Part shown: in pieces, positions 1-64,000 of the stretch | How the letters are laid out: the number at the start of each line of letters is the position of its first letter | How positions within the stretch are numbered: the stretch's first letter is position 1 | Sequence record: PX441839.1 | Strand: one strand, 5' to 3' | Length of the DNA stretch: 64,000 nucleotides | DNA from: a phage | The notes under the pieces: generated by a model | Database searches by the model: none | The model's input: the letters and a program-made list of their open reading frames with translations, nothing else | What the model was told of the DNA's origin: nothing | Program-made: the position numbers and the translations under genes

Positions 1-2769
1 ACACTGGAAATTCGGCAAGGTGCTCTGTATGTGCGCCCACAAGAGACCCAGATCTCTCAAGATCCTGCAAACAAGATTGAACTGAAACCTGACGGTATCT
101 TTGTAGAAACCGTAAAAGGTGATAAGGGAGATACAGGTGAGCAAGGACCAGCAGGTCCAGAAGGTCCTCAGGGTCCAGCAGGTAAAGACGGCGCACCTGG
201 TGTAGAAGGTCCTCGTGGACCAGAAGGTGAAAGAGGTCCGGCTGGAATCGGCATCAATGTTATTGCTCAGTTGGCAACTGTTGATCAGCTTCCTCCTGTA
301 GAGAACTACGAAGATGGTGACACCTTCGTTATTGATGGTCACTTCTGGACTAAAACTACAGTAGGTGATACATCCCAGTGGACTGATGTCGGATCTTTCA
401 TTGGACCAGAAGGTCTGGATGCCTATGAGGTTGCTGTACAAGATGGTTTCGAAGGTACAGTTGATGAATGGTTGGCAAGCCTTCGTGGTGCTGACGGTAT
501 CGGTCTGCAACTCTTAGGTTCATTCAGAAGCGTTGATGACCTCCCAATGGAAGATAACAAGGCAGGTGATGCCTATATCGTCCAAGAGCAGATGTGGGTT
601 TGGGACACTGTTCAGTGGGCACCTGTTGGACAGGTTGGCCCAGAAGGTAAGTCAGCGTATCAAGTTTGGTTGGCTAATGGTAACACTGGTTCGCAGAATG
701 ACTTCTTGGCATCCTTAAAAGGAGAGAAAGGAGACAAGGGCGATAAAGGTGATAAAGGAGACAAGGGTGAAGACGGTAAGAACGCCAACGCCGTAAACAT
801 TCTTGGATCTGTTGAAACCGAGGCTGACCTTCCTGACGGTGCTGATGCCGGGGACGCATACCTGATCGGAGAGAACGTATGGGTATCCGATGGCGCAGGT
901 AAATGGACAGACCTTGGCTCTTTCCGTGGTCCAGAAGGTCCTCGTGGAGTACCTGGTGAAAAGGGTGACAAGGGCGATACTGGTGCTCAAGGTGGTACAG
1001 GTAAGAGCAACTATGACCTCGCTGTAGAGGAAGGATTCACTGGAACTGTTGCCGAATATTTGGAATCCATCAAGGGTGAAAAAGGAGACCAAGGTCCACA
1101 AGGTCCTCGTGGACTGACCGGACCTAAAGGCGACAAAGGTGACACTGGAACAGGACTTACAGTTAAAGGATCTGTTGCATCTGTAGAAGACCTACCTGCT
1201 GCTGGAAATGCAGAAGGTGATGCCTATTTCGTTGGTACTCATATGTATGTTTTCCTGTCTGGTGCATGGGAAGATGTCGGTGAGTTGAAAGGTGAAAAAG
1301 GCGATAAGGGTGACACAGGACCTAAGGGAGATACAGGCCCACAGGGTCCAGCGGGTGAGCGTGGTCCTCAGGGTGTTCAAGGTCTTAAAGGCGACACTGG
1401 CCCAGTGGGTCCTCAAGGACCAGCAGGTAGGGACGGTGTAGACGGTACAAACGGAACCGATGGTAAAGACGGAACAGGTCTGATGCCAAAAGGCACCGTT
1501 GCAACTCAGGCGGATCTCCCTGCAACTGGTAATTCTATCGGTGATTTTTATACGGTAGAAGAGGAAGGAAGGGGTTACGCTTGGAACGGAACAGAGTGGA
1601 TCTACTCCGGTGTGGCTCAGGGTCCTCAAGGACCAGCGGGTGAAAACGGTGCTGATGGTGCTACAGGTCCTCAAGGCCCACAGGGTCCTAAGGGTGACAA
1701 AGGAGACATGGGGCAAGGTATTCTGCCGAAGGGAACTGTCCCGACTCAGGCTGACCTTCCTACCGAAAACAATGAAATTGGTGACTTCTATGTTGCTGAT
1801 GACACTGGAATCGGTTACGCTTGGAATGGCACAACCTTCATTAACTCTGGGATTTCTCGTGGTAAAGACGGGGAACAAGGTCCACAGGGTGAACAGGGTA
1901 TTCAAGGTGAGCAGGGTCCTGCTGGTCCTAAGGGAGATACGGGGGATACTGGTCCTCAAGGCCCACAGGGGGATATTGGCCCAGGTGTAGAAATCATCGG
2001 TAAGCTGAATGATCCTTCTGAACTTCCGGCAACCGGAGAACTTGGTCAAGGATACCTGATCGAGGGTGACTTCTGGGGTTGGACAGGTCAAGCTTACGAG
2101 AACTTGGGACAGATTCGCGGACCTGCGGGTCCGGTTGGTCCACAAGGGAACCCAGGTCCTGTAGGTGAGCAGGGTGTTCGTGGTGAGAAGGGTGATCAAG
2201 GCTCCTTATGGATCGTCTTTGGTAGAGAACCTACTCCTGCTGATGGTCGCGTAGGTGACTACTTCATGAACTCTTCCACTCTGGAGTTCTTCCGTAAGAC
2301 TTCTGCAACCAACTGGGCATCTCTTGGTTACATGGGTGGCGGTAACGTCTACGATGCACCTAAAGATGGGAAGCAGTACACCCGTTTAGATGGTGATTGG
2401 GAAGTTCTTTCTGTTACTGAGGCACCTGAGGACGGTGGGTACTACATCCGTACCAATGGTCAATGGCAAAAATTAGATCGTTACGACCTCCGTGTTGTTG
2501 AAACTACAGGTGCTATGGACGTATCTGTGAGTAACTGCTTCAAGGTTGACGGGACGGCTAATAAAACCATGTCTCTCACAGGACTCCCTCCTGACAGGGC
2601 GATGACTATTGTTATTCGCTTCTTGGGTAAAGGGGCGCAGTTGACTTGGCCTTCAAACCTTGCTTGGTCAAATGGTACACCTCCTGCTCTTGGCACAACC
2701 CGTACAGTGGTAACTCTGTTCTGGGACGGTGAATTCCTGACTGGGACTCAGGCGATGACTGTTGACTAA
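1..2769 (+). CDS. collagen-like repeat fiber protein (5-prime partial)
   Basis: ORF 31..2769 has no in-frame stop back to the window edge. Long Gly-X-Y tracts ([25 protein letters not shown]...) are interrupted by at least 6 copies of a ~50-aa module (DLP...GD.Y...W.W.G). TAA stop is followed by a terminator. Confidence 0.8.
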   Translation, partial: TLEIRQGALYVRPQETQISQDPANKIELKPDGIFVETVKGDKGDTGEQGPAGPEGPQGPAGKDGAPGVEGPRGPEGERGPAGIGINVIAQLATVDQLPPVENYEDGDTFVIDGHFWTKTTVGDTSQWTDVGSFIGPEGLDAYEVAVQDGFEGTVDEWLASLRGADGIGLQLLGSFRSVDDLPMEDNKAGDAYIVQEQMWVWDTVQWAPVGQVGPEGKSAYQVWLANGNTGSQNDFLASLKGEKGDKGDKGDKGDKGEDGKNANAVNILGSVETEADLPDGADAGDAYLIGENVWVSDGAGKWTDLGSFRGPEGPRGVPGEKGDKGDTGAQGGTGKSNYDLAVEEGFTGTVAEYLESIKGEKGDQGPQGPRGLTGPKGDKGDTGTGLTVKGSVASVEDLPAAGNAEGDAYFVGTHMYVFLSGAWEDVGELKGEKGDKGDTGPKGDTGPQGPAGERGPQGVQGLKGDTGPVGPQGPAGRDGVDGTNGTDGKDGTGLMPKGTVATQADLPATGNSIGDFYTVEEEGRGYAWNGTEWIYSGVAQGPQGPAGENGADGATGPQGPQGPKGDKGDMGQGILPKGTVPTQADLPTENNEIGDFYVADDTGIGYAWNGTTFINSGISRGKDGEQGPQGEQGIQGEQGPAGPKGDTGDTGPQGPQGDIGPGVEIIGKLNDPSELPATGELGQGYLIEGDFWGWTGQAYENLGQIRGPAGPVGPQGNPGPVGEQGVRGEKGDQGSLWIVFGREPTPADGRVGDYFMNSSTLEFFRKTSATNWASLGYMGGGNVYDAPKDGKQYTRLDGDWEVLSVTEAPEDGGYYIRTNGQWQKLDRYDLRVVETTGAMDVSVSNCFKVDGTANKTMSLTGLPPDRAMTIVIRFLGKGAQLTWPSNLAWSNGTPPALGTTRTVVTLFWDGEFLTGTQAMTVD

Positions 2770-2775
2770 TAAGCT

Positions 2776-2796
2776 GGGGGCTTCGGCCCCCTTTTT
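2776..2796 (+). terminator. rho-independent terminator
   Basis: GGGGGC-TTCG-GCCCCC hairpin followed by TTTTT, directly after the stop at 2769. Confidence 0.7.
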
Positions 2797-2810
2797 AAAA
2801 GGAGATTTAA

Positions 2811-3461
2811 ATGGCAGTAGATCCAAACAGCAAGATTGAAGCTTGGACACCCATGATCAGAATTTCTGACATGAAATATCCAGTTTACCTGCGTGACTAT
2901 CTTGAGGAGTACAAAAACGTCAGTATCGGGTCTTTCGTGTGGGAAAGCGGGATGCGTGAGGTTGGATACTTTAAAGTCCACGATGTAGAAATCCCTATTG
3001 GGGATGTAGTCGTAGAAGGTGAACCAGCCTATAACGAGGAAGATGAACTTTGGTATAAGACTTGGATTGTCAGGGATTTCACCGAAGAGGAGATTGCTCA
3101 CAATCTCTATATGGCAAAAGAGGACGCTAAGTCTCAAGCTTATCGAATTTTTACCAATGATCAATCTTCCGGTGTTCTGGTAGATGGAGATCAGTTTAAT
3201 GTTGAGCCTCGTGAGATTACCAACTTAAGAGGTACACTCGAACTTGCCAATTTAGCAGGTGATGAGGAGAAGTTTCTTGTTCGCAAGGCAGACTTTTCAA
3301 TTCTGGAGCTTACTGCAAAAGAGACTGTTGAAAAGGTCACAAAAATAATTCTAGAGCAAGGAAAGTTACACCAAGCCCTTCTGAGCCATGTAAAAGAAAT
3401 CATGGATGCGGAAGACAGTGATTTAATCCCACCAACCCCACACACTTTCTTAGGAGAATAA
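2811..3461 (+). CDS. hypothetical protein (structural module)
   Basis: 216-aa ORF, AAAGGAG RBS about 7 nt upstream of ATG, co-oriented with structural genes. Confidence 0.6.
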   Translation: MAVDPNSKIEAWTPMIRISDMKYPVYLRDYLEEYKNVSIGSFVWESGMREVGYFKVHDVEIPIGDVVVEGEPAYNEEDELWYKTWIVRDFTEEEIAHNLYMAKEDAKSQAYRIFTNDQSSGVLVDGDQFNVEPREITNLRGTLELANLAGDEEKFLVRKADFSILELTAKETVEKVTKIILEQGKLHQALLSHVKEIMDAEDSDLIPPTPHTFLGE

Positions 3462-3462
3462 T

Positions 3463-3813
3463 ATGTCTGCAATCGGCGGAACATCTTTAGGTCTGATTAC
3501 TGGCTATGCGATCATGGATCAGTCAACTGGTGAAACAAAAACCATCTCCGAGTTACTCAGTGGTGCTGGGGGCGGCACACCGGGTCCTGTTGGACCTAAG
3601 GGAGATCAGGGTGAAGTTGGACCTCAAGGACCTAAGGGCGACACAGGCCCTGCTGGACCGCAGGGTCCTCAAGGGGAGCAGGGTGTAGGTATTGCACATG
3701 CCAATACAAAAATTGATGGACGTAATGTAACCATTATGTTTACGATGACGGATAACACAGTGAAAGAAGTTGTTTTCACAATTCCTGAACCAACCCCGAC
3801 CCCCTCTGCCTGA
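3463..3813 (+). CDS. small collagen-like repeat protein
   Basis: 116 aa; Gly-X-Y tract [37 protein letters not shown]; AGGAG RBS; start overlaps previous stop (TAATATG). Confidence 0.65.
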   Translation: MSAIGGTSLGLITGYAIMDQSTGETKTISELLSGAGGGTPGPVGPKGDQGEVGPQGPKGDTGPAGPQGPQGEQGVGIAHANTKIDGRNVTIMFTMTDNTVKEVVFTIPEPTPTPSA

Positions 3814-3825
3814 TATATTTACACC

Positions 3826-3848
3826 ACCGCCCTTCGGGGCGGTTTTCT
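3826..3848 (+). terminator. rho-independent terminator
   Basis: ACCGCCC-TTCG-GGGCGGT hairpin followed by a T-run. Confidence 0.6.
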
Positions 3849-3870
3849 TGTATCTGCTTAAGGAGAAATT

Positions 3871-4545
3871 ATGGCAAAGCTTAAGGGTATTACTGGAAAT
3901 CAAAATGGGGTATTCTATGGTTATGCCCTCTATGATTTAAAATCTGAGAAGCTTATTCCTTTTAATGAGATTGGGGTAGGAGGCGGAGAAGCAGAGCAAG
4001 GTCCGGTAGGTCCTGTTGGACCACAAGGACCTAAAGGTGACAAAGGTGATCCTGGACCTCAAGGTTTGAGAGGTCCTCAAGGTCCTCAGGGACCTAAAGG
4101 TGATCCTGGCGCAAAGGGTGATGAAGGGATCGATGGTGCTGTTGGACCACAAGGTCCAAAAGGGGATAGGGGAGAACCAGGACCAGAAGGACCACAAGGT
4201 CCAATCGGACCCCGTGGACCAGTGGGACCTGCGGGAGCGACGGGTCTTAACTGGAAGGGACAGTATTCTGACTCTGTTACTTATCTTCTTGACGACGCTG
4301 TCGCGTTTAATGGTGCAACCTACTTTTCTGTCAAGGAGTCAACAGGGATAAGCCCAGCGGAAGATACAGTTCAAGAATACTGGGCTGTAATGGCAGCTTC
4401 TGGGGTAAAGGGAGACCAAGGTCCACAAGGTCCCGTGGGACCAGTGGGTCCTCAAGGTGAAAGAGGTGAACAGGGTATTCAAGGACCGAGAGGTCCAGTT
4501 GGAGAGACAGGACCTGCTGGACCTCGCGGACCGGAAGGGATTTAG
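3871..4545 (+). CDS. collagen-like repeat protein (ends at in-frame TAG)
   Basis: 224 aa with several Gly-X-Y tracts and a globular insert ([24 protein letters not shown]...). The stop is TAG at 4543-4545 and the same frame continues as collagen-like sequence. Confidence 0.6.
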
Positions 4546-4860
4546 GGACCACAGGGACCTCAAGGTATTCAGGGTCCTCAAGGTAAAAAGGGAGTTAATT
4601 GGAGGGGGAACTGGTTTAGAAACACCACATACACGAAAGATGACGCTGTTTATTTTGAAGGTACGAGTTGGATTTGCGATATAGACCATTCCTCGTCAGA
4701 TGACAATAAACCGGGAAGCCCTCAAAGATTTAAGTGGGCAGTTTTCGCCAAGAAAGGGGAAGACGGTCCTCAAGGACCTGCGGGAGAGCCAAAGAAAATC
4801 AACCATGTACTTCGGAATTGCTCCTGGAAATGGGGTGACATCATTCCTTGGACTTCCTAA
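4546..4860 (+). other. collagen-like reading frame continuing after the TAG, no start codon of its own
   Basis: Same frame as 3871..4545 encodes GPQGPQGIQGPQGKKG, a second copy of the NW.G....TY..DDAV.F.G module, and GEDGPQGPAGEP, then a TAA stop at 4858-4860. Confidence 0.4.
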
Positions 4861-5203
4861 TTCACCTACCCTTATGTTGGCGATACGGGGATTGGCGGAT
4901 AAGAATATTTCCGTAGGGCTTGTCTCTGGCGGTGCAGACAAGAGAGTTTCTTACAGATTTAGCTCTTTGTATGGTGGAGGTGGTGTTGATGGTCAATTTA
5001 ACCAATCTTACAACTTAACAAATGGTCTTCCTTTTATGGTTGACACACTCTATTACATGGACTCTCAAGAGAACCAAGTGATACTTATAAGTGATCTTGA
5101 AACTGGACAGGTATGGAGAGCGGATATGTGGGGAATAAACAGAAGATATTTTGTCGAGGTCTTTGAATTGACCGATGGCCCACAAGAGTACAAAATATAT
5201 TGA
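4805..5203 (+). CDS. hypothetical protein (possibly a C-terminal domain joined to the collagen-like gene by a frame change)
   Basis: +1-frame ORF from ATG 4805 (MYFGIAPGNG...); no convincing RBS; overlaps the end of the collagen-like frame. Confidence 0.35.
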   Translation: MYFGIAPGNGVTSFLGLPNSPTLMLAIRGLADKNISVGLVSGGADKRVSYRFSSLYGGGGVDGQFNQSYNLTNGLPFMVDTLYYMDSQENQVILISDLETGQVWRADMWGINRRYFVEVFELTDGPQEYKIY

Positions 5204-5208
5204 TAACT

Positions 5209-5236
5209 AGCCACCTTCGGGTGGCTTTATTTTTTA
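5209..5236 (+). terminator. rho-independent terminator
   Basis: AGCCACC-TTCG-GGTGGCT hairpin followed by TTTATTTTTT. Confidence 0.6.
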
Positions 5237-5264
5237 TGACTTTCGTAACGATATGTGGTAATAT
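5236..5264 (+). promoter_or_regulatory. putative sigma70/sigmaA-type promoter with extended -10 (TGgTAATAT)
   Basis: TGnTAATAT about 25 nt upstream of the RBS of the 5290 gene; weak -35 (ATGACT). Confidence 0.4.
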
Positions 5265-5289
5265 GTAATCTAACAATAATGGAGGTTAT

Positions 5290-5820
5290 ATGACCAACGA
5301 AGAACTGATTGAACTGGTCAGGGCTTTCCTCGGCAACGCTGATTCAGAAACCCTGCCTGATAACATAATCCTTCTGTTTTACAATAAGTGGGGGTTGTCT
5401 ATGGATCTAGACAATCACCCAGAAAGATTTCCAAACGTGCTATACAATACGGTTGTAGACTGCGTAAGATGGTTAATTGCTCAAGAGGTTTCAAGTGGTG
5501 CATCCTCAATAACTGAGCGATTTGAAAAGATAGGTGATGAAACTATCTCTGTGAAGGGAGGTTCATCCTGGAAATCGTGGCAAGACTTCCTTGAATGGCT
5601 TCTTCTGAACCCTGATTACATAGATCCCTCATTGGCTATGAACTCCTCGCTGGTGATCATAGGTGGTGTAAGAAAGGACAGATTCATGTCTGTTAAGAAC
5701 AACCCCAATTCTTATAATGGGTTTATGGAACAGGGGGTTTTCCCTACTCCAGCGATACCGAAGAAGGCTAAATGGCCCGGAGGCGGTGGAGGTTATCGCA
5801 GTAGCCCGTGGCTTCGATAA
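5290..5820 (+). CDS. hypothetical virion protein (possible head-tail adaptor)
   Basis: 176 aa; GGAGG RBS; N-terminus (EELIELVRAFLG...) loosely resembles gp6-like connector proteins; sits between fiber genes and the tail genes. Confidence 0.5.
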   Translation: MTNEELIELVRAFLGNADSETLPDNIILLFYNKWGLSMDLDNHPERFPNVLYNTVVDCVRWLIAQEVSSGASSITERFEKIGDETISVKGGSSWKSWQDFLEWLLLNPDYIDPSLAMNSSLVIIGGVRKDRFMSVKNNPNSYNGFMEQGVFPTPAIPKKAKWPGGGGGYRSSPWLR

Positions 5821-5833
5821 ATAATTGACTTTG

Positions 5834-5862
5834 TTGATTTTGCAAAGCTATTGTGGTAAAAT
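5834..5862 (+). promoter_or_regulatory. putative promoter TTGATT-17-TGgTAAAAT
   Basis: Near-consensus -35 TTGATT, 17-nt spacer, TG-extended -10 TAAAAT about 20 nt upstream of the GTG start at 5883. Confidence 0.5.
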
Positions 5863-5882
5863 AACTTTCATGAGGTAATTCT

Positions 5883-6344
5883 GTGGGTTATAAGTCCAAA
5901 CAAGACCTTTCTGAAATGGAAAGATACTTCGGGCAACTCACTGATTTGGCGGACAAAGAGGTTGAGTATGGCTTTTATGATGAGCAACATTACTCGGGCC
6001 TGAATATGGCAACTCTTGCCGCCATCCATGAGTATGGGTGGAATAAGCTTCCCGAACGTAACTTTATATATTCAACATCTATCCATTACAAGCAAGGATT
6101 GCAGAAGCATATAAGGAATATGCACACTGCAATTATCCAAGGGAAGTCTTTTGACAGTCACCTGAACAAGATTGGAAAGGATGGTGCCGACAGCATCAGA
6201 ATGACTATCCAACAAGGAGGATTTTCCAATCCTAAGGTATCAAAAGACTGGGCGCGTGTAAAAGGATTCGATGACGCAATGATTCACTATGGAGATTTGG
6301 CTTCCGCAGCAACTTACAAGGTTGTCAAATACCAAGGTAAATAA
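5883..6344 (+). CDS. hypothetical protein (connector/neck region)
   Basis: 153 aa; GTG start with GAGG 8 nt upstream. Confidence 0.55.
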   Translation: MGYKSKQDLSEMERYFGQLTDLADKEVEYGFYDEQHYSGLNMATLAAIHEYGWNKLPERNFIYSTSIHYKQGLQKHIRNMHTAIIQGKSFDSHLNKIGKDGADSIRMTIQQGGFSNPKVSKDWARVKGFDDAMIHYGDLASAATYKVVKYQGK

Positions 6345-6357
6345 ATAAGGGGTGAGT

Positions 6358-6798
6358 ATGGCTAGGCGATACCTCTTGTTGAGCAACAGGAACCGACTAA
6401 TCCCCCGTATTGAAGTGACGTGCCGCAGAAGATCTGCGGTAAAGACTGATCCAGACAACCCATTTGAAAATGGCTCCTTGGTAATGCAGTATGAGGAGTT
6501 CACCGCAGTGGAGTGTACTGTTCAGCCAATGCGTGGTAAGGCGGCTCGTGATCAGAACAACCAGTTACAGGTGGAAGGTGAAGTTGATTATGATTCCTAC
6601 ACCGTATACTCGGAAACCATTCTGCATCGTGCTCAAGAAGGTACGAACGAGTATTCTGACCAAATGTTACTTCCTGACTCTGTTGGGAAAGATACTTGGT
6701 TCACAGTCATGAAGGCAGATAGGTTTATAAGTTCAGGCGTTTCACGATACAGATACTATCTTATCGCTGTTCCTGAGGGAACAGAGGGAGGAATGTGA
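6358..6798 (+). CDS. hypothetical protein (connector/neck region)
   Basis: ATG at 6358 preceded by AGGGG; the track ORF begins at GTG 6352. Confidence 0.55.
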   Translation: MARRYLLLSNRNRLIPRIEVTCRRRSAVKTDPDNPFENGSLVMQYEEFTAVECTVQPMRGKAARDQNNQLQVEGEVDYDSYTVYSETILHRAQEGTNEYSDQMLLPDSVGKDTWFTVMKADRFISSGVSRYRYYLIAVPEGTEGGM

Positions 6799-7376
6799 TG
6801 AGTGATGTACCTATCACAGGACTTCCCTTTACAAATTCCGACGAGGTTATGGACTCGCTTACCAAAACCATTGGTAGGTTATGTGCCCAAGTGACAAACT
6901 ACAAAGTTGTTGAGGCAGATGATACACTACCTAAGGTGGATGGTCCATTCATTCTTGTAGATCTTTCATCTTTAGATCCCCTCGACTGGAAATCCGCAGA
7001 ATTGGTAGATGAGCAGGGTAGATATCATGCTGTTCATAACTACCAAGCGACATACACACTTACAGCTTATCGTGGAAAACCACATTGGGCCTTGTCAAGG
7101 GTTATGCAATCTTTCGGCTTGCAATTCATCTATGATAAGTTTTTCCCTTACGGGTCCCCTTATGCATATTCATCGTCTTCAACTATTGCACGGTTGCGTA
7201 TTCCGTTGAATGCCCAATATTTTGAAAATAGGGCACGAGTTCAGATTACCTTCAACGTAGCATTTGTGGAAGGCGATTTTGGTCTGTTTGAGGATCTGGA
7301 AGGAATTAGCATTGACATGGGTGTTGAATACCCAGGCGGGAAGTTGGAAGTTCCTGTAGAGGTGGAGACGGAGTAA
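6798..7376 (+). CDS. hypothetical protein (possible tail completion)
   Basis: ATG 6798 overlaps the previous stop (ATGTGATG); GAGGGAGG RBS. Confidence 0.55.
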   Translation: MSDVPITGLPFTNSDEVMDSLTKTIGRLCAQVTNYKVVEADDTLPKVDGPFILVDLSSLDPLDWKSAELVDEQGRYHAVHNYQATYTLTAYRGKPHWALSRVMQSFGLQFIYDKFFPYGSPYAYSSSSTIARLRIPLNAQYFENRARVQITFNVAFVEGDFGLFEDLEGISIDMGVEYPGGKLEVPVEVETE

Positions 7377-7381
7377 TCCGG

Positions 7382-7430
7382 TTATTGATAGGCATTGCTT
7401 ATCAGTGACAAATCAAGGGGCTTCGGCCCC
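7382..7430 (+). promoter_or_regulatory. inverted repeat plus GC hairpin upstream of the sheath gene
   Basis: TTGATAGGcattgCTTATCAg imperfect palindrome, then GGGGC-TTCG-GCCCC hairpin with no following T-tract. Confidence 0.3.
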
Positions 7431-7479
7431 ATATTGGCACAGAAGTGCTTAGTCAATAATCGTTCAAGTAGAGGACAAC

Positions 7480-8895
7480 ATGGCTTATAATGATAAGGTA
7501 GTTGAAGTTGAGGTCAACCTCGGCACCCAGCCTATTAGCACGGCAGGGTTTGAAACTCCGATGTTCCTTGCAATTCACAACGTATTCCCAGAGCGTGTGA
7601 GATTCTATATCTCCACGGAATCTATGGTGGAAGATGGTTTTGCAGTTGGATCTCCGGCACACCAGTTTGCAACAAACGCATTCATGGGTAACTTCAAGCC
7701 AAGCATGATTGCTATTGGTAGAATGGCTCAGTCTGCTGTCAAGGTAGATTTCACTGGCACAACCAACACTGATCGGGTTGTTGTTAACCTGACTGTAAAC
7801 AGGGTTGTAAAAGCTGTTCAGTTAACTCCGGCACCTGGTTCAACACCAGCGGCAATTGCAACTGCATTGGCAACTGCAATTACAGAAGACCAAGACCTCC
7901 CAACCATTACCGCAGTTGCTAACGGAACTTCTGTTACCATCACCGCAGGTGAAGGTGATGTGATGAGTGTTGGTAAGGGAGAGGGAAATTACAAGGTAGT
8001 TTCTGAATCACCGGAGACTGTGGCAACTGCACTTCCTCAAGTAATGGCAGAAAACCACGACTGGTATTTCCTGTCAACAGAGGCACGATCTGATGCAGAT
8101 ATTGTTGCAGCGGCGGAGTTCGCACAGGCAAACTACAAGCTACATGTTTTCAACAGTTCAGACCCCGATGCCTATGCACCGATGAATGTCAGTGCTTCTG
8201 TTTTTGACACCCTGAAAGCTCTGAGCTACACTTCTTTAGGAACAACTGATGCTGATGCGGATGTTGAGTTCACAGAAGGTTCAGTTGTTGGTGCGATGGC
8301 AGGTAATGACCCATCATATGGTGATTCTCTGCACCTGAAAACCATGCCTGGTATGAAGCCTTTCCAAGGTTCAGAAACCCAGCGTATGAATGCTTGGAAT
8401 AGGAACGCAAACACGTATCGTGCCATGTATGGCGGTAACAGCTACATCGAGGGTCGTGTTTCAAACTCTCAGTATGTTGACGTTATTCGCTTCTCACACT
8501 GGGTTAAATTCCGTATGGAAGAGTCCCTGTTTGCGTACATGAAGCGTCGTTCCGATATGGGTCTGTCAATGAAGATGTCAGACGCAGATCTTCCAGTAAT
8601 TAAATCTGTTCTGATGAACAACCCGATCAACATCGGTATCCGTAATGGCGGGATCTTGACTGGCTATGACTCTGTGAATAAGGTCATGTATGACCCGATT
8701 ATCACTGTGCCACGTCGAGCAGAGATCCCAACCAACGATCTTGCTAACCGTATCCTGCGTGATGTTAAAGTTGACTTAGTTTACAACAACTCACTGCATT
8801 ACGTCAAGATTCGTGCTTCTGTGGTTCTCGACCGTCCAGCAGGTCAAGGCACTAATGCCCAGACCCCTATGACCTCTTCCGCTGTAGGAGTGTAA
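7480..8895 (+). CDS. putative tail sheath protein
   Basis: 471 aa; assigned from gene order only (large protein, then 160-aa protein, then frameshifted chaperone, then tape measure); no sheath motif recognised. Confidence 0.6.
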   Translation: MAYNDKVVEVEVNLGTQPISTAGFETPMFLAIHNVFPERVRFYISTESMVEDGFAVGSPAHQFATNAFMGNFKPSMIAIGRMAQSAVKVDFTGTTNTDRVVVNLTVNRVVKAVQLTPAPGSTPAAIATALATAITEDQDLPTITAVANGTSVTITAGEGDVMSVGKGEGNYKVVSESPETVATALPQVMAENHDWYFLSTEARSDADIVAAAEFAQANYKLHVFNSSDPDAYAPMNVSASVFDTLKALSYTSLGTTDADADVEFTEGSVVGAMAGNDPSYGDSLHLKTMPGMKPFQGSETQRMNAWNRNANTYRAMYGGNSYIEGRVSNSQYVDVIRFSHWVKFRMEESLFAYMKRRSDMGLSMKMSDADLPVIKSVLMNNPINIGIRNGGILTGYDSVNKVMYDPIITVPRRAEIPTNDLANRILRDVKVDLVYNNSLHYVKIRASVVLDRPAGQGTNAQTPMTSSAVGV

Positions 8896-8898
8896 TGA

Positions 8899-9381
8899 AT
8901 GAGCACGAACGCATCTAAGATTATTACGTTTAATGCGTATGACCCAGAGAAAACTTTTCTCTACATGTTCGGTCAGAGAGTCAGCGGCTTCGCTGCTGAC
9001 ACCAAGATCGTCATCACCCGTAACAATGATAACATCATCCCCCATGTTGGTGTAGACGGAGAGATCAGTAACGCACTGGTACGTGACCGTTCTGGTGTGC
9101 TTACTGTTTCCTTACAGAACACTGCGCCGTGGAATGGTTATTTTGCACAATGGCAGAAACAGGCTGATGTGACAGGTCAGATTTATTTCCCTGTCCAGGT
9201 GGAAGGTTCACAGGGCCTGTCGATGAACACAATTGGGTGGATTCAGCGCCAACCTGACTTAACTTATGGTCAGGAAGTTGGGCAGATGGATTGGGAGATT
9301 GGTGTTCTTGACGCATGGCTGGCACCGGACAATATCCAAGGTGCTGCATTCGGACTCGCAGGTCTGATGGGCGTTATGTAA
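8899..9381 (+). CDS. putative tail tube protein
   Basis: 160 aa, directly downstream of the putative sheath and upstream of the chaperone; AGGAG RBS. Confidence 0.6.
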   Translation: MSTNASKIITFNAYDPEKTFLYMFGQRVSGFAADTKIVITRNNDNIIPHVGVDGEISNALVRDRSGVLTVSLQNTAPWNGYFAQWQKQADVTGQIYFPVQVEGSQGLSMNTIGWIQRQPDLTYGQEVGQMDWEIGVLDAWLAPDNIQGAAFGLAGLMGVM

Positions 9382-9457
9382 TAACTCGTGAGCCACAAGG
9401 ATGTGGCCTTTATTCACAGAAGGATTTAGCTACTTATCTGACACAGGAGTGTACACG

Positions 9458-9931
9458 ATGATTAAGTTTAAGAAGTCCACAGAGATTACTCTGTGTGGTG
9501 GAAAGAGATTTACAATTTATCACTGGTCGCCTAGCCAGGTTATCAGAAACATGCCGAAGATTGGGCGATTGGTTGCTGTACCTATGGGGACCATGGCAGG
9601 TTCTGCCCTCACTGGTGGGGAAAACTTCCAAGATGCTGTTCCAACAGCTATCCTCTACATCCTCGACCAAATTGAAGACGGCGGTGATGAGATTATTAAG
9701 CTGATGCTTGAAGGTGTCGAGGTTGACGGAATGGGCGGTCAAATCGATATTGACGAAGTGTTTGATGGTCATGTTAACGATCTGTTTACCCTGTTGCAGA
9801 AAGTCATTGAAGTGAACTACGGCTGTTTTTTCGGCCAGGGCGGTTTCGGGGCACTGACAGGACTGTTCCAAAAAATGGGACTGGTGAAGGCAGTGGAAGA
9901 ACTGGATCAGACTCTGGAAACGGAAGCCTGA
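9458..9931 (+). CDS. tail assembly chaperone (G-like)
   Basis: ATG 9458 with AGGAG 8 nt upstream (track ORF begins at 9401); immediately upstream of the tape measure gene; contains a slippery heptamer. Confidence 0.7.
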   Translation: MIKFKKSTEITLCGGKRFTIYHWSPSQVIRNMPKIGRLVAVPMGTMAGSALTGGENFQDAVPTAILYILDQIEDGGDEIIKLMLEGVEVDGMGGQIDIDEVFDGHVNDLFTLLQKVIEVNYGCFFGQGGFGALTGLFQKMGLVKAVEELDQTLETEA

Positions 9932-10197
9932 GACCGCTGAGTACGGTAGAGAAAGCAATAGAGTTCACGAGAAAGAACTCATCTCTTAAGTGGTTCGACT
10001 ACCTGTACCTTAGAGTTATGGAACGCTTCAACGTTGATGAGTTGTCAATAGAGTCTGGAGACATGGAGGACCTTCTCAAGAAGAATGAATATCTTGATAT
10101 GAAGGACTACATAGAGGAAGCGAACCATAAGGAGCAGGAAGAACAGCGGAAACGCGCTCAGGCCGAAGCCGACGCCCGTAGGCGAAGAGGCTGGTAA
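9458..10197 (+). CDS. tail assembly chaperone -1 frameshift fusion product (GT-like)
   Basis: The -1 frame is open from 9811 to a TAA at about 10195-10197; joined to the 0 frame at T_TTT_TTC 9826-9832; the extension is basic/acidic-rich and ends ...RKRAQAEADARRRRGW. Confidence 0.6.
9826..9832 (+). promoter_or_regulatory. -1 programmed ribosomal frameshift slippery site T_TTT_TTC
   Basis: X_XXY_YYZ heptamer in the 0 frame (codons TTT TTC) inside the window where the -1 frame is open. Confidence 0.6.
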
Positions 10198-10203
10198 AAC
10201 ATA

Positions 10204-10236
10204 GGCCACGGTCGAAAGACCCTGGCCTTTTTCTTT
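10204..10236 (+). terminator. terminator-like hairpin between chaperone and tape measure genes
   Basis: GGCCAcGGTC-GAAA-GACCcTGGCC imperfect hairpin followed by TTTTTCTTTTT. Confidence 0.4.
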
Positions 10237-10248
10237 TTGGAGGGTATA

Positions 10249-12726
10249 ATGGCTTCGAGCAACCAGATCGTAACTAAAACGGTCAACAGGACTACGTTTG
10301 AAGTTGATAAGGCTTCATATAATAGTACGATCAAGAAAATACGCAGCGTCAAGAAGGAATGGGAAAAGGCAGGTGAGCCTATCTCAAAACCTAAGAATGA
10401 CCCTGCAAAGCAGTACAGTAGATCTGCCGAACAGATCAAACTTGTGAATAAGCGTCTCATGGAGACCCGCAAGAGAGAAGAAGAACGTGCAGTTGCTCAT
10501 AGCCTTGCCCTCGCTAAGAAAGAGGCTCGTGCCAAAGAGCAGATTCAGAAGCAGTCTGCGGCTCGTATCCGTCAAACTATGAATCAGATGACTGCAAAGA
10601 ACCCGCAAGCCGCTGAAATGAGGAAGTTTTATCAGCAGCAGGAGAGGGAGGCCAAGAAAGCCAGTCGTCGTATGCAGAATACCTCTCCAACTCCACTTGG
10701 ACCAATGAATATTCAGCGTATGAACTCTGTTCAGCTTCCTCCTAGGGGTGGTGCTGGAACAGGTATGATTGGGAATCCTAACAAGCCATATTCTCCAGAG
10801 ACGATAGCCAGGCAGAACGCAGAAATGGCAAGAGCTATTCGTCAGCAATCCAAACAAAAAGATAAAGCTACAGCAGAGCAGACAAGAAAGGCAAGGATCG
10901 AAGCAAACAGGCAAGCACGTATTCAGGACGTGATGGCACAGCAAAGGATCAGACTGTCTAGCAAGTACGGAAGCACATACAACTCAACACTTGGAAGGGA
11001 TAGCGCTGGAAGAGGTATCCAAGACCTTAACAGACAGTTTAAATCCGGCGCTCTGTCGGCTGGACAGTATAGACAAAGCATACAAGCACTTGAACGCCAG
11101 TTTAGGGCATCTCAAGGTGCAGCAATGTCTTTCGGTAGTGTCTTGGAGAACGTCAGAACAGGACTTGTTAGTGTTGGTGCCGCATATGGGGTATTCAACT
11201 CTGGTGCCGCTGTTCTTCAACAAGGTCAGTTCTTCCAGGGGCTTGAGGCATCCATGCTTATGGTGTCTAACTCCTCAGAAGAGGCTGCGGGAAGAATACA
11301 GTTTGTCCGTGATGAGTCCTACAGATTAGGTCTTTCTCTTAAAGAAGCTTCTCAGGGATATACCCAGATGGCTATCGCGGGTAAAGAACTGATGAGCGGA
11401 GATCAGTTGAACAGTTTGTTCTCTGCGTACTCTGAATACTCAACAGCCTTGCAAGTTGACCCTGTAAGATTCCAGCGCGGTATCATGGCTATCCAGCAGA
11501 TGATGGGTAAAGGCCAGGTAATGGCGGAAGAATTGAAGGGGCAGTTGTCAGAAGCAATACCTGGTTCACTGGACATCTTTGTTAAGGCGGCACAGGAGGC
11601 ATTTAACGATACCTCTATAGATACTGCCAAATTCATGAAGATGATGGAAAAAGGTGAAATCACGGCTAAAAAGCTTATGCCTCTGATCGGCAAGTATTTC
11701 AGCGAAGCAGCTAACCGTGGTGGTGCTCTGGAGAAAGCCTTGCAGGGGAACCGTGTTGCTATGCAGCGTATGCAGCAGTCATGGGTTAACATGCAGAACG
11801 CTATCTTCATGGGTGGATTCGGCGATGCAATGACTAAGATATTCAACGACCTCTCTCGTCTCATGGAAACAAACATGGACACTGCAAAGAGTTTCGGTGA
11901 AATACTCGGTCAATTAATCACTGGTGCCTGGGATGCCGCAACCGCAGTATACAACGCATTCGTGTTCATGGGCAGGGCAATTGAATACTTTGCGGAGAAG
12001 CTGGGTTACGAGGGCGACATACTCTCTGAAATGTTCGACTGGGCAGCGTATGTTGCAGGTGTCGGTCTGTTTATCATGGCCCTTAAGAAGGTGTACGGGA
12101 TTGTCTCATCAATCGCGGGACTGAGAGGAGCATTAGGCGGAGTCCGAGACGCATTGGGCGGAGACTTGGCGTCGGGAGGCAGAGCAGGAGGTCCAAATAC
12201 CGGAGGAAGAGGAGGAAGTCCTTGGGGAAGACCTTCTGGAGGCAGCGGAGGAGGCTGGCTTGGTAAGATCGGGGGAGGTCTAAAAGGACTTGGTGGATTT
12301 GCTCTGAGAAGAAACCCATATGTTACCGCAGCGATGATCGTCGGTGGTGAACAGCTTCTCAGTGAGGAGGGCCAGGCCAGAGGAAAGGCAATAGCTGATG
12401 CTATGGCACCGTCAAGGGATCTTCAAAACCCACTTGCGGCTGCAACTGGCGGTGACATGTCAACTCTTATGGCCCTAGCGTGGAACAGCTTGTCAGGTGG
12501 AGGATCTAAACCATCTCCTAACATAGACCCAGACAGGTTAGCGCAGAACGCTGTAGTTCAGACTAACCCGTTCCCATACCCACTCCCGCTTGCGGCACAG
12601 CAACAGCAAGAAGGTAAGATTACGGTTGAAATCAAGGCTGGTGATCTTAAGCAGTATATTCGTGCGGTTGTTGATGAGAATAACATGATGAACTTTAACT
12701 TGTTAACTCAAGGTGGTCAAGGATAA
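10249..12726 (+). CDS. tail tape measure protein
   Basis: About 825 aa from ATG 10249 (GGAGGG RBS; track begins at TTG 10237); N-terminal K/E/R/Q-rich helical region, Gly-rich segment; directly after the frameshifted chaperone. Confidence 0.85.
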   Translation: MASSNQIVTKTVNRTTFEVDKASYNSTIKKIRSVKKEWEKAGEPISKPKNDPAKQYSRSAEQIKLVNKRLMETRKREEERAVAHSLALAKKEARAKEQIQKQSAARIRQTMNQMTAKNPQAAEMRKFYQQQEREAKKASRRMQNTSPTPLGPMNIQRMNSVQLPPRGGAGTGMIGNPNKPYSPETIARQNAEMARAIRQQSKQKDKATAEQTRKARIEANRQARIQDVMAQQRIRLSSKYGSTYNSTLGRDSAGRGIQDLNRQFKSGALSAGQYRQSIQALERQFRASQGAAMSFGSVLENVRTGLVSVGAAYGVFNSGAAVLQQGQFFQGLEASMLMVSNSSEEAAGRIQFVRDESYRLGLSLKEASQGYTQMAIAGKELMSGDQLNSLFSAYSEYSTALQVDPVRFQRGIMAIQQMMGKGQVMAEELKGQLSEAIPGSLDIFVKAAQEAFNDTSIDTAKFMKMMEKGEITAKKLMPLIGKYFSEAANRGGALEKALQGNRVAMQRMQQSWVNMQNAIFMGGFGDAMTKIFNDLSRLMETNMDTAKSFGEILGQLITGAWDAATAVYNAFVFMGRAIEYFAEKLGYEGDILSEMFDWAAYVAGVGLFIMALKKVYGIVSSIAGLRGALGGVRDALGGDLASGGRAGGPNTGGRGGSPWGRPSGGSGGGWLGKIGGGLKGLGGFALRRNPYVTAAMIVGGEQLLSEEGQARGKAIADAMAPSRDLQNPLAAATGGDMSTLMALAWNSLSGGGSKPSPNIDPDRLAQNAVVQTNPFPYPLPLAAQQQQEGKITVEIKAGDLKQYIRAVVDENNMMNFNLLTQGGQG

Positions 12727-12729
12727 CAA

Positions 12730-12751
12730 GGGGGCTTCGGCCCCCTTTTTT
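12730..12751 (+). terminator. rho-independent terminator
   Basis: GGGGGC-TTCG-GCCCCC hairpin followed by TTTTTT. Confidence 0.7.
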
Positions 12752-12759
12752 ATTGGTCG

Positions 12760-12776
12760 GCTTCATGGTAAAATAC
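12760..12776 (+). promoter_or_regulatory. putative extended -10 promoter element (TGgTAAAAT)
   Basis: Same TGnTAAAAT motif as at 5854-5862, about 20 nt upstream of the 12794 gene. Confidence 0.35.
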
Positions 12777-12793
12777 CACAATAGGAGGGTATT

Positions 12794-13675
12794 ATGCAAC
12801 CAGGAACTTACAAGATGGGGACTTATTCTCCAGAGCAGATTGCTGCTATTGACAAGGCTTACAAAGAGGGTCAGGCAGAGGAAGCAAGAAAGAAGCAAGC
12901 TGTTGACGTACAGAAATCCAAAGAGGGTGTCAGGTACACAATATTTGCATCGGGATTAAGGAATGGACGGTTCAGTGAGCTAGAGGGGAAGAACTCTACC
13001 ACAGATATCGCAATTATTTTCGACGCTGTTGAAAACCACACCTACGGAAAGTCTTACAATAAGACAAGTTATGCAGTAGAATCCAGAGTAAAGGCTTCTG
13101 ATCATGTGGTAACTCAGGATGGGACTTTCTCTTTTACGGGAAGGATAACTTCCAGCCCATATTTCATTGATAACCGTAATATAATTGATGTGGATACGGA
13201 TTGGGAACACCCAATGGAGGCCAAGAGGCCAGAAAAGGCCCTTGAAATACTTCAAAGGGTTGCCGACTCTCATCAACTTATTTCCTTGGTCACTGAGGAT
13301 AATATTTTATCTGGCTATGTGATAACAAGGTTCACAGTAACAAGAACAACAAGCGAAGGTGCAGCCATTGTTGTCAGTGTGGAACTTGAAGAGTTTAGAT
13401 TTAAGCAGGTTGGGAGAACTGTTCTTGCCAGAACCGCAGATCCTAAGAAGGCAGGAAATAAAAACTCAGGATCTAAACAGACAGCCGCAGGTGGTGCTGC
13501 TGACGATGCAGCAAAAGGAAAAAGGCAATCACCTTACTTAGGTGGTTCAAGGGAAGCCTATGAGTACATGGAGAATAAGGGATTTGGCACAACAGACTTC
13601 TCGGGCAAAGCTGGGGCACAAATAAAACCAACCGTTAAGTTTGACCCAGCTTCCCTTCAAAGACCGGGGGCATAA
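12794..13675 (+). CDS. hypothetical tail/baseplate protein
   Basis: 293 aa, first gene after the tape measure; AGGAGGG RBS. Confidence 0.55.
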   Translation: MQPGTYKMGTYSPEQIAAIDKAYKEGQAEEARKKQAVDVQKSKEGVRYTIFASGLRNGRFSELEGKNSTTDIAIIFDAVENHTYGKSYNKTSYAVESRVKASDHVVTQDGTFSFTGRITSSPYFIDNRNIIDVDTDWEHPMEAKRPEKALEILQRVADSHQLISLVTEDNILSGYVITRFTVTRTTSEGAAIVVSVELEEFRFKQVGRTVLARTADPKKAGNKNSGSKQTAAGGAADDAAKGKRQSPYLGGSREAYEYMENKGFGTTDFSGKAGAQIKPTVKFDPASLQRPGA

Positions 13676-14031
13676 TGGCAGATTTTACTCGCACATACGA
13701 TTTCGAACTTGATGGCTACCCTGATCAGAGTTTCAGGGTTGTTTTAGACTCCGCAACCTACGAAGTTAGATTTATCTGGAACGAGAGGGACGAGTCTTGG
13801 CTTTTTGCGATGGGTGACGTTGGGGCTGCGCCAACATTCACCTGTAAGTTAACCTGTTTTGTTGATCTGCTTGCACCATACAGGTACAAGGATAACGTCC
13901 CTAGGGGAAACCTTTACCTATTCCCTTCCCGAGATGTTAGGGAAAGAGCAGGGAGATATAATATTGGTCCTATTTCTGGCGTAGAGATGGCATATGCTTC
14001 AAGAAATGAGGATATTGAGGAGATTGAATAA
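13675..14031 (+). CDS. hypothetical tail/baseplate protein
   Basis: 118 aa; start overlaps the previous stop (TAATG). Confidence 0.5.
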   Translation: MADFTRTYDFELDGYPDQSFRVVLDSATYEVRFIWNERDESWLFAMGDVGAAPTFTCKLTCFVDLLAPYRYKDNVPRGNLYLFPSRDVRERAGRYNIGPISGVEMAYASRNEDIEEIE

Positions 14032-15000
14032 ATGAGAGCGATGGAGAGGACATATACACTGGTTGTTGGTAGGCCAGTATATATCGGAGAGAAGCCTGTC
14101 AACATTGAAAAATATGTCAATACAAATACAGGCGATGCCTATAAGATTACAGACCTCCATATTGAATTTGAGGTTAAGAAGGACAACTCCAAGGAACCAA
14201 ACAAGGGGTATATTACTGTTTACAACTTGTCAGATGAGATGGTAAACTACCTAGATCAGAACCAAAGGGAATCCCTTGCAGTGATGCTCCATGCAGGATA
14301 CAATGGAGATGAGAAGTTAATATTCTCAGGGACTGTTGAGTATGTTCAGGACAGATTTGATGATGAGACAAGAGAGACCAAAATGATACTTGGTGACGCA
14401 ACCCTTAATCTCATGACGGCTCAAACTGCAAGGTCTTACCGTAAAGGGACTAACCTGAATGTTGTTCTTAATGACCTTATTTCTGATCTTAAGTTGCCGA
14501 AGGGGAGGGTTGTAAATTTCTCCGGTCAAACACTTCAACACTCTATGGCATTCTCTGGCACCGCATCACAAAACCTAGAAAATCTGGCGAGAAACACAGG
14601 ATCTACCTTCTCTGTACAAGATGGGGCGGTATACTGGACAAGAGAGGGTTCCAGATTTGAAAGCACGATGTTTGAGATATCCGAAGATGGCGGGATGGTT
14701 GGATCGCCAACACCAAAAAACCCCAAAACGGGCAAAAGAAGATTGGCACAAAGATCTGGAAAAGAGACCGTTGCCGATGCAAGTGAGAAGAAAAAGGCAG
14801 AGGTTAAGGAAGATGCTGGCCTATCTGTGACCACGCTCCTAAACGGAGCTATTCTCCCTGAGTCAACAATATACCTCAAGAGTAGAAGGTACACAGGGTT
14901 TTATAAGGTGGTGTCTTTGAGACATAGGGGTGGTTTTGAGTCAGGAGATTGGATCACTGAAATGGATCTTTCAGAAACCCGTGGGGAATTAATTAAGTAA
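14032..15000 (+). CDS. hypothetical tail/baseplate protein
   Basis: 322 aa; ATG immediately after the previous TAA; position in the baseplate module. Confidence 0.55.
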   Translation: MRAMERTYTLVVGRPVYIGEKPVNIEKYVNTNTGDAYKITDLHIEFEVKKDNSKEPNKGYITVYNLSDEMVNYLDQNQRESLAVMLHAGYNGDEKLIFSGTVEYVQDRFDDETRETKMILGDATLNLMTAQTARSYRKGTNLNVVLNDLISDLKLPKGRVVNFSGQTLQHSMAFSGTASQNLENLARNTGSTFSVQDGAVYWTREGSRFESTMFEISEDGGMVGSPTPKNPKTGKRRLAQRSGKETVADASEKKKAEVKEDAGLSVTTLLNGAILPESTIYLKSRRYTGFYKVVSLRHRGGFESGDWITEMDLSETRGELIK

Positions 15001-15009
15001 GGTTACTTT

Positions 15010-15657
15010 ATGGCTTCCGTAGATCGTTATGATGCTGCATATAATGTGTTTATCAGCAGGTATGTTAGAAACAACCTTCATACAAACATACGTGGAAAGG
15101 TTGTTGGGGTAGATTACAGTGGACCATCAGTAGATGTTCAACCAATGACCTATACCCAATTCCCATCAGGGACAAAAGATTCCTATCCTGTTATTTATGA
15201 TGTCCCCATTCTCCTTCCTTCTGGGGCAAATGGAAAGGCCAGGTTGACAATGCCTATCAAAGTTGGGGATATAGTTGGCCTGTCGTTTTCAGAGAGAAAC
15301 GAGAGCGATGTCATGGATATGAACACCCACCAGCTATTCCCAGGTTGGGCAGTGACTCAAATATTCACAGACGGGAACAGGAAACCAATAGACCCTGATA
15401 ACGTTGTCCTTGAGAACGATAAGTCGATTATGACCTATAAGCCAGATGGGACTATGACATTCAAAAACCCTTCTGTCAACATCGAGGCAAAACCAAACGG
15501 CCAGGTCTTTGTGAATGGCTGTGAGATAACCCCTGACGGAAACGTGATAACCAGGGCTGGTGTGAACCTTAATGAATTTTGGCAGAAATATGTATCTCAC
15601 GTCCACCCAGGTGTCCAATCAGGCGGGTCTTCAACTCAGCCAACAACACAAGTTTAA
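15010..15657 (+). CDS. putative baseplate protein
   Basis: 215 aa; assigned by position only. Confidence 0.5.
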   Translation: MASVDRYDAAYNVFISRYVRNNLHTNIRGKVVGVDYSGPSVDVQPMTYTQFPSGTKDSYPVIYDVPILLPSGANGKARLTMPIKVGDIVGLSFSERNESDVMDMNTHQLFPGWAVTQIFTDGNRKPIDPDNVVLENDKSIMTYKPDGTMTFKNPSVNIEAKPNGQVFVNGCEITPDGNVITRAGVNLNEFWQKYVSHVHPGVQSGGSSTQPTTQV

Positions 15658-15666
15658 GGAGATTAT

Positions 15667-16191
15667 GTGGCTACAAATTTCGTCGATTTTGCTCTGGACC
15701 CTTTGACAGGGGATCTTGATTTCTCAGGACAGGCTATCAACCTAATTGAGTCCAATCAGTTGTCCCTGAGGCAGAGGCTGTACCTCAGGTTTGCGGTATG
15801 GGCAGGAGATTGGTGGTTTGATGAAACTTTCGGATTTCCATATAGAGCCTTTATTTCGAAAAAGACCATCAAATCAGTTCTTGACGGCAGAATAAAATCT
15901 GAGGTGAGAATGGAACCTGATGTCATGGAGATATCTGAGTTCCGGTCTGAGATGGACGTTGTCAACAGGACATATCAATGTTTCTTCACTGTCGTTACCC
16001 AAGAAGGTATTGAGGTGAATATGGCCTTTATGGGCCAAGACAACTTCGAATACCCAACACCTCCAGAAAGTAACGTATCTCTGTGTGGTGATGAGGGAGT
16101 TGTAATCCAGTTCAAGAATAAACTGTACTACTTAATAAACTTCCGTTTACCATCCTATGGTGATGCCACTTGGGTAAATACTTGGAAATAA
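15667..16191 (+). CDS. putative baseplate protein (gpW/gp25-like)
   Basis: 174 aa; GTG start with AAGGAG 6 nt upstream; N-terminal FALD...GDLDFSGQ resembles small baseplate wedge proteins (from memory). Confidence 0.5.
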   Translation: MATNFVDFALDPLTGDLDFSGQAINLIESNQLSLRQRLYLRFAVWAGDWWFDETFGFPYRAFISKKTIKSVLDGRIKSEVRMEPDVMEISEFRSEMDVVNRTYQCFFTVVTQEGIEVNMAFMGQDNFEYPTPPESNVSLCGDEGVVIQFKNKLYYLINFRLPSYGDATWVNTWK

Positions 16192-16198
16192 TAATAAA

Positions 16199-16224
16199 GG
16201 GAGCTTCGGCTCCCTTTTCTTTTA
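16199..16224 (+). terminator. rho-independent terminator
   Basis: GGGAGC-TTCG-GCTCCC hairpin followed by TTTTCTTTT. Confidence 0.7.
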
Positions 16225-16225
16225 A

Positions 16226-16250
16226 TTCGTATCTGAATATGATAAAATAC
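16226..16250 (+). promoter_or_regulatory. putative extended -10 promoter element (TGaTAAAAT)
   Basis: TGnTAAAAT motif between the terminator and the 16286 gene. Confidence 0.4.
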
Positions 16251-16285
16251 GACTATCGCCTAATTTAGGAGCACAGGAGGAGACT

Positions 16286-17773
16286 ATGGCTTCCAATTAC
16301 GGCTTGACAAGCAGCGGATTCAACCTCCCGGCTCTTGATGACCTGACGGAGGAAACCAAGAAGGCTTTCCGCCAGGCTTTCGGAGAAAACTTCAATACCG
16401 GAAGTAACTCAGTTGCTGACAAGCTGATCTACATTCTCAACGAGAGAGAATATCAACTTTATCTTTTAATGGCCTCTGTTTATTCTGCTCAAACAATGCA
16501 GGGTGCCGAGGGAATCTATCTTGACGATTTGCTGGGTAAAAGAGGTATTTACCGCTTAGGCAAAACAAGAAGTACCGGGACAGCAGTTCTTACTGTTGAC
16601 GCTTCCGTTCCCTACAATATGATCTATAACGCTTCCAGTTACAGCATTGACGGTGGAAACTACGAACTGGCAACTGATGTTCAAGTAGCAGGGAACATCA
16701 TAGCACAGGTGATCAGAGGAACTGATCTGGTTGTTGGTAATTATAGATTAACAATTCAAAACGTCAATGATCAATCTCAAAGGACAGTGACCCACAACCT
16801 CACCGCAACGAGCGGTGCCCCTCTGACAGTTTTCTTTAACGTCATAAAAGATTTCATTGTCACAAACACCATTTTGTCCAACCAAGACCGAATTGTCATT
16901 GATTCGGTAGAGGGTGCCATCTACATTGGATACAACACCAGCAAGGAGATGATTGGACTTTCAAGCCGTGTTGATTTCAGAACATCACCGCTGGCAGGGA
17001 ATAAGACAATCCTTATTGATGTAAGATCGGTAGAGCCAGGTGCAATATCACGAGAGGCACACAGTATTAGGTCGATCTCTCCAACCCCTAGTGGTTTTGT
17101 TGCTATAGATAACCTGAGTGCATTTACCGATGGTTCAGACGTAGAGTCAGATAACGAGTACAAGCTTCGTGGGGCCATGTCCGTTAACTCAGGGAAGGCA
17201 ACCCGACCTGCTATCCTCTCTGCCCTTTTGAACGGAGTGGAAGGGATAGAGAAGGTTCGCATATTCAACAACAATACGGATAAGACTAACGCACTAGGTA
17301 TCCCACCTTATCGCTTTCAGGTTGTTGTTTATGGTGGCACAACAGAACAGATCAGTCAAGTCCTTTATGATACGATAGCGGCATCTAATAATACCTTTGG
17401 TACAACTTTCCACGACATCACTACAGAGGATGACCAGGTGGAAAGAATATGGCACACAAAGGCATCAGAAAGAAGGTTAGCTATTCGAGTACGCTACAGA
17501 GGACGACCGTTGTCTATGACTGAGGAGACAGCCATTGCAAACGGGTTGGTCACGATAGTTAACGGATCTAATATCGCAGACACGATCTACAACGTTCAGT
17601 TGGTAGGTACAGTAATGAGTTCCACAACACCGGGTAGATTCACCCAAGTGTTTGTAGATATTAAGAATAAAGGGGCACCTGATTCGGAATTTGTAAACTC
17701 TGACATAACAGCAGGTGTTACCGAGGTATTCAACCTTGAACCGGAAGATGTCCAGTTCAGCCAAGTTGTGTAA
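16286..17773 (+). CDS. putative baseplate J-like protein
   Basis: 495 aa; GGAGGAG RBS; size and position after the gpW-like gene match the P2/PBSX-type order. Confidence 0.6.
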   Translation: MASNYGLTSSGFNLPALDDLTEETKKAFRQAFGENFNTGSNSVADKLIYILNEREYQLYLLMASVYSAQTMQGAEGIYLDDLLGKRGIYRLGKTRSTGTAVLTVDASVPYNMIYNASSYSIDGGNYELATDVQVAGNIIAQVIRGTDLVVGNYRLTIQNVNDQSQRTVTHNLTATSGAPLTVFFNVIKDFIVTNTILSNQDRIVIDSVEGAIYIGYNTSKEMIGLSSRVDFRTSPLAGNKTILIDVRSVEPGAISREAHSIRSISPTPSGFVAIDNLSAFTDGSDVESDNEYKLRGAMSVNSGKATRPAILSALLNGVEGIEKVRIFNNNTDKTNALGIPPYRFQVVVYGGTTEQISQVLYDTIAASNNTFGTTFHDITTEDDQVERIWHTKASERRLAIRVRYRGRPLSMTEETAIANGLVTIVNGSNIADTIYNVQLVGTVMSSTTPGRFTQVFVDIKNKGAPDSEFVNSDITAGVTEVFNLEPEDVQFSQVV

Positions 17774-17781
17774 GGTGAATT

Positions 17782-18432
17782 ATGGCAGAAGAAGTAGATA
17801 ACGTCACGGTGAAAGACGTTAACCACATCCACCCTCTGCCCAATTTCGTCCAAGAGGGTATAGATTACATACCCTCTAATCTTTTCGAAGGAAAAGAAAA
17901 CTTCCTTAAAACATTGACCATCTTTCTTGAAAGGCTGGAGAGCATAGATAAGAAGATGGTTGAGATGGCAGAAATGAGGACGATCCTCAATGCCGAAGGG
18001 GAGAACCTGGATGAGATAGGCAGACAACTGGGGATCTTTAGAAACGGCCTCAACGACCCTGAGTACAGGGCAGTTATCATGATTCTTACAGGTAACAACT
18101 CTAAGAGTGGGACCAGAGCCGATATTATTGCAACTTTGAAGCAACTATTCGGTGATGAGGGCGTTACAACATACAAGGGTCATAATTACAGGCTGGATAT
18201 AAATATATTCAACACCTGTATGGAAGTCACTGACATACTTCCGCAAATATTGGATATGTTGCCCCTTGTCACCCACCTCCGAGTTGTAGAAAACAACGGA
18301 TATCCTTTTGGGTTTGAGGGCGACAACCAATCTTTTGGTTGGTCGTCAGTTTGGGATGAAAGGCCAACAGGCGCGGGTGGAATGGCATCACTGATCTATG
18401 TGTCCGATGATGAAGACCCTTTCTTTTCTTGA
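17782..18432 (+). CDS. putative baseplate/tail protein (gpI-like position)
   Basis: 216 aa, between the J-like gene and the tail fiber gene. Confidence 0.5.
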   Translation: MAEEVDNVTVKDVNHIHPLPNFVQEGIDYIPSNLFEGKENFLKTLTIFLERLESIDKKMVEMAEMRTILNAEGENLDEIGRQLGIFRNGLNDPEYRAVIMILTGNNSKSGTRADIIATLKQLFGDEGVTTYKGHNYRLDINIFNTCMEVTDILPQILDMLPLVTHLRVVENNGYPFGFEGDNQSFGWSSVWDERPTGAGGMASLIYVSDDEDPFFS

Positions 18433-18445
18433 GGAGATTTTATAA

Positions 18446-19936
18446 ATGGCTAAACCACGCAGCCAGCTTGTCGTTTGGGCAAGACAAGATGTTGCTTTGC
18501 CAAACACTGGCAGGATCAACAAAGTAAAACCTATTGATGACCTGTTGAATAAGGGTTATGATAAAGGTCAGAAGCCAGCGGCAGAAGAATTCAACTACAT
18601 CTTGAACATGTGTACCGATTGGGTACGATACATGCACGATGAGAAATTTCCAGAGTTTGAGAGGCAGATAGAAGAGAAGCTTGAAGCCTTCAAAGACGAG
18701 ATGGAAAAGGAGATGGACAAGGTCCGTGGGGAAATGGACCAATTGGAAGCCTCTGTTAATAATAAACTGGCGGCTTTTGAATCTTACCTTGTTCCAGTAG
18801 GGGCGGTTATTGCTTGGCCCTCTACAACAATACCGAAGGGTTGGTTAGAGTGTAACGGACAAGGTTTCAATATTGGTCAGAACCCCCGTCTGTATGCGGC
18901 ACTCGGAAGAGGTAACGTACCGGATTACCGTGGATTGTTCTTGCGAGGATGGGCACACGGTTCTGGTGAATATGATCCTGATGCAGGAAGGACTCTTGGC
19001 TCCATTCAGGGTGATGCCATTAGGAACATCACAGGTCGATTCGCTGCTGACCACGGTGAAACATGGATCATTGGTGCCTACAACGAGGGGGCCTTTTATG
19101 ATGCAGGTGTTGCTGGGTCTGGTGACAAGGGCGGGAAGGCAAACGAAACCCGTCAGATCCGATTTGATGCCAGTCGTGTTGTACCAACTGCGCCGGAAAA
19201 CCGACCTAAGAACATCGCAGTAATGTACATCATAAAGGCAGATGCTGCAACGGCAACTGGTGGTAATGTCCCAACAGGACTGGAAGTGACACCTGAAACA
19301 TTTGAGGGCCTTGTAGGTTCTACTTTCAGAGCCTCTGCTCAAGTTCTTCCAACGAACATGGCTCCTCAGTATCCTGTATCGTGGACCAGTCAAAACCCAG
19401 CAGTGGCAACTGTGGACGCCCAAGGTAATGTAAGAATTGTTGGTCAGGGGACAACAAGCATTATCGCATCAATATCTTCTGGGATGAACTCTAGGATCTC
19501 CATTGTGGGTCACAAACCTCTTACTGGCCTCTCTATCGCCCAGTTTGAAAATTTAGAGGTCGGTGGGAGCATAAGGACGACTGTAGCAAGAATACCATCT
19601 GATTCAACAGAACCCTTAATCTTCTCCACTGGCAACACAGGGATCGCCAACGTAACTCAAGATGGGGATGTTGTTGGGGTTGCAGAGGGAACAACTACCA
19701 TTTCTGCAAGGGGTCGGTTCACAGGGATAACTGCCAGAGCAAGCATAACCGTTGTTCCAGAAGAGGTTGTGACAACTGTTGAAGACATTATGCTGGGTAT
19801 TGAACAGCAAGCTCCAAACGCTGCACCAAAAGGATGTGTAATAACATACGTCGATGGTGGTGAAAACATGGAGTATGTCAGATATAAGCCCATCCAGAAG
19901 AAGGTAAATGGGGTGTGGGTAACTATTGAGGGTTAA
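18446..19936 (+). CDS. tail fiber protein with tail-collar domain and Ig-like repeats
   Basis: Coiled-coil N-terminus; collar-domain-like motif GWLECNGQGFNIGQNPRLYAALGRGNVPDYRGLFLRG; two or three Ig-like (Big_2-type) repeats (VLPTNMAPQYPVSWTSQNPAVATVDAQGNVRIVGQGTT...). Confidence 0.75.
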   Translation: MAKPRSQLVVWARQDVALPNTGRINKVKPIDDLLNKGYDKGQKPAAEEFNYILNMCTDWVRYMHDEKFPEFERQIEEKLEAFKDEMEKEMDKVRGEMDQLEASVNNKLAAFESYLVPVGAVIAWPSTTIPKGWLECNGQGFNIGQNPRLYAALGRGNVPDYRGLFLRGWAHGSGEYDPDAGRTLGSIQGDAIRNITGRFAADHGETWIIGAYNEGAFYDAGVAGSGDKGGKANETRQIRFDASRVVPTAPENRPKNIAVMYIIKADAATATGGNVPTGLEVTPETFEGLVGSTFRASAQVLPTNMAPQYPVSWTSQNPAVATVDAQGNVRIVGQGTTSIIASISSGMNSRISIVGHKPLTGLSIAQFENLEVGGSIRTTVARIPSDSTEPLIFSTGNTGIANVTQDGDVVGVAEGTTTISARGRFTGITARASITVVPEEVVTTVEDIMLGIEQQAPNAAPKGCVITYVDGGENMEYVRYKPIQKKVNGVWVTIEG

Positions 19937-19938
19937 TT

Positions 19939-20454
19939 ATGAAGATGGAAAACTTTGAAGTTTACTCTCCAGAATTTAAAAGGTTTGGAGAGGGCGTCCA
20001 ATATTTTAGGGATGCAGAAGGAAGAGACTTCTATGAGAGTCGTGATCTTTTCACCAAGAAGTATTGCGTGTTCTACGACGAGCATGGGGTTGTAAGGGGT
20101 ATCTGCAAATCAGTGGAGGTTACGAGGGGGAACCCTAACGGTCTATCTATTGCAGATCTCAACTCCTTGCCCAGAGGGTTTGAGATGTTCAAGGGTATCT
20201 GGAAATTCGACGGAAAGAGGATAATTCCTTGTGATTTTGACCCTGCCATAACAACCAAGATGCGGAAGGATAAGTTATTCAAAGCTCTTGCCTCACGACT
20301 TGCCCCTCTTCAAGATGCTGTTGAATTGGAGGAAGCCACAGAGGAAGAGACCTTGGAATATAAAAGGCTCCGTTCATTAAGGGTTAAGCTTCTCCGAGTC
20401 CCAGATGACGAGTCCCCTAGTAATGTAGCTTGGGAAGATTTCTCGGGTATTTAA
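19939..20454 (+). CDS. hypothetical protein (possible tail fiber assembly/chaperone)
   Basis: 171 aa directly after the tail fiber gene; GAGGG RBS. Confidence 0.45.
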   Translation: MKMENFEVYSPEFKRFGEGVQYFRDAEGRDFYESRDLFTKKYCVFYDEHGVVRGICKSVEVTRGNPNGLSIADLNSLPRGFEMFKGIWKFDGKRIIPCDFDPAITTKMRKDKLFKALASRLAPLQDAVELEEATEEETLEYKRLRSLRVKLLRVPDDESPSNVAWEDFSGI

Positions 20455-20463
20455 TAGCTGCCA

Positions 20464-20482
20464 GTGCCGACCCTGTCGGCAC
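20464..20482 (+). terminator. stem-loop (possible terminator or RNA structure)
   Basis: GTGCCGAC-cct-GTCGGCAC perfect 8-bp hairpin, no clear T-tract. Confidence 0.35.
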
Positions 20483-20494
20483 ATAGGAGATAAA

Positions 20495-20833
20495 ATGATT
20501 CTTGATATAATGGCAGTTCTTAAAGCACTCTGGGGATTTGCCACTTTTATTTTGTTGGGGATTCTCAAAATTACGTATTCTGACTTCAAAAAGATGCAGG
20601 AACGTCAGGACACTCTTGAGAAAGATATTATCCGACTCAGGAGTGAGATGGTTACTAAGGACAGTCTTGATGATATTTTTGATCGGAAGATGAAACATAT
20701 TCAAGACACTATCCAGGATATACGTGGGGATCTCGCAGACATGCGAGGAGAAACAAAGGACGAGGTTACTGCCTTACGTAATGAAATCAGGACTGTTTTG
20801 AATGTAGTTTTGGAGAGAAGCAACAGACAATGA
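20495..20833 (+). CDS. small membrane protein with coiled-coil
   Basis: 112 aa; N-terminal hydrophobic helix (LKALWGFATFILLGILKI) then charged helical region. Confidence 0.5.
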   Translation: MILDIMAVLKALWGFATFILLGILKITYSDFKKMQERQDTLEKDIIRLRSEMVTKDSLDDIFDRKMKHIQDTIQDIRGDLADMRGETKDEVTALRNEIRTVLNVVLERSNRQ

Positions 20834-21291
20834 TATCTTCCCTGTTCTACGGGATGTGCTTCCTGATTGTCCTTATGAACCCTTGCGTTCGTACAAAAAT
20901 AATGGCGGGGCTATGCCTCGCCTATATTGTAATAGAGAATATGATGCTTTGGTACACAATAACCAATGTTATCCATTTCGATATTACCCTTTATCATACC
21001 CTCGGGTGGATATTGGATTCAACTCTTTTGTTTGCAGTGGGTTGTGTTTTAAGAGGAAAGAGGCAGATCCTCATCATAGCTTCCGCAATACCCCTTATGG
21101 TGTCTCAAGTGTTAGCAATCCAATATCCTTCTATGTTCCCACCTGATGTATACCAGTGGGTAATTAAAGATGCTCACATGTATTTTATTGAGATGTTTAT
21201 CTTCGCTCATTCTTGGAAAGACAACACAGTAAAAGAGTGGTTAAAGACAGGAACAGTGTTGGGCCTTGTTGTTGCTGCACATTTAGTTTGA
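20830..21291 (+). CDS. multi-pass membrane protein
   Basis: 153 aa, about 4 hydrophobic segments; ATGA overlap with the previous gene. Confidence 0.5.
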   Translation: MISSLFYGMCFLIVLMNPCVRTKIMAGLCLAYIVIENMMLWYTITNVIHFDITLYHTLGWILDSTLLFAVGCVLRGKRQILIIASAIPLMVSQVLAIQYPSMFPPDVYQWVIKDAHMYFIEMFIFAHSWKDNTVKEWLKTGTVLGLVVAAHLV

Positions 21292-21310
21292 TTGATATTA
21301 CAGGTGGTAT

Positions 21311-21583
21311 ATGTTAAAATTCCTAAAGGACTTGATCCGGTCCACAACCGACCCTGCCAAGGCTTCACATACAAAGCTTTGGTCGAATATCGGTATGGCT
21401 TCAATGACTGCGGTGTTTCTCTGGTATGGTTTCAAAGGAACCCTCCCTGAGTGGTATTTGTGGGTTTATGCCCCTTCCGTTGCTGCACCACAGTTATTTA
21501 GCAAACTGATCGCCCTTCGTTGGGGAATAAACCCCAACCAGAAGAATACAGAAGATGAATTAAAAGGAGATCCTCGTGGCTGA
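21311..21583 (+). CDS. small membrane protein
   Basis: 90 aa with a hydrophobic segment (IGMASMTAVFLWYGF); AGGTGG RBS. Confidence 0.45.
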   Translation: MLKFLKDLIRSTTDPAKASHTKLWSNIGMASMTAVFLWYGFKGTLPEWYLWVYAPSVAAPQLFSKLIALRWGINPNQKNTEDELKGDPRG

Positions 21584-24500
21584 TGATATTATTCAACTGA
21601 TCAGTGCAGAAGCTGACGCCGCTGTTGACCAAATCATTGAAGACTCTGTAAGGCTTCATAAAGTTGTAAATGGAACTGGAGTTGAGACAGTTGTAACAGA
21701 AGATGGTAGCATAATCCCTTCTGTTCGAAAAGCCCTGATTGACAACTTGTATTTTAAGACCCCTCCAATTCCTTGGAGACAAGGAACACAGGTAAGAGAG
21801 TTTAACCAACTTTATTCCTTTACCGATGTAAACGGAAAAGCCACTTGGTGGTATGCACCAGGAGCTACAAACAGTTCACCAGTGACGCAAGGTGATCAGC
21901 CAGCTACGGATACAAGATGGAGAGTGTTCTTAGATGCTGGGAATATGGATGGGATCTATGCTCCGATCCTGTCTCCAGATTTCAAGGGAAATCCGAGAGT
22001 ACCCACCCCTGCGGAAGGTGATGAGAGCACCTCAATTGCAAACACACTGTGGACAAAAAATGCGATAGCAAAAGCTATTGACATTGCACTTCCTAACTGG
22101 GATGATGCAATTTTTAACAACATCACTGTTAAAAATAATTCGGTGCTCAATAATCTCAGAGCAGACGGGCAGGTAACTTTTACTGGTCCGAAGGTCGATG
22201 CTGTTGATTCAGAGTTCAACCTTAAAAAGATCAATCTCGTCGGGGAAGATGCAGAAATAAATTTCCTTTGGTCTGATGGATCAGGTTACAGAACAAACCT
22301 GACACCCAACAAGATCTTCACTGCGGAAATGACGGCAAACAGGGTCAAAGGTTCGTATGTTGAATCAGGAGAACCTCGTGCTGTTGGAACAACTATGCGT
22401 GGGCATGGAGAGGCAATCTTTGATACTGTGCATATCTCAAAAAACGAAAGACAGCCAGTGGATGCAGACACATTATCTGTCACTGGGATAACCCGTGTTC
22501 AAAACCTCATTGTAGAGGGAGAGGCAGTAGGGATCAAGTCTAACGTAGATGGAACAACCATCGCACCGAGCAACATAAACAATGATGGGCATATTAATAC
22601 CAAATCCCTGTATGTCTCCGAAGAGACTCAATTGGATGGTATTACAAGGATCGGTGATGTAGAATTCTTAGGGACTGTCAAGGGACTTGATATGAATATC
22701 GAGTTCGACGAGATGAACCTTAAGAGTTTAAATGTCGCAGAATCCCTTGTTGTTGGTGGACAAACAACAATGTCTGCCGCTGTTATCGGAGATGTTGTTT
22801 TCACTGGATCTGTGGCGGGTATCGTATTGCCACCTGCCAATGTCGATGGACAGGAAATAAAACCTGCCTCTGTTGAGACAGAAACTCTCGATGTGTTGGG
22901 AGAGACCGTTCTTGAGAACCTGACAGTAAATGGAACGGTGACTGGCATTGACATGTCTGTAGATGGAACAGACATATCCCCATCAAATGTTACGACAGGA
23001 AACTTAACCGTTAATGGACAGCTTACCATGAACGGGGCTATCCAAATTAACAATATTGATGGTGACTCTGTCAAGACGAAAACGTTAGAGGTCTCCAACT
23101 TAGCAACTGTTCAGAATCTGACTGTTCCAGAGGAAGGGACTATAACGGGTTTTGGAAAGGTTGTCAATGAGCAAGATATCCTTCCAAACTCTGTCTCTGT
23201 AAAAGAGGGGTTGTCTGTAGGAGGAACTACTAACCTGAGAGATGTGAACATCTCTGGGAAAGTAACTGGACTCAATCCCGATTTCGGGCCTGGTTCAACG
23301 ATTACCTCTGACACGGTAAATGCTAAAACGGTAAATGCTGATACTGTCAATGCAACTACTTCCAGGACTGGGAACATAACGGTTACTGGAAGGATCTTAG
23401 ATGCAGAAGGAAATGATTTTGCTCTCCGTGTAAGTCCAGAACAGATTGGTGAAGCTATCAAGGTTCTTGATATCCAGCCAAAAACCATTGTTACTAAAGT
23501 CAGTGATGAGGATAAAGGATCTGTAACCACAGGTACAATCACGGCTGATAATGGAAACATTGGAACTTTAGGGACCAGCAACCTCACCATGCAAAATGGT
23601 ACGGTAAACGGATCTTTGAAGGTGATGGGAGAGATCCTGGACAAGGATGGAAACCCTGTTGCAATTATGGACATTCCGAGCATGATTGCTGGGAAGGACA
23701 TCGCACCGAAGGACGTTAGATCCTCTGGCTCTGTAACTGCCGCTGTGGACCTTACCGTCAATGGAAAGGCCAAGGTAGGTGGAACCTTAGAAACAGGCTC
23801 TGTGACCGTTACAGGAGGTCTCAGCACAACAGGCAGTGTCACTGTAACTGAGCAGCTATCTGTTCTTGGCAACGCTGTTGTTTCTGGAAGTCTACAGTCA
23901 ACAGGTGCGGACATTGGAGGAACGACCTCTGTTGACAATCTGATTGTAGCTGGAACCCTTACAGATGCACAAGGGAACCCAATTGGATCTGTCGAGTCAA
24001 TCACAGGGAAGGATATCAATCCTCGTGCTGTAACTGCAACTGGTAATATTTCCACAACAGGGACTATTACCGGACAGTCTGGTAGAGTAGATGAATCATT
24101 CACTGTAGGAACTGACCTTGGGGTTTCAGGTAAGTTGTCAGCAGGAGAGACAACACTTGGAGTCACAAAAACATCTTCTCTGGAAACAGGTCCAATAAAG
24201 ACATCTGGAATATCTGTCCTTGAGGGTAGTATTTCGACAGGCAAAGCTGTGACTGTAGGAACTGACCTTACTGTAACAGACAATGCCGTCATCGGTCATG
24301 TAGATATGGATTTTGACGGTGATCGGTTGAAGGTTGTGGGGAACCAACGGGTAGAGGGGAACCTGTATGTAACTGGAAACATCAACGGGAACGTAGATAT
24401 TTCTGGGCAGGATATTAACCCGAGATCTGTAACTGCCTCTGGTAATATTTCGGTTGCAGGTACAATTAGCTCCGACATTGGAGATTTCAACTCTGTCGAG

Positions 24501-25064
24501 ATTGGTGTTTCTGGAACTGCGGTTGGCCTCAGGGTCCTCAATAATGCAACTTTTGCTGGAGATCTCACTGTCTCAGGAAAGGTCAATGCAACTATTGACC
24601 AATCCGAGCAAGATGTAGTGACAAAGAACCTGCAAACTGGTAATATAACTGCAACGGCTATAACTGCTGGAAGTTTAAATGTTACTGGTGCTCTTAAGGC
24701 CCCGACTTCGGATGTTGAGGCAAACAGTGTCACTGCAAACAAGTTCATGGTCACACCTCAAGAAAGAACGCTAGATACTGGGGCATTTATCCCTGATGGA
24801 ACAACCAATATCTACAATATTGTATTGACACAGAATACAAGAATTGAGGCCCCTAGTCAACTTATTCAAGGTGGCAAGGGTGGTTCTATCATTATCTACT
24901 TGAACCAGGATGCAACTGGTGGTAGGGAGGTAACATTCTCCACAGAGTATCAAGCTCTTAATGATGGTGAAATAAATATGAACCCTAGTGGTGTTACTGT
25001 GGTCCAGTTGATGTATTCTGGACATGGAAGCATCATTGATACACTTATCCTTCCTAGAGTGTAA
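21576..25064 (+). CDS. large repeat-rich tail fiber/tailspike-like protein
   Basis: 1162 aa; GTG start with AAAGGAG RBS; T/G/V/N-rich with many degenerate repeats of DI.P..V...GN..V.G type (for example DINPRSVTASGNISVAGTISS, DINPRAVTATGNISTTGTITG). Confidence 0.7.
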   Translation: MADDIIQLISAEADAAVDQIIEDSVRLHKVVNGTGVETVVTEDGSIIPSVRKALIDNLYFKTPPIPWRQGTQVREFNQLYSFTDVNGKATWWYAPGATNSSPVTQGDQPATDTRWRVFLDAGNMDGIYAPILSPDFKGNPRVPTPAEGDESTSIANTLWTKNAIAKAIDIALPNWDDAIFNNITVKNNSVLNNLRADGQVTFTGPKVDAVDSEFNLKKINLVGEDAEINFLWSDGSGYRTNLTPNKIFTAEMTANRVKGSYVESGEPRAVGTTMRGHGEAIFDTVHISKNERQPVDADTLSVTGITRVQNLIVEGEAVGIKSNVDGTTIAPSNINNDGHINTKSLYVSEETQLDGITRIGDVEFLGTVKGLDMNIEFDEMNLKSLNVAESLVVGGQTTMSAAVIGDVVFTGSVAGIVLPPANVDGQEIKPASVETETLDVLGETVLENLTVNGTVTGIDMSVDGTDISPSNVTTGNLTVNGQLTMNGAIQINNIDGDSVKTKTLEVSNLATVQNLTVPEEGTITGFGKVVNEQDILPNSVSVKEGLSVGGTTNLRDVNISGKVTGLNPDFGPGSTITSDTVNAKTVNADTVNATTSRTGNITVTGRILDAEGNDFALRVSPEQIGEAIKVLDIQPKTIVTKVSDEDKGSVTTGTITADNGNIGTLGTSNLTMQNGTVNGSLKVMGEILDKDGNPVAIMDIPSMIAGKDIAPKDVRSSGSVTAAVDLTVNGKAKVGGTLETGSVTVTGGLSTTGSVTVTEQLSVLGNAVVSGSLQSTGADIGGTTSVDNLIVAGTLTDAQGNPIGSVESITGKDINPRAVTATGNISTTGTITGQSGRVDESFTVGTDLGVSGKLSAGETTLGVTKTSSLETGPIKTSGISVLEGSISTGKAVTVGTDLTVTDNAVIGHVDMDFDGDRLKVVGNQRVEGNLYVTGNINGNVDISGQDINPRSVTASGNISVAGTISSDIGDFNSVEIGVSGTAVGLRVLNNATFAGDLTVSGKVNATIDQSEQDVVTKNLQTGNITATAITAGSLNVTGALKAPTSDVEANSVTANKFMVTPQERTLDTGAFIPDGTTNIYNIVLTQNTRIEAPSQLIQGGKGGSIIIYLNQDATGGREVTFSTEYQALNDGEINMNPSGVTVVQLMYSGHGSIIDTLILPRV

Positions 25065-25071
25065 TGTAAAC

Positions 25072-25101
25072 AATAGCCCCTACTAAGGGGCTATTTTACT
25101 T
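25072..25101 (+). terminator. rho-independent terminator
   Basis: TAGCCCCT-acta-AGGGGCTA hairpin followed by TTTTACTTTT. Confidence 0.65.
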
Positions 25102-25114
25102 TTGAGGAGACAAA

Positions 25115-27613
25115 ATGATACCTTTCCCATTATTAGGTGGAAAATCACCAACTCCACCACCGCCACTTCCAAAGGGCGTTTCTGGGTACTCAGGAACTAC
25201 CTACATAGGTGAAGATGGTGAAACTTGGTCTTGGAACAGGCAACTGGAGAGATGGATTAAAAAAGATCCGTTTCCAGTTGACGAAGGGCATCCTGAACAC
25301 TTCATGGTGGGGCCTGCAAAGATAGGCACAGATGGTTCTTTCCGATACTTCAATACTGTAACCAACGCTTGGGAAGATGTTCCTAACGGGAGCACCTTGG
25401 GGATGGTCCCTCTGACCCTGACAGATGAAGGCGTAAACATAGGGACATCGGTATTTGTAGAGTATCCCATTTATCAATCCGCTGGGTATGCCGTAGGTCT
25501 TGGAGGGTTCGCAAGACTGCTTGGGACGGAGGTACTGGGAAGACCAGATCTTATGGACCTGTACCTTATAGGAAGAAGAGGGGATTTCTTTTCACCTTCT
25601 CCTGCAAACCCTGACTCCACCAACGCAATTCTCGTAATTCGAAATGTTAAAAGGGATAGGGTGTGGAATACTTACCTGAACATGGTTGTGGAAACAAGTG
25701 ATGGGGAGATGTGGGCTTGGGGAATGAACTTCTATAATCAGTACGGCCCTTGGATAAGAAGCGGAGTAACAAGTTCCAGTCAACCACACATGAAGATAAA
25801 CCCATTCTCTAAAATATCTGATTTTCCAGTACCACCTGAGAAAATAAAAGATATCTTCCCCGGTGTAACAATGGTCATAGTTGCAGACACTGACGGGAAA
25901 TTCTGGTCCAAAGGGATTAACATTGGTCAGTTTAACGATATTGATGACCAAATTAGGACAGCCTGGGTAGAGATACCCGCAGATAGGTTCCCAGGGTTTA
26001 AAAAGTTTTATCGGAGTCTTAACGGAACAGGTGCCGCCAATGATCTTGCTTACACCAACTGCGTTTGGTATTTGACAGATACAGGGATAAGACATTTTGG
26101 AAATGTGTATGGAGTGATGGACGGTTCCCCACTTGTATCTGCAACAACTAGGGATCTCCCTGACAGTAAAGTTCACTCAGCCCCTGTAGGATTGCCTGAA
26201 AGGAATGATGAGCCTAAAATAGTGAGTTTTTCACTGGCCAGATCTTCTGACTATATCCTTATTGCTGTTTGGTATGATGACCCCGAAGAGATGTATGTTG
26301 CCTATCCTACTTCTGGACTTATTTGGGACCACGCAGATGGAGTAACGTATGGGAGGAGATTCAATAAATCCTCAGCCCCTGTAGGGAAGCATAGGAACCC
26401 CATACTGGACTTCAATAAAGAGGCCACCCTTATAACGGGGTTTGATGGAAAATTCTATGCTTCTGGGACCCCAAGTGTAAATAACGGGCTATACTCAAGA
26501 ACCAGCCCAACCACTTTTATCGACCAGAAGATGCCATCCTCTCTCGTTTATCAGGTTGAGCTATCCGACTCTGTAAACGGAAAAACTCAACTGTTGAGAA
26601 ATGATAGGCGTTCTTTAATGATAGCCGACCTTTCGGGAGGAAGCAACTACTTTGGAAATGGAACTTTCTGGAAACCAACTGCAACGATTAAGTGGCCTGA
26701 CTATCCAGACGCAATTCCAATAGTGTTCAAGAATGATGGTGTCACTATCTCGGGATCTGCTGAAAGGGTAGATACGTTTTGGGGGTGGAATGTTAGCAAC
26801 TACAACACTGTCAGCAGTACAGCCGGAGACCAGTACGGTGCTCCCAGTGGGGATGCTGTGCATGTCTCAGGGGAAGGGCACCTTACAATCTGGAAAGATG
26901 ATAGCAGTATCCTTGTTGGTGGTTACAACATAGGTGGAGTGTTTGGTGCTTTTAACCAGTGGAAGCAACCACAAGGTGCTGGAAGGTGGGTAGGCACAGT
27001 AAGAGAGTCTTTTACTGGCACATCGACAGTAAGCTGCGGAACCACTATTGCTTGGGATGGAAAAGATCATTACATATTTGGCAAAAACTACTGGGATGTT
27101 GCAAACGGACAACCAGTAATAAAGTTCAGTTCCTCTGCACCTGTAAAATGGAACAGTAAACAGGGATACCCGAACCTCCCTAATTTTATAAAATGGATTC
27201 CTGCAATTATGGGATATTCTGATGACGAGGGTTCTTTGCAACAACCCTTCTTTATGTATCGGGGTACTGACGGTCTGTTTTATGCTGCGGGTAGCAATAC
27301 AACAGGTGCCTTGGCGACAGGGACCCCACCTGAGACAAGGGATGAGCAAAGATGGACTTTTGAGGTAATGAAGGGATCTGAGGTGTTTGTTGGTAAAAAT
27401 GTTAAGGTTTACCACGGACACGGAAATACCTCTTGTTTGTTGTTCGCTTGCGAGGGAAAGGTGTACGGTGTTGGATTACCTAACAGTATGAAATGGAATG
27501 ACACCGGAACCATCCCTGACCCGTTCTTCCCTGGTTTCAACAGAAGGCTTAATGAAATCACCTACCTGATGGATTTGCCGGATGTTATCTATACCCGACC
27601 AATAGAAGAATAA
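25115..27613 (+). CDS. RCC1-like beta-propeller repeat protein (candidate distal fiber/receptor-binding protein)
   Basis: 832 aa; GAGGAG RBS; at least 5 repeats of [DG].G..[WYF]..G.N..G type (EMWAWGMNFYNQYG, KFWSKGINIGQFND, KFYASGTPSVNNGLY, LFYAAGSNTTGALATG, KVYGVGLPNSMKWND); last gene of the plus-strand operon. Confidence 0.6.
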   Translation: MIPFPLLGGKSPTPPPPLPKGVSGYSGTTYIGEDGETWSWNRQLERWIKKDPFPVDEGHPEHFMVGPAKIGTDGSFRYFNTVTNAWEDVPNGSTLGMVPLTLTDEGVNIGTSVFVEYPIYQSAGYAVGLGGFARLLGTEVLGRPDLMDLYLIGRRGDFFSPSPANPDSTNAILVIRNVKRDRVWNTYLNMVVETSDGEMWAWGMNFYNQYGPWIRSGVTSSSQPHMKINPFSKISDFPVPPEKIKDIFPGVTMVIVADTDGKFWSKGINIGQFNDIDDQIRTAWVEIPADRFPGFKKFYRSLNGTGAANDLAYTNCVWYLTDTGIRHFGNVYGVMDGSPLVSATTRDLPDSKVHSAPVGLPERNDEPKIVSFSLARSSDYILIAVWYDDPEEMYVAYPTSGLIWDHADGVTYGRRFNKSSAPVGKHRNPILDFNKEATLITGFDGKFYASGTPSVNNGLYSRTSPTTFIDQKMPSSLVYQVELSDSVNGKTQLLRNDRRSLMIADLSGGSNYFGNGTFWKPTATIKWPDYPDAIPIVFKNDGVTISGSAERVDTFWGWNVSNYNTVSSTAGDQYGAPSGDAVHVSGEGHLTIWKDDSSILVGGYNIGGVFGAFNQWKQPQGAGRWVGTVRESFTGTSTVSCGTTIAWDGKDHYIFGKNYWDVANGQPVIKFSSSAPVKWNSKQGYPNLPNFIKWIPAIMGYSDDEGSLQQPFFMYRGTDGLFYAAGSNTTGALATGTPPETRDEQRWTFEVMKGSEVFVGKNVKVYHGHGNTSCLLFACEGKVYGVGLPNSMKWNDTGTIPDPFFPGFNRRLNEITYLMDLPDVIYTRPIEE

Positions 27614-27621
27614 CAACCAAT

Positions 27622-27653
27622 AAAAAGGCTCCCGAATGGGAGCCTTTTCTTTT
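27622..27653. terminator. bidirectional rho-independent terminator between convergent operons
   Basis: AAAAAGGCTCCC-gaat-GGGAGCCTTTTCTTTT, A-run on one side and T-run on the other, between the + gene ending 27613 and the - gene ending 27659. Confidence 0.7.
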
Positions 27654-27658
27654 ATGTA

Positions 27659-28858
27659 TTACAGGACATAAATCACGTGGTTAGGATATTGAAGCCCTAC
27701 CGGAGCGAAGGGGATGTCATCATCGAAATCCATAACATCTGGGGTGTAGTCCAGATGACCATCATCGCTTACCGGAACTTGAGGATTAGTATCCTGAGGT
27801 TTTTGTTCCAGTTGAGGTTCAGGGGCTTTTTCTGGAGACGCGTCTTTCCGAACAAGGTCTTCTGTCGCATTGATGAATCGGAAGGTTGTTTCCACATTCT
27901 CAATAAACTGATCAATACCTTCTTGACTGTGTCGAGCAGCCAAGATACCGGATTGGCCCAGACGAGCACCAAACGCATAATCATCCATACCTTTGAACTC
28001 TTCCCGCAGCTTGGCCTTGATGGTATCCATAGCTTTCAGAACCTGCACCACAATAATTTGCTGATCGACGATAGCTGCATTTGGGAACATTGCATCTGTG
28101 ATAGTCAGTGCGTTGCCTAAACGAATCGGCAAGTCATCCTTTCCACCTTTACGGGAACCACCTGCACCACCTGCACCTTTTGGACCATAAGCCTTGAAAG
28201 CACTGATTGAACCATCAGCCGCCCGCTGACCAGCCAAACGACCACCCTCTTGGATCTGGGAGAGTTGCTCGTCTGACAGCTTAACGGTAACATCGCCATT
28301 ATCTGTCTTCACTACAACGTCTGAGCCGCTCACAGAGACGATTTCTCCGTAAACCTTAGTGGTTGCACCACCTGCACCTTGAGAGCCTCCCTGAGGTGTC
28401 TGAGAGCCTTGCGGAGCTACATCTCGAGCACCAGATGCATCGGTAATTTTAATTTTGTTCTTTTTACCCTCGGTGGAGGTTCGTTCATTACCCTCTCGGT
28501 CTTTGTAATATTTAACCTGCACTGGTAGACGAATCTTCATGCCTGGTTTAAGGCTTACATATTTGTCACCTTCTTTGATCTGGAACTGATCTTCGTATTT
28601 CAAGTTCTTAACTTCACCTTCTCCAAAAGAGATCCAAGCTGAATCTTCACCTTCTTTCAACAGGATAGAATAGCGATGGGTAGACTTGATAGTCTTACCT
28701 GCATTTGGACCCTTGTTGATGTGGGTGATTTTAGGACTACCGTCCTCATTGATACGTTTGATATTGATACGTTCAATTGTTCCAGCGGCGACGTGTACAG
28801 TCACATCATTAACAGCATCATAAACAGAGTTAACAACTTGAATTTTAACTTCGGACAT
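27659..28858 (-). CDS. hypothetical protein (Gly-rich linkers; internal DDDIPF motif)
   Basis: 399 aa; contains DFDDDIPF, which resembles the SSB acidic tail motif but is not at the C-terminus; function unassigned. Confidence 0.55.
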   Translation of the reverse strand: MSEVKIQVVNSVYDAVNDVTVHVAAGTIERINIKRINEDGSPKITHINKGPNAGKTIKSTHRYSILLKEGEDSAWISFGEGEVKNLKYEDQFQIKEGDKYVSLKPGMKIRLPVQVKYYKDREGNERTSTEGKKNKIKITDASGARDVAPQGSQTPQGGSQGAGGATTKVYGEIVSVSGSDVVVKTDNGDVTVKLSDEQLSQIQEGGRLAGQRAADGSISAFKAYGPKGAGGAGGSRKGGKDDLPIRLGNALTITDAMFPNAAIVDQQIIVVQVLKAMDTIKAKLREEFKGMDDYAFGARLGQSGILAARHSQEGIDQFIENVETTFRFINATEDLVRKDASPEKAPEPQLEQKPQDTNPQVPVSDDGHLDYTPDVMDFDDDIPFAPVGLQYPNHVIYVL

Positions 28859-28889
28859 TTATTTCTCCTTCGGAATTAAGCCTCGTTTG

Positions 28890-28925
28890 AGGCCGGAACA
28901 ACATATTATCACAAATACTTAGATT
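28890..28925 (-). promoter_or_regulatory. putative promoter (TTGCAA ... TGaTAATAT) for the 27659..28858 gene
   Basis: Minus-strand TTGCAA, about 16-nt spacer, TG-extended TAATAT upstream of the AAGGAG RBS. Confidence 0.35.
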
Positions 28926-28931
28926 TGCAAC

Positions 28932-29306
28932 TTACAAGTAGACACGTTGGACTTCTTTGTCTGCCTTTTCGAACATCATGTTTGCCATGTTAATATCCTT
29001 GATCACCACCTCTGTAATCTCGTCCGGACGAAAAGCCTTAAGTGACCGTTTAAAGATGATAGTCGGATCTTCACATGGATCACCTGATGTGTCAAACAAT
29101 TTCACCAGCATCTTAACAGGAACTTGACAAGACACCTTTCCCCCATAGTTGATTGCATACGCTGCGCCGACCTCTGCCTGACGGTCTCCCAGTTCATACA
29201 CCAAATTCAGGTTTACATATTTACAACCTTGACCTGCCGTTATGTTCTTTGTTGCAGAGATGCAGTTCCAACCTGGTTCAATAAAGGTGTTGTCAAAAAT
29301 GCTCAT
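28932..29306 (-). CDS. hypothetical protein
   Basis: Start moved to the ATG of MSIFDNTF (AAGGAG RBS lies inside the longer track ORF). Confidence 0.5.
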   Translation of the reverse strand: MSIFDNTFIEPGWNCISATKNITAGQGCKYVNLNLVYELGDRQAEVGAAYAINYGGKVSCQVPVKMLVKLFDTSGDPCEDPTIIFKRSLKAFRPDEITEVVIKDINMANMMFEKADKEVQRVYL

Positions 29307-29371
29307 GGTGAAATCTCCTTTCATTAAGTTATGGGTCTATTATATAAGACCCACCTCAATTAAGTCAACAC

Positions 29372-29728
29372 TTAAATACTTTTCTCAAAGCCTTCCGCTT
29401 GGAAGTAGGCTGTTTTCTCAGAGGTCTCAATTGAGAAACTTACCTGGGACAGTTCAGCAGCCAAGTGAGCAGCAATCTGTTTTGCCATGTGGACAATCAT
29501 ACCTTCTTCTTTTGGGAAGCGAGGGTACTGGATAAGTCGCACAGTAAACCCCTTTTCCATCCCTCCCGTATAGATATAGTCAGTTTTAGTAAGCTGAATA
29601 CATCCTCGCTCCGCATGGGTAAGGTACTTCCTAAGAATATGACGAGCAAAGTCAATATCCCCTGCCATGTGGATCGTCACATAGAATGTTTTCTCGGTTG
29701 CCTTTTGAACGAAATTTACATTAGCCAC
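29372..29728 (-). CDS. hypothetical protein
   Basis: 118 aa; GTG start immediately after the upstream TAA. Confidence 0.5.
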   Translation of the reverse strand: MANVNFVQKATEKTFYVTIHMAGDIDFARHILRKYLTHAERGCIQLTKTDYIYTGGMEKGFTVRLIQYPRFPKEEGMIVHMAKQIAAHLAAELSQVSFSIETSEKTAYFQAEGFEKSI

Positions 29729-30112
29729 TTATTTTCTCCCCTTCTTACGGTGATAAACTCCACGTTTGGACAGAGGAATTTCCTCTGCATCTCTTCCATC
29801 AACACCATCTTCACCAGGTTCACCTTGAGGACCCATTGGACCTGCTGGTCCCATTGGCCCCATAGGTCCTACAGGTCCAGTGACAACACGAATGTCTTTA
29901 GGTTTGTACAGAGAATAACCCAAGCATCCAAACCAACCGATAAGTGTAATTACGCTCGGAGGCAAAAGGAAGAAGATAACAGTAAAGACAGAGATCATCC
30001 ACTTATTCCTGTGATCCTTCTTCCATGCGATAATTATTGGGGAAAAACTAATTGCCAATAAAATTAACAGAAAAACAAGACCGAGAGTGATGGCAGCTTC
30101 TGCAATTATCAT
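29729..30112 (-). CDS. membrane protein with C-terminal collagen-like repeat
   Basis: Two hydrophobic helices, then VTGPVGPMGPMGPAGPMGPQGEPGEDGVDG (about 9 Gly-X-Y triplets). Confidence 0.55.
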   Translation of the reverse strand: MIIAEAAITLGLVFLLILLAISFSPIIIAWKKDHRNKWMISVFTVIFFLLPPSVITLIGWFGCLGYSLYKPKDIRVVTGPVGPMGPMGPAGPMGPQGEPGEDGVDGRDAEEIPLSKRGVYHRKKGRK

Positions 30113-30390
30113 TAACGAAGACCCTCTTTGATTTTAAGTTCAATCAACCCTGCATCCAGGGTATACATGTATCCAGTGTTATCCCGAAAGTAACAAAGGA
30201 CTCCCTTGGGTTCGGATTTTCTTACTATGACCCGACCCCTTTGATAACCAGGTTGTGTTTCACAAACCTTGTACAGTTCCTGAATACGGGAAGGCAGAAT
30301 AGTATGAGAATTCTTGTACTTATCCTCACCTTCTTCCAGACACCCTGTCAAAAGTACAGAGCACAGTAGTGCAATAATTAACTTTTTCAT
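30112..30390 (-). CDS. putative lipoprotein
   Basis: Start at MKKLIIALLCSVLLTGC (signal peptide with lipobox LTGC); ATGA overlap with the upstream small ORF. Confidence 0.6.
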   Translation of the reverse strand: MKKLIIALLCSVLLTGCLEEGEDKYKNSHTILPSRIQELYKVCETQPGYQRGRVIVRKSEPKGVLCYFRDNTGYMYTLDAGLIELKIKEGLR

Positions 30391-30563
30391 GCGCAGAATG
30401 CCGCCACAATTAGTGAAAAGGGCCACACGATCCCGAAAATTACAGAGGGTCCTTTGTCAATTCTGCAAAATCGACGATAGAATAGTCGCCCTGCTCCAAC
30501 ACTGATCAGGATATAGAGTAAAGATACAAGTAACTCAAGTGCATATAATGTTAAAAAATTCAT
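30387..30563 (-). CDS. small two-helix membrane protein (not in the ORF track; holin-like topology)
   Basis: 58-aa ORF MNFLTLYALELLVSLLYILISVGAGRLFYRRFCRIDKGPSVIFGIVWPFSLIVAAFCA; AAGGA RBS; stop overlaps the lipoprotein start. Confidence 0.45.
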   Translation of the reverse strand: MNFLTLYALELLVSLLYILISVGAGRLFYRRFCRIDKGPSVIFGIVWPFSLIVAAFCA

Positions 30564-30565
30564 AA

Positions 30566-30943
30566 TCAGATTCCTTTTCTTTCTCTGCGTTTACGGCGGA
30601 TATCCTCTTCAACCTCTACCTCAGCCTTGTCGATAATCTCGTATACGGACGGAACTGATTCAGATGGGGAAAACATCTTGTGCAGGTTCCTGACCATCAT
30701 TACCAACTTCCCCCTTACCTTGAAATCATATCTCCAAGATCTAAAGTGGAAGCAATCATGACGCCATTGGAACATATAGCATATCTCTTTTGCACGGTTA
30801 CGAGTAACACCCAGTAAGTTTGCAAACTCTCCATGAGGATCTCCATTTGGATCTCCAAGAATATATGCTGTTGCCCAATGCTTCTTCGCCAAGTTGTACT
30901 CTTCAACCGTCATGTTTACTTTCGTGTTCATATTGCCCTCCAA
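30566..30943 (-). CDS. hypothetical protein
   Basis: 125-aa ORF, co-oriented and tightly packed. Confidence 0.5.
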   Translation of the reverse strand: MEGNMNTKVNMTVEEYNLAKKHWATAYILGDPNGDPHGEFANLLGVTRNRAKEICYMFQWRHDCFHFRSWRYDFKVRGKLVMMVRNLHKMFSPSESVPSVYEIIDKAEVEVEEDIRRKRRERKGI

Positions 30944-30995
30944 GATACTCTACTCCAAGATTATGGGGAGTATAACGCCCCTTGTCAACAATTAC

Positions 30996-31592
30996 TTAAT
31001 CACAACTGCAAGATGACCCTGAGTCACAGGAAGAATAGCTGTCTGAACCACCGTAGCTGGACGAAGAACTATACGATGAAGTGTAGTTGCAATTGTCATC
31101 ACTGCGGTAAGAACTTGAACCAGACGTCACGATTGCAGTGGAAATACCTGCAACGGTGGCGATATTCAAAATATCATCACTATCCTGGTGAACTGGACGA
31201 GATGGACTTGAAACCGACATTGGACGACCATTTGATCGTGACCGCTTAATGAACTCTTTCTTCGCCTTAGGTGGTAATTTACGACCTTTGGCGTAAGCTG
31301 GGAGTTCAACTTCTTTCAGTTTATCATTCAGAGTCTTACCCTGTTTAATTACAACTTTGGAATCATCCTGTACGATCTCCGCGACCTTGACAGTGTTCTC
31401 TTTGGTATTGACTGCTGTGACCACCTCTTTGTCACCCAGAGGCTTGTCGATAGGTTTGGTTCCCACTTCAACCATTCGAACATTAACATTGGTAGGTTGT
31501 TTACTGATGTATTCATCAACCTTCACTTCGTCAATTTCAACCTTGGAGGAAGAGAACAGACCTTTAAACCAAGATACCAGCTTCTTAAACAT
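30996..31592 (-). CDS. hypothetical protein with Ser-rich C-terminus
   Basis: 198 aa; C-terminal low-complexity S/Y/G/C/D tail. Confidence 0.5.
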   Translation of the reverse strand: MFKKLVSWFKGLFSSSKVEIDEVKVDEYISKQPTNVNVRMVEVGTKPIDKPLGDKEVVTAVNTKENTVKVAEIVQDDSKVVIKQGKTLNDKLKEVELPAYAKGRKLPPKAKKEFIKRSRSNGRPMSVSSPSRPVHQDSDDILNIATVAGISTAIVTSGSSSYRSDDNCNYTSSYSSSSSYGGSDSYSSCDSGSSCSCD

Positions 31593-31602
31593 ATTGTTTC
31601 TC

Positions 31603-31824
31603 CTATTCGCTAATGACTACTAGTTGAGTAATTCCGATCAGACCTGCACTAAACAGATCGTCAATTGCAGCTTGCCCGTCAAGACCTTCTTCATAACATT
31701 CTTTGAGGGTATCATTGTCAAGCAGCCATTTGTTTGCCACGTCCTCTGACGTGAAGACCAAATCTTGCTGACCAATATCCCATTCAGACCAAATAGAGTA
31801 CATTATTTTGCACTCCCGTTCCAC
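31603..31824 (-). CDS. hypothetical protein
   Basis: 73-aa acidic ORF. Confidence 0.4.
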   Translation of the reverse strand: MERECKIMYSIWSEWDIGQQDLVFTSEDVANKWLLDNDTLKECYEEGLDGQAAIDDLFSAGLIGITQLVVISE

Positions 31825-31997
31825 ACTGCGTCCACAACACCCTTGAGTCCAACACTATCTACAGCTTGGATAAGCTCAACAGCGCCCCAAATCATCACAC
31901 CAATACCTACAACGGTCATCGCAAAAACAATACCGATACCGATCTTGATTGCATTTTTTGTCCGGTTAAAGGATTTGTTGAAATCTGAACTAATCAT
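31803..31997 (-). CDS. small membrane protein
   Basis: 64 aa with a hydrophobic helix (IGIGIVFAMTVVGIGVMIWGA). Confidence 0.4.
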   Translation of the reverse strand: MISSDFNKSFNRTKNAIKIGIGIVFAMTVVGIGVMIWGAVELIQAVDSVGLKGVVDAVWNGSAK

Positions 31998-32327
31998 TTA
32001 ATATCTCCCATTATCAAATTCATTTCTTGCCCATTGGACTGCCTTTATGAGCACATCTCCGTGACAAGGTTGCGGTGAGCAGAAGCAGACTAGGTCTTTG
32101 CCCTCCAACTCAAGAAGATCACCAATTGTTATTCTACCTTCTTTTATCTGAGTCCACAACCACTTTCTGTATCTTTCGATTGTGGCCCCTCTCGGCTCAT
32201 CATTTGACAATTTGAAAGGGTTGGCAAATCTCGATTGGAGTAGCCCGAAGTGGGGCATTCTCCTCCCGATATAAACTGCATTCTCTGGTATGACCTTCCC
32301 TAAGTGGTAGAAGTTCAATACCTTCAT
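31998..32327 (-). CDS. DUF4326-like protein
   Basis: Start at internal ATG (MKVLNFYHLGK) with GAAGG RBS; motifs AVYIGRR, FANPF, RYRKWLW, LVCFCSPQPCHGDVL recalled as typical of DUF4326. Confidence 0.5.
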   Translation of the reverse strand: MKVLNFYHLGKVIPENAVYIGRRMPHFGLLQSRFANPFKLSNDEPRGATIERYRKWLWTQIKEGRITIGDLLELEGKDLVCFCSPQPCHGDVLIKAVQWARNEFDNGRY

Positions 32328-32328
32328 A

Positions 32329-32664
32329 TTACTTACCTTCACGGTCCTTGTCAATAATTTTCTGTGCCAGATCGGATAGCTTGTTGCCAATGAATGGCAT
32401 CTTGTCCAGCAATTTTGTGGATTTTCTCTCCAGATCATAAAATAGGTCAGTGGCCTTGTCGAAGATCCATCCTCCAAACTTACCGATATAAACAAAGACA
32501 AGGGCCAGTGTCCTATGGGGATTAATAACCAGCAAGGCAAAGAGTAAACCTGCCATCTTACTGTGGAATTTGACCTCTTTCCAAAAATGTTTTAACTTAG
32601 TCACCATATAGTTGAGTCTCCGGAATAATATCTTCAATAGAGTCGTCCCAAACAACACAGCCAT
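32329..32664 (-). CDS. hypothetical membrane-associated protein
   Basis: ORF with a hydrophobic segment (MAGLLFALLVINP...); exact start uncertain. Confidence 0.4.
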   Translation of the reverse strand: MAVLFGTTLLKILFRRLNYMVTKLKHFWKEVKFHSKMAGLLFALLVINPHRTLALVFVYIGKFGGWIFDKATDLFYDLERKSTKLLDKMPFIGNKLSDLAQKIIDKDREGK

Positions 32665-32998
32665 AATGTCGGTACGGGTTCTCTCCGTAAGTGTTTGGCG
32701 ACACCCAAACTTTGTTTATGTCTGCTGTAACAAGGTTTCCCTTATCTACGTGCATGTAGAAGTGACGGTAAACGGGGATTGGGGTGATTTCCCCTTTCCC
32801 GCTATCACAGCACCAAACTTGATGCTCTTTCAGTTCAACGGGATCTTCATCTTCGTCAATGGACAGTTGTAGGTCAGGGTAGAATCGTAAAATTCGCATT
32901 TCTGCATCTTCTACGGACAACCCATCCAATGAGTTCAGAAACTCCTCGAAATCATCCATTGCTTTTTCATTAATGGATGGACACTGTTCACTCATCAT
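32597..32998 (-). CDS. hypothetical acidic protein
   Basis: Start set at internal Met (MMSEQ) to avoid a 62-nt overlap. Confidence 0.45.
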   Translation of the reverse strand: MMSEQCPSINEKAMDDFEEFLNSLDGLSVEDAEMRILRFYPDLQLSIDEDEDPVELKEHQVWCCDSGKGEITPIPVYRHFYMHVDKGNLVTADINKVWVSPNTYGENPYRHYGCVVWDDSIEDIIPETQLYGD

Positions 32999-33428
32999 CT
33001 TCTTCCTTGCTCCCCTCGACCTTCGTGAATGAATACTCTGTACGTACAACCTCTTTGGAGGTCATGTTTACATAGTAGGCGTACTCCATCCAGTCAATCT
33101 CTTCTGGATTGCCGTGTTTTCCGCCGCCGTACCAATATGTCCAAGATACCCAACCGAACGGTGTTTCACGGGCAACTTGATCACTTTCATAATGGCGACT
33201 CATTTCTGGGAGAAGATTGGTTACAATTCCTGAGCTTCGGAAATCGTATTGAACTTCCCACAGGCTATCTCCATCCACACCCTCAAACTCATTATCTTCA
33301 ACCTTATCCCAGAGTTCGGCAATAGCTTCTTGGTTCATATTACGGATATCTTCCCGTGATACAATACCCTCTAAAACCTCTGCAAGAATTTCTGCACGGA
33401 TTGCGTATTCAGCGGTAACTTTACTCAT
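32988..33428 (-). CDS. hypothetical protein
   Basis: 146-aa ORF. Confidence 0.5.
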   Translation of the reverse strand: MSKVTAEYAIRAEILAEVLEGIVSREDIRNMNQEAIAELWDKVEDNEFEGVDGDSLWEVQYDFRSSGIVTNLLPEMSRHYESDQVARETPFGWVSWTYWYGGGKHGNPEEIDWMEYAYYVNMTSKEVVRTEYSFTKVEGSKEEDDE

Positions 33429-33441
33429 TTTATCTCCTCAA

Positions 33442-33663
33442 TTAAAAGTCAAACTGCTTTGTCAACTTCGCCATAGATTTCTTGTATGAGGGGTGCAGTC
33501 GATAATTACACCCCTTCTCCACACACCAGTCGCTCGCCTTGTTTCTAAGAGCAATTAAGCCGCACCAAGCGCAAACTTGCTTACCTGCATTTTTGTCCAG
33601 ATAGAAGTGGTGACGCTCGTAATGGTATTCTTCCTTCTGGCTCTTGTCAATCTTTTTTACCAT
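33442..33663 (-). CDS. small Cys-rich (zinc-ribbon-like) protein
   Basis: 73 aa with CAWCG ... C..EKGC Cys pairs. Confidence 0.45.
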   Translation of the reverse strand: MVKKIDKSQKEEYHYERHHFYLDKNAGKQVCAWCGLIALRNKASDWCVEKGCNYRLHPSYKKSMAKLTKQFDF

Positions 33664-34325
33664 CCGAATTTCTCCGTTGGAAGGTAAACCTGTTGTTGGT
33701 TACGAAGAACCAAGCGTAGGTCTGTTTGAGGCTCAAGGTAGTCCGTCTCGGTCACACGAATAAGGTATCGCCAACCTGGAGCACGGGCTTGCTGTGCCGT
33801 GTGGATTTCCCACCAATCCCATTCAACAACCTGACCATCAGGTGCGTTGTAAGCGTCAATAAACCCTTGCTGTTCCATCTCTGCGACTTGAGAACTTATA
33901 CCCGCATAAAGGTTTGGAACATCAACGTTAAGGTTCAAGTTACGACTGTGGATAAACTTCGTAGGGCAATCCCCACCCACAACCAAAAGATGATACCTCG
34001 GCGAAGATGCTTGCTCCTGCATGTGGATATTGGGTTCACCTTTTGCAGGGGACATCTTTCCACCACGAGGGACACCATCCGTATGCCAACCAGGGATGGC
34101 GGGAATCATACCCGGCATGAGCATATGGGTCTTTACGTCCACCACAATATGTTTTCGATCACCGTGCAGATTCATGGCTTGTAATGCTGCTCTTGTTAAG
34201 TCCCCTCCGAAACGAAAGGCGTCATCAAAAGATGCATTCCAAAGACCTTGTGTGTTCTTAATATCATCCTGTGAGGGTTTTTCAATTTTGTTTCCGAATT
34301 TTACTACACCACGGTTAAATTTCAT
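33657..34325 (-). CDS. hypothetical protein (possible 2OG-Fe(II)/PhyH-like oxygenase)
   Basis: Contains WHTDG, reminiscent of the HxD iron-binding motif of PhyH-type dioxygenases; weak, motif-only. Confidence 0.4.
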   Translation of the reverse strand: MKFNRGVVKFGNKIEKPSQDDIKNTQGLWNASFDDAFRFGGDLTRAALQAMNLHGDRKHIVVDVKTHMLMPGMIPAIPGWHTDGVPRGGKMSPAKGEPNIHMQEQASSPRYHLLVVGGDCPTKFIHSRNLNLNVDVPNLYAGISSQVAEMEQQGFIDAYNAPDGQVVEWDWWEIHTAQQARAPGWRYLIRVTETDYLEPQTDLRLVLRNQQQVYLPTEKFGW

Positions 34326-34557
34326 CTTTTCCTCCAAATATCGCACAAGCTAGTGATTTATCTATGTGGCCCATTACATTGTGGCCTTCTTTCTTTAAGC
34401 ATTTGCTGCATATTCTGTAGATATTAGACTCTTTTGACGAAGGTGTCAAGTGGGCAGGTGTGTCATGCTCCCTTACAAAATGGACAACTTCGGTTATATG
34501 CCATTGGTGGCTACATACTTTTTTCTTTTGACGTTTAAAGGGCCACATATTAACCAC
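34315..34557 (-). CDS. small Cys/His-rich protein
   Basis: 80 aa with C..W.H ... CSKC motifs. Confidence 0.4.
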   Translation of the reverse strand: MVNMWPFKRQKKKVCSHQWHITEVVHFVREHDTPAHLTPSSKESNIYRICSKCLKKEGHNVMGHIDKSLACAIFGGKDEI

Positions 34558-34735
34558 CTATCAACTTAAAGCTGCCATATACAGACGTTTCGAAGACAAC
34601 CTGAGTTTGAACACCCTCATCGTTGATTACTTCAACCATCTTCTTGTTTGGAGACATGACGAGGATCTTGTATTCCTTACCAGTTGTGAATAATCCCCAA
34701 TCTGCATAGTGGCTGTTGGTGCATAAAAGCTTCAT
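34550..34735 (-). CDS. hypothetical protein
   Basis: 61-aa ORF in the co-oriented array. Confidence 0.4.
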   Translation of the reverse strand: MKLLCTNSHYADWGLFTTGKEYKILVMSPNKKMVEVINDEGVQTQVVFETSVYGSFKLIGG

Positions 34736-34739
34736 ATTC

Positions 34740-34958
34740 TTATACTCCTGGAGGTAAAGTTACGCCGCCTACGCTACGGCAGTTTCCCATACACTGGGTA
34801 TTTGAACGTGCCAGTTGTTCTTCCAGTTCGTCATTCTTGTGCTGTTGGTACGCCATGAATTGTAACATTTCCCACATCTTGTCCATTAGGTGGTCTTTCT
34901 TTAAAGTCTTCCAGTATTTACGGAAGGCCACTTCATCCTCTTTGGTTAATGGTTTCAT
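34740..34958 (-). CDS. hypothetical protein
   Basis: 72-aa ORF. Confidence 0.4.
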   Translation of the reverse strand: MKPLTKEDEVAFRKYWKTLKKDHLMDKMWEMLQFMAYQQHKNDELEEQLARSNTQCMGNCRSVGGVTLPPGV

Positions 34959-35062
34959 TTGTTATCCCTCTTTCGTTTGGTATGGGATCATTATGAGGGT
35001 TCTGAGCAAGGAAGTCAACACCTTTCTGCAAATAAAAAGGCCACCCGAAGGTGGCCTTAATT

Positions 35063-35455
35063 TTATTCCAGTTCTGCCAATTGTTTGCGGATTTCTTCCG
35101 GAGTTAATTTCTGTAACTCACGGGCCTCTGCATCTGCCAATTGCTGCAACAGAGCTTCACGCTTCTGTCGTTTTGCCGTTTCTTCCTGCTGTTTGGCAAT
35201 CTCCTCTTTGCGGACCTTGATCACATGTTTAACAATTTCCATCGCCAGTTCAAGGCGTTCGTCCACAGAAGTCTTGTCATCAACAAAAGATTTTTCCCCT
35301 GCGGCCTTGATTTGCTTGTCAACAGATACTGCGATGGAGTTCAGGCTAACATTGTTACCTTTCAGCGGAAGTTGCCATAAATCTTCAACGGTGATCAGGC
35401 CACGCTGGGTTTCAAAACGCAGTTTTGCACGGGATGCTTTTTCAAAAATAGACAT
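35063..35455 (-). CDS. hypothetical coiled-coil protein
   Basis: 130 aa, K/E/Q/A-rich helical C-terminal half. Confidence 0.5.
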   Translation of the reverse strand: MSIFEKASRAKLRFETQRGLITVEDLWQLPLKGNNVSLNSIAVSVDKQIKAAGEKSFVDDKTSVDERLELAMEIVKHVIKVRKEEIAKQQEETAKRQKREALLQQLADAEARELQKLTPEEIRKQLAELE

Positions 35456-35495
35456 ATTTGTTCTCCTCAGTAATAAGTGATTTCGTGTTAATTAT

Positions 35496-35511
35496 GGGGC
35501 CTTTCGGCCCC
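35496..35511 (-). terminator. GC hairpin without U-tract (possible terminator or processing site)
   Basis: GGGGCC-tttc-GGCCCC between the 35520..37538 gene and the 35063..35455 gene. Confidence 0.35.
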
Positions 35512-35519
35512 GTTGTCAA

Positions 35520-37538
35520 TTAAAATTTAATTTTCAGTGTTCGGGTGAAAGAACCAGACACTTTCACAGTAACTTCGTTTCGCACGGTATCCGAGAAACC
35601 AATACCTGCCAACTGACGATCAGACTTGGCAACCTTCATCTTAGCTGCAAGGTGTTCAAACACCTTACCGTGATCTTTAGCCAAATCGTTACGAAGATAC
35701 TCATTATAGAATCCACGAGTACCCTCTGGATTGGCACAGCCCTCAAGGATGAAGAACATGTGCTTGTTTCCTACTCCTTGACCATCCCAATGGTTAGGAG
35801 AGTTCATCACCATAGAAACTTTCTGGAACTGCTCTGTGGCGATACCCCACACTTCCTTGGACTGCTTGGTGCTGCCAATGGAGTCAAGAACCTTGATCCC
35901 GTGGATTCGAGAATACTCGAACGACAACACCTTGACAGAACCTTTCTCACTTACAGCCTTGTCATAAACAAACTGTGTGGAGTTTCCACGGAAATCCAGT
36001 TCAACAACAAAACCTTCACGGTCACGAAGACGTTTGTTAAAGTTTTGAACCTCTACGCGATACACACCCTCAACCATACGGTTCATGTTAGGCCATGTAA
36101 TGTTCTCAACCGGATTGAAAGCATCAGATTCTCCGTATGCGTTCATATCGACATCCAGTTCAGCACCCGTGTTACCAAAACGGTTGCCAAAGTACACACG
36201 ATTCCCGTTAGGTTCAATCAGGTACAGGTCAAGGTCATCTGGGTTAAACCACGACAGAGATACACGCAGTTCACCAGAAACACTACCACCCGCCGCCTTT
36301 ACACGTTCCTTGATAGAGTCTGTAACTTCACCATTGTATGACCAAGAGAAGTTGTTATCCCATTTCAGCATATTAGGTGCATCTGGGTATACAGGTGCCA
36401 CTAACGTCATCAGATTTGGAACATGACGGTTTTCTACCAGAACTTCCAGAGCCTCTGCTTTAGGCAGGACGTTGGAAATAAAGTCTGCAATGCTGATCTC
36501 TTCTGCCTTGGCAGGTCCAGCCTTGGGCTTCTTAGCCGTGGCTAACAGGTCATCAAATGCATTCATCGCCTTCTTAGCTGAACGATCTGCAAACAGAACG
36601 TTATTGATAGTCAGGTCTTCTGCAACAGCATATCGACGAGGCAGTGAATCCATCATGCCCAACTCTTCAACTTTTTCCTGAGCCTTCTTGATCATGGCTT
36701 CTGTAACCAGCGCTGTCGGACGCTTATAGTTTGCCGGGGCCATTACATTTTCCCAACGCTTAACCGCAGTTTCCAGATCCATGCCGTCAGAAAGATCTTG
36801 CAGCAGTGTACCTACCGCAGTGTTTCGGAACTTACCGAAAGCACCAAGTTCTTTACTCTTGGTCCATAAGAACGCATCACGGGACTCATCATTGTCGATA
36901 TTATCAAACTCACGTTTGATTGCAACAAACTTCTCCAGTGTACCTTTGGCTTCATTGCCACGATACAGGGAGTTCTGAGCAATTAGTTCTAAAGCGGTTT
37001 CAGCAGAATCTGTGGTCAGTTCTTTCAGAGAACGTTCCAGAACTTGCTTGTTTCCACGGCTATCGTTTAACTTGGTCGGGATCTTGTCACCTCGCTCAAC
37101 GTACTGGGACGGGAGAACCGCATGGAAGTGATTGAAGATGATAGTCTTCTCGTCACCAGCGCCTAAAATAACAGACCGCTCAGTACCAACCTTCGCCTGG
37201 AAGTGCAGAAACTCGTCAGTTACCTTTGCAGACTTAATAACATCCGCCATGGTATCAACCACCACCTGGTAGTAGCTTGGTACGGAGATGTCCCAAATAG
37301 TTACCATCTTGCCATCAACGAAAGTTACAACTCGACCAAGGTCACGAATAAACTGCTTGCAGCAGTTGCAATCATATTCACGTCGCTCTTTGTAGATCAG
37401 GTTGGTTCCTTCTGGGAAAGAATCCAGGTAGGTGTTCCAAACAAGATCCTTATCCAAGGCCACCTCAAACAGGCCCGTCTTAGCCATCTTGGAAAGTTGT
37501 TTCTGCATTGCTGTTACAAAACCGTGGAAGTTGCTCAT
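35520..37538 (-). CDS. large hypothetical protein (672 aa)
   Basis: Long uninterrupted ORF with RBS; N-terminal Cys cluster (YDCNCCKQF); no family recognised. Confidence 0.6.
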   Translation of the reverse strand: MSNFHGFVTAMQKQLSKMAKTGLFEVALDKDLVWNTYLDSFPEGTNLIYKERREYDCNCCKQFIRDLGRVVTFVDGKMVTIWDISVPSYYQVVVDTMADVIKSAKVTDEFLHFQAKVGTERSVILGAGDEKTIIFNHFHAVLPSQYVERGDKIPTKLNDSRGNKQVLERSLKELTTDSAETALELIAQNSLYRGNEAKGTLEKFVAIKREFDNIDNDESRDAFLWTKSKELGAFGKFRNTAVGTLLQDLSDGMDLETAVKRWENVMAPANYKRPTALVTEAMIKKAQEKVEELGMMDSLPRRYAVAEDLTINNVLFADRSAKKAMNAFDDLLATAKKPKAGPAKAEEISIADFISNVLPKAEALEVLVENRHVPNLMTLVAPVYPDAPNMLKWDNNFSWSYNGEVTDSIKERVKAAGGSVSGELRVSLSWFNPDDLDLYLIEPNGNRVYFGNRFGNTGAELDVDMNAYGESDAFNPVENITWPNMNRMVEGVYRVEVQNFNKRLRDREGFVVELDFRGNSTQFVYDKAVSEKGSVKVLSFEYSRIHGIKVLDSIGSTKQSKEVWGIATEQFQKVSMVMNSPNHWDGQGVGNKHMFFILEGCANPEGTRGFYNEYLRNDLAKDHGKVFEHLAAKMKVAKSDRQLAGIGFSDTVRNEVTVKVSGSFTRTLKIKF

Positions 37539-37568
37539 GTATATCTCCTTTGTAATTGGTTTCAGGTA

Positions 37569-37883
37569 TTACTTAATTGTGATAAAGTTTACTTTATTTT
37601 CTGCCAGGATGTCAATACGTAATTGACGTTCATTTTCACGATAGTCGTCTATAATCTTATCCAACCTCTCTTTTTCCTCCTCATATTTTTCAGGAGGAAG
37701 TACACGGATTATGCTTTCAGCACGGTAATAGCTGTAATCATTTACCTTTACTGACCCATCCCCTTGAAGAAATCCCTTGCTGACCCTGTATTTTGGAAAA
37801 AGGTCATACTTAACAATCGCCGTAACTGGCATTCCAAGTTCCCCCATCTTACACCACCTTTCTCTCCATATAAGCTTTAGCAA
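37569..37883 (-). CDS. hypothetical protein
   Basis: 104-aa ORF. Confidence 0.45.
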   Translation of the reverse strand: MLKLIWRERWCKMGELGMPVTAIVKYDLFPKYRVSKGFLQGDGSVKVNDYSYYRAESIIRVLPPEKYEEEKERLDKIIDDYRENERQLRIDILAENKVNFITIK

Positions 37884-38088
37884 CTTGAATCCCTAATCGC
37901 TCCTGCGGGGTAGCTTCTTTGAAGCCTTCCCCCATCATTTTACGAAGTTGATACTGAGTCATTGCAGATTTAATGGTCTCTTCGTAACACTCGATTTCAA
38001 CTGTAAACTTGACGATTTTCTTATCAGTCATGTTGGCCCCCTTTGTGCTTCGATGGGTGTATATTACCAGCTTTGATCTTGAAGTCAA
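37849..38088 (-). CDS. hypothetical protein
   Basis: 79-aa ORF. Confidence 0.45.
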   Translation of the reverse strand: MTSRSKLVIYTHRSTKGANMTDKKIVKFTVEIECYEETIKSAMTQYQLRKMMGEGFKEATPQERLGIQVAKAYMERKVV

Positions 38089-38102
38089 CAGTTTTATGCA
38101 AT

Positions 38103-38128
38103 AAAAAACCGCCCCGAAGGGCGGTTTT
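38103..38128 (-). terminator. rho-independent terminator (end of the leader-family cassette)
   Basis: AAAAAACCGCCC-cgaa-GGGCGGTTTT; on the minus strand the hairpin is followed by a T-run directly after the stop of the 38131 gene. Confidence 0.65.
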
Positions 38129-38130
38129 AA

Positions 38131-39258
38131 TTAATCTACACTTGCACTTATTTCAGTCGCAAGTCTAAAGCTCCCTTCGACCAAGCCAGGGATCTCCTCA
38201 ACATTGTTAATTACAACATTTGACACTCTGACAGGAGGAGAACTCGGCAGGTAATCCTCCACCTTGCTTGCCACAACATCACCGTTTGTGTTTTTGACCA
38301 CCAGTTTCGAGGCAGATCTTGATGTAGTGGTTGGAGCCTTTGTGTACGTTGTAACCTGAACAGCTTTTATCTGTTGACCACCTGGTGCTCTCCAGCTTGG
38401 GGACAGGGCTACAATTGGTGCCTTCCCTACAGTTTCAGATGCCAATGAATTCACAGCAGGGGAGTTCATAGCCCTCCCCATTGTATTTGAACCCCCATAG
38501 ACGATATCTGAAATTGTTTGTGTCGTTCCTCCAGAGAAGCTACCTATGTCAGTGACACTTTGTGTTGTTCTTGTTATTTGGGGTTCACCCAAGAACTCAA
38601 AATTCCCTTCTTCATTGTATGCAGTATACATCCTTCCAAACATTAGTGGGTTAACAGTGTCGCCAAAGGCAACTCCATCGTACAAAGCACCAGAGAACCC
38701 TATGAAAAGTCCAGTCCCAACTGGCATACGCTCTGCGAAAGTGTAAGGACCAAGCGGCCCTGCCGGGGCATCTCCGTTGAGTGAGTTCCATGTCTCAAAG
38801 CTATCTTCACTGACCTTTCTTATACACACCTCCATGTAGTTATAACCAGGGGTGTACGATGATCGCATCAGGACTGTAGATGGGTCAACCCCATTGAACT
38901 GGTTTGTAAGTATCCCCGTCCGGAGGAATCCTCTATTAAAGGGGAAGAATACCCGATACCCGAAGGTAAAGGTGGCATTCACTGGAGCTTCAAGAAGTAT
39001 CTTCCTGACATCTATGGTGAACCCACCATAATCTCCAGTGGAGCTTGTAAACCTGATTGCGAACACGGGGGATGATCCTCCACTCTGGGAGGCGGTCATA
39101 AGGGACCCCGGCAAGGTAGGTGATTTTATCATAGATATTGACACACCGAGCTTTTTTGACAGGTACTCCTCAAGACCCTTTTCATAATCGTTGCTGGAAT
39201 TATATGCGAATGGTGTCATATCCAAAAAATCTGTAAATCCGAGTATTGCCATAATCAC
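38131..39258 (-). CDS. paralog family protein, copy 3 (375 aa)
   Basis: Shares N-terminus (MIMAILGF) and internal motifs (YMEVCIRKVS; AYNEEGNFEFLG) with the 39449 and 40752 genes. Confidence 0.6.
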   Translation of the reverse strand: MIMAILGFTDFLDMTPFAYNSSNDYEKGLEEYLSKKLGVSISMIKSPTLPGSLMTASQSGGSSPVFAIRFTSSTGDYGGFTIDVRKILLEAPVNATFTFGYRVFFPFNRGFLRTGILTNQFNGVDPSTVLMRSSYTPGYNYMEVCIRKVSEDSFETWNSLNGDAPAGPLGPYTFAERMPVGTGLFIGFSGALYDGVAFGDTVNPLMFGRMYTAYNEEGNFEFLGEPQITRTTQSVTDIGSFSGGTTQTISDIVYGGSNTMGRAMNSPAVNSLASETVGKAPIVALSPSWRAPGGQQIKAVQVTTYTKAPTTTSRSASKLVVKNTNGDVVASKVEDYLPSSPPVRVSNVVINNVEEIPGLVEGSFRLATEISASVD

Positions 39259-39452
39259 TCCTTAATTGGTGATGTTAAGACTTCTGTTACCACGAGTAGC
39301 GTGTTCTGTGCCAACTCAGGTTGAAGGAGAACCTCTGTGACCACAATGCCGACATTGGCAGAAAATTGTGGTGTAATAAGAACCTCTGTTGTCACTAAAT
39401 AGACGTTGGAAAACATTGCCTGTTCCCCAACGGCGGTCATGATTTCAATCAT
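39255..39452 (-). CDS. leader microprotein with 3 x 17-aa tandem repeats (VVTEVL type)
   Basis: MIEIMTAVG leader, then three 17-aa units with core V(V/T)TEVL; stop overlaps the start of the 38131 gene (ATGA). Confidence 0.55.
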   Translation of the reverse strand: MIEIMTAVGEQAMFSNVYLVTTEVLITPQFSANVGIVVTEVLLQPELAQNTLLVVTEVLTSPIKE

Positions 39453-40525
39453 ACATCCACAACCCTCTCGCTGGAAGCAACGAACGAAAGACCTGCCAAC
39501 TGGTCCCTTCCTGAAAGTGGAATAGTCACCTTGCTAACCCCACGGGCGTAATCTTGACTATCGTTCTTTATGCTTTTCGATTTCAAAAGCTCACCATCAG
39601 AACTTACTATCTGAGATGTGATATCCACAGACTTGCCTTGTACACTTGATCTTCCAACTAGTGTAGAGCTAACCGCAGCAATCTTCACAGAAGGGTCAAG
39701 AGTTGAAAGATTAGCTTTTGCCACTGCTGGGTTTACTAGGGTTGTTGGACCCAGCAATCCTCCCAAGTGATTATAGTTTAATCTGTTGGTAAGTGTTGCC
39801 TCCCCGTTTGGGTTATCACCTCCAGATACCAGTGTGTTTGGTAATGTTCTTACCGAGCAAGTTCCCAAACGCTCCTCAAGACCTTCCTTGTTGAATGCCC
39901 AATATTGGTCCATAAATGTTACCTCCACTTGAGTGGTTGGTAACTTATTGGTGGTAAGAGGGGACCAATTATACCCAGTGCCTATTACCATTTGCTGGGG
40001 AAGAGAGTTTACAGAATCGTTTTGCAAGACAGTGCCGTCAACCCAAGCCCTTAGTCGATATGAGGTTGCAGAAACTTTACTTACTTCAAGCTCCACGTAC
40101 ACTGATCTTTCTGATCCCGAGTACCTCTGCATAGGGTAATCCAAAACTGCTGCCAAAGATCCAGAGGTAAACCCTCCCAACCTTAGGTCTGCGGTCATAT
40201 ATTCTTGGGGGATGATTACTCGGCTTCCGACCGTAAGGGTATCGCCAACATCCACAATCCAAGGCCCAATCGACGTCACAGTTGCTGCGTATGATGTCAT
40301 CGTCGGAAAGAATGACACCTTATTTTGACCAACGGTTCCGTACATGGTGCCGGATGAAATGTAGTAATCGAATCTACCTCCGTTTGAACCCACAGGGGTT
40401 TTTGGAATACAAGCGGCATTTAATGTTTGTAGCAGCAGGAGCGCATCGTTACCTTGTATTTGCCCCTTGTTAGGGAATTCCCTGAGGGAACCGAACCCAT
40501 TGATGTGAAAAATCATACAACTCAC
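39449..40525 (-). CDS. paralog family protein, copy 2 (358 aa)
   Basis: MSCMIFHINGF; DVGDTLTVG; YVELEVSKVS; RAWVDG; FMDQYWAFNKEGLEERLG; homologous to the 40752 gene. Confidence 0.6.
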   Translation of the reverse strand: MSCMIFHINGFGSLREFPNKGQIQGNDALLLLQTLNAACIPKTPVGSNGGRFDYYISSGTMYGTVGQNKVSFFPTMTSYAATVTSIGPWIVDVGDTLTVGSRVIIPQEYMTADLRLGGFTSGSLAAVLDYPMQRYSGSERSVYVELEVSKVSATSYRLRAWVDGTVLQNDSVNSLPQQMVIGTGYNWSPLTTNKLPTTQVEVTFMDQYWAFNKEGLEERLGTCSVRTLPNTLVSGGDNPNGEATLTNRLNYNHLGGLLGPTTLVNPAVAKANLSTLDPSVKIAAVSSTLVGRSSVQGKSVDITSQIVSSDGELLKSKSIKNDSQDYARGVSKVTIPLSGRDQLAGLSFVASSERVVDV

Positions 40526-40713
40526 CCCACAGTATAAAGATATTCTTGAACAAAAGCCGCTGAGTTAATCTCTGACGGGACATAATACAGATATTCTTGA
40601 ACAAAAGCAACAGTATCTGTATTTGTTGGGGAGTAGTACAGGTACTCCTGAACAAAAGTCACAATCTCAGGATTAATGGCTCCACTTCCAGAGGCTGTCA
40701 TCATCTCCAACAT
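40522..40713 (-). CDS. leader microprotein with 3 x 17-aa tandem repeats (FVQEYLY type)
   Basis: MLEMMTASG leader, then (V/A)(T/A)FVQEYLY x3 at 51-nt period; GAGGTAA RBS; stop overlaps the 39449 gene start. Confidence 0.55.
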   Translation of the reverse strand: MLEMMTASGSGAINPEIVTFVQEYLYYSPTNTDTVAFVQEYLYYVPSEINSAAFVQEYLYTVG

Positions 40714-40719
40714 AGCATT

Positions 40720-40745
40720 ACCTCAATAAGACGCCCCGAAGGGCG
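40720..40745 (-). terminator. intra-cassette hairpin (possible attenuator)
   Basis: ACGCCC-cgaa-GGGCGT hairpin between the 40752 gene stop and the 40713 start. Confidence 0.4.
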
Positions 40746-40751
40746 TGTGAC

Positions 40752-41804
40752 TTAAACATTCGGTTCTTTTTCCCTTGAAGATACGAAACTGTAGTTTGTA
40801 AGTTCAGACATTGGTTTATCACTCACATCCAAAACTGTTTCACAGAAACCTCCACGATAATCAGGGGTTACAGATTCCTTTGTGGTTGAGGATACTACCT
40901 TTCCAGTGTGATCCAGAATCTGACTGGTCACCGGAGCAGGAACTCCCGTTACCGACGACTTACCTACAGTTGTCATCTTAAAAGCCTTAATCCTTAGGTT
41001 AGGGTTCGGGCTTGGCATATTCACCTTTTGTACCATAGGGTCGCGAAGGGTTATCGGGTCCTGAGACCCTTTCGAGAGATCCCAATTAACCCTTGCGGTC
41101 CCCCAAGTGGACCCACCAGGGTTTTCACTTCCTGCCGTTAATGTTCTTGGGACTTGGGTCACGGTTGCTCTCCCAATTCTCTCATCCCTTCCCTCAGTAT
41201 TAAATGCAAAATAGATATCTTGGAAATAAAAACTCCCCGCTGGGTTGGTGTTGGATTTCCAAAGAACACTTGTTCCAATAGCACCATAGTTGAACAGTTC
41301 CGACCCTTGACCCGCTTTCCTCAAAAGACCGTTTACCCACATCTCGTAAGTGTATGGGTAATCAGGATGATCTGTTTTTCTAACTACCATCTCCACATAC
41401 GGATTAGCTGTCCTATCTGTGTGGTCACAAACCATGGTTAATGACGACAGATACCCATTTGAAAATCCACCAACCGCAGGTAATGAATTTGCGTGAGTAG
41501 ATGTCATACCCAATCCACAACCAACCGTCAAAGCGTCCCCAACATCAATAATTATGGATGGGAGGTGAATATTCAAACATCCGATCCCTGATGGACCCAA
41601 TACGTTCATTGACAACCTGTTGGTCCCAGGTAAAGATAGATTAGGGCTAGAACTCTGGTATGCATAATTTGCAAAAGTTGCACCTTGCTTTGGGCTTTGT
41701 GGGTGCCCGTACCGCAGAGAAGTTAAAACGGTTTGGATATCGTTAGTGCTTACCAAGTTAGTTAATGGCTCCCACACAGAAAACCCCTGAATTCCGATAA
41801 TCAT
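40752..41804 (-). CDS. paralog family protein, copy 1 (350 aa)
   Basis: MIIGIQGF; DVGDALTVG; YVEMVVRKT; MWVNG; FQDIYFAFNTEGRDERIG. Confidence 0.6.
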   Translation of the reverse strand: MIIGIQGFSVWEPLTNLVSTNDIQTVLTSLRYGHPQSPKQGATFANYAYQSSSPNLSLPGTNRLSMNVLGPSGIGCLNIHLPSIIIDVGDALTVGCGLGMTSTHANSLPAVGGFSNGYLSSLTMVCDHTDRTANPYVEMVVRKTDHPDYPYTYEMWVNGLLRKAGQGSELFNYGAIGTSVLWKSNTNPAGSFYFQDIYFAFNTEGRDERIGRATVTQVPRTLTAGSENPGGSTWGTARVNWDLSKGSQDPITLRDPMVQKVNMPSPNPNLRIKAFKMTTVGKSSVTGVPAPVTSQILDHTGKVVSSTTKESVTPDYRGGFCETVLDVSDKPMSELTNYSFVSSREKEPNV

Positions 41805-42001
41805 ACACTTTCCTCTATAACGTATAAATATTCCGGCATTAAACCTATCGTACTTACATCGGGAATGATGGAGTACAAGTATTCCGGCATAATGCCTATA
41901 AGATTTACCTCTGGGGCCAGAATATAAAGATATTCCGGCATAAGACCTATGACCTCAACTGGGGCCTTTCTTACCCCTGATGCCGTCATCAATTCTATCA
42001 T
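41801..42001 (-). CDS. leader microprotein with 3 x 17-aa tandem repeats (MPEYLY type)
   Basis: MIELMTASG leader, then IG(L/I)MPEYLY x3; stop overlaps the 40752 gene start (ATGA). Confidence 0.55.
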   Translation of the reverse strand: MIELMTASGVRKAPVEVIGLMPEYLYILAPEVNLIGIMPEYLYSIIPDVSTIGLMPEYLYVIEESV

Positions 42002-42013
42002 ACATACCCCCGA

Positions 42014-42850
42014 TTACACTTTTCTTGCATTGCTGGGAAATTCTCGTTTCTCCGTATCACCCCATATGATCCTTACAGCAGATGCACCTGGGGCATTTGA
42101 AGATCCGTGTCCAGACCCACCTCCGAAGTTTCCTCCTCGTCTACCACTCTGGTCTTCGCCTCCAGACCCACCTCTTGCACTTGTGGGGATTTGACCACCC
42201 CTGCCCCCTGCACCATTGACACCTACTCCGTAAATACCCACTCCACCACCGCCACCTGAGTTTTCACCAGATGACCCTGAGAAGTAATATCCTACAGATC
42301 CTCCACCCCCACCACCTTCCCCGCTACCTCCAGCGGAGTAATTTGTAGAAGGGGGGTATGCATTACCTCCGTCCCCTCCCTTTCCTATATACCCTGCTGC
42401 ACCTCCAGCGCCAGCACATCTTTTCCTGTCATTGGCGGAGGAGTTACTCCCTCCAGCACCACCTTTGTTTATTACCGCACCACCCATATCAGGATACGAT
42501 CCTGTGTAAGGTTCCGGTCCAGAACCAAACCCTGCGACAACCAGCGGAGTTCCATCCCGAAAAAGTCCAACAACAGTTGTCCCATCATCGCTGCCTCTTG
42601 TGTGGACCTGTAGAGTCTCCCCAGGTAGCACAGGTATGTGGTTTCTCCATACTAGGTCTCCCCCAGCACCACCTCTACGTGGGAGAGGATCTGTTTGAGG
42701 CATCCCTCCTTGACCGACACACACTACGCTAATATCTTCCACATTGTTTGGAACAACCCACAACTTAGGTGCAGTAGTGAGGGAAGTGTACTCCACATTC
42801 CCTAGTTTAACTGGAGCTTTAGTTTTTACCGTCGCTGTCATTAATTCTAA
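42014..42850 (-). CDS. Gly-rich protein with the shared N-terminal leader
   Basis: Start at internal ATG (MLELMTATVKTKAPV) with AAGAGGAAA RBS; C-terminal 60% is poly-Gly-rich (GGAGGSNSS...GGSGEGGGGGGSVGYYFSGSSGENSGGGGGVGIYG...). Confidence 0.55.
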   Translation of the reverse strand, partial: LELMTATVKTKAPVKLGNVEYTSLTTAPKLWVVPNNVEDISVVCVGQGGMPQTDPLPRRGGAGGDLVWRNHIPVLPGETLQVHTRGSDDGTTVVGLFRDGTPLVVAGFGSGPEPYTGSYPDMGGAVINKGGAGGSNSSANDRKRCAGAGGAAGYIGKGGDGGNAYPPSTNYSAGGSGEGGGGGGSVGYYFSGSSGENSGGGGGVGIYGVGVNGAGGRGGQIPTSARGGSGGEDQSGRRGGNFGGGSGHGSSNAPGASAVRIIWGDTEKREFPSNARKV

Positions 42851-43269
42851 CATAACTTTCCTCTTTAAGATACTAATTCTAGAACGGGTCTCCATCCAAG
42901 ATCGGTATTAGCTGTACCGTTAATCTTCCCACCGAAGATATTCCCAGTAGACTAGGAGATACCTCTGCGTGGAACATGTTATTTTGGTACATTGTGAATT
43001 CAGTCGATAGTGAGTACCTGCCGTAAATTGGAGGGTTAAAGTCCGTAGTTGGCAAAGTCAGAAGTGTCATAAGTACCTCTCTAAAATTCAATGCAATTGG
43101 ATCGCTGTTTATAAAACCATAAAGTCTTCCTTCCAAATTACCACAATTTCAAGCATTATTTACCCTCTGTGTTGCATGGAAGGATCTTTATTGATCCTCG
43201 ACGTACCGCAGGATTCTTATCACTCCTTGCACACTGTTGTCGGGTACTGGTGAGTATAGCCTAGGTATC

Positions 43270-43806
43270 TCAAGTATATATAAACTCCCCTGTAAAGTTT
43301 ACATCCGTGTATATTCCACGAAACGGAGATACAATCTTCATCAACCCGCTTACAGGGTCTAAGTACACAAAATTAGTAACCGTATATCCTAAGTAACTGG
43401 AGTAAGAGTTACTGGTGTGGTTATTCCTTGAAACCGAAATATATTGATTATAAGTAACAGTTACTGTTTTCGTTATAAGGACGGTAGAATTAGTCCGCAG
43501 CAGGGCTTGGTACGTACCATACGAAGGTGAGGCATGTTGCGCTACCAGATACCACCAAGAGTCGTAAGTTACCGAAGTTCCGTATGGGCTTCCCCACATC
43601 CTCCCGTCTGTTGAGTACACTTTCCCGACATCATACGCCATAGTTTGGGCCGGAGCAGTGACCTCGGGTATCCAAGACCCTGCCGCCTGATTGTCAGGGA
43701 TACGGAGTATTCCCCTTTGTTGGTCTAGCCATTTTAGAAACACAGGATAGGTCATGGGGCCCTCGATTGGGGCGGATGCCCCTGATACCGACAGTAACTC
43801 AAGCAT
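43270..43806 (-). CDS. hypothetical protein with the shared N-terminal leader
   Basis: Start at internal ATG (MLELLSVSGASAP) with GGAGAG RBS; the longer track ORF would run through the upstream terminator. Confidence 0.5.
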   Translation of the reverse strand: MLELLSVSGASAPIEGPMTYPVFLKWLDQQRGILRIPDNQAAGSWIPEVTAPAQTMAYDVGKVYSTDGRMWGSPYGTSVTYDSWWYLVAQHASPSYGTYQALLRTNSTVLITKTVTVTYNQYISVSRNNHTSNSYSSYLGYTVTNFVYLDPVSGLMKIVSPFRGIYTDVNFTGEFIYT

Positions 43807-43824
43807 AAATCTCTCCAATATTTG

Positions 43825-43847
43825 AAAGGGGCCGAAGCCCCTTTTTT
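43825..43847. terminator. bidirectional terminator hairpin
   Basis: AAA-GGGGC-cgaa-GCCCC-TTTTTT between the DNA polymerase exon 2 and the leader cassette. Confidence 0.6.
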
Positions 43848-43862
43848 CTTTGTACAGAGGGT

Positions 43863-43895
43863 ATTTTAACACGGACGCTTTGAATTATCCACAAG
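43863..43895 (-). promoter_or_regulatory. putative extended -10 promoter (TGtTAAAAT) for the leader cassette
   Basis: Minus-strand TGTTAAAAT just upstream of the terminator hairpin and the 43806 gene; -35 is weak. Confidence 0.3.
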
Positions 43896-43928
43896 GTATA
43901 AAACCACCCCATAGAACAAGCGCATAAC

Positions 43929-44228
43929 TCAGTGACATTGCCCCCAATTAAGTCCTGTCAGATACTCACCTGTGATATGTACAGGTGCCTTCATCATCTT
44001 AGCTGCTTGTTCAACGCAACGAACAACCATTTCACCGACAGGGCAGTAGATGATAGTGAATATTCCATTCTCATCGGGGTCGCACTTAAACTTACCTTCC
44101 TTGACACAATGACCATCCAGAACCATACGCTTCTTGAGGCAATCCTCAACAAAAGCTTTTGCTTCGACTTCATTGTCAAACTTCCATTCCTTCTTGAACT
44201 TATTTGGAACTTCAAGCTGGTATTCATC
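43929..44228 (-). CDS. DNA polymerase family A, exon 2 (C-terminal end)
   Basis: Begins at DEYQLEVP (second half of the Pol A motif C, HDE...E.P) and ends ...TGLNWGQCH, like the Pol I C-terminus; the leading Met of the track ORF is probably intron-derived. Confidence 0.6.
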   Translation of the reverse strand, partial: DEYQLEVPNKFKKEWKFDNEVEAKAFVEDCLKKRMVLDGHCVKEGKFKCDPDENGIFTIIYCPVGEMVVRCVEQAAKMMKAPVHITGEYLTGLNWGQCH

Positions 44229-44998
44229 CAAAGTTTAGCAGGTTCGTTAATCCTGCCCACACCATTACGTGTTGCCATACGGTTTCCCGTAGGATCGGAC
44301 TATATCACCACCCTTTTCAGGGTGCTCCCCATTTCGACGCCACTTGGTCGCCTACGCCTCTCGGCTAGTCTCTGAACGTTAAGACCACGTATACTTCTCG
44401 GAAATATGCTTCCACTGCCGACGCTGCTTAATGGCTCGTACTGTTGCATAGGGGAATCCCATGTCGCGTACCTCTGCCTGGCTCATTCCGCTTTCAAGAA
44501 GCTGGCAAATGGTCATCACTTCGTCTTCTGTGAGGGCACTATTAGCATTGTTGATACCTTCCGCGCTGCGACAGTTGTGGCGATAGGCGTTCTCTATGTT
44601 TTTGCCTCTCGTAACCCACTGTAGGTTGTCTTTGTGGTTATTCCTTTTATCGGGCCACTTGTGATCAACCTCTGGAAGATTGTTCGGATTGGGAACAAAA
44701 CATTCTGCCACCAAAACATGGACCGCCTTTGTCGTCGCCTTTTTGTTAAGGTAAAGACTGACAATTGCATACCCTCTTCCATTATCAACATGCTTCATAG
44801 GTTTACCTCGACGACCTATAATGGTCCCGTCCTCGTAAACTTTATATCCGAAATAGTCTTTGTACTCCACGTAGTCCTCTTCGCTGCTGATTAACATAGC
44901 TGCACTTTAGTTTATTATTAACCCAGTGTCAACCTTAGCCTTCCAGCAATTAAAGGAGTTTTCGATGTAGGTTGCCCTACAAAGCCACAATGTTACTT
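44229..44998 (-). mobile_element. group I-like intron in the DNA polymerase gene, carrying an HNH homing endonuclease ORF
   Basis: About 770 nt separate the exon 1 end (...VRRIIYYH) from exon 2 (DEYQLEVP), splitting motif C. It contains an HNH ORF and an 80-nt core conserved with the second intron. Boundaries approximate. Confidence 0.55.
44379..44897 (-). CDS. HNH homing endonuclease
   Basis: 172 aa; HVLVAECFVPNPNNLPEVDHKWPDKRNNHKDNLQWVTRGKN is an HNH-type motif; lies between the polymerase fragments. Confidence 0.75.
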   Translation of the reverse strand: MLISSEEDYVEYKDYFGYKVYEDGTIIGRRGKPMKHVDNGRGYAIVSLYLNKKATTKAVHVLVAECFVPNPNNLPEVDHKWPDKRNNHKDNLQWVTRGKNIENAYRHNCRSAEGINNANSALTEDEVMTICQLLESGMSQAEVRDMGFPYATVRAIKQRRQWKHISEKYTWS

Positions 44999-47326
44999 AT
45001 GGTAATAGATAATACGACGAACTCCCTCGTCATACCATCCCTTCTTGACCAGTTGCCAGTGAAGCAAGATTCCAACCAGGTCAAATAGTGCTGCACCACC
45101 ATTCTGCTGAAATGCGTTCAACAGGGAGTGCTTTGAACGAGTCCAAATCTTACGCCCATCCAAACCATAGATGAATCTTTTCCCTGTCGCTTCCCAGAAT
45201 TTCTCCAGCGCTTCTTTACGACCTTTTAATCCGATGTTGCTATCCCAGAATGCGTTGATTACATCCTGTGCCTTATCTACTGTGATTCCAAGCATGGATG
45301 CAATCTTGGGTGCCTGAGCGCCGTACATGATTCCATACGTGATACTCTTTCCCTCGCCACGAGAAACCTTCTTCCCCGCTGCCTTTGTGTATGCCTCTGC
45401 GTTTCGGGTGTGGGCGTCCCCCGACTCCATGATTTCAAGGTAAGCGCCACCATCGAACTCATACGCACCCCAAGCCGCAATCATACCTTCCAGGTTAGAA
45501 CCATCAATACCCACTTGGTACTTACCCTTTGGTGCTCGCCAAAGGGAACGCATCTCATAACCAAACAACACCTTCGGATCAGGCTTAGGCATGTTTGCGC
45601 AGATCGTGTGCTTACGACGCCCAGTGTTGGTAATCCCTGAGAACCTTGCTGGTAATCGACCATCAATCTTCAAGCGTGGGTGGTTAAGAAGTCCAGTATC
45701 AACCTTATCCTCTTTCAGTGGATCAAGGACAGATCGTCGGTTACGTGCAGATAACCACTGAACAATGCCTTTAGCCATCGCACCATCCACCTTTTCCAAG
45801 TTTGGGCACAATCCCTGCTGGTCTTTCAACTGAGGGCTTGTTGGCAATGCACGGGCCTTCTTACGGAAGAATTTGAACATCTTCTCCTTGTCTGCCCACT
45901 GCTTAGGGGTAATGTGCAAGTTCTTAAGGATAAGATCACGATATTCTGTCTGATCTAGTTGCTCAATATACTCCCGCACAATTGCATCAACTTCACCATC
46001 CGGACGTTGCTTTTTAAACTGGTCCTTTGTTGCATCCTTTGTACGCCAAATTGTTGGAATCCAACCCGCATCTCGGATGAGGAACTTCTTAACATCATCC
46101 TGGTTACCGATACGCATCGGAATCATTATATCTGGCATGGTCTTATTCTTCAAGTCCGCCAAAGCCCGTGCCATATCCTCTGGAGGTAGTGGCTCCAGTG
46201 TGGATTGTTTTTCGTTCTGACTACGAATGAACTGAGGCATTTGATCCTCATCTTCCACCCCGTGGTCATTACAGTATTTAATAGCCGCAGCCGTAAGTGA
46301 ACCATCTGCCTTAAATGCTTTAGCCGGAGGCCCCTTGAAATCAAGGGCTTCCCAATTAATATTGTATCCTAACTTCTCCAGCCATTTCCAACCTGTGCCG
46401 GACAATGTCCCGTCACCCTTGAAAGGTTTGGATGGGAAAGTTGGTTGTGCGGATTTAGCCATCTCTTTCTTCGGAAGCTGAGGCTCAACCTCTTCCTCAA
46501 TCTTCTTCATGAAGGCATCAACCGTATCGCGGAGTTTCAGCGCCGCCTCTATGTCAAAATCAACACCTTGGATTTCTTGCTCAATCATCAGGTAATCGGT
46601 AAGCATACCTCGACGAAGAGAGTCTTTCCAGTTGATCATTTTATATTTTGTTGGGACACGCTCATCTTTAAACATGAAGCGTTTATCATCTGGGTACGCA
46701 TCGCAGGTGATTTCCTTCATAAGGGCGTCCCACACCTTTTCGTTGATGATAACGTCCTCAATGATACGGTCACAATACTTCCACAACGGGAGTCCACGCC
46801 AATCATCAATGGCGACTTTCAGGTTGGCTACTCTCATACCCCATGCTTCCAGACCATGAGGGCCAACAGGTTTCATCTTTCCTGTGACAGGGTTTTTAAC
46901 CATTTCTGGGCAACCCTTCGGCAATGGGCGGTCAGGGTAGAGTGTACGAGACATAGACAAGGAGTCAAACAGGTTAACCTGTTTTCCATTGATCGTTCCC
47001 ATGCACTTAGGATCGGCAAACATATCGTATTGTGTACCGAACAGCTTCTTGAACAGACGTAAGTCATATCCAAACAAGTTGTGAATAACAATGCTACTAG
47101 GGACTTCTGTGAACCATCTATTAAGGTCAGAGAAGTTCATTACATGCAGATTGAATCCCTTCGCATTAACGAAGTTCAAAGCCTCTTGATAACCCTCTCG
47201 CGCTGGGTCCATGAAGAGATACCAGTTATCCTTTTTGTACTCCTTGAAGAGGATGCAGTGAGCATGTAAGTTCTCCTCGTCAAGTAAACCAGATGCTTCC
47301 GCATCACCTACCCATAAACCTTTCAT
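44999..47326 (-). CDS. DNA polymerase family A, exon 1 (3-5 exonuclease and polymerase domains through the start of motif C)
   Basis: Motif A-like DGSNLEGM (D.S..E), motif B-like KSITYGIMYGA (K...YG..YG), N-terminal exonuclease-like region; ORF ends abruptly at ...VRRIIYYH-K-stop inside motif C. Confidence 0.8.
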
Positions 47327-47371
47327 CTTGTTCTCCTTTTCTCATACCTTCTGGTAAGATAACCCATTCCC

Positions 47372-47401
47372 CATAAAAGATCAAGCCCAGCTTTCACTGG
47401 G
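47372..47401 (-). terminator. putative terminator after the 47410 gene
   Basis: Minus-strand GCCCAG-tgaaag-CTGGGC hairpin followed by a T-rich run. Confidence 0.4.
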
Positions 47402-47409
47402 CTTCTGTA

Positions 47410-47745
47410 TTAAGGTACAACCTGCATATGGTTAGAATCGCAACCATCGTACCAGTGGTCAAAGAAAATCTTCACTGTGTCATCCCAGGCGAAAACATTC
47501 GCACGTTTTAACTCCTCGTTGAACTCCTTAATAAGTTCATGTGGATTGAAGGATTCAAAAGAGAAATCATAGCTCTCTTCATCACGTTTGATAAAAAGAA
47601 TCATGTTCCCATCGTAGTTCAATTTCAGGTTCGATTCAATTTCTTCCAGCCACTCTTGCAGGTCGATATGCTCAGAATTTTCATAGCCACCTACCGGAAT
47701 AGCCATCTCTGCCATCACGCCGAAAGTTATACGTTGATTACTCAT
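47410..47745 (-). CDS. hypothetical protein
   Basis: 111-aa ORF. Confidence 0.45.
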   Translation of the reverse strand: MSNQRITFGVMAEMAIPVGGYENSEHIDLQEWLEEIESNLKLNYDGNMILFIKRDEESYDFSFESFNPHELIKEFNEELKRANVFAWDDTVKIFFDHWYDGCDSNHMQVVP

Positions 47746-48005
47746 TTCTTATTTCCTCCCCAAATTTCAAAAGATGGTTCCCAGCACAAAGAGATCTTAC
47801 AAGAATAGATCAGTTTGTTGTCCTCATCGTACAGTTCACAATTAACATCACCCTCCTTCCAACTTTCCCAACCATCGTGGTAATCTCGATAATCAGCAGC
47901 GGCCTGTTGAGCAATTGATTCCAGATCCCATTCATCCTCTAAGTCAAAAATGGTCATATCTGGAGCGAAGGTGTACTCGTAACCTTGAATAACATACTTA
48001 ATCAT
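47742..48005 (-). CDS. hypothetical protein
   Basis: 87-aa ORF, ATGA-type overlap. Confidence 0.45.
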   Translation of the reverse strand: MIKYVIQGYEYTFAPDMTIFDLEDEWDLESIAQQAAADYRDYHDGWESWKEGDVNCELYDEDNKLIYSCKISLCWEPSFEIWGGNKK

Positions 48006-48271
48006 TAATACTCTCCTCTCAGAAGGCCATCTTTGTCAGGGAAGGTGGCACCATCACCACCTTCAAACATTCCGTCCAGGTCTGCGATTACAAGAGCACC
48101 CTGCTCACCTGACTGAACAAACCGTAGAGATCCTGAATAAGAACCACCACCAAAAATTTGGATACCTAGGGCCTGAGCTTGTCGCCCGTAACGGGACAGA
48201 CCTTTTGCAATACGCTCAACTTCTTTTGGATCTAAACCTGCTGCTTCACACTCATCAACATTCGCGTACAT
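48005..48271 (-). CDS. hypothetical protein
   Basis: 88-aa ORF. Confidence 0.45.
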   Translation of the reverse strand: MYANVDECEAAGLDPKEVERIAKGLSRYGRQAQALGIQIFGGGSYSGSLRFVQSGEQGALVIADLDGMFEGGDGATFPDKDGLLRGEY

Positions 48272-48639
48272 TATTTCTCCAGATATTCCAAGCGAGGGTA
48301 TTTTTTACCTGCGTAGGTTTCGACATTACCACACTTGTTACAGGTATGTGGGTACTTTATCGGGCTGGACAGAAGTGCATCTCCACGAGACTCCATTTCC
48401 CCACCGCATTCGCAATACATGTGGATAAAGTAAGGTTTTGCCTCTACTCGCCGTTCACCCTTTGTCGGCTTAGGATCTGTGGCCCTCATGTTCCATTGTT
48501 CTTGGAGATAATCAAATCCGTGTTCTGTTCTTTTCTGACAGCCGCAGTTCCCACATTCGGCAACGTACCGATCAGAGTACCTTTTCTCCTCATATGTGTA
48601 TGCTTCACTCCCGCAGAACGGACAAGGTTTAAAGTTCAT
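48271..48639 (-). CDS. Lar-family-like zinc-ribbon protein (possible restriction alleviation)
   Basis: N-terminal KPCPFCGSEA...CGNCGCQ...EQWNMR matches the Lar-family pattern recalled from the E. coli Rac prophage Lar; a second Cys cluster lies C-terminally. Confidence 0.5.
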   Translation of the reverse strand: MNFKPCPFCGSEAYTYEEKRYSDRYVAECGNCGCQKRTEHGFDYLQEQWNMRATDPKPTKGERRVEAKPYFIHMYCECGGEMESRGDALLSSPIKYPHTCNKCGNVETYAGKKYPRLEYLEK

Positions 48640-49081
48640 TATCGACCTCCAGACTTAACTCAACCATAGCTTTCTGCCCTGTTGCGCCATAATAAAAAAC
48701 TTGGAAACTGTCGAAAGTGTAATAAATATCCCACATATCAGGATCTGTAGGCCAGCACTCGATCAATTTACCGCTGTCCCATTCATCCCCTACCCACTCA
48801 TCATAACCCTCAACATTTTTGTAGTGCTTGCTCCCACTTTTCCCATTCGGGTATTCTGCCAAGCAACGTAAGAGGAAATTAACAAAACGTTTAAGGTCCT
48901 TTTCCCCTTCAAATACAAACACTTCATTTTTGTAACCGTCTGCATCACCAATCATCCAGCGAGCTTCAACCGTGTAGACATTGAAGTGTTCCAGAGGGAC
49001 AAGTCCGGTAATGTTAAGATCTTTGACCTTGTAGGTTTTTGTGTCTCGAAACTCTTGAGTTACAAACGTTTTCTTTATCAT
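48629..49081 (-). CDS. hypothetical protein
   Basis: 150-aa ORF. Confidence 0.45.
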   Translation of the reverse strand: MIKKTFVTQEFRDTKTYKVKDLNITGLVPLEHFNVYTVEARWMIGDADGYKNEVFVFEGEKDLKRFVNFLLRCLAEYPNGKSGSKHYKNVEGYDEWVGDEWDSGKLIECWPTDPDMWDIYYTFDSFQVFYYGATGQKAMVELSLEVDNEL

Positions 49082-49090
49082 AGTGTTTCC

Positions 49091-49804
49091 TTATTGGTTG
49101 TGTAGGAAAACTGCCTTTGCCAAACCCCTTGGGGTAAGGGAGCGTATCAGTTTTGTACGTGCCGATTTACCACCTAACTTATTATGCTGCTCAGAATATC
49201 CCTGTGCGACACCGACAGGCGACTTCACTGGCATCTTGAACCCTTTCCCCGTCCAAAGGCATGTCTTCTTAGGATAAGCGTCACGAGCCTTAATGTACTC
49301 AGGGAAAAATGGATTCACATCATCCTCCGGTAAGTAACCACCATACTCATATGGGTGGAACTGGTAGTCAGATTTTCTCCATTTTGTTGCCAAAACACTT
49401 ACAGGGTTTTCTATCATGTAAGGGCAGTCGAAAACAAACTCTGCCAAGTATGCCGGAATTTTTGCAGTACGTACAGCATTTATTTGGAAAAATGGATCTT
49501 TTGCTGCTTTTCTTTTAAAGTGGGCTGCACCGCTCACCGCCATATCTGTGCAGGGAGGGAAGGCAAAGATAATATCTGGGTTTGGGATTCCCAAACTTTC
49601 AACATTCTCTGCCCACTCCATGTCAATCCACGCATCCACATACGTCACGTTCGGGTGATTAACTCTTACATTATCATACAATCCGTGGTCAGCCTCCTTA
49701 GCGTTGAAGCAGAAGCACAGGTGACCAGCTTTTGCCCAATCAAAGACCATTGCCCCAGATCCATCAAACAAAGACCAAACAACCTTTTTAGACATGCTTT
49801 TCAA
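49091..49804 (-). CDS. putative DNA (cytosine-5) methyltransferase-like protein
   Basis: Ordered motifs SLFDGSGA (motif I, F.G.G), FPPCTD (motif IV, PC) and IENPV (motif VI, ENV); short (237 aa) for a complete C5-MTase. Confidence 0.45.
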   Translation of the reverse strand: MKSMSKKVVWSLFDGSGAMVFDWAKAGHLCFCFNAKEADHGLYDNVRVNHPNVTYVDAWIDMEWAENVESLGIPNPDIIFAFPPCTDMAVSGAAHFKRKAAKDPFFQINAVRTAKIPAYLAEFVFDCPYMIENPVSVLATKWRKSDYQFHPYEYGGYLPEDDVNPFFPEYIKARDAYPKKTCLWTGKGFKMPVKSPVGVAQGYSEQHNKLGGKSARTKLIRSLTPRGLAKAVFLHNQ

Positions 49805-50165
49805 ACCCCAAGGTGGTTACCAATTGCTCGTAATCCCAAGTATCCAGGTATGCTTTCTCTCCATGTTTGGCAAAACCTCGCCACTTATTGGTTCGATACA
49901 GGAACCAAAGTTGTTTCGCAACATTCTTATCATCAACATACCCCAGCAGAAATGCCCAACGGTGGGTTGGAATGAGGCCAACAGCAATACGATTAAGTTC
50001 GTCCCATTGGTTTGTTTTCACATTAAAAACCCAAAGTCGTTTCCTGATCACCTCTTTACTTTTCAGGAGGTCACGTAAATGTTCTGCACGTTTAATCATT
50101 GTGTCGTGTACATTCGCGGCACGGATCAGTGTGTTTTTGTTAACTTCGATCAAGGTGTTACTCAT
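49788..50165 (-). CDS. hypothetical protein
   Basis: Start set at internal Met (MSNTLIEV). Confidence 0.45.
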   Translation of the reverse strand: MSNTLIEVNKNTLIRAANVHDTMIKRAEHLRDLLKSKEVIRKRLWVFNVKTNQWDELNRIAVGLIPTHRWAFLLGYVDDKNVAKQLWFLYRTNKWRGFAKHGEKAYLDTWDYEQLVTTLGFEKHV

Positions 50166-50406
50166 GTTCTTCCTCCTCCGCAATCTCACCAATGGCAACA
50201 AACTGATCATGGTCAAGAGATACCCATGCACCAAGGATTCCGTTGTGTACCCAGAAGGTGAACATGTCACCGCTTTCGTCTACGGCGCAGTAATTTACAC
50301 CATCTTCGTCCTCGTATTCATTAATTACTTCAAGGAAGGACCCTACCCGTAAGACATTACTTAACGTTACCTTTATTTTCACCTTTGCCTCCAAAATCAT
50401 GTTCAA
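50158..50406 (-). CDS. hypothetical protein
   Basis: 82-aa acidic ORF. Confidence 0.4.
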   Translation of the reverse strand: MNMILEAKVKIKVTLSNVLRVGSFLEVINEYEDEDGVNYCAVDESGDMFTFWVHNGILGAWVSLDHDQFVAIGEIAEEEEHE

Positions 50407-50415
50407 GTTTAATGA

Positions 50416-50673
50416 TTATACTATCTTGTCACCAATGATGCAAGGAACATACACAGACCCGCCATTACTGTTGGTAATCTTTACTTTTGGGGATGAGGTC
50501 ATCAAAATATCCTCCTCATCCACCCCAAACCAGTCTTCACCATATTCCAGTAAGGCATTCAGTGTGCGAATTACGTAGATAGCTTCCTCTGTACCACAAT
50601 CGTAGAGATCCTCTTCACTCTCTTGTCGTTCAATGGCAGTACGTTTGTCCAGTTTCACAAAATAACGGCTCAT
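50416..50673 (-). CDS. hypothetical protein
   Basis: 85-aa ORF. Confidence 0.4.
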   Translation of the reverse strand: MSRYFVKLDKRTAIERQESEEDLYDCGTEEAIYVIRTLNALLEYGEDWFGVDEEDILMTSSPKVKITNSNGGSVYVPCIIGDKIV

Positions 50674-50876
50674 TTCTTTTTCCTCTTTGATTCAACTTTT
50701 GGTTCCACTAGTCGGGCTTGGTAAGAATGAGGTGTGACGTACCGCCATGTTTTCTTTAAGTGTTCAACAAGTTCTTTCAGGTTTTCTTCGTCGGTGGCCC
50801 AACCCAAGGTTAGGGCAGGATCACCTACCGACATCTGGCACTTGACATACCAACGGGTAACTGTAGGATGTTTCAT
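50670..50876 (-). CDS. hypothetical protein
   Basis: 68-aa ORF, 4-nt overlap with neighbours. Confidence 0.4.
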   Translation of the reverse strand: MKHPTVTRWYVKCQMSVGDPALTLGWATDEENLKELVEHLKKTWRYVTPHSYQARLVEPKVESKRKKK

Positions 50877-51127
50877 TTCATTACCTCCAGAAAGGATTTA
50901 AACTCTTCAACATTCCGTTTGTGTACAATTTGGGGCCAGTTTTTAAGAATATCTCGAAACTTTACATAGCGTTCTCGGAATCCAACCACCCCTCCAATAC
51001 ATAACAGGGTTACCCCTTCAACACCGACAAAAGTTACAACTTCCACAATCTTGGAGTTATCATACCCACGATTAACAACGAGATCCCCGATCTCAAAGTC
51101 AACATTTTCATTTGATGAATAGTTCAT
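50873..51127 (-). CDS. hypothetical protein
   Basis: 84-aa ORF. Confidence 0.4.
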   Translation of the reverse strand: MNYSSNENVDFEIGDLVVNRGYDNSKIVEVVTFVGVEGVTLLCIGGVVGFRERYVKFRDILKNWPQIVHKRNVEEFKSFLEVMK

Positions 51128-51187
51128 TTTGTCCTCTCCTTATTTGATAGGGTAAGTATAAGTGAGATTTTGCCCCATGTCAAATGA

Positions 51188-51214
51188 AAAAAGGCCCCCG
51201 AAGGGACCTTTTAT
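51188..51214 (-). terminator. putative terminator after helicase exon 2
   Basis: AAAAAAGGCCCC-cgaa-GGGACCTTTT, imperfect stem with flanking A and T runs. Confidence 0.4.
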
Positions 51215-51700
51215 TTAGAAAGGTGGTTGGTCATCCCAATCACTGTCGTCTTCCACAACCTCAGGTGTGACTTTAGATTCTTCCGGTTTGGAATCCTCTT
51301 TAATCTCCATCTGCTGTGGTTCAATGTCATCTTCATCATCAGGGATATCGTCTTCCTTGAGATCAGATAGACCTTTCTCCGAGTTCTCTTGTGATAATGG
51401 CTGCATTTTACCAACAGCCTTCTCAACATAATGTTCAGAACTTGGATCATCTTCTGGATGAATCGCATACCACTCTCGAAGAGTTTCATATGGACTGTCC
51501 AAGAAGCCTTCTGGCGGTTCTAAGTAATCACCTGTGTCAATATCATAGAACACAGGGAACTTCCCGCTACGCCCGTGCTTACGGTCATCTAGAATTACAA
51601 ACCAAGAGGTATTTCGCTCTTTCATTGGCAACTCTGGATCTTTGTTACGCTCAATACCCACCATAAAATAAGTGTTCTTTTTGTCCAGTGGGTTCGCTAC
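51215..51700 (-). CDS. primase-helicase, exon 2 (helicase C-terminus with acidic tail)
   Basis: FMVGIERN ... GRSGKFPVFYDIDTGDYLE and acidic C-terminus ending DWDDQPPF resemble the T7 gp4 C-terminal region (from memory); exon start approximate. Confidence 0.55.
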   Translation of the reverse strand, partial: VANPLDKKNTYFMVGIERNKDPELPMKERNTSWFVILDDRKHGRSGKFPVFYDIDTGDYLEPPEGFLDSPYETLREWYAIHPEDDPSSEHYVEKAVGKMQPLSQENSEKGLSDLKEDDIPDDEDDIEPQQMEIKEDSKPEESKVTPEVVEDDSDWDDQPPF

Positions 51701-52532
51701 TCCCACCCGGTGCGATTCCTGGCACCCGCCTACACTTTCGTGCAGGAACAGACTATATCATCACCTTTCGGTGCTCTCCGCTTCGGGACCGCTTGGCCCT
51801 AACGCCTTTCGGCTAGTCGTTGAGGTTTTTGCACGTTCTGGGTACATCTTCCAAGAATACAAGTCCCCGACCTCTTTCCAATCCCTTCGGGAGCGGATAT
51901 TGAGGACTGCTGACCTTGTTACAGGTAATCCACTATTATCGACAATCTTCTGCGCTGACCAACCCTCAGAAAGAAGCCTACAAATTTTGTGAACCTCTGC
52001 CTCTGTGACTTTGGACCTGTAATGATCCTCTCCCCTCTTTGGAAGCTTATTGGCAATAGAGTGCTCAAGATTTTGCCTACCAGTGACCCATTCCAGGTCA
52101 TCTTTGTGGTTAAATTCCTTGCCTCTTTTATGATTAACTTCGGGTAAGTTCAGCGGGTTTGGAATATAAGTCTTAGCTACCAACCTGTGAACATACTCGG
52201 GCGTTCTCTTACCTTTAAGTATCACATTGACAAAATAATACCCTGTACTCTTGTTTCGAATGTTCTTCAAAAATTTATTTGTGAACAAACTAAATACCTT
52301 GCCATCTTCTGTTACAAGATATTTACTACCCTCTTCTATTGGTATCATGTTTCCCCCTTCTTTATTCTAACAAAAGGGTATAATACACAAAAGAATTTGA
52401 ATATGCAACTTACCTGCTGATTACCCAATCCTCTGTCTTTTCAAACATTCACGCCCACCCTTACGGGTCACGTTGTAGTGCCAGAGGCTCTAAGGGCTTC
52501 CCAGCAATTCAAAGAGTTTTACATGCGCTAAA
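51701..52532 (-). mobile_element. group I-like intron in the primase-helicase gene, carrying an HNH homing endonuclease ORF
   Basis: Separates helicase motif H4 (...GSRAMMR) from its continuation; contains an HNH ORF and a core segment homologous to 44300-44380. Confidence 0.55.
51761..52348 (-). CDS. HNH homing endonuclease
   Basis: HRLVAKTYIPNPLNLPEVNHKRGKEFNHKDDLEWVTGRQN, paralogous to the 44379 HNH; the C-terminal tail of the track ORF probably reads through intron RNA core. Confidence 0.65.
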   Translation of the reverse strand: MIPIEEGSKYLVTEDGKVFSLFTNKFLKNIRNKSTGYYFVNVILKGKRTPEYVHRLVAKTYIPNPLNLPEVNHKRGKEFNHKDDLEWVTGRQNLEHSIANKLPKRGEDHYRSKVTEAEVHKICRLLSEGWSAQKIVDNSGLPVTRSAVLNIRSRRDWKEVGDLYSWKMYPERAKTSTTSRKALGPSGPEAESTER

Positions 52533-54071
52533 TCAACGCATCATCGCACGAGAACCTGCAAACTGTGCCGACTGAACCTGACCACCAAATTCATGGGGTT
52601 TTCCAGATTCCGGTTTGTTCAAGTGACAGAAACAATAATATGTGAAACCTAAGTCCTTTGCAAGGATAGAGATCTCATCTGAAAATCGTTCCAGTTCTGT
52701 GTTAGCATCACCTGGTGACATACCTTGCACAAGTCGAGTAATTGGGTCGATAATAATATCTTCACAACCCTCCACCAAGACTGCGTGGCGGATTGCACCC
52801 TTCACCTCGTCCCATACTGCACGACCATAGTTGGAATAATAAATGATCTTATCGCCAACATAATCTGTAGCTTGGATTAGTTCTTCATGCTTGAAGTATC
52901 CACGTTGTCCTTCAAAGATTTCGTTACCCCAAACATCTCGGTAAGTCCCATCTTCCTGAGGGATCATTACCTTTTCTGCGTTAATGAAGTCCTTGTGGTA
53001 AATTTTACCTGCAACCTTCTTACAAGTGATGTCGTTCTCTTCTTCAAACTTAAAGATACCGACTTTCTTCTTGTCTTTTTCAATGATGTGCTCGACAAGT
53101 TGGTTAACAAACTCGGACTTACCGATCTTAACACCTGCACCAAGGAAGTATCCCTCTCCTTTACGACGACCCAGTGTCAACTTGGTCATGGTAGGCCAAG
53201 GCCATGATTTACCAAGTTTTGGAATCTCGTGCGCTTTGTCTCGAAATTGTGCATACGTAGAGAAACCTTCTGGTACATAGTCCTTTGGCTTCATTGCTGC
53301 CCAGAATAATTGGTCAGCCATTCCCTTGATGTACATGTCGCATGGGTCCATGTCCTCTGGGATGTCAACAACCTTCATCTGAGGAATTACTGAGTAAACC
53401 GCTGCAACAGCATCCTTACCTTTCATAATCCCCTTGGCCTTTTCTGCCTCCGTTGCACGATCAGCATCAAAAGCTACAATAATCTCTTCAAACTTGTTCA
53501 GAAGCTTGTAGTTGTTCTTCTGAGCTAGGTTCTGCACGGCATTAGATGTGCCGTTGGAAATTGAGACCACCGTGAAGTTTGGTTTACGTGCATTTCCATC
53601 CTTAGATTTATACTTTTCTCGGAGAACCTGCCACAACACTGCCGCATCGTACTCGCCCTCCGTGATAAAAATCATGCGACGTGAGGATTTATTTGCACCC
53701 TCCAGACCAAACAGGTCACAAGCGACAGATTGGAAACCAATCGTACTAAAGTGGCCCTTCTGTTGCTTAGGAATGGTCAGATCTCGCTTCTTAAAGCCGA
53801 CGATCTTACCCTCCAGTGTGTAGGGAAAATAGTGCGCCTCTGGTGTCATCCCATCCTTGGCAGACAGCTTAGTCCTGATTCCAAAGCGCTCTGCCGTCTT
53901 CTGATCGATACCTCGCTCAGGGATGGCTTTAAATGGGTAAGTTTTTACATCTTCTACTGTTTCTTCAACCTTGTTCATACGACCACCCCCTACTGAACGA
54001 GATACCGATGCCTTCGGGTTCTTGTACCCCGTCTTATAACCACCAAACAGACCTTCACCTAATGTGCTCAC
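52533..54071 (-). CDS. primase-helicase (T7 gp4-like), exon 1
   Basis: GTG start with AAGGAG RBS; TOPRIM-like ITEGEYDA; helicase Walker A GAGVKIGKSEF; DIIIDPITRL; ends within the H4-like region. Confidence 0.75.
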   Translation of the reverse strand: MSTLGEGLFGGYKTGYKNPKASVSRSVGGGRMNKVEETVEDVKTYPFKAIPERGIDQKTAERFGIRTKLSAKDGMTPEAHYFPYTLEGKIVGFKKRDLTIPKQQKGHFSTIGFQSVACDLFGLEGANKSSRRMIFITEGEYDAAVLWQVLREKYKSKDGNARKPNFTVVSISNGTSNAVQNLAQKNNYKLLNKFEEIIVAFDADRATEAEKAKGIMKGKDAVAAVYSVIPQMKVVDIPEDMDPCDMYIKGMADQLFWAAMKPKDYVPEGFSTYAQFRDKAHEIPKLGKSWPWPTMTKLTLGRRKGEGYFLGAGVKIGKSEFVNQLVEHIIEKDKKKVGIFKFEEENDITCKKVAGKIYHKDFINAEKVMIPQEDGTYRDVWGNEIFEGQRGYFKHEELIQATDYVGDKIIYYSNYGRAVWDEVKGAIRHAVLVEGCEDIIIDPITRLVQGMSPGDANTELERFSDEISILAKDLGFTYYCFCHLNKPESGKPHEFGGQVQSAQFAGSRAMMR

Positions 54072-54232
54072 TCACCAATCTCCTTTACCATCGTTGCTAC
54101 AAAAATGGTGTTTCCGTTACCATTTATACCAACAGTGACCGGACCTGCGAGTTTGTAACCGTATCCGTACCACTTCTCGATAGTATCTTCAAGGACCTGC
54201 ATGTTGGTGTAATTTAACAGTTTCACTTCCAT
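54068..54232 (-). CDS. small hypothetical protein (not in the ORF track)
   Basis: 54-aa ORF MEVKLLNYTNMQVLEDTIEKWYGYGYKLAG...; GGAGG RBS; start overlaps the upstream stop and its stop overlaps the helicase GTG. Confidence 0.3.
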   Translation of the reverse strand: MEVKLLNYTNMQVLEDTIEKWYGYGYKLAGPVTVGINGNGNTIFVATMVKEIGE

Positions 54233-54507
54233 CAAAAACCTCCAGTTTCCTCGTTAAATGCACGATTTATTTGTGCATCACGAATTTGGGCCGAGATCTC
54301 AGAATAGATTACCTGCTCTGGAATGTCAACAAGGATCTTCTCTCCTTCGTCGAACACCTCAACAGAGATAATGTCGAGATAATCGCTGGCATCCCAATCC
54401 GATTGAGGATTCTTAATACCCTTGTGGAGCATAAACTCTACTTCAACAATGATCTCTTTAGCCATGTCTACGTTGAAATATGGAAAATCAATAGTTACTG
54501 TACGCAT
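54232..54507 (-). CDS. hypothetical protein
   Basis: 91-aa ORF. Confidence 0.4.
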   Translation of the reverse strand: MRTVTIDFPYFNVDMAKEIIVEVEFMLHKGIKNPQSDWDASDYLDIISVEVFDEGEKILVDIPEQVIYSEISAQIRDAQINRAFNEETGGF

Positions 54508-54528
54508 TGTTTGCTCCTTCTTTTATTA

Positions 54529-54720
54529 TCACTTCTTTCCAGAAATCTGATCTTCTTTTACTTGGGTCTTCACACCATCAGGCATTTCCACGAGGTACGC
54601 ATTGCAGGAGAGGTATTCCTGTTGCATCAAAACCTTCCCGTTTCCACGTAAATCCCACTTCATGGGGCCTTGGTCAAAAACAACCACCTCATTAATTTCG
54701 TACTTGAAAGTATTCTTCAT
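54529..54720 (-). CDS. hypothetical protein
   Basis: 63-aa ORF. Confidence 0.4.
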   Translation of the reverse strand: MKNTFKYEINEVVVFDQGPMKWDLRGNGKVLMQQEYLSCNAYLVEMPDGVKTQVKEDQISGKK

Positions 54721-54913
54721 CTGTAATCACCTCGGTTAGCATTTCAAATCCATCTTTTTCAAGATAGAACTTCATACTGGCCTTATCCACAGGCATTATT
54801 AGCCACATTTCGTCATTTTTGCAACAATACAGGTTTATGCCGTAACCCAGGTCACAAGCCCGATCAAATCCATTCTGTGTTTTTCTTACTTTGCACCGCA
54901 CATTCTTAACCAT
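54692..54913 (-). CDS. hypothetical protein
   Basis: Start set at internal Met (MVKNVRCK) to abut the upstream stop. Confidence 0.4.
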   Translation of the reverse strand: MVKNVRCKVRKTQNGFDRACDLGYGINLYCCKNDEMWLIMPVDKASMKFYLEKDGFEMLTEVITDEEYFQVRN

Positions 54914-55167
54914 TACTCCACCTCCAAATATTTCTTCAATGTTTTGGCAATATGGGTTCTGAGTTGTTGGGTCTTCCCATACGTTACGCAAACTTCCCGA
55001 ATGTCATTCACCATTTGGTTAAAGAGGTGGGGTTTGATCTTAGTACCACCTCTGGAACACTCAAGCTCCTCAAGCGTCTCAATCGCCTTCTGAGCGATAT
55101 CTGTCATTTGCCTAGGGTTATCATGGGCTGCGTCTTCAAAACGCTCCCAGAGGCGGTACGCTTTCAT
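54913..55167 (-). CDS. hypothetical protein
   Basis: 84-aa ORF. Confidence 0.4.
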   Translation of the reverse strand: MKAYRLWERFEDAAHDNPRQMTDIAQKAIETLEELECSRGGTKIKPHLFNQMVNDIREVCVTYGKTQQLRTHIAKTLKKYLEVE

Positions 55168-55344
55168 TTACTCACCTTTCTCCTTGCGTTCTTCGAGAAG
55201 ACTGTGAATTTCGTTCTCGTAGATAATTTGGTGACGGTATTCTTCCGCTAAACGGGCGGTGTTGGCAACCGCCAAGTCACGAAGACTTAGCAGTTGACGC
55301 GTTGTCAGGTTGTTTAGCTCTTTGCTGAAATCAATAACTTCCAT
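55168..55344 (-). CDS. small hypothetical coiled-coil protein (not in the ORF track)
   Basis: 58-aa ORF MEVIDFSKELNNLTTRQLLSLRDLAVANTARLAEEYRHQ...; AGGTAGG RBS; TAATG overlap upstream, TAA-ATG abutment downstream. Confidence 0.3.
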   Translation of the reverse strand: MEVIDFSKELNNLTTRQLLSLRDLAVANTARLAEEYRHQIIYENEIHSLLEERKEKGE

Positions 55345-55583
55345 TATTTACCTACCTTAGTGATCTCTTCTTCCGTAAGAATGTACAGGCGAGAGTACAG
55401 TTTCTCAGAGAACTCCTCCCCCGCAGTGTCATAAATTTCCACGAGGGTTACATCGTAAACAATACCCTCACCATCCTCGGTAACACGTTCACCACGAATA
55501 TACGCAGTGCCATGCCAATAATCGGACCCCCAAGTGGTCTTTTCATTGAAGTGTACGAAATCACCGCTCTTGTACTTACTCAT
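55344..55583 (-). CDS. hypothetical protein
   Basis: 79-aa ORF. Confidence 0.4.
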   Translation of the reverse strand: MSKYKSGDFVHFNEKTTWGSDYWHGTAYIRGERVTEDGEGIVYDVTLVEIYDTAGEEFSEKLYSRLYILTEEEITKVGK

Positions 55584-55585
55584 AA

Positions 55586-56998
55586 TTAACCTCCAAAAAT
55601 TTGTGGGAATGTTCTTTTATAAAAATCAGCCACTTGCTGGTCAACAATAATATCTTTCACCCGCAACGGCTTAGACAAACGCAGACCCTCTACACTTCGG
55701 GCACGAGACAGCATAACATATGTCTGACCTGCTGTAAATGCCCCGTATCCAAGGTCAATATTAACCTTGTCTAAGGTTAACCCTTGACTCTTGTGTCCGG
55801 TAATAGCATAACCCAGTTTGAGTGGAAACTGCAAGAACTTTCCGATCTCCTTATCCACAAGGCGGGTTGCCTCTACCTTCTTCTTGACGGTTTTCTTTGT
55901 CCCGTCAGGCATATCAACTTCCTCTTCCACCTCTTTCCAATAGGTCTCTGGAACCTGAATGTTGTTTTTCCACTCATTTCTTCCCAGCGTCACAGGGACA
56001 CCGTCTACATTAACAACTACGAATGTACGGGCAATACGGGATACAATTCCAACAGTCCCATTAACATATTGTGGCTCACCCTCCCCCTCTTTGGGGTTGT
56101 GGTTTACAGTAATCATTACCTTTAGCCCAACCTTCAAGCTTAAGGTTTCCTGTACCGGACGGTCAGGGAACTCTCCACTAATATGAGCTTGGAACTCATG
56201 AGCCTCTGCCTTAATTTTGGCAAACTCACGAGCATTGATTGCCTCTGCCATCTTGTTTGTTGTGGTCAAGGTAACAGCATCCGCAAGAGGCGCTTTCCCA
56301 AAGCAACAGTTCTTATTGAGGAACTCTACAGCTTCGTTTAAGTTCTTACCAACACGGATGTTGTTCAGATGGTTAGCATACACAGGGTCTGCCTGTCGGT
56401 GAACCTTCGGCAGATAGCAGTTCGTAAAGTTTAAAGAGTTCCATACATCACTTTCGAAAGGGATCTCATCTCCATATAGGCGACGGAATTCCGCAATTTC
56501 GTTACGAACCAGAACAGGCTTAATCTGGAACCCATCCCCAAAAGCGATGACCTGTAGGCCACCAAATGGCTTGTTAACTTTCCGATGGTGTCGGAGTTTC
56601 ATATCCATCTCTTTCAACTTATCTCTCCGCACCATAGAGATCTCATCGATAACAAGAGCTTCTAGGGCATCGGAGGATAACAGCATCGCCGCCTTCCGAG
56701 ATTTCGCCTTGTAGTCCTCGTCTGTCGTGATGCCAAAAGTAAGTCCAAAAGCCTTGTGGCAAGACATCCCCGCAATATTAAGTGCAGCAATCCCCGTTGG
56801 GGCAACGAACAAAAAACTCTCCCCAAAGAACTCCCTGAGAGACGAGATCATCATACTTTTACCAGAACCACCTGGTCCAGTGATGAACACATTCTCCCCT
56901 GCCATAATAGCTTCCATCCCTGCATCATTTCCGATTACTGTTTTACTCACCAATATACTCCTCGATTTCGTCAGGGTAAAGGACGTATGTCTTTCCAT
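55586..56998 (-). CDS. SF1B DNA helicase (Dda/PIF1/RecD-like)
   Basis: Walker A ITGPGGSGKS, Walker B VIDEISMV, AFGDGFQIKPV, ITGHKSQGLT, YVMLSRAR, in canonical order. Confidence 0.8.
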   Translation of the reverse strand: MERHTSFTLTKSRSILVSKTVIGNDAGMEAIMAGENVFITGPGGSGKSMMISSLREFFGESFLFVAPTGIAALNIAGMSCHKAFGLTFGITTDEDYKAKSRKAAMLLSSDALEALVIDEISMVRRDKLKEMDMKLRHHRKVNKPFGGLQVIAFGDGFQIKPVLVRNEIAEFRRLYGDEIPFESDVWNSLNFTNCYLPKVHRQADPVYANHLNNIRVGKNLNEAVEFLNKNCCFGKAPLADAVTLTTTNKMAEAINAREFAKIKAEAHEFQAHISGEFPDRPVQETLSLKVGLKVMITVNHNPKEGEGEPQYVNGTVGIVSRIARTFVVVNVDGVPVTLGRNEWKNNIQVPETYWKEVEEEVDMPDGTKKTVKKKVEATRLVDKEIGKFLQFPLKLGYAITGHKSQGLTLDKVNIDLGYGAFTAGQTYVMLSRARSVEGLRLSKPLRVKDIIVDQQVADFYKRTFPQIFGG

Positions 56999-57125
56999 CC
57001 ACTAAGGATTCACATAAGTAACTTTGAATGAATCCATCGTGAAAATCTAAAACCTTAAATACATGACCCGCCTTTGGGTGGTCGAGTCTGTCACTATAAT
57101 CCGCCGTCAGATACACTTTCTTCAT
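56943..57125 (-). CDS. hypothetical small protein
   Basis: Start set at internal Met (MKKVYLTADY) to avoid overlapping the hydrolase gene. Confidence 0.35.
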   Translation of the reverse strand: MKKVYLTADYSDRLDHPKAGHVFKVLDFHDGFIQSYLCESLVDGKTYVLYPDEIEEYIGE

Positions 57126-57640
57126 TTTACCCTCTCTTTGTAAAATATGTGGTTTCCGATTATTACTGTTCTTACCATACTGGCTATCCAATAGGGCCTG
57201 ATCTTCTTTGTATGGTAATGCGTAGAACCATTCGTGAAATCATAAGATGAGTATACAGCAGGGTACTTGTGCAATGCAAGAATAAATTTGGATAATTTCT
57301 TTGCCTTCTCCCAAGTAGCTTTATCCCTGATCCGGTAATTCTTGCCGGAGTTTGCCCAAGAGAACTGGGAATCTTGATAAACAACACCTTTTACGGAATC
57401 TGGATATCTGTCCTTATCTTTTCTGTTGAGAGTTACAAAACCAACAGCGAGCATACCTCTCTCACCTTCACCAGATGCCTCTTTAAACATGTTACATGCA
57501 AGGGCATTGACTGCATTATCATTCTTCTTGCAGACGTGGACAACGGGTGGGTTTTTCGGTGCGTTCTCTTTAGCCAAAGCCGAGGCGGTGGATAGAGACA
57601 ACGTACAGGCCAAAAGAATGGCGGTTATCCGCTTCTTCAT
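57122..57640 (-). CDS. secreted cell wall hydrolase (SleB/CwlJ-like)
   Basis: Sec-type signal peptide MKKRITAILLACTLSLSTASALA; FKEASGEGERGMLAVGFVTLNR, YQDSQFSW, THYH, IGNHIFYKE match SleB-family motifs (from memory). Confidence 0.7.
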   Translation of the reverse strand: MKKRITAILLACTLSLSTASALAKENAPKNPPVVHVCKKNDNAVNALACNMFKEASGEGERGMLAVGFVTLNRKDKDRYPDSVKGVVYQDSQFSWANSGKNYRIRDKATWEKAKKLSKFILALHKYPAVYSSYDFTNGSTHYHTKKIRPYWIASMVRTVIIGNHIFYKERVK

Positions 57641-57698
57641 GAGGACTCCTAAAATAATAAAGGCCCAGTGTACTTAACTGGGCCAGTGTGTCAATAGC

Positions 57699-59117
57699 TT
57701 ATCGCTTCATTTGTGAAAATAAATATGTTTTAGCTACCTTCGAGATACGGCTACCAACATCCTTCATAGTTAACCCCGAAGTCTCCAGTGTATCGTACTC
57801 CTCCTTGTAGATATCTGAGTTAAGCCACTTTAAAAATTCACCAACTTTAGGCCCAAGTTCAACAGGGTCTTCGCCAAATACCTCAGTAAGGGCTTGGTCT
57901 AGTCGAGATTTGGTTAAAGCATACTCAACAAACTTCTCCACAGACTCCAACTTCTCAGGGTCAACCGTCGCCAGTTTCTTCACCTTTGAAGACGAGTGTT
58001 TTTCACCCTTAACCTTAAACCATGTCCCAGAGTTCTTTGCAAGTTCCTTCTTAAGGGGTTTCCATACAACACCCTCACCAATACCAGTCACCCCAAAGAA
58101 CTTACCGATGGGACAAGCGTCTTCAACCTGGGTGGTGATCTCTACAAGCCGATTTGTTGATTTTTCAGGGTCATTGAAGTCAATAACCTCAGTGAACCAG
58201 CCAAAATCCATAGCATTGTAGACCTTTATATGCGGTGCAGAGAGAGCCATCATTGAAATTGTATTCGTCCACTTCATCCCTTGATTATCTCGACCAAAAG
58301 CCACACCAATAATCATGAATGTTCGCTCAAGCTCAGATACGGCAACGCCCTTTTGAATGCCCTTCCCCATCCACTCACCAGCAATTTCGATAGGGTATTC
58401 TACAGGAATGCCTTTGGATCGTGCAATGAACTTTGCTTGCTCAAAAAGGTGCTCTACTTGGACAATCTTCTTAGCGAAGAATTCAGCAAACCCGTTGTTG
58501 TCTGACACCAAAGGTAACAGTTTACGCTCTTTACTTTGGAAAGCGATCTCTCCATCAGCGTACTGAACGAAACTCCCATTTGTTCCGTGGGCCTTTACCG
58601 TACCAATGTACACCTCTTTTGCATCCGAAGGCATAGGTTTACGAATGACGTTTCCATCCTCATCCACACCTCCAAATGTCAGAGTATTCTGAACATTCTT
58701 AACAACATTTCGGAATTGACCCGTGGAGGGGTATTTAATAGCTGATTTGTCCACAGGTTCAGACTGCATAAGGTCATGTTGACCGGATACGATCCGAGAT
58801 TTTAATTCTTCCCACATTTCAACTAGGTCTTCACCCGTGACAACCTCTTGAACCTTTTCCCCAACCAACTTGTAGGCGCTGTTACGAGTAATTGCGTACA
58901 GTTCACCATCTTTTGCGGCAAATCCGCAAACATAGGATGTTCGGATATCCGAAGAATCTCGGAATCGATTCCCCATATCCTTTTCCAAATTACCAAAAAG
59001 ACAAATTGCCTTACTTCCTTTCAATAGACCTTCCGTGACAATACCGAAGTCAACACTACCTTCAACACGGAGTTCCCCACAATAGCGACGACCTTCAATA
59101 ATCTTATCCAATTTCAC
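57699..59117 (-). CDS. ATP-dependent RNA ligase-like protein (Rnl2-type KxHG motif)
   Basis: Nucleotidyltransferase motif I-like GTVKAHGTNGS (K-x-H-G-x-N as in T4 Rnl2, from memory); 472 aa with an about 170-aa N-terminal extension. Confidence 0.55.
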   Translation of the reverse strand: MKLDKIIEGRRYCGELRVEGSVDFGIVTEGLLKGSKAICLFGNLEKDMGNRFRDSSDIRTSYVCGFAAKDGELYAITRNSAYKLVGEKVQEVVTGEDLVEMWEELKSRIVSGQHDLMQSEPVDKSAIKYPSTGQFRNVVKNVQNTLTFGGVDEDGNVIRKPMPSDAKEVYIGTVKAHGTNGSFVQYADGEIAFQSKERKLLPLVSDNNGFAEFFAKKIVQVEHLFEQAKFIARSKGIPVEYPIEIAGEWMGKGIQKGVAVSELERTFMIIGVAFGRDNQGMKWTNTISMMALSAPHIKVYNAMDFGWFTEVIDFNDPEKSTNRLVEITTQVEDACPIGKFFGVTGIGEGVVWKPLKKELAKNSGTWFKVKGEKHSSSKVKKLATVDPEKLESVEKFVEYALTKSRLDQALTEVFGEDPVELGPKVGEFLKWLNSDIYKEEYDTLETSGLTMKDVGSRISKVAKTYLFSQMKR

Positions 59118-59610
59118 TCTCCTTTAATACATACACGGTAACATCCCAATGAGATAGATTTTTATCAATCATCTTAGAGATAATTTTCCAATCACCTCCG
59201 GCAAGACCTGCACCAAGCTTAGGTAAACCCACCCGAAGTTCATTTTTTGGTACGTCCAATAAACGAACCTTTCCGTGAAGAGATGCGTTCATCATTTTTA
59301 AAGCCTTGTCTAAGGCATCATAATCAAGGTCCATCTTCCCCTGTTTACGTAACCACCAACCAAACTGACCGTAGAGGTTGTACACAAGGGTTGCGGATTC
59401 GAAGCAAAAAGCCTCTGTTATAGTCCCTAGCTTACCTTGATCACCCTTCTTTGTGTTTTGATCAACGTAGTAAGCCTCTGGAAATGATTTTGCAATCAAG
59501 GGAGCAATCCCAGATTTCATAGTGTTGAAACAATTGCAGCAGTGAGCGATAACATCCACCTCTTTGTCTTTAGCTGCCTGGATAAGATCACCAACCTTGT
59601 ATTTTATCAT
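59104..59610 (-). CDS. macro domain protein (ADP-ribose binding/hydrolase-like)
   Basis: GDL...VDVIAHCCNCFNTMKSGIAPLI and GLPKLGAGLAGGDW match the two Gly-rich loops of macro domains; overlaps the RNA ligase gene start. Confidence 0.6.
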   Translation of the reverse strand: MIKYKVGDLIQAAKDKEVDVIAHCCNCFNTMKSGIAPLIAKSFPEAYYVDQNTKKGDQGKLGTITEAFCFESATLVYNLYGQFGWWLRKQGKMDLDYDALDKALKMMNASLHGKVRLLDVPKNELRVGLPKLGAGLAGGDWKIISKMIDKNLSHWDVTVYVLKESEIG

Positions 59611-59816
59611 ACCTTGCCCCGAATTTCCTTAGATGCTTTATCTGCTGCCGAAACAACCTCAGAGAATGATTGCGATACATGAGCAATATCCCCGTCGAGA
59701 TACTCAATAGTCGTGCAAGGTGCATTACCTACCTCATCCGACCAAAAAGATTTAACGAGGTTAACAGGGATGGCAACAGGTGTGTTTGTACGAGCATAAT
59801 TCAGAACCATAAACAT
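59607..59816 (-). CDS. hypothetical protein
   Basis: Start set at internal Met (MFMVLNYA). Confidence 0.4.
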   Translation of the reverse strand: MFMVLNYARTNTPVAIPVNLVKSFWSDEVGNAPCTTIEYLDGDIAHVSQSFSEVVSAADKASKEIRGKV

Positions 59817-59817
59817 A

Positions 59818-60045
59818 TTAAACAACCTCCCCACTGATGTGTTTCTTAGCCTCATTGACAAGTCGGAGTGCAGTATCAAAGTCTTGTTGGATCACAATAG
59901 CCTCGTCATCATAGGTCTCCACGATAACTGCCTTAATCTTATCTCCGTTTGGGCCGTCTACCCAATCCCCCACTAAACGTTTGATGTTACTTGCATCCTC
60001 TGCATAAGGGTTCCCGCCATTCAGGTAGTTAAAAAGTACAAGCAT
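59818..60045 (-). CDS. hypothetical protein
   Basis: 75-aa ORF. Confidence 0.4.
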   Translation of the reverse strand: MLVLFNYLNGGNPYAEDASNIKRLVGDWVDGPNGDKIKAVIVETYDDEAIVIQQDFDTALRLVNEAKKHISGEVV

Positions 60046-60054
60046 ATTATCTCC

Positions 60055-60246
60055 TCAATAGGTCAATGATTTTATTGCTTCGTTGCAAATAGTATAGATG
60101 TCTTTATCGGTTATGCCTGGGAAAATCCTTTTCATTTCATCAAATAAGGGTTTTTTCTTAAAGAACCTTCCAGATCTAGCCAAAGTTACAAATGTGACTA
60201 TGACTTCAAAATCATCAAATTTTAAAGGTACTTCCATATCAGCCAT
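60055..60246 (-). CDS. hypothetical protein
   Basis: 63-aa ORF. Confidence 0.4.
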   Translation of the reverse strand: MADMEVPLKFDDFEVIVTFVTLARSGRFFKKKPLFDEMKRIFPGITDKDIYTICNEAIKSLTY

Positions 60247-60479
60247 TGTGTAGCCTCCTCATATGAGTTAAATACCTTTGACTCTACGGTAATCCATCCG
60301 AGATTATCTATAGCATCTTCCTCATAATCTTCCTCGTCTTCGTCCCAAATTTCTTGGACGTCTACAAAGATCTTCCCTTCAAAATTAACGTCGCTACATA
60401 TCTGAACATCCCCGTGGAGTTTAGCCTCCACTTTGGAGGCAGTTTCATCAAAAATCTCAAATGCTGTATTATCTGTCAT
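60222..60479 (-). CDS. hypothetical acidic protein
   Basis: 85-aa ORF. Confidence 0.4.
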   Translation of the reverse strand: MTDNTAFEIFDETASKVEAKLHGDVQICSDVNFEGKIFVDVQEIWDEDEEDYEEDAIDNLGWITVESKVFNSYEEATQWLIWKYL

Positions 60480-60919
60480 AAATCCCCCAAGCTTAATCTT
60501 CCACCTTTACGCATCTCAAGAAATGCCTTGAGATCCCCGAACTTCCCTGTTTTCACTACTCCACTTGGCGCTTTGTTATAGTCCCAGGCTTCCTTCGCCT
60601 CCTCGATATCACCAACTCGTTTCTCAATCCGCTTTCTTAACTCGTAAGCGGAATATCCTGAACGGATGATTCTGGGCGGTATGTAATTTGAAACAAGATC
60701 ACCGTTTGGAAGATATCTCCCACTTCCAACCTTAGTTGTGTGCATCTTGATACAACGGACAACATACTCCTCGAACTCTTTTTTAAACGCCGGATGAATA
60801 AGAGCCTCTGGTGCAAAGAAATGAACAGTTCGGTACTTACCATCCTCGCCTTTGAAGTATTTAACCTCTGGGCGACCGAACTGGACTGTAACATCAAAAC
60901 CTTCAACTTCAAATCTCAT
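60476..60919 (-). CDS. hypothetical protein
   Basis: 147-aa ORF. Confidence 0.45.
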   Translation of the reverse strand: MRFEVEGFDVTVQFGRPEVKYFKGEDGKYRTVHFFAPEALIHPAFKKEFEEYVVRCIKMHTTKVGSGRYLPNGDLVSNYIPPRIIRSGYSAYELRKRIEKRVGDIEEAKEAWDYNKAPSGVVKTGKFGDLKAFLEMRKGGRLSLGDL

Positions 60920-60975
60920 CTAAAAAGTCCTCACTTGTTACAATGAGGACAGATTACATGATCCTTTTTAAGTTG

Positions 60976-61284
60976 TCAACTCAGGAGTTGAATCTTTGGA
61001 CCTTTTTCTTTATCTTCCTCTCGGATTCGTTGACGAACGTACTTTTCGATATCTGTTGGTCGCCAAAGTTCCACAATAACAACTTCAAATCGCCCAGGGC
61101 ATCCTGATTGAATGTTCATAAAACCCTTCATTTCATTAGCACTTGCCTCATCTGCAAACACCGCCTTGGCCCAAAGAGTGAGTCCTTCTGAGGTCTCACC
61201 GAGAGATAAGGAGGGCACATTGTGACCGTCTTGGGTATCATTGATTGCATACAGCAGCGTAGAACCTAATTCTTTCATGCTCAT
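60976..61284 (-). CDS. hypothetical protein
   Basis: 102-aa ORF. Confidence 0.4.
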   Translation of the reverse strand: MSMKELGSTLLYAINDTQDGHNVPSLSLGETSEGLTLWAKAVFADEASANEMKGFMNIQSGCPGRFEVVIVELWRPTDIEKYVRQRIREEDKEKGPKIQLLS

Positions 61285-61293
61285 AAACTCTCC

Positions 61294-61626
61294 TTATTCG
61301 CCTTTTATTAATTCCAGATCGCTTTCTGGGATGTAGTAGATACCTTTGCGGTAGAACCACTCATAACCTTTATCACCCTCAGTGATCTCTGCTCCGACAA
61401 TGGTGAATGTTTTACCGGAGAATTTATCTTTCACGACATCTCCAATCTTGAACTTCGCCAAACCTACCTCACGTATACCACGAAGACACTCCCGTGTGGA
61501 AATAGCCTCATGCAAGATACCACGAAGGCGACCTATAGGATAATCAATCACATCATCATCGTCAAAACCGGGATACGTTGTCTCGATCTCTTGAAGAATA
61601 TCCTCCATTGACAGTCCATCAATCAT
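61294..61626 (-). CDS. hypothetical protein
   Basis: 110-aa ORF. Confidence 0.4.
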   Translation of the reverse strand: MIDGLSMEDILQEIETTYPGFDDDDVIDYPIGRLRGILHEAISTRECLRGIREVGLAKFKIGDVVKDKFSGKTFTIVGAEITEGDKGYEWFYRKGIYYIPESDLELIKGE

Positions 61627-62341
61627 TCTTAGGACCCTCTAGCATATCCATGTTACCACCAAGTGACTTGATCCCTGTCCGCACAATCATATTATTAATT
61701 GTAGCCTCAACCTCCGCCTGAGCTTTTGTTACAATGATCTCAGAATTCTCCTTGAACGTTGACAAAGCGTGGGCCGTTGTCTCAGGTAGTCGGCTGTGAA
61801 GACGAGACAATTGGCTCAAGACTTTTGTCAATTCTCCTTTGTTGGCCTTACCTTTAGCGACCAAATCACGAAGTTCATCCAAACCTGTGTTGAAATCCTT
61901 TACCAGATCCTTGAGGTTGGCCTCTATGTCGATATTTGCCATCTCTTCACTGGTATTCTGATTTTCAATCAGAGGGATGGCTGGTTCACCTTTCACGTAG
62001 CGTAGCGTACAAGGCACCCCTCTTCCACTGTGACAAGATACCAATGCAGCCCATTGGAAAGATGTCATTTCAATCTCAACGATTGACCCTGTTCTACGTG
62101 GCGCTGTGCGATACTCAGGGATTCCGTATGCTGTTTCCTCGTAACCGACATCAACCCGAAGACTGATTCGCTCATTGTGCTTAATATCTGACCCAAACAT
62201 CTCCACATTGCCACCAGAAGGGTGGCTTACACTAACAATACCATATGCAGGGTGCTCTTGAATAACCCGTGGTGTGGGAAAATCCTCAAATCGAACAGTG
62301 GGTCGAGTTCGAGGGTATCTTGCCTGTTTTTCTTTAGTCAT
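61619..62341 (-). CDS. hypothetical protein
   Basis: 240-aa ORF. Confidence 0.5.
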   Translation of the reverse strand: MTKEKQARYPRTRPTVRFEDFPTPRVIQEHPAYGIVSVSHPSGGNVEMFGSDIKHNERISLRVDVGYEETAYGIPEYRTAPRRTGSIVEIEMTSFQWAALVSCHSGRGVPCTLRYVKGEPAIPLIENQNTSEEMANIDIEANLKDLVKDFNTGLDELRDLVAKGKANKGELTKVLSQLSRLHSRLPETTAHALSTFKENSEIIVTKAQAEVEATINNMIVRTGIKSLGGNMDMLEGPKND

Positions 62342-62342
62342 A

Positions 62343-62570
62343 TCATTTGCTCCCTAGTCCATAAAATTTATCGAACTGAATGCTCCAAAGGTTTACATAC
62401 GCCTTTCCACGAGGTCGTAGCTCGTTGACATGAGTATCGTAAATCTTACCTTTGAGGCGCATCTCATTGCCATATTTATTAACACAGTAGTGGTTAAAAA
62501 TGTTCTTGCTGATACTGTTATCCATGCCAACCTTATCATTTTCACTGAAAAGAATTTGTACTTTAGGCAT
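62343..62570 (-). CDS. hypothetical protein
   Basis: 75-aa ORF. Confidence 0.4.
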   Translation of the reverse strand: MPKVQILFSENDKVGMDNSISKNIFNHYCVNKYGNEMRLKGKIYDTHVNELRPRGKAYVNLWSIQFDKFYGLGSK

Positions 62571-62779
62571 TAAATATCCTCCACTCGTGCGACATAGTCG
62601 CCAGATTTGTTTATTCGTTTAGGTTTCTCAGAGTTACTTACTCTATACTCAATCGTTACCATAGTCAAACTTTTATTGTATCCAACAACCCTGCCAACTC
62701 CCAAACCGTGTCGTTGGAATTCAGAAAATACTACCTTGTCTCCGACAAACAACTCAAGACCATTGACATCCTGGATCAT
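62570..62779 (-). CDS. hypothetical protein
   Basis: 69-aa ORF. Confidence 0.4.
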   Translation of the reverse strand: MIQDVNGLELFVGDKVVFSEFQRHGLGVGRVVGYNKSLTMVTIEYRVSNSEKPKRINKSGDYVARVEDI

Positions 62780-63786
62780 TTCTTTCCTCGCTTCTTAAGT
62801 TTGTTGTGTCCATTACCACGGCGAATCTTCACCTGTTTCCAATCTTTTACTGGCTTTTCCACCTCGGCAATAGCGGAAAATTCATCAATGATATTTTTGC
62901 CAATTGGTTTACCAGCCTCCAGCAGTGCAACTTTATTGTATTTGGACATAAGGGTTTTTACCTTCTCAGAATCTAAAATTTCAACATTAGACAGATCCAT
63001 GTCCTCTTTCCTCGCACCATACATTGTTTGGTACATTGCCGTCTTTAATGCAGTTTTTGTCCCAAAGTAAATTTCAACCTTGTACTCAGAAGCCAGCCTA
63101 ATCAACCTCTTCATTACAGAGTCTATATTGTTAATTGAGGATGCACAACCCGGTACTGACTCTACAAAAATAGGTGTCATGGGCCAACCTGTGTACTCAA
63201 CAGTTGCTTTTGTTCTTTCCAGCATACACTCTAACCTTGTAAATTCATCTGGGTCTTCGACAAGGTCCGTAATTTTGAAAATAACAGGATGCTTGGTGGG
63301 AATATCCTGCATACATAGCTTCTCCAGTTCTTCCCAATCAACGCCGCTCTCCATGTCTAAATACAAATCACCATCCTTTGGGATCGACAATGTCTTTCCA
63401 GATGGGGATGTATTAGGGAGATAATTATAGTTAAGCCGACCAGTTGGTCTACCGTCCCGTTTTTTAATGAAGTCAGCGTAGAGTTTATCACCATCCTCTA
63501 ACACCTCATCAAACCAGACAAAACTGTTTACACCCAACTGATCGGTATCAGAAGTGAACTCAGATCCGGGGGTAGCGATAGCCCTTACATTTTTCAAATG
63601 ATCACGAAAGAAAGGATCTGGAATAAAGAATTCCCTGCTTAGAAACATTCTTGATTTATTCTCATCTTCGTGGGTTGAGATGAGGGATTCTTCAAAATCA
63701 TGACCTTTGGATTTGTAATTCATAAGTTTTAATTCCTTGTTTTGTTTTGATAAGGGGATATTACTCCCCTTTCTGACTCGTGTCAA
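62776..63786 (-). CDS. hypothetical protein
   Basis: 336-aa ORF; no family recognised. Confidence 0.5.
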   Translation of the reverse strand: MTRVRKGSNIPLSKQNKELKLMNYKSKGHDFEESLISTHEDENKSRMFLSREFFIPDPFFRDHLKNVRAIATPGSEFTSDTDQLGVNSFVWFDEVLEDGDKLYADFIKKRDGRPTGRLNYNYLPNTSPSGKTLSIPKDGDLYLDMESGVDWEELEKLCMQDIPTKHPVIFKITDLVEDPDEFTRLECMLERTKATVEYTGWPMTPIFVESVPGCASSINNIDSVMKRLIRLASEYKVEIYFGTKTALKTAMYQTMYGARKEDMDLSNVEILDSEKVKTLMSKYNKVALLEAGKPIGKNIIDEFSAIAEVEKPVKDWKQVKIRRGNGHNKLKKRGKK

Positions 63787-63789
63787 CAG

Positions 63790-63996
63790 CTATTTCATGA
63801 ATATTTCTACGTGGAGCCAGGCATGAATCAAAGTGTCCGCAATTAAATACATCACAAAGGCCATCAAAGGAATGATCAGGATGTCAGCTTTCTTAACTGA
63901 GCTTCGTGTTTCCTTTTTGCACAAACCCCAAGTTGTTTTCAGAATGTGAAATGCATCATAAGCAAACAAAGCAATAGCTGAGATAATGCCCCACAT
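63790..63996 (-). CDS. small membrane protein
   Basis: 68 aa with two hydrophobic segments. Confidence 0.35.
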   Translation of the reverse strand: MWGIISAIALFAYDAFHILKTTWGLCKKETRSSVKKADILIIPLMAFVMYLIADTLIHAWLHVEIFMK

Positions 63997-64000
63997 AACC

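Follow-up and report, generated by a model that had tools for sequence, protein, structure and literature searches.

A family A DNA polymerase gene lies in two pieces on the minus strand of phage sequence record PX441839.1, analyzed here over a stretch of 64,000 nucleotides (the window; all features below are on the minus strand). Exon 1 (47326..44999; 776 codons) ends in GVRRIIYYH with the codon CAT (45001..44999), and exon 2 (44228..43929) begins with the catalytic Asp-Glu of motif C, running from DEYQLEVP to LNWGQCH and a TGA stop codon (43931..43929). The 770 nt between them (44998..44229; AAGUAAC...CUUUG) match the group I intron family Rfam RF00028, with edges taken from the intron-less allele of Salmonella phage SSBI34, and hold a predicted I-HmuI-like HNH homing endonuclease gene (44870..44379). 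A sequence-only reading had given the same two exons, about 770 nt apart, and these coordinates all hold.

Once joined at CAT|GAT, the exons encode an 875-aa polymerase that is colinear, with zero gaps, with the uninterrupted DNA polymerase I of SSBI34 (858/875 residues identical; 98%); alignment to an intron-less homologue, proposed in that reading as a check, thus bears it out. The boundary is unambiguous because a 1-base shift in either direction loses identity with the SSBI34 allele, which reads ...ATATACTACCATGATGAATACCAGC... around the insertion site; the predicted ligated junction reads ...TATTACCAT|GATGAATACC.... An in-frame UAA occupies intron nt 4 to 6, and unspliced RNA would therefore encode a polymerase cut off ahead of the catalytic Asp-Glu. 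Exon 2 lacks both a start codon and a ribosome-binding site that belong to it; the "start" TTG at 44231 is purely mechanical, because its G is the intron's terminal G (44229). An intein and a group II intron were both dismissed, as the in-frame stop falls 4 nt into the insert, the ORF keeps no fixed frame with respect to the exons, and the Rfam family matched is group I.

The spliced protein passes Pfam DNA_pol_A (37.4 against a cut-off of 34.3), which exon 1 alone fails (33.3), and phrog_17, a phage DNA polymerase profile, spans residues 1 to 874 in a single stretch. Motifs A, B, and C of the spliced protein align to T7 gp5 (E = 3e-16). Motifs A (GIDGSNLE) and B (RGEGKSITYGIMYGA) lie in exon 1, where they had been placed by eye, and the junction separates the His from the Asp in motif C (HDE), aligning to VH|DE of T7 DNA polymerase, which upholds the claim of a family A polymerase split within that motif. 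A sequence search of residues 1 to 289 against solved structures gave no real match and did not confirm the exonuclease motifs that the sequence-only reading had placed in exon 1. The motifs DAE and HNLFGYD, of a putative N-terminal 3'-5' exonuclease domain, are visible by eye. The split ORF is the only family A polymerase in the examined part of the window, and the syntenic region of SSBI34 has no second polymerase gene annotated.

Intron fold

A check against group I intron models was positive: RF00028 (Intron_gpI) matches 45008..44276 with 54.0 bits (gathering threshold, 50; E = 6e-11) and is the sole Rfam match within the 64-kb window. The score is just 4 bits over the threshold. The structure was built by hand (P1 to P10, including the P3/P7 pseudoknot, P7.1, and P7.2) and checked across 19 same-site introns. 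Paired structure cells amounted to 96.3% (slid-partner controls, 34 to 44%), compensatory changes were found in 36/62 pairs (slid controls, 3 to 15), and 0/500 shuffles equalled these values, so that what had been noticed only as a conserved structured segment is a covarying fold.

In the P1 hairpin (45002..44985), exon CCAU and intron AA (45002..44997) pair with the guide UUGUGG (44990..44985), and the U.G wobble that marks the 5' splice site (U 44999/G 44988) is invariant in the 19 sequences; P1 as a whole is unchanged or varies by wobble only. P10 pairs CAUU (44992..44989) with exon 2 GAUG (44228..44225) and is contiguous on the same guide, so the internal guide sequence CAUUGUGG pairs both with the end of exon 1 (CCAU) and with the start of exon 2 (GAUG). 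The 5' half of the core (44980..44882) comprises P2 (44980..44967, with a GNRA loop), the P3 5' strand (44958..44953), P4 (44948..44943 with 44890..44885), P5 (44940..44938 with 44895..44893), and the P6 5' strand (44883..44882), and compensatory changes are present in P2, P3, P4, P5, and P6. P6a is formed by 11 consecutive pairs between 44878..44868 (AGGACUACGUG), which holds most of a GAGGA and a GUG start codon, and 44391..44381 (UACGUGGUCUU), which holds the last HNH codons and the first base of the stop codon; it is preserved by compensatory changes in CR9, A73, LTH01, GECvBMG, and L050. The 3' half (44378..44229) runs from the P6 3' strand (44378..44377) through the P7 5' strand GACUA (44370..44366), P7.1 (44365..44356), P7.2 (44352..44336), the P3 3' strand (44330..44325), P8 (44324..44309), the P7 3' strand UAGUC (44302..44298), P9 (44291..44278), P9.1 (44272..44259), and P9.2 (44256..44238) to the terminal G (44229). 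P7.2 shows compensatory changes and has 87 to 94% of cells paired; P7.1 (GCC-GAGA-GGC) stands out clearly among close relatives and is paired in 68% of cells overall, a figure that includes distant sequences whose alignment is unreliable. With these two helices the intron is probably of the subgroup IA type; the IA2 label is that published for the PhiI and W31 introns (PMC3428280).

The Rfam cmscan alignment puts its large insertion after CAAAGACUAU (~44856..44847), which would make that sequence the P7 5' strand, with the ORF inserted downstream of P7 and ahead of the P3 3' strand. We consider this fold extremely improbable: CAAAGACUAU lies within the HNH coding region and is missing from phages CB7 and phiTE, whose same core holds a different ORF, whereas UUCAGAGACUAG, after the stop codon, is kept in all relatives and stands directly 3' of the P6a hairpin in ORF-less introns. 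P6, P6a, and P7, as defined with the downstream UUCAGAGACUAG, pair and covary. The Rfam placement was rejected, since the relatives put the true P7 5' strand after the stop codon.

Intron-encoded endonuclease

Sequence and model identify the intron ORF as an I-HmuI-like HNH endonuclease gene looped out of P6a, and P6 and P6a flank it in 20/20 introns. The protein matches I-HmuI (PDB 1U3E; E = 5e-9) and PHROG 59 (E = 2e-39); with Pfam HNH_3 (PF13392) it scores 22.5 bits, below the cut-off of 24.8, and PF13392 is present in most homologues in precomputed annotation. An AF2 model (pLDDT, 85.6) has 1U3E as its sole significant PDB fold match (E = 5e-8; 180 aligned columns; TM, 0.53/0.50) and is laid out as I-HmuI, with an N-terminal beta DNA-binding part, the HNH, and a C-terminal helical DNA-binding part. 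All 29 homologues share His70, Asn82, and Asn91, and at least 90% retain Asp69 (163-aa numbering); this Asp-His...Asn...Asn motif, a beta-beta-alpha metal finger, aligns to VDHK...NL.W....N.EN of I-HmuI. The HNH ORF claimed for 44379..44897 is thus real, but its start is most likely misplaced. The open frame does reach upstream to AUG 44897 (172 aa), a mechanical start; the true one is most likely GUG 44870..44868, preceded by a Shine-Dalgarno-like GAGGA (44879..44875), for a protein of 163 aa ending at UAA 44381..44379, and 17/29 homologues are exactly 163 aa. One 163-aa homologue is 92% identical. By analogy with its relatives, the protein would be active as an endonuclease and would support homing.

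A consensus scan found a sigma-70-like promoter element (44932..44904) in the extended P5 hairpin, consisting of TTGACA (44932..44927), a 17-nt spacer, and TAAAGT (44909..44904), from which transcripts would start at about the J5/4 AUG (44897). Eleven ORF-bearing relatives have equivalent hexamers, separated by a divergent spacer; the ORF-less L012, L015, navn, and KP12 have none. The HNH ORF and the J5/4 AUG share a frame in the window, CR9, PBES02, A73, LTH01, A5-4, and L042; in GECvBMG and L046 a short upstream ORF begins with this AUG, and the stop of that short ORF overlaps the start of the HNH gene (AUGA, UUGA). Splicing and endonuclease expression may, tentatively, be separated by transcript, although we hold this to be rather doubtful: the P5 promoter would give a ribozyme-dead, possibly leaderless RNA from about AUG 44897, while full-length pre-mRNA would lock the Shine-Dalgarno sequence and GUG in the 11-bp P6a stem made with the 3' end and stop of the ORF. 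If so, each RNA would either splice or yield endonuclease, not both. An I-TevI-style operator, in the form of a homing-site copy near the intron promoter, was not found (best local alignment, 13; shuffle mean, 14.4). The promoter-like element in the P5 hairpin and the P6a stem over the endonuclease ribosome-binding site appear to be new, if minor, details.

Same-site introns in related phages

Introns at the identical insertion site were found in 19 phages and contigs, and the same intron is widespread in Vequintavirinae. An exact 26-mer from the P7/P7.1 region retrieved phiTE only from IMG/VR; relatives were reached with a 19-mer (P3-J3/4-P4) and an 18-mer (J8/7-P7). The Pectobacterium phages CB7 and phiTE, the Cronobacter phages CR9 and PBES02, and the Escherichia coli phages A73, W70, A5-4, and LTH01 share the site ...TAYTAYCAT|GATGAATACCAG, and split polymerases are annotated in the last six of these, all Vequintavirinae. 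The 3' half of the core (44378..44229) is 88 to 92% identical to those of the CR9, CB7, and phiTE introns; for CB7, a first search gave ~80% identity and the core query ~92%. CR9, PBES02, A73, and LTH01 carry in P6a the same 163/172-aa HNH gene as the window. CB7 and phiTE differ in having an unrelated 127-aa HNH ORF in the same loop, which begins with the J5/4 AUG and whose ribosome-binding site lies in a longer extension of P5, and also in having a second intron upstream in the polymerase gene, absent from the window.

The same-site set includes ORF-less copies, others that carry one or the other of the two unrelated HNH genes, and some within divergent metagenome polymerases. Natural ORF-less versions (257 to 276 nt) have a short P6a hairpin in place of the ORF, and L039 and KP12 retain visibly degraded ORF remnants in P6a. 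At a five-intron locus (L025), a PHROG search of the exon-like peptides gave no match. Intron-plus and intron-less alleles coexist among close relatives, and the exons of the window are SSBI34-like, not CR9-like. In a co-conversion analysis, the window agrees with intron-bearing phages at two synonymous positions (-10 and -7 relative to the site); they hint at recent homing but are too few as proof.

Interpretation

The locus very probably holds a mobile group I intron whose splicing restores the 875-codon polymerase and whose P6a loop encodes an HNH endonuclease for homing. The boundaries, the restored colinear ORF, the covarying RNA fold, and the endonuclease fold with its catalytic residues, all directly established, carry this reading. 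In the transcribed RNA, the guide CAUUGUGG would line up exon 1 CCAU, with its U.G wobble, and exon 2 GAUG. Two transesterifications would then remove the 770 nt and restore the frame, with a free guanosine initiating the reaction and the terminal G (44229) as its end point. The 163-aa enzyme, perhaps expressed from the P5-hairpin promoter, and with the P6a stem of full-length pre-mRNA perhaps enclosing its ribosome-binding site and start codon, would nick or cut intron-less polymerase alleles near the insertion site in mixed infection, and repair would copy the intron in, as in analogous systems.

A permanently split gene would require no splicing: an endonuclease cassette would have been inserted, with the halves translated apart and associating as subunits, much as reportedly happens with the Aeh1 ribonucleotide reductase, whose gene mobE splits. 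Database records, in which the polymerase pieces are deposited as separate CDSs, would fit such an arrangement, as would CB7_245, an intron-like HNH insertion of CB7 that did not splice under the conditions used (PMC7344957). We nevertheless find it highly unlikely, given the complete and strongly covarying ribozyme core around the ORF, an exon 2 without its own translation signals, a break between adjacent catalytic-site residues, and ORF-less versions at the same site, which a simple endonuclease cassette leaves unexplained. The homologous intron of CB7, between CB7_49 and CB7_51, was moreover found to splice by RT-PCR and Sanger sequencing (PMC7344957), and from it we infer splicing in the present phage. 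There is likewise little probability that the intron is a decaying relic whose RNA splices poorly or whose endonuclease is inactive, leaving the polymerase impaired or helper-dependent. The marginal Rfam score, the sub-threshold Pfam score of the HNH protein, and the degraded P6a remnants in L039 and KP12 lean that way; against them, every core helix is intact in the window, the ORF is full length with its conserved Asp-His...Asn...Asn and a 92% identical homologue of 163 aa, and the examined part of the window has no other family A polymerase, nor does the annotation of the syntenic SSBI34 region show a second polymerase gene.

Comparison with known systems

The group I introns of PhiI and W31 and their endonuclease I-TslI were reportedly described by Bonocora and Shub in 2004. 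These introns of T7-like phages follow the motif C His at E. coli Pol I position 881 and carry their HNH ORF in P6a (PMC3428280); the window intron also directly follows the motif C His codon and has its ORF in P6a. The host phages are unrelated, podoviruses for PhiI and W31 and rV5-like myoviruses here. The sequence-only reading had likened the locus to SPO1-like phages, which stands for the type of element (family A polymerase genes interrupted by group I introns that encode an HNH nicking endonuclease) and for the protein, I-HmuI of SPO1 being nearest to the window endonuclease in sequence and fold; it does not stand for the site, as the introns of SPO1, SP82, and Bastille lie at position 674 (PMC3428280), in the fingers region, and not at 881 in motif C, and their hosts are Gram-positive. 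The introns within td, nrdB, and nrdD of T4 (I-TevI, I-TevII, I-TevIII) have internal promoters and a hairpin that sequesters the endonuclease ribosome-binding site (PMC2988022). As in the window, their endonuclease ORFs are looped out of a peripheral helix, and their regulation, proven in T4, may be paralleled by the P5 promoter-like element and P6a stem predicted here. They differ in interrupting other host genes, and I-TevI and I-TevII are GIY-YIG enzymes, unlike the HNH enzyme of the window.

Implications

The locus is an ordinary case, with the same arrangement already annotated in related Vequintavirinae phages, and it leaves the current understanding of group I introns unchanged. Its value lies mainly in annotation: the polymerase of this phage group is routinely deposited as two or three CDSs, and the exact splice junctions permit a correct joined CDS. 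Exon 2 is sometimes labelled "hypothetical protein" in deposited records. The series of same-site introns is also a natural set for studying how an endonuclease gene is gained and lost within a ribozyme and how its expression is kept compatible with splicing.

On the minus strand of the window, an ORF starting at 47326 reaches a stop at 44993, a second open frame occupies 44231..43929, and an ORF of 172 codons (44897..44379) lies between them. Joined, 47326..44999 and 44228..43929 form a gene of 2628 nt (875 codons). The nearest phage record to the window, Salmonella phage SSBI34 (Vequintavirinae; 89% identity, 70% of a 25-kb stretch), has an uninterrupted "DNA polymerase I" of 875 codons, and the alignment to intron-less homologs proposed by the sequence-only reading returned a single polymerase, with zero gaps (85.6% DNA identity; 858/875 amino acids identical). 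The intron edges read ...ATT ATC TAT TAC CAT / AAG TAA CAT TGT GG... (5′) and ...AAA CTT TG / GAT GAA TAC CAG... (3′). The CAT/GAT junction is unbroken sequence in SSBI34, and a 1-base boundary shift in either direction spoils this match, which fixes the intron at exactly 44998..44229 (770 nt). The polymerase of E. coli phage UPEC06 is also without an intron at this site.

Exon 1 alone scored 33.3 bits against Pfam DNA_pol_A, under the 34.3 cut-off, while the spliced protein scored 37.4 bits with a match crossing the junction; phrog_17 (DNA polymerase) spans spliced-protein residues 1-874 in one stretch. T7 DNA polymerase was the top match among solved structures (E = 3e-16), its alignment placing GIDGSNLE opposite GIDASGLE (motif A), RGEGKSITYGIMYGA opposite RDNAKTFIYGFLYGA (motif B), and RRIIYYH/DEYQLEV opposite AYMAWVH/DEIQVGC (motif C). 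The intron therefore parts the His of motif C from the catalytic Asp-Glu, which is the split within motif C that had been proposed. Translation of unspliced RNA would terminate at the second codon of the intron (CAT AAG TAA), yielding a polymerase without the catalytic Asp-Glu. The exonuclease also claimed for exon 1 found no confirmation in a sequence search of polymerase residues 1-289.

Around the gene, terminator-like G+C-rich hairpins with a T run lie immediately upstream of the polymerase start (47383..47404, minus) and ~85-105 nt past its stop (43824..43845, plus). A 293-aa ORF two genes downstream (42014..42895, minus) has a very high content of glycine runs (GGAGG, GGGGGG, GSGG...). 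A 122-aa ORF (48271..48639, minus) contains CxxC...CxxC pairs; its syntenic counterpart in SSBI34 (6078-6446 of the SSBI34 locus) is annotated as a "restriction alleviation protein, Lar family."

The entire window was scanned with Rfam at the gathering threshold. The sole match was Intron_gpI (RF00028) at 45008..44276 (minus; 54.0 bits versus a cut-off of 50; E = 6e-11), as expected of the predicted group I intron. Same-site introns were collected from ORF-bearing phages (CR9, PBES02, A73, LTH01, A5-4, CB7, phiTE, GEC_vB_MG, and Aeromonas phage 4L372D), from phages that are ORF-less or hold an ORF remnant only (KP12, SYGMH1, and navn), and from metagenome and IMG/VR contigs (L012, L015, L039, L042, L046, L049, and L050). 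Several sit in very different polymerases (e.g., L012, ...IQIHYH/DEAQWEV), the insertion always following the motif C His; the naturally ORF-less L012, L015, navn, and SYGMH1 introns are 257-328 nt long. Elsewhere, two IMG/VR contigs each carry five ORF-less group I introns in ~2 kb on one strand (IMGVR_UViG_3300029847_000004, 1124-3120, plus; IMGVR_UViG_3300000289_000023, 4445-6600, plus; RF00028, 53-94 bits); some neighbours are ~12-20 nt apart, which would leave micro-exons between them. A PHROG search with three exon-like peptides gave no match for the host gene of the second set.

The structure was built by hand and scored on an alignment of 19 sequences from which the P6a insert had been removed. 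It comprises P1 (CCAU/AA with UUGUGG; U.G wobble at the splice site), P3 (CUCCUU with GGGGAG), P4 (UGCUGG with UCAGCA), P7 (GACUA with UAGUC; pseudoknotted with P3), P2, P5, P6, P7.1, P7.2, P8, P9, P9.1, and P9.2, and the terminal G of the intron at 44229. Standard pairs formed in 96.3% of cells, versus 34-44% with partners slid by 1-3 columns, and 36/62 pairs had compensatory changes, versus 3-15; none of 500 shuffles attained the observed values. This bears out the structured segment noticed from the bare sequence. The guide 5′-CAUUGUGG-3′ (44992..44985) pairs without a break to the ligated exons CCAU/GAUG, the textbook P1/P10 arrangement. With its P7.1 and P7.2 helices, the intron probably belongs to subgroup IA.

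The Rfam alignment puts a large insertion after CAAAGACUA; this is wrong, as CAAAGACUA lies inside the coding region and the placement is contradicted by the relatives. UUCAGAGACUAG, directly 3′ of the stop codon, is kept by all the introns, even those of CB7 and phiTE with their different ORF, and comes immediately after a short hairpin in ORF-less introns. P6 is 2 bp and covaries in 20/20 introns (CG/CG, CC/GG, GA/UC, GU/AC), inside which all 20 have an invariant AAG/AA internal loop, then a P6a stem of 5-14 bp around the insert. From this pattern, the ORF is looped out of P6a, as in the PhiI and W31 introns (PMC3428280).

The ORF product is the HNH endonuclease that had been called: its single match among solved proteins was SPO1 I-HmuI (1U3E; E = 5e-9), and it also matched PHROG 59 "HNH endonuclease" (E = 2e-39), with Pfam HNH_3 slightly short of its cut-off (22.5 versus 24.8). 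I-HmuI was also the sole PDB structure to match the fold of its AlphaFold model (pLDDT, 85.6) significantly (E = 5e-8; 180 columns; TM, 0.53/0.50). A database search gave 29 homologues (top identity, 92%), 17 of them exactly 163 aa; there is no variation at His70, Asn82, or Asn91, and at least 90% of the sequences retain Asp69.

Translation probably begins at GUG 44870, with GAGGA four bases upstream; the product (MEYKDYFGY...) is in register with the I-HmuI start, and both the 163-aa homologues and the annotations in PBES02 and LTH01 agree with it. AUG 44897 may also serve as a start. It is part of the conserved J5/4 segment (AUGYUAAUCAGCAG), found in ORF-less introns too, and is in the HNH frame in the window (44897..44871), CR9, PBES02, A73, LTH01, A5-4, and L042; in GEC_vB_MG and L046 it opens a short upstream ORF whose stop overlaps the HNH start (AUGA and UUGA, respectively). 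These arrangements hint at leaderless or coupled translation but may be coincidental.

The 11-bp P6a stem of the window (44878..44868 with 44391..44381) holds most of GAGGA and the entire GUG in its 5′ strand and the final ORF codons and first base of the stop in its 3′ strand, and is maintained through compensatory changes in CR9, A73, LTH01, GEC_vB_MG, and L050. A promoter-like TTGACA-17 nt-TAAAGT (44932..44904), also listed by a consensus scan, lies in the extended P5 hairpin; 11 ORF-bearing relatives have equivalent hexamers around divergent spacers, and these hexamers are absent in ORF-less L012, L015, navn, and KP12. We infer from sequence a putative promoter in P5 and P6a control of endonuclease expression, paralleling the internal promoters and ribosome-binding-site-sequestering hairpins of T4 introns (PMC2988022). 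A search for an I-TevI-like operator found none.

"DNA polymerase / HNH endonuclease / DNA polymerase" is already annotated at this locus in CR9, PBES02, A73, W70, A5-4, LTH01, CB7, and phiTE, and a blastn search with the core alone matched 123 phage records, for the most part Vequintavirinae. Splicing of the CB7 intron between CB7_49 and CB7_51, at the homologous position, was demonstrated by RT-PCR and Sanger sequencing (PMC7344957). In E. coli numbering, the known polymerase introns tabulated in the I-PfoP3I paper lie at 674 (SPO1, SP82, Bastille, and Pf-WMP3), 676 (phiL7), and 881 (PhiI and W31) (PMC3428280). The window intron sits at His881/Asp882, so among described introns it is closest to those of T7-like PhiI and W31 and to the Vequintavirinae copies rather than to that of SPO1. 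The resemblance to SPO1-like phages suggested by the sequence-only reading holds for the type of element but not for the insertion site; the endonuclease itself nonetheless resembles I-HmuI of SPO1.

At the identical site in CB7 (locus positions 3827-4513, minus), phiTE (3772-4458, minus), and Aeromonas phage 4L372D, the core hosts an unrelated 127-130-aa HNH ORF that begins at the J5/4 AUG and runs through P4′ and P6, with a GGAGG ribosome-binding site and a promoter-like TTGACA-16-TATGAT in a longer P5 extension; one intron family therefore holds two different endonuclease genes. phiTE (4792-5462, minus; Rfam, 52.1 bits) and CB7 (equivalent region) have a second, upstream polymerase group I intron with another HNH ORF, absent from the window polymerase. 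Same-site copies in rV5-like phages are ORF-less in E. coli phage navn (276 nt) and SYGMH1 (328 nt) and hold only an ORF remnant in Klebsiella phage KP12 (343 nt); in these records the exon 1 "DNA polymerase" runs on past the splice site and exon 2 is called a "hypothetical protein," a systematic misannotation of the polymerase. About 15 unannotated "Campylobacter phage" records (e.g., MG065647, MG065659, and MG065672; host, C. jejuni) match the core at 80.2%, equal to E. coli rV5-like phages, and may be mislabelled or contaminant assemblies. T7-like Klebsiella phage RCIP0039 (~1265-2625) has a related core segment (75% identity over 81 nt) just 3′ of a "T7 RNA polymerase" CDS; of two "hypothetical protein" CDSs there, the segment overlaps the first at its end. 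This suggests a candidate intron of this family in the RNA polymerase gene.

The window exons track SSBI34 through the junction except at two synonymous positions (−10 and −7 nt from the insertion site); there the window agrees with intron-bearing phages (ATCTATTACCAT versus ATATACTACCAT in SSBI34). This would fit homing as the route of intron gain, the co-conversion tract being very short, but is too little for proof. The finding of the sequence-only reading is real and its interpretation correct, and the intron is one more copy of an element already described and experimentally supported. What is new, and only mildly so, is that the Vequintavirinae intron now has a defined structure, that the start of its ORF has been corrected, and that a promoter and P6a are inferred to control how the endonuclease is expressed.

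Follow-up and report, generated by a model that had tools for sequence, protein, structure and literature searches.

Two related group I introns of subgroup IA2 that carry HNH genes in the DNA polymerase and primase-helicase genes of a Vequintavirinae phage

The window analysed here is a 64-kb stretch of Vequintavirinae (rV5-like) myophage DNA, and the genes of the intron-bearing region lie on its minus strand. In this region, the reading frame of a DNA polymerase gene stops at 44993 and picks up again in an ORF at 43929–44231, and the frame of a helicase gene stops at 52533 and picks up again in an ORF at 51215–51706. The ORF list places an HNH-like ORF in each of these two gaps. The closest relative was Salmonella phage SSBI34 of the Vequintavirinae, which aligned in three pieces to 79% of a 12-kb query at 84.8% identity and whose genes for 'DNA polymerase I' and 'replicative helicase, DnaB family' are continuous and include neither insertion. 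The original prediction that two replication genes had been invaded by introns is supported at both sites.

The intron boundaries were set by a BlastN search of the window flanks against the intron-less polymerase and helicase genes of SSBI34. The flanks were 94–98% identical to SSBI34 and abutted exactly at U44999/G44228 and U52536/A51676, and removal of the introns restored the reading frame (YYH|DEY in the polymerase and AMMR|NTY in the helicase). Intron 1, which was also recognised by Rfam RF00028, is 770 nt long (44998–44229, minus strand) and interrupts a family A DNA polymerase gene. The last nucleotide of exon 1 is U44999, and the first of exon 2 is G44228 (...RRIIYYH|DEYQLEV), within an HDE motif that we take to be motif C of family A polymerases. 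Intron 2, which RF00028 also matched but below its gathering score, is 859 nt long (52535–51677, minus strand) and interrupts a T7 gp4-like primase-helicase gene between U52536 and A51676 (...FAGSRAMMR|NTYFMVGIERN); this stretch may correspond to GSGALRQLSDTIIALERN of T7 gp4 (helicase motif H4). The coordinates first proposed for intron 1 (44229–44998) were exact, but those for intron 2 (51701–52532) missed its 5′ end by 3 nt and its 3′ end by 24 nt. Both introns have an in-frame stop codon at or near their start (AAG UAA in intron 1, UGA in intron 2), and both end with a G (44229 and 51677, respectively).

The starting point of this study was a nucleotide block of about 80 nt that was said to be clearly homologous between the two insertions, and the plus-strand strings quoted for it were found at 44298–44370 and 51751–51818. 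On the minus strand, the stretches from J6/7 to the 3′ strand of P7 (44376–44298 and 51824–51751) were identical at 61 of 80 positions, while nucleotide identity between the two HNH ORFs was only 54%. When the two 91-nt segments originally delimited were aligned globally, they gave 69 identities in 97 columns, with a score of 33 versus −10.4 ± 4.5 for 1000 shuffles (z ~9.6). On the structural alignment described below, the same segment was identical at 57 of 72 positions (79%), and it also formed a dense block of identity in a MAFFT alignment of both introns. Furthermore, a motif-chain regular expression and an nhmmer profile of the 3′ domain found exactly these two sites in the 64 kb (E = 9e-35 and 2e-31), and an Rfam scan of the whole window by E-value threshold returned two group I matches only, introns 1 and 2. 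Thus, the likeness of the segments is real and far above chance. However, the homology is wider than the proposed block, and it extends to P3-P4 at the 5′ end (19 of 22 positions identical), to P9 and P9.2, and to the HNH proteins (40% identity).

Motif parsing and pair counts, together with a minimum-energy fold that gave the same hairpins, placed the core of intron 1 at 44298–44376 (minus strand, as are all features below). It consists of J6/7 (44371–44376), the 5′ strand of P7 (44366–44370), P7.1 (44356–44365), GUA (44353–44355), P7.2 (44336–44352), J7.2/3 (44331–44335), the 3′ strand of P3 (44325–44330), P8 (44309–44324), J8/7 (44303–44308), and the 3′ strand of P7 (44298–44302); the two hairpins and their linker read GCCGAGAGGC-GUA-GGCGACCAAGUGGCGUC. 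The 3′ peripheral domain (44229–44293) includes P9 (44275–44293, GAAA loop), P9.1 (44259–44272), P9.2 (44238–44256, loop AUUAACGAA), and the tail UAAACUUUG that runs to the terminal G. In the 5′ half (44882–45002), P1 pairs the exon sequence CCAU (44999–45002) and AA (44997–44998) with the guide UUGUGG (44985–44990), so that the splice-site U44999 forms a U·G pair. P1 is followed by P2 (44967–44980, GUAGG-GCAA-CCUAC), the 5′ strands of P3 (44953–44958) and P4 (44943–44949), P5/L5 (44894–44942), the 3′ strand of P4 (44884–44890), and the 5′ strand of P6 (44882–44883). Rfam placed the 5′ strand of P7 at an AGACUA inside the ORF (~44840); this placement was rejected, as intron 2 and the ORF-less relatives give 44366–44370. 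With the latter position, the ORF lies in loop L6a.

The core of intron 2, obtained in the same way (motif parse, pair counts, minimum-energy fold), lies at 51751–51824. It includes J6/7 (51819–51824), the 5′ strand of P7 (51814–51818), P7.1 (51804–51813), the linker GUUA (51800–51803), P7.2 (51786–51799), J7.2/3 (51780–51785), the 3′ strand of P3 (51774–51779), P8 (51762–51773), J8/7 (51756–51761), and the 3′ strand of P7 (51751–51755). The 3′ peripheral domain (51677–51746) holds P9 (51729–51746, GAAA loop), P9.1 (51709–51726), P9.2 (51688–51706, loop AGUAGCGAA), and the tail UGGACAAAAAG to the terminal G at 51677. In the 5′ half (52412–52541), the exon AUGCGU (52536–52541) and U52535 pair with AGCGCAU (52523–52529) as P1, in which the splice-site U52536 again forms a U·G pair. 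P2 is absent, and the 5′ strands of P3 (52511–52516) and P4 (52501–52507), P5 with a long extension (52423–52497), the 3′ strand of P4 (52414–52420), and the 5′ strand of P6 (52412–52413) follow.

To anchor the structure, 22 related introns were parsed; they were taken from 16 phage records, with Twort in addition. From 5′ to 3′, the order in all of them is AA, the 3′ strand of P6 (2 nt), J6/7 (6 nt), the 5′ strand of P7 (GACUA), the P7.1 hairpin, GUA, the P7.2 hairpin (AAGY loop), GAA plus 2 nt, the 3′ strand of P3 (6 nt), the P8 hairpin, J8/7 (6 nt), the 3′ strand of P7 (UAGUC), P9 (GNRA loop), a variable P9.1, and P9.2 (loop containing UA(A/G)CG). Introns 2 and 3 of Twort orf142 and a further 19 phage introns share the order AA-P6′-J6/7-GACUA-P7.1-GUA-P7.2-GAA-P3′-P8-J8/7-UAGUC-P9-P9.2. 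Both the Twort sequence and the family parse place P7.1 and P7.2 between P7 and P3′, not between P3′ and P8. In a description of a phage polymerase intron, subgroup IA2 is marked by P7.1 and P7.2 joined by G-U-A (PMC3428280). Intron 1 has exactly P7.1-GUA-P7.2, and intron 2 has both hairpins, with a GUUA linker that is one U longer than the canonical one. In addition, the base of P7.2 in intron 2 contains an A×C mismatch or an extra C. P2 is present in intron 1 and absent in intron 2; the Pf-WMP3 intron, which was assigned to IA2, also lacks P2 (PMC3428280), and thus the missing P2 is not decisive for the assignment. It is therefore essentially right to regard the shared segment as J6/7-P7-P7.1-GUA-P7.2-P3′-P8-J8/7-P7′ of group I introns that belong to subgroup IA2. 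This segment is only the 3′ half of the ribozyme, and it needs the 5′ half because one strand of P3 lies in each.

Among the closest known systems are the IA2 introns of the Staphylococcus phage Twort. Compared with our introns, Twort orf142 has the identical order and nearly the same motifs, with J6/7 ending in CAAC, P7 GACUA/UAGUC, P7.1, GUA, P7.2 with an AAGU loop, GAA, P3′, P8, J8/7 GUGAUA, P9 with a GAAA loop, and a P9.2-type hairpin with the loop AGUAACGAA; its segment is 77% identical to that of intron 1. The differences are that orf142-I2 has no ORF, that its host gene is structural, that P9.1 is absent or short, and that the phage family and the host phylum are others. Landthaler and Shub reportedly found in 1999 that the Twort orf142 introns self-splice, and Golden et al. 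are said to have solved the crystal structure of the Twort I2 ribozyme in 2005 (PDB 1Y0Q).

A structural alignment was needed to examine the pairing across the family. Plain MAFFT of whole introns 1 and 2 misaligned the 5′ cores, because the lengths of P2 and P5 differ. MAFFT and RNAalifold on 18 unpadded 3′ domains recovered P7, P8, and P9.2, but P7.1, P7.2, and P9 were scrambled, and an alignment of seven sequences did no better for P9. Since MAFFT could not keep the hairpins in register, an alignment was built by hand around the anchor motifs, with stems anchored at the base and loops padded with N, and MAFFT returned it ungapped. The tested structure comprised P3, P4, P6, P7, P7.1, P7.2, P8, P9, and P9.2 (50 pairs in 22 introns). 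Finally, we found that 98.3% of 999 cells held canonical pairs, compared with 72.4 ± 1.0% after shuffling (0 of 500 shuffles reached the observed value) and 38–44% when the partners were slid by 1–3 columns, and that 37 of the 50 pairs changed on both sides. P3 was 100% paired with five of six pairs covarying, and P7 was 100% paired; P7, P7.1, P7.2, P8, and P9.2 had been placed by position only, but the strands of P3, P4, and P9 were picked partly for pairing ability, so that their pair statistics lean toward the model. Within the window, all 47 pairs of intron 1 and all 44 of intron 2 were canonical. Between the two introns there were eight compensatory double changes (C-G to U-A in P3, both P6 pairs, one pair in P7.2, two in P9, and two in P9.2) and no disruption; P4 was identical, and the columns invariant in the 22-intron alignment were all kept in both. 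These results agree with the proposal of a shared catalytic RNA core.

Intron 1 scored 54.0 bits against RF00028 (gathering score 50). RF00028 was also the best-scoring family for intron 2, at 23.8 bits, which is below the gathering score (E = 0.0013 in 1.2 kb and 0.071 in 64 kb); this match holds long insertions, namely the ORF and the P5 extension, and the ORF-less KP2025 intron, of the same architecture as intron 2, scored 61.6 bits. In addition, minimum-energy folds of sub-domains gave P1, P2, P4-P6/P6a, P7-P8, P9, P9.1, and P9.2, in line with the suggestion that the regions fold as an intron core.

Each intron carries an ORF for a putative HNH homing endonuclease in loop L6a, at 44379–44897 in intron 1 (minus strand; 172 aa from the ATG) and at 51761–52348 in intron 2 (minus strand; 195 aa). 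The loop is closed by P6a, which pairs 44869–44879 with 44381–44390 in intron 1 and 52399–52408 with 51829–51838 in intron 2. The two proteins are 40% identical over 159 aa (E = 2e-31), including the DH..N..N region. The intron 1 protein matched I-HmuI, an intron-encoded nicking endonuclease (1U3E, E = 5e-9), and scored 22.5 bits against Pfam HNH_3, just below the cutoff of 24.8, while a Pfam search of the intron 2 protein gave no match. The HNH protein of the CR9 intron is 93% identical to that of ORF 1, and the one of the W70 helicase intron is 67% identical to that of ORF 2. The core had been placed just 3′ of each HNH ORF. This is correct for intron 1, whose stop codon (44379–44381) lies in the 3′ strand of P6 ahead of J6/7, but not for intron 2, in which the last ~28 codons cross P6a′, P7, P7.1, P7.2, and P3′ to a UGA (51761–51763) in P8. 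Overlap of an ORF with core helices is known from other phage introns (PMC3428280; PMC3984707).

The read-through in intron 2 is what could be said for a coding or DNA-level origin of the conservation, such as an HNH C-terminal tail or an endonuclease or recombination site. However, the ORF of intron 1 ends before J6/7, stop codons occur in all three minus-strand frames of the segment, and the segment is kept in introns without an ORF (VLCpiM5b, K470, KP2025, and G2285). Furthermore, substitutions in the stems compensate each other, both from one copy to the other and throughout the family, and RNA pairing alone explains this. Conservation at the RNA level is thus accepted here, and we consider the coding or DNA-level alternative to have practically no chance of being right.

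Some sequence features may bear on the expression of the endonuclease. The first ATG of ORF 1 lies in P5/J5/4, and hence translation from it crosses the 3′ strand of P4 and P6. An alternative start, GUG at 44873–44875, stands four nucleotides behind GAAGAGGA and matches the position of the AUG start used in the K54 homologue; it may be the real start. Meanwhile, a sigma-70-like promoter sequence (TTGACA-17 nt-TAAAGT, 10 of 12 matches) was found in L5 of intron 1 at 44904–44932 (minus strand), just upstream of the HNH ORF. CR9, K54B, and PVP-SE1 have similar sequences at the same place (TTGATA/TTGACA, a spacer of 15–17 nt, and TAATAT/TAAAAT/TATACT), and a promoter is annotated there in the PVP-SE1 record. 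This element probably drives expression of the endonuclease independently of the host gene. A promoter scan upstream of the intron 2 ORF gave no clear promoter.

Two further features concern possible tertiary or splice-site contacts. The P5 strands of intron 1 at 44933–44940 and 44896–44903 (minus strand) read GCUAAG...CUAUGC, like the 11-nt GAAA-tetraloop receptor (CCUAAG...UAUGG), and the same sequence occurs in the polymerase-site relatives. Together with the GAAA loop L9 (~44282–44285), this receptor-like P5 suggests a possible L9-P5 tertiary contact. In addition, J7/9 of intron 1 (44292–44296) is complementary to the terminal G and the start of exon 2 (44226–44229; AUCC with G|GAU), and J7/9 of intron 2 (51746–51750) likewise to 51673–51677 (UGUUC with G|AACA). 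W70b retains this complementarity with one G·U, and the conventional P10 of intron 2 is weak. Several other members of the family do not have the complementarity, so that it may be due to chance or be a lineage-specific help in the choice of the 3′ splice site.

Based on the above structures, we propose the following mechanism. In the pre-mRNA, P7 of the segment, which binds the guanosine, would enclose P8 and the two IA2-specific hairpins, P7.1 and P7.2. The GGGGAG of the segment (GGAGAG in the other copy) would form P3 with a strand from the 5′ half and, with P4-P6, build the ribozyme. In P1, a U·G wobble would mark the 5′ splice site for attack by an external guanosine; the terminal G would then take the same site, and ligation of the exons would restore the HDE motif of the polymerase and the helicase motif. 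The I-HmuI-like HNH proteins encoded in L6a would nick or cut intron-less alleles in co-infecting phages, and repair would copy the intron in (homing). We infer that both introns self-splice and home; judged from their sequences, they look like intact mobile group I introns with HNH genes.

A different reading is that these are non-splicing endonuclease cassettes, in which the polymerase and the helicase are each made as two polypeptides (compare the nrdA/mobE split of Aeh1) and the core is a decaying relic. In favour of this reading, one intron-like HNH insertion did not splice in the study of Certrevirus CB7 (PMC7344957), and intron 2 falls under the Rfam gathering score. However, both polymerase introns of CB7 splice in vivo, as shown by RT-PCR and sequencing (PMC7344957), and we found one of them to be 92% identical to intron 1 in the ribozyme parts. 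Here, all modelled helices are intact in both introns, the family-invariant columns are all kept, and the splice-site U·G pair and the terminal G are in place. Moreover, the second polymerase exon (100 aa) starts inside the catalytic HDE motif, which makes a working split enzyme unlikely. We therefore regard the relic reading as highly improbable. The interpretation of the segments as the 3′ core halves of two IA2 group I introns, with the ribozyme and HNH homing model as a whole, is one that we hold with high confidence.

BLAST searches with the cores found related introns in Vequintavirinae, T7-like, T4-like, and jumbo phages, Pakpunavirus, Zobellviridae, and Staphylococcus phages, and most of them were recognised by Rfam. 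Those of CR9, phiTE, CB7, and rV5-like, T7-like, and T4-like phages include introns in polymerase genes. The polymerase introns of Vequintavirinae (CR9, PBES 02, phiTE, CB7, SSE121, K54, rV5/FV3, and PVP-SE1) share the site (YYH|DE) and the ribozyme of intron 1, with 81–93% identity in the core and 55–93% in the HNH protein; for CR9, PBES 02, and SSE121, the identity over the whole intron is 75–85%. Salmonella phage PVP-SE1 (locus L007, 999–1925) has the ribozyme and the site of intron 1 with a LAGLIDADG gene in the P7.1 loop instead of an HNH gene in L6a, and it looks as if one ribozyme had been invaded independently by different endonuclease genes. The polymerase introns of VLCpiM5b and Vibrio K470 differ from intron 1 in having no ORF. 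In Pectobacterium phage phiTE (locus L008, 953–1645), P1, P2, and the 3′ core are of the intron 1 type, and the long P5 extension is of the intron 2 type; this mosaic suggests possible recombination between intron lineages. Other related systems are SPO1/SP82 (I-HmuI/I-HmuII) and the T7-like phages PhiI/W31 and Pf-WMP3, which likewise have IA2 introns with nicking HNH enzymes in phage family A polymerase genes, and the likeness to I-HmuI is at the protein level; their polymerase insertion sites and hosts differ from those of intron 1. The ORF of the Pf-WMP3 intron overlaps P6a to P7.2, as in intron 2, and that intron starts with a stop codon (PMC3428280). The rV5 paper discusses terminase introns only. 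It is also worth mentioning that about 15 GenBank 'Campylobacter phage' records (MG0656xx, 58–143 kb) carry polymerase-intron cores at the identity of E. coli rV5-like phages (76.0% for C9, same query region), and their host labels look doubtful.

For intron 2, the closest relative is an unannotated helicase intron of Escherichia phage W70 (OP778610; locus L001, 2501–3290), which shares the codon AMMR|NTY, the lack of P2, and the P5 extension, is 96% identical in the segment and 67% in the HNH protein, and differs in a canonical GUA linker and a 6-bp P7.2. The primase-helicase gene of W70 (locus L001) has a second, ORF-less intron at Walker A (1576–1841, Rfam 70.4 bits), of a kind not present in the window, and the record lists its exons as CDSs of their own, named 'hypothetical protein' and 'DNA primase/helicase'. 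In the marine Zobellviridae phage KZY1-k141_1938105 (locus L013), an IA2 intron near Walker A (~1100–1640) splits the primase-helicase, and its HNH-like ORF is annotated as 'DNA primase/helicase'. The introns of W70 and KZY1 thus indicate that helicase genes are a recurrent, unremarked target. In the literature searched, whose coverage was limited so that absence is no proof, no phage primase-helicase gene was found to be described with a group I intron. In IMG/VR, an exact 28-mer from the 5′ core of intron 2 gave no match. A degenerate 3′-core pattern gave six contigs, only one of which matched the polymerase of the window (vequintavirus-like, with the polymerase split at two sites), and none of the six had an intron at the helicase site.

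The original prediction also held that the two introns belong to one family. This is true of the subgroup (IA2) and of the HNH type. Nevertheless, the two are separate site-specific lineages rather than recent copies of each other. A recent transposition between polymerase and helicase within one genome, with the shared core as a remnant of the duplication, would fit the presence of both introns 7 kb apart, the exact P4, the same HNH type, and the rank of intron 1 as the third closest core to intron 2 in the structural alignment. However, orthologues at the same sites are nearer. In that alignment, the core of the CR9 polymerase intron is 93% identical to that of intron 1 (93% in the HNH protein), and four other same-site polymerase introns reach 86–89% and FV3 81%. 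For intron 2, the W70 helicase intron, inserted at the same codon, reaches 86% (96% within the segment; 67% in the HNH protein), whereas introns 1 and 2 share just 79% in the core and 40% in the HNH protein. This 79% is not above the identity of either intron with those of Staphylococcus, Ralstonia, or marine phages; for instance, intron 1 is 77% identical to the Twort introns, about the same level. Within the segment, the introns of Ralstonia phage DU_RP_I (83%) and of polymerase site A in Klebsiella K54 (87.5%) lie closer to intron 2 than intron 1 does. The P2 and P5 architectures also differ: P5 is short in intron 1, and intron 2 has a 75-nt extension common to W70b, KP2025, SPA01, and phiTE. 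A recent copy is therefore very unlikely, and the two introns should be treated as distinct lineages.

As to the origin of the helicase-site lineage, we tentatively suggest that intron 2 and its W70 orthologue may represent an undescribed homing lineage on gp4-like primase-helicase genes, which could derive from a polymerase-type IA2 intron that switched sites, together with its HNH cassette, within Vequintavirinae; we regard this as a possibility rather than the expected outcome.

What is new here is the specific members, notably the helicase-site intron, and the corrected boundaries; the rest is textbook phage biology and poses no challenge to the understanding of group I introns. After the predicted splicing, the DNA polymerase has 876 aa and the primase-helicase 665 aa, and both are single genes and not fragments. 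Likewise, 'hypothetical' pieces in related records (W70, CR9, phiTE, and KZY1) are exons, which is chiefly of value for annotation. Being present or absent among close relatives (neither is found in SSBI34), the introns are handy for tracing recent horizontal exchange. With the helicase-site intron, one more conserved replication motif joins those listed as homing sites of phage group I introns. If the suggested site-switching is true, the mosaic introns (phiTE with its P5 extension and PVP-SE1 with LAGLIDADG in P7.1), together with the complementarity of J7/9 to the 3′ exon, would form a natural series for the acquisition of target sites by group I introns and their endonucleases.

Follow-up and report, generated by a model that had tools for sequence, protein, structure and literature searches.

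Three tightly packed genes on the minus strand occupy positions 48271-49804 of the window, the 64,000-nucleotide stretch of phage DNA that was analysed, and encode a methyltransferase-like protein, a 150-aa protein and a zinc-ribbon protein. A preliminary description had placed a Lar-like zinc-ribbon protein near a compact C5-methyltransferase-like protein in this interval; both are found there, and both are on the minus strand. The 150-aa gene, which lies between these two named genes, was omitted from that description. The features of the locus are:

49091..49795, minus strand: compact 'Dcm-like' C5-cytosine methyltransferase, predicted, 234 aa (PHROG 757, motifs)
49754..49768, minus strand: motif I FDGSG, aa 10-14, predicted SAM-binding loop (sequence reading and alignment)
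49550..49558, minus strand: motif IV PPC, aa 80-82, with the predicted catalytic Cys82 (invariant in 36 homologues)
49403..49411, minus strand: motif VI ENP, aa 129-131 (invariant in 36 homologues)
49175..49246, minus strand: short variable segment, aa ~184-207 (...MPVKSPVGVAQGYSEQHNKL) (alignments, model)
48629..49081, minus strand: 150-aa ORF (PHROG 8562, E=2.1e-22, unknown function)
48271-48639, minus strand: Lar-like ORF, 122 aa (PF14354, PHROG 38103)
48478..48639, minus strand: N-terminal Lar/RalR-type zinc ribbon, aa 1-54 (PF14354, RalR identity)
48271..48456, minus strand: C-terminal second zinc ribbon, aa ~62-122 (CECGGEM...YPHTCNKCGN...YPRLEY), stop codon included (PHROG 9369)

The setting is a replication-gene cluster, with primase/helicase on one side and the DNA polymerase on the other, in a Vequintavirinae-like phage whose closest relative is Salmonella phage SSBI34. 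The whole polymerase-to-helicase region forms a single long co-directional block in which genes overlap. At its 3' end the 150-aa gene shares 11 nt with the start of the Lar-like gene, start codon included. The 150-aa protein matches no Pfam or NCBIfam family above threshold; a counterpart with 88% identity is encoded by an ORF of SSBI34 that lacks annotation, 21 phage records contain weak relatives, and a word-index homologue search returned only one match. The methyltransferase and the Lar-like protein are ordinary members of already known phage families, and on balance the three-gene locus seems likely to hold two independent anti-restriction candidates, a compact C5-methyltransferase and a Lar/RalR-type zinc ribbon.

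The compact methyltransferase and its relatives

Read from the TTG at 49804, the methyltransferase ORF is 237 aa long (49091-49804). The start is probably the ATG at 49795, which gives a protein of 234 aa, because this codon shares bases with the stop codon of the ORF upstream (ATGTCTAA) and the homologue alignments begin there. Motifs I, IV and VI, which had been described as following one another in this order, are read in the ORF as FDGSG, PPC and ENP. F10, G12 and S13 of motif I are invariant across an alignment of 36 homologues, as are C82, E129 and K176, and both PPC and ENP are found in all 120 homologues listed. The assignment to the C5-methyltransferases made in the preliminary description holds: PHROG 757 ('DNA methyltransferase') matches aa 2-236 of the 237-aa ORF with E=4.6e-83, and PF00145 falls just below its gathering score of 22 (20.2-20.3 bits, E=4e-4), matching motifs I-V alone. 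An E-value of 0.01 or lower against PF00145 is attained by only 8 of the 36 family members. A profile built from the 36 members has no match at E<=1 among all PDB sequences, and therefore sequence alone was insufficient and a fold comparison was needed to place the family. In this comparison the methyltransferase, whose AF2 model has a pLDDT of 89 and a pTM of 0.88, matches the C5-methyltransferase catalytic-domain fold. On homology, motifs and fold, the 234-aa protein is predicted to act as a SAM-dependent DNA cytosine-5 methyltransferase. By the established mechanism of these enzymes, Cys82 would attack C6 of the flipped-out cytosine and Glu129 would protonate its N3, while SAM, held by motif I, would be the methyl donor.

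The protein belongs to a compact phage methyltransferase family that is found in 1515 phage records and whose members, among the matches listed, are uniformly 219-259 aa long (median 233). Since the family is uniformly small, the lack of a target-recognition domain is typical of all its members and not a peculiarity of one gene; compactness is the rule in this large phage family, which had been annotated before and has been characterised in part. The earlier remark that a normal target-recognition domain would find no room was correct, the 234-aa protein having only ~25 variable residues at this place. Literature searches turned up no mapped methylation motif for the compact family other than in the K42 and AAS23 reports (PMC12548924 treats other methyltransferases), and in the BASEL study phage methyltransferase genes were found to have no simple link to restriction resistance.

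The 'Dcm-like C5 cytosine methyltransferase' of K42/KarlJaspers (Bas06, Drexlerviridae) is a member of the same compact family, with 236 aa against 234 aa here, but it has an NPGW loop in place of GYSEQH and comes from another phage family and another genomic context. The 236-aa protein of phage herni is 54% identical to the 234-aa methyltransferase over its full length, and the identity between its gene and the 'Dcm-like' gene of KarlJaspers is 94.8%. K42 is a KarlJaspers strain with a dcm gene of 711 bp, the inactive variant of which is mutated at C82, E128, K175 and K176 (bioRxiv 10.1101/2023.08.16.553469). These positions exactly match the herni numbering and are equivalent to C82, E129, K176 and K177 in the present protein. 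K42 Dcm raised the 5mC content of msDNA, as measured by LC-MS, while the mutant did not, and the KarlJaspers-like 'Dcm' is a trigger of retron Ec86; the K42 effects were obtained from a plasmid without any other phage gene, with retron Ec86 co-expressed (bioRxiv 10.1101/2023.08.16.553469). The CCWGG specificity of the K42 enzyme is assumed from E. coli Dcm, its sole support being that defence is lost when the CC of the msDNA is mutated (bioRxiv 10.1101/2023.08.16.553469).

A second relative, gp52 of Pantoea phage vB_PagS_AAS23, is 55% identical and of a like length class, but the phage is a siphovirus and the loop is of the NPGW type. AAS23 DNA, which resists EcoRII, is reported to be Dcm-methylated on the basis of restriction digestion with EcoRII in the panel, and the conserved domain of gp52 was missed by BLASTP and detected by HHpred only (PMC8004638). 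The evidence from AAS23 is indirect, since the host on which the phage was grown may carry its own Dcm. Cronobacter phage CR3 gp067, a DNA methyltransferase, is 50% identical to the protein described here, and the homologue from POP15 is 46% identical. The DNMT3A/DNMT3B catalytic domain, M.HhaI and M.HaeIII have 13-18% identity, and the compact-family profile matches none of them by sequence. These proteins are 285-330 aa long, and their motifs VIII and IX are separated by a distinct domain or loop for recognition, whereas only ~25 residues are present here. E. coli K-12 Dcm (472 aa, CCWGG) has the same chemistry, and the phage literature presumes the same target, but the present protein is half its size and scores 12.8 bits against TIGR00675 (dcm), which has a cut-off of 100.65. 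Orthology with E. coli Dcm was rejected, hhalign giving a probability of 0.4% over 25 columns around motif IV only. Since the alignment is limited to this motif, 'Dcm-like' is a functional name and does not denote orthology.

A candidate recognition loop and the presumed target site

Motifs VIII and IX have no separate target-recognition domain between them, and ~25 variable residues precede the conserved RSLTPRG helix. This variable segment (aa ~184-207) is flanked by strand 7 (KKTCLW) and by the conserved LGGKSxRTKxIRSLTPRG. No other stretch varies as much in the two homologue alignments, and the model has its lowest confidence at residues 201-210 inside this segment (mean pLDDT 68). The segment is the sole candidate for a mini target-recognition element; the ~25-residue loop, together with the conserved basic segments (KK176-177 and LGGKSxRTKxIRSLTPRG), would replace the separate domain. 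The loop here is of the 'YSxQ' type (GYSEQH), which is the majority type (106 of the 120 homologues listed), whereas both tested relatives, the K42-type enzyme and AAS23, have 'NPGW'. The replicated phage DNA would be methylated, the likeliest position being the inner C of CCWGG, the site reported for these relatives, and EcoRII and other CCWGG endonucleases that are sensitive to methylation would then be kept from cutting it. The price would be that such enzymes can trigger retron Ec86.

CCWGG is the most under-represented pentamer in the 64,000-nt stretch, with 81 sites observed against 150 expected (z=-5.6). Many 6-bp palindromes are wholly missing, among them CTGCAG (0 against 21.7 expected) and GGATCC (0 against 14.5), and these absences and the scarcity of CCWGG are counted as general restriction pressure on the genome. 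The same stretch shows no excess of CTWGG and CCWAG, the words that deamination would produce. At other methylase-carrying loci CCWGG depletion is mostly absent (median O/E 0.91). CR3 and POP15, which have a PGW-type loop, show an O/E of 0.35-0.54, while the small siphoviruses with a YSxQ loop have values of ~0.9-1.0.

The enzyme could be a real C5-methyltransferase with a target other than CCWGG, the variable loop setting a different or shorter site or a preference for single-stranded or hairpin DNA. This is possible, if somewhat doubtful. The 'YSxQ' loop differs from the 'NPGW' of both tested relatives, CCWGG was assigned to K42 Dcm by analogy and not mapped, and the sequence kinship to E. 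coli Dcm is limited to motif IV. In addition, the K42 study found low 5mC in msDNA from dcm+ MG1655 with the mutant or the empty vector, and therefore the phage enzyme acts on msDNA differently from the CCWGG enzyme of the host. The rank of CCWGG as the most depleted pentamer points in the same direction, since strong depletion would be unexpected under full CCWGG protection, but the depletion tracks phage lineage and not loop type. The 54-55% full-length identity to the CCWGG-linked relatives argues for a common target, and the remaining conserved surface segments are all shared with the tested relatives.

The two-domain zinc-ribbon protein

The product of the Lar-like ORF reads NFKPCPFCGSEAYTYEEKRYSDRYVAECGNCGCQKRTEHGFDYLQEQWNMRAT and includes KPCPFCG, CGNCG and WNMR; direct reading of the 122-aa ORF bears out the pattern KPCPFCG...CGNCG...WN.R on which it had been singled out. 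PF14354 (Lar_restr_allev) matches aa 2-53 with 36.3 bits and E=6.8e-9, above the gathering score of 28.6, and PHROG 38103 ('Lar-like') matches with E=2.3e-14. Over its N-terminal 54 aa the protein has 44% identity to E. coli K-12 RalR/Lar (pairwise E=9e-10). These Lar-family matches are far above chance, and with PF14354 above its gathering score and the 44% identity to RalR the Lar-like assignment is upheld. The narrower models score lower: TIGR03655 (NCBIfam Lar) gives 36.8 bits, under its cut-off of 39.6, and NF007260 (RalR equivalog) gives 26 bits (E=1e-5) against a cut-off of 113. Judged by its sequence, the 122-aa protein is truly homologous to Lar/RalR, and it has two domains, not one. 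A word-index homologue search for the fusion returned only three matches.

The Lar protein of the Rac prophage is RalR of E. coli K-12 (64 aa), which has the four Cys residues and the WNxR motif in common with the 122-aa protein. The latter is twice as long and has the extra zinc-ribbon domain. RalR is one half of a type I toxin-antitoxin pair with the RalA RNA. Lambda Ral, which is unrelated to Lar in sequence, is the functional counterpart of Rac Lar. According to King & Murray 1995, as cited in PMC4041452, Rac Lar alleviates restriction. Within the family, restriction alleviation, or DNA cleavage in the case of RalR, is known for the Rac protein only. Like Rac Lar, the 122-aa protein may dampen type I (EcoKI-family) restriction of phage DNA that lacks the modification, whether this DNA is entering the cell or being replicated.

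The C-terminal ribbon matches PHROG 9369, of unknown function, with E=8e-10 and has no Pfam family; it is a member of a widespread family of stand-alone proteins of 60-70 aa. The arrangement of the two domains differs among the relatives. In POP15, the second ribbon is a separate gene upstream of the Lar gene, whereas SSBI34 and the present phage have one fused protein with Lar first. In CR3, Lar (gp064) is a single domain of 63 aa.

The Lar-like protein might instead be a RalR-type DNA-damaging toxin, a host-takeover factor or a transcription/replication accessory, and not a restriction alleviator. RalR, which is identical with Lar, has been reported to be a non-specific endonuclease toxin (PMC4041452). 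The protein has a weak match to the RalR equivalog (E=1e-5), its best fold match is Elf1, and its other half is a second zinc ribbon from an unrelated family. Such a role is nonetheless decidedly unlikely: 26 bits are far under the equivalog cut-off of 113, the likeness is limited to a 55-residue metal-binding scaffold, and restriction alleviation gave the family its name and is the one genetic phenotype linked to phage biology. A bolder proposal would make the fusion of Lar and the second ribbon a two-headed anti-restriction protein and, separately, would make the ~25-residue methyltransferase loop the entire sequence-reading element, with YSxQ giving a non-CCWGG target. The adjoining of ribbon and Lar as separate genes in POP15 hints at a joint role of the two domains, but the proposal is unlikely.

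Adjacency of the methyltransferase and Lar-like genes

The preliminary description suggested that the methyltransferase and the Lar-like protein make up one restriction-evasion or DNA-modification module, and this suggestion finds no support. Custom profile HMMs of both zinc-ribbon domains were applied to 81 methylase loci (80 from IMG/VR and that of phage herni), and at none of the 81 does an ORF with either domain lie within 6 kb of the methylase gene. At the 80 IMG/VR loci neither tblastn nor a Lar regex finds Lar near the methylase, and Pfam searches of ORFs with CxxC pairs give only two sub-threshold generic zinc ribbons (E 0.006-0.015). Lar or the C-domain is found near the methylase only in SSBI34, CR3 and POP15, all of which are Vequintavirinae. 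CR3 and Pectobacterium phage POP15 (Vequintavirinae, Certrevirus) have the same polymerase-to-helicase cluster, with Lar 1-2 kb from the methylase, and their Lar domains are 47% (CR3) and 43% (POP15) identical to that of the present phage. The genes between methylase and Lar are different in the three phages. Because Lar is absent at the 81 other loci and the K42 enzyme exerts its effects without another phage gene, the adjacency looks like lineage synteny within a long co-directional cluster.

It is highly improbable that the three genes make up one functional unit, in which a methylase without its own recognition domain would depend for DNA targeting or regulation on the zinc-ribbon protein and possibly on the 150-aa protein as well. 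The genes are adjacent, with start and stop codons that overlap or nearly abut, but overlaps are typical of the whole polymerase-to-helicase block; in a long co-directional block of overlapping genes they therefore say little about shared function. The methylase-Lar spacing of 1-2 kb recurs in CR3 and POP15, but the intervening genes vary. The methylase has no recognition domain of its own, and zinc ribbons often bind nucleic acids, Elf1 being the best fold match here. However, plasmid-borne K42 Dcm works without any other phage gene when retron Ec86 is co-expressed, and the 81 loci without Lar or C-domain ORF come from other phage groups. The methyltransferase and the Lar-like protein probably work independently, and each of the two genes, taken singly, may plausibly serve to evade restriction.

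Enterobacterial phages very often carry a member of the methylase family (1515 records), which matters for host range in phage therapy on two counts: it may protect from CCWGG-type restriction, and it can make the phage sensitive to retron Ec86, a sensor of such enzymes. The practical value of these assignments lies chiefly in setting the annotation right, since the methylase gene of SSBI34 bears the label 'hypothetical protein' and the counterpart of the 150-aa gene has been left unannotated.

The locus and its methylase

The window derives from a tailed phage, and its segment 47400-50300 has 83% DNA identity to Salmonella phage SSBI34 (141 kb, Vequintavirinae), apart from which no phage record matched at the same stringency. 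From about 28 kb onward, GC skew and ORFs place every gene on the minus strand. The GC skew is positive from 1 to 28 kb and negative from 28 to 64 kb, and this switch is consistent with two gene blocks of divergent or convergent orientation. The stretch 48271-49804 sits in a long block of small, co-directional overlapping genes, between a DNA polymerase gene (end 47326) and a region that leads, in SSBI34, to a DnaB-type primase/helicase. It is filled by three minus-strand ORFs, one of which had been missed in the preliminary description.

Features of the locus
49091-49804, minus strand: methylase, 237 aa if started at TTG, 234 aa from the ATG at 49795
48629-49081, minus strand: 150-aa gene, the ORF missed previously
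48271-48639, minus strand: Lar-like protein, 122 aa, starting NFKPCPFCGSE...ECGNCGCQ...EQWNMRAT
48271-48456, minus strand: second zinc ribbon, residues 62-122 of the Lar-like protein, CECGGEM...YPHTCNKCGN...YPRLEY, PHROG 9369

The 234-aa form of the methylase is the more likely: its ATG, at 49795, is where the homologues begin, and it shares bases with the stop codon of the preceding ORF (ATGTCTAA). A 9-base gap separates the methylase from the 150-aa gene, which overlaps the Lar-like gene by 11 nt; the latter overlaps the next gene at TAATG.

The C5-methyltransferase motifs described previously, FDGSG (aa 10-14), PPC (80-82) and ENP (129-131), are present, and the match to PHROG 757 'DNA methyltransferase' (E=4.6e-83) is beyond chance. 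Sequence models of the canonical enzymes barely detect the protein. PF00145 gives 20.2 bits, under its threshold of 22, and covers motifs I-V alone; TIGR00675 gives 12.8 bits where 100.65 are required. Among PDB sequences, the single-sequence query matched only M.HaeIII, at E=0.99, and a 36-member family profile matched none; PF00145 at E<=0.01 finds 8 of the 36 members. About 180-190 of the 234 residues can be aligned to C5-methyltransferase catalytic domains. As had been noted, there is no space for a normal recognition domain: strand 7 (KKTCLW, aa 176-181) is followed, after only about 25 residues, by the conserved LGGKSxRTKxIRSLTPRG helix region. These intervening residues are the most variable stretch of the family alignment, and residues 201-210 among them form the lowest-confidence block of the structure model. 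The best 120 matches are equally small (219-259 aa, median 233), all with PPC and ENP, and this uniformity makes compactness the family norm, not a truncation. With respect to strict membership of the canonical family, the protein falls short in two features, the Pfam threshold and the recognition domain.

The methylase belongs to an already known, partly characterised phage family. Homologues were found by tblastn in 1515 phage records, including large myoviruses and small siphoviruses, from phages of Escherichia, Klebsiella, Salmonella, Shigella, Cronobacter and even Campylobacter; at least 4674 clusters are present in the protein database. Many records already carry the label 'DNA methyltransferase' or 'Dcm-like C5 cytosine methyltransferase'. 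The SSBI34 copy is about 95% identical.

Two relatives have been studied experimentally. In a preprint on retron Ec86, phage K42, a strain of KarlJaspers, yielded four escape mutants, all of which have the 711-bp dcm gene deleted, or mutated within or just upstream of it; its expression is toxic only when the retron is present and raises 5mC in msDNA (LC-MS), while a C82A/E128A/K175A/K176A variant is inert (bioRxiv 10.1101/2023.08.16.553469). Phage herni carries a 711-bp gene with 94.8% identity to the one in KarlJaspers. The product of this herni gene, which has C82, E128, K175 and K176 at the exact K42 positions, is 54% identical to the window methylase over the full length (E=2e-87), where the equivalent residues are C82, E129, K176 and K177. 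The other relative, gp52 of Pantoea phage AAS23, is 55% identical, and AAS23 DNA was reported to be Dcm-methylated by restriction digestion with a panel including EcoRII (PMC8004638). Given its motifs, its fold and its homology to phage proteins for which 5mC formation has experimental support, the window methylase is predicted to work like a C5-methyltransferase. By the well-established mechanism, Cys82 would add to C6 of the flipped cytosine, Glu129 of ENP would help at N3, and FDGSG would hold SAM.

Target site and restriction pressure

The target would be CCWGG, and the role of the enzyme would be to shield the genome from methylation-sensitive CCWGG endonucleases. This is the weakest step in the proposed mechanism, because the site in the K42 work was borrowed from E. 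coli Dcm by analogy, with mutation of CC in the msDNA hairpin as the sole test, and msDNA of dcm+ MG1655 has low 5mC without the active phage enzyme (bioRxiv 10.1101/2023.08.16.553469); because orthology to E. coli Dcm was rejected, the relatedness being limited to motif IV; because the variable loop is 'NPGW' in both tested enzymes, K42 and AAS23, but 'GYSxQH' in the window; and because the BASEL study found no simple relation of phage methyltransferase genes to restriction resistance. The 'GYSxQH' loop occurs in 106 of the 120 close homologues. Which site this majority 'YSxQ' type truly recognises, and by what means such a compact protein reads it, is the one point that merits an experiment.

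Of all pentamers in the window, CCWGG falls furthest below expectation (81 copies, 150 expected, z=-5.6), and its deamination products are not enriched there. Ten 6-bp palindromes, including CTGCAG, GGATCC, AGGCCT, GGTACC, GTCGAC and CAGCTG, have 0 copies against 7-22 expected (1-64000), and CCGG and CGCG are also scarce there. The depletion of CCWGG and the missing palindromes together show that the genome is under strong restriction pressure. Across methylase-carrying loci the depletion is not general (median O/E 0.91); values of 0.2-0.8 occur in large Vequintavirinae-like genomes, including the comparison phages CR3 and POP15, and follow lineage, not loop type.

The Lar-like protein and its pairing with the methylase

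Residues 2-53 of the Lar-like protein match PF14354 Lar_restr_allev (E=6.8e-9, above threshold), so that the pattern described previously is beyond chance; they also match PHROGs labelled 'Lar-like restriction alleviation protein' and are 44% identical to RalR of the Rac prophage (b1348, K-12 genome). The protein narrowly misses the NCBIfam Lar cut-off (36.8 vs 39.6) and is far from the RalR equivalog cut-off (26 vs 113). No Pfam model matches the second zinc ribbon. In an exhaustive HMMER search, 516 representative proteins matched one of the two halves. The C-terminal half occurred mainly as stand-alone proteins of 60-70 aa, and only two representatives have the full two-domain layout; tandem Lar-Lar proteins also occur. 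In Certrevirus, unlike the window, the halves are on separate genes: the CR3 Lar has 63 aa, and the POP15 second ribbon is a 68-aa gene immediately upstream of a 118-aa Lar gene. By Pfam, the protein is classed as a Lar family member with an uncommon fusion partner. The second-ribbon family (P0128-P0150 and others) is widespread, with the consensus CxCGGEM...TG..L.S.PPQYPH.C..CG...YP...Y.E.

Lar, renamed RalR, was later claimed to be a non-specific DNase toxin with RalA RNA as its partner (PMC4041452); its restriction alleviation and modification enhancement phenotype is credited to King & Murray 1995, as cited in PMC4041452. For the present protein, the family name tentatively favours type I restriction alleviation over a DNase role.

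The proposal that the Lar-like protein and the methylase form a restriction-evasion or DNA-modification module is not supported. Outside the window, the two occur together only in SSBI34, CR3 and POP15, with different intervening genes. In 80 IMG/VR methylase loci, taken with 6 kb of flanking sequence at either end, and in herni, neither Lar nor second-ribbon ORFs were found by tblastn, by motif regex or by custom HMMs of each zinc-ribbon domain, and Pfam searches of zinc-ribbon-like ORFs gave no Lar and only two generic sub-threshold matches. K42 Dcm is functional from a plasmid with no further phage gene supplied (bioRxiv 10.1101/2023.08.16.553469). The proximity is best explained as gene order inherited inside one phage subfamily, and nothing in the methylase/Lar locus is categorically new.

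Neighbouring genes

The 150-aa product matches PHROG 8562, of no known function, and weakly, below threshold, the SH3 domain of Dda helicase (E=0.006). Its gene is 88% conserved in SSBI34, and remote relatives of the product occur in T4-like Aeromonas, Bacillus and jumbo phages. Homologues lie near the methylase at four loci only, and elsewhere in unrelated phages. In the SSBI34 record the 150-aa gene (locus positions 13220-13666) has no annotation, and the methylase homologue (locus positions 13676-14386) is labelled a 'hypothetical protein' of 219 aa whose start is placed late; the SSBI34 paper is silent on a cytosine methylase.

The family A DNA polymerase gene (43929-47326, minus strand) is interrupted at motif C. 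The first exon (44993-47326) has ...RRIIYYH at its end; the coding sequence resumes with DEYQLEV... within the ORF 43929-44231. Between the two is a group I intron (44276-45008; Rfam RF00028, 54 bits vs a gathering score of 50, E=6e-11), whose 172-aa ORF (44379-44897), with an HNH_3 match slightly under threshold (E=9e-5), is likely a homing endonuclease. The SSBI34 polymerase gene, unlike that of the window, is uninterrupted, and in POP15 a homing endonuclease gene adjoins the polymerase gene.
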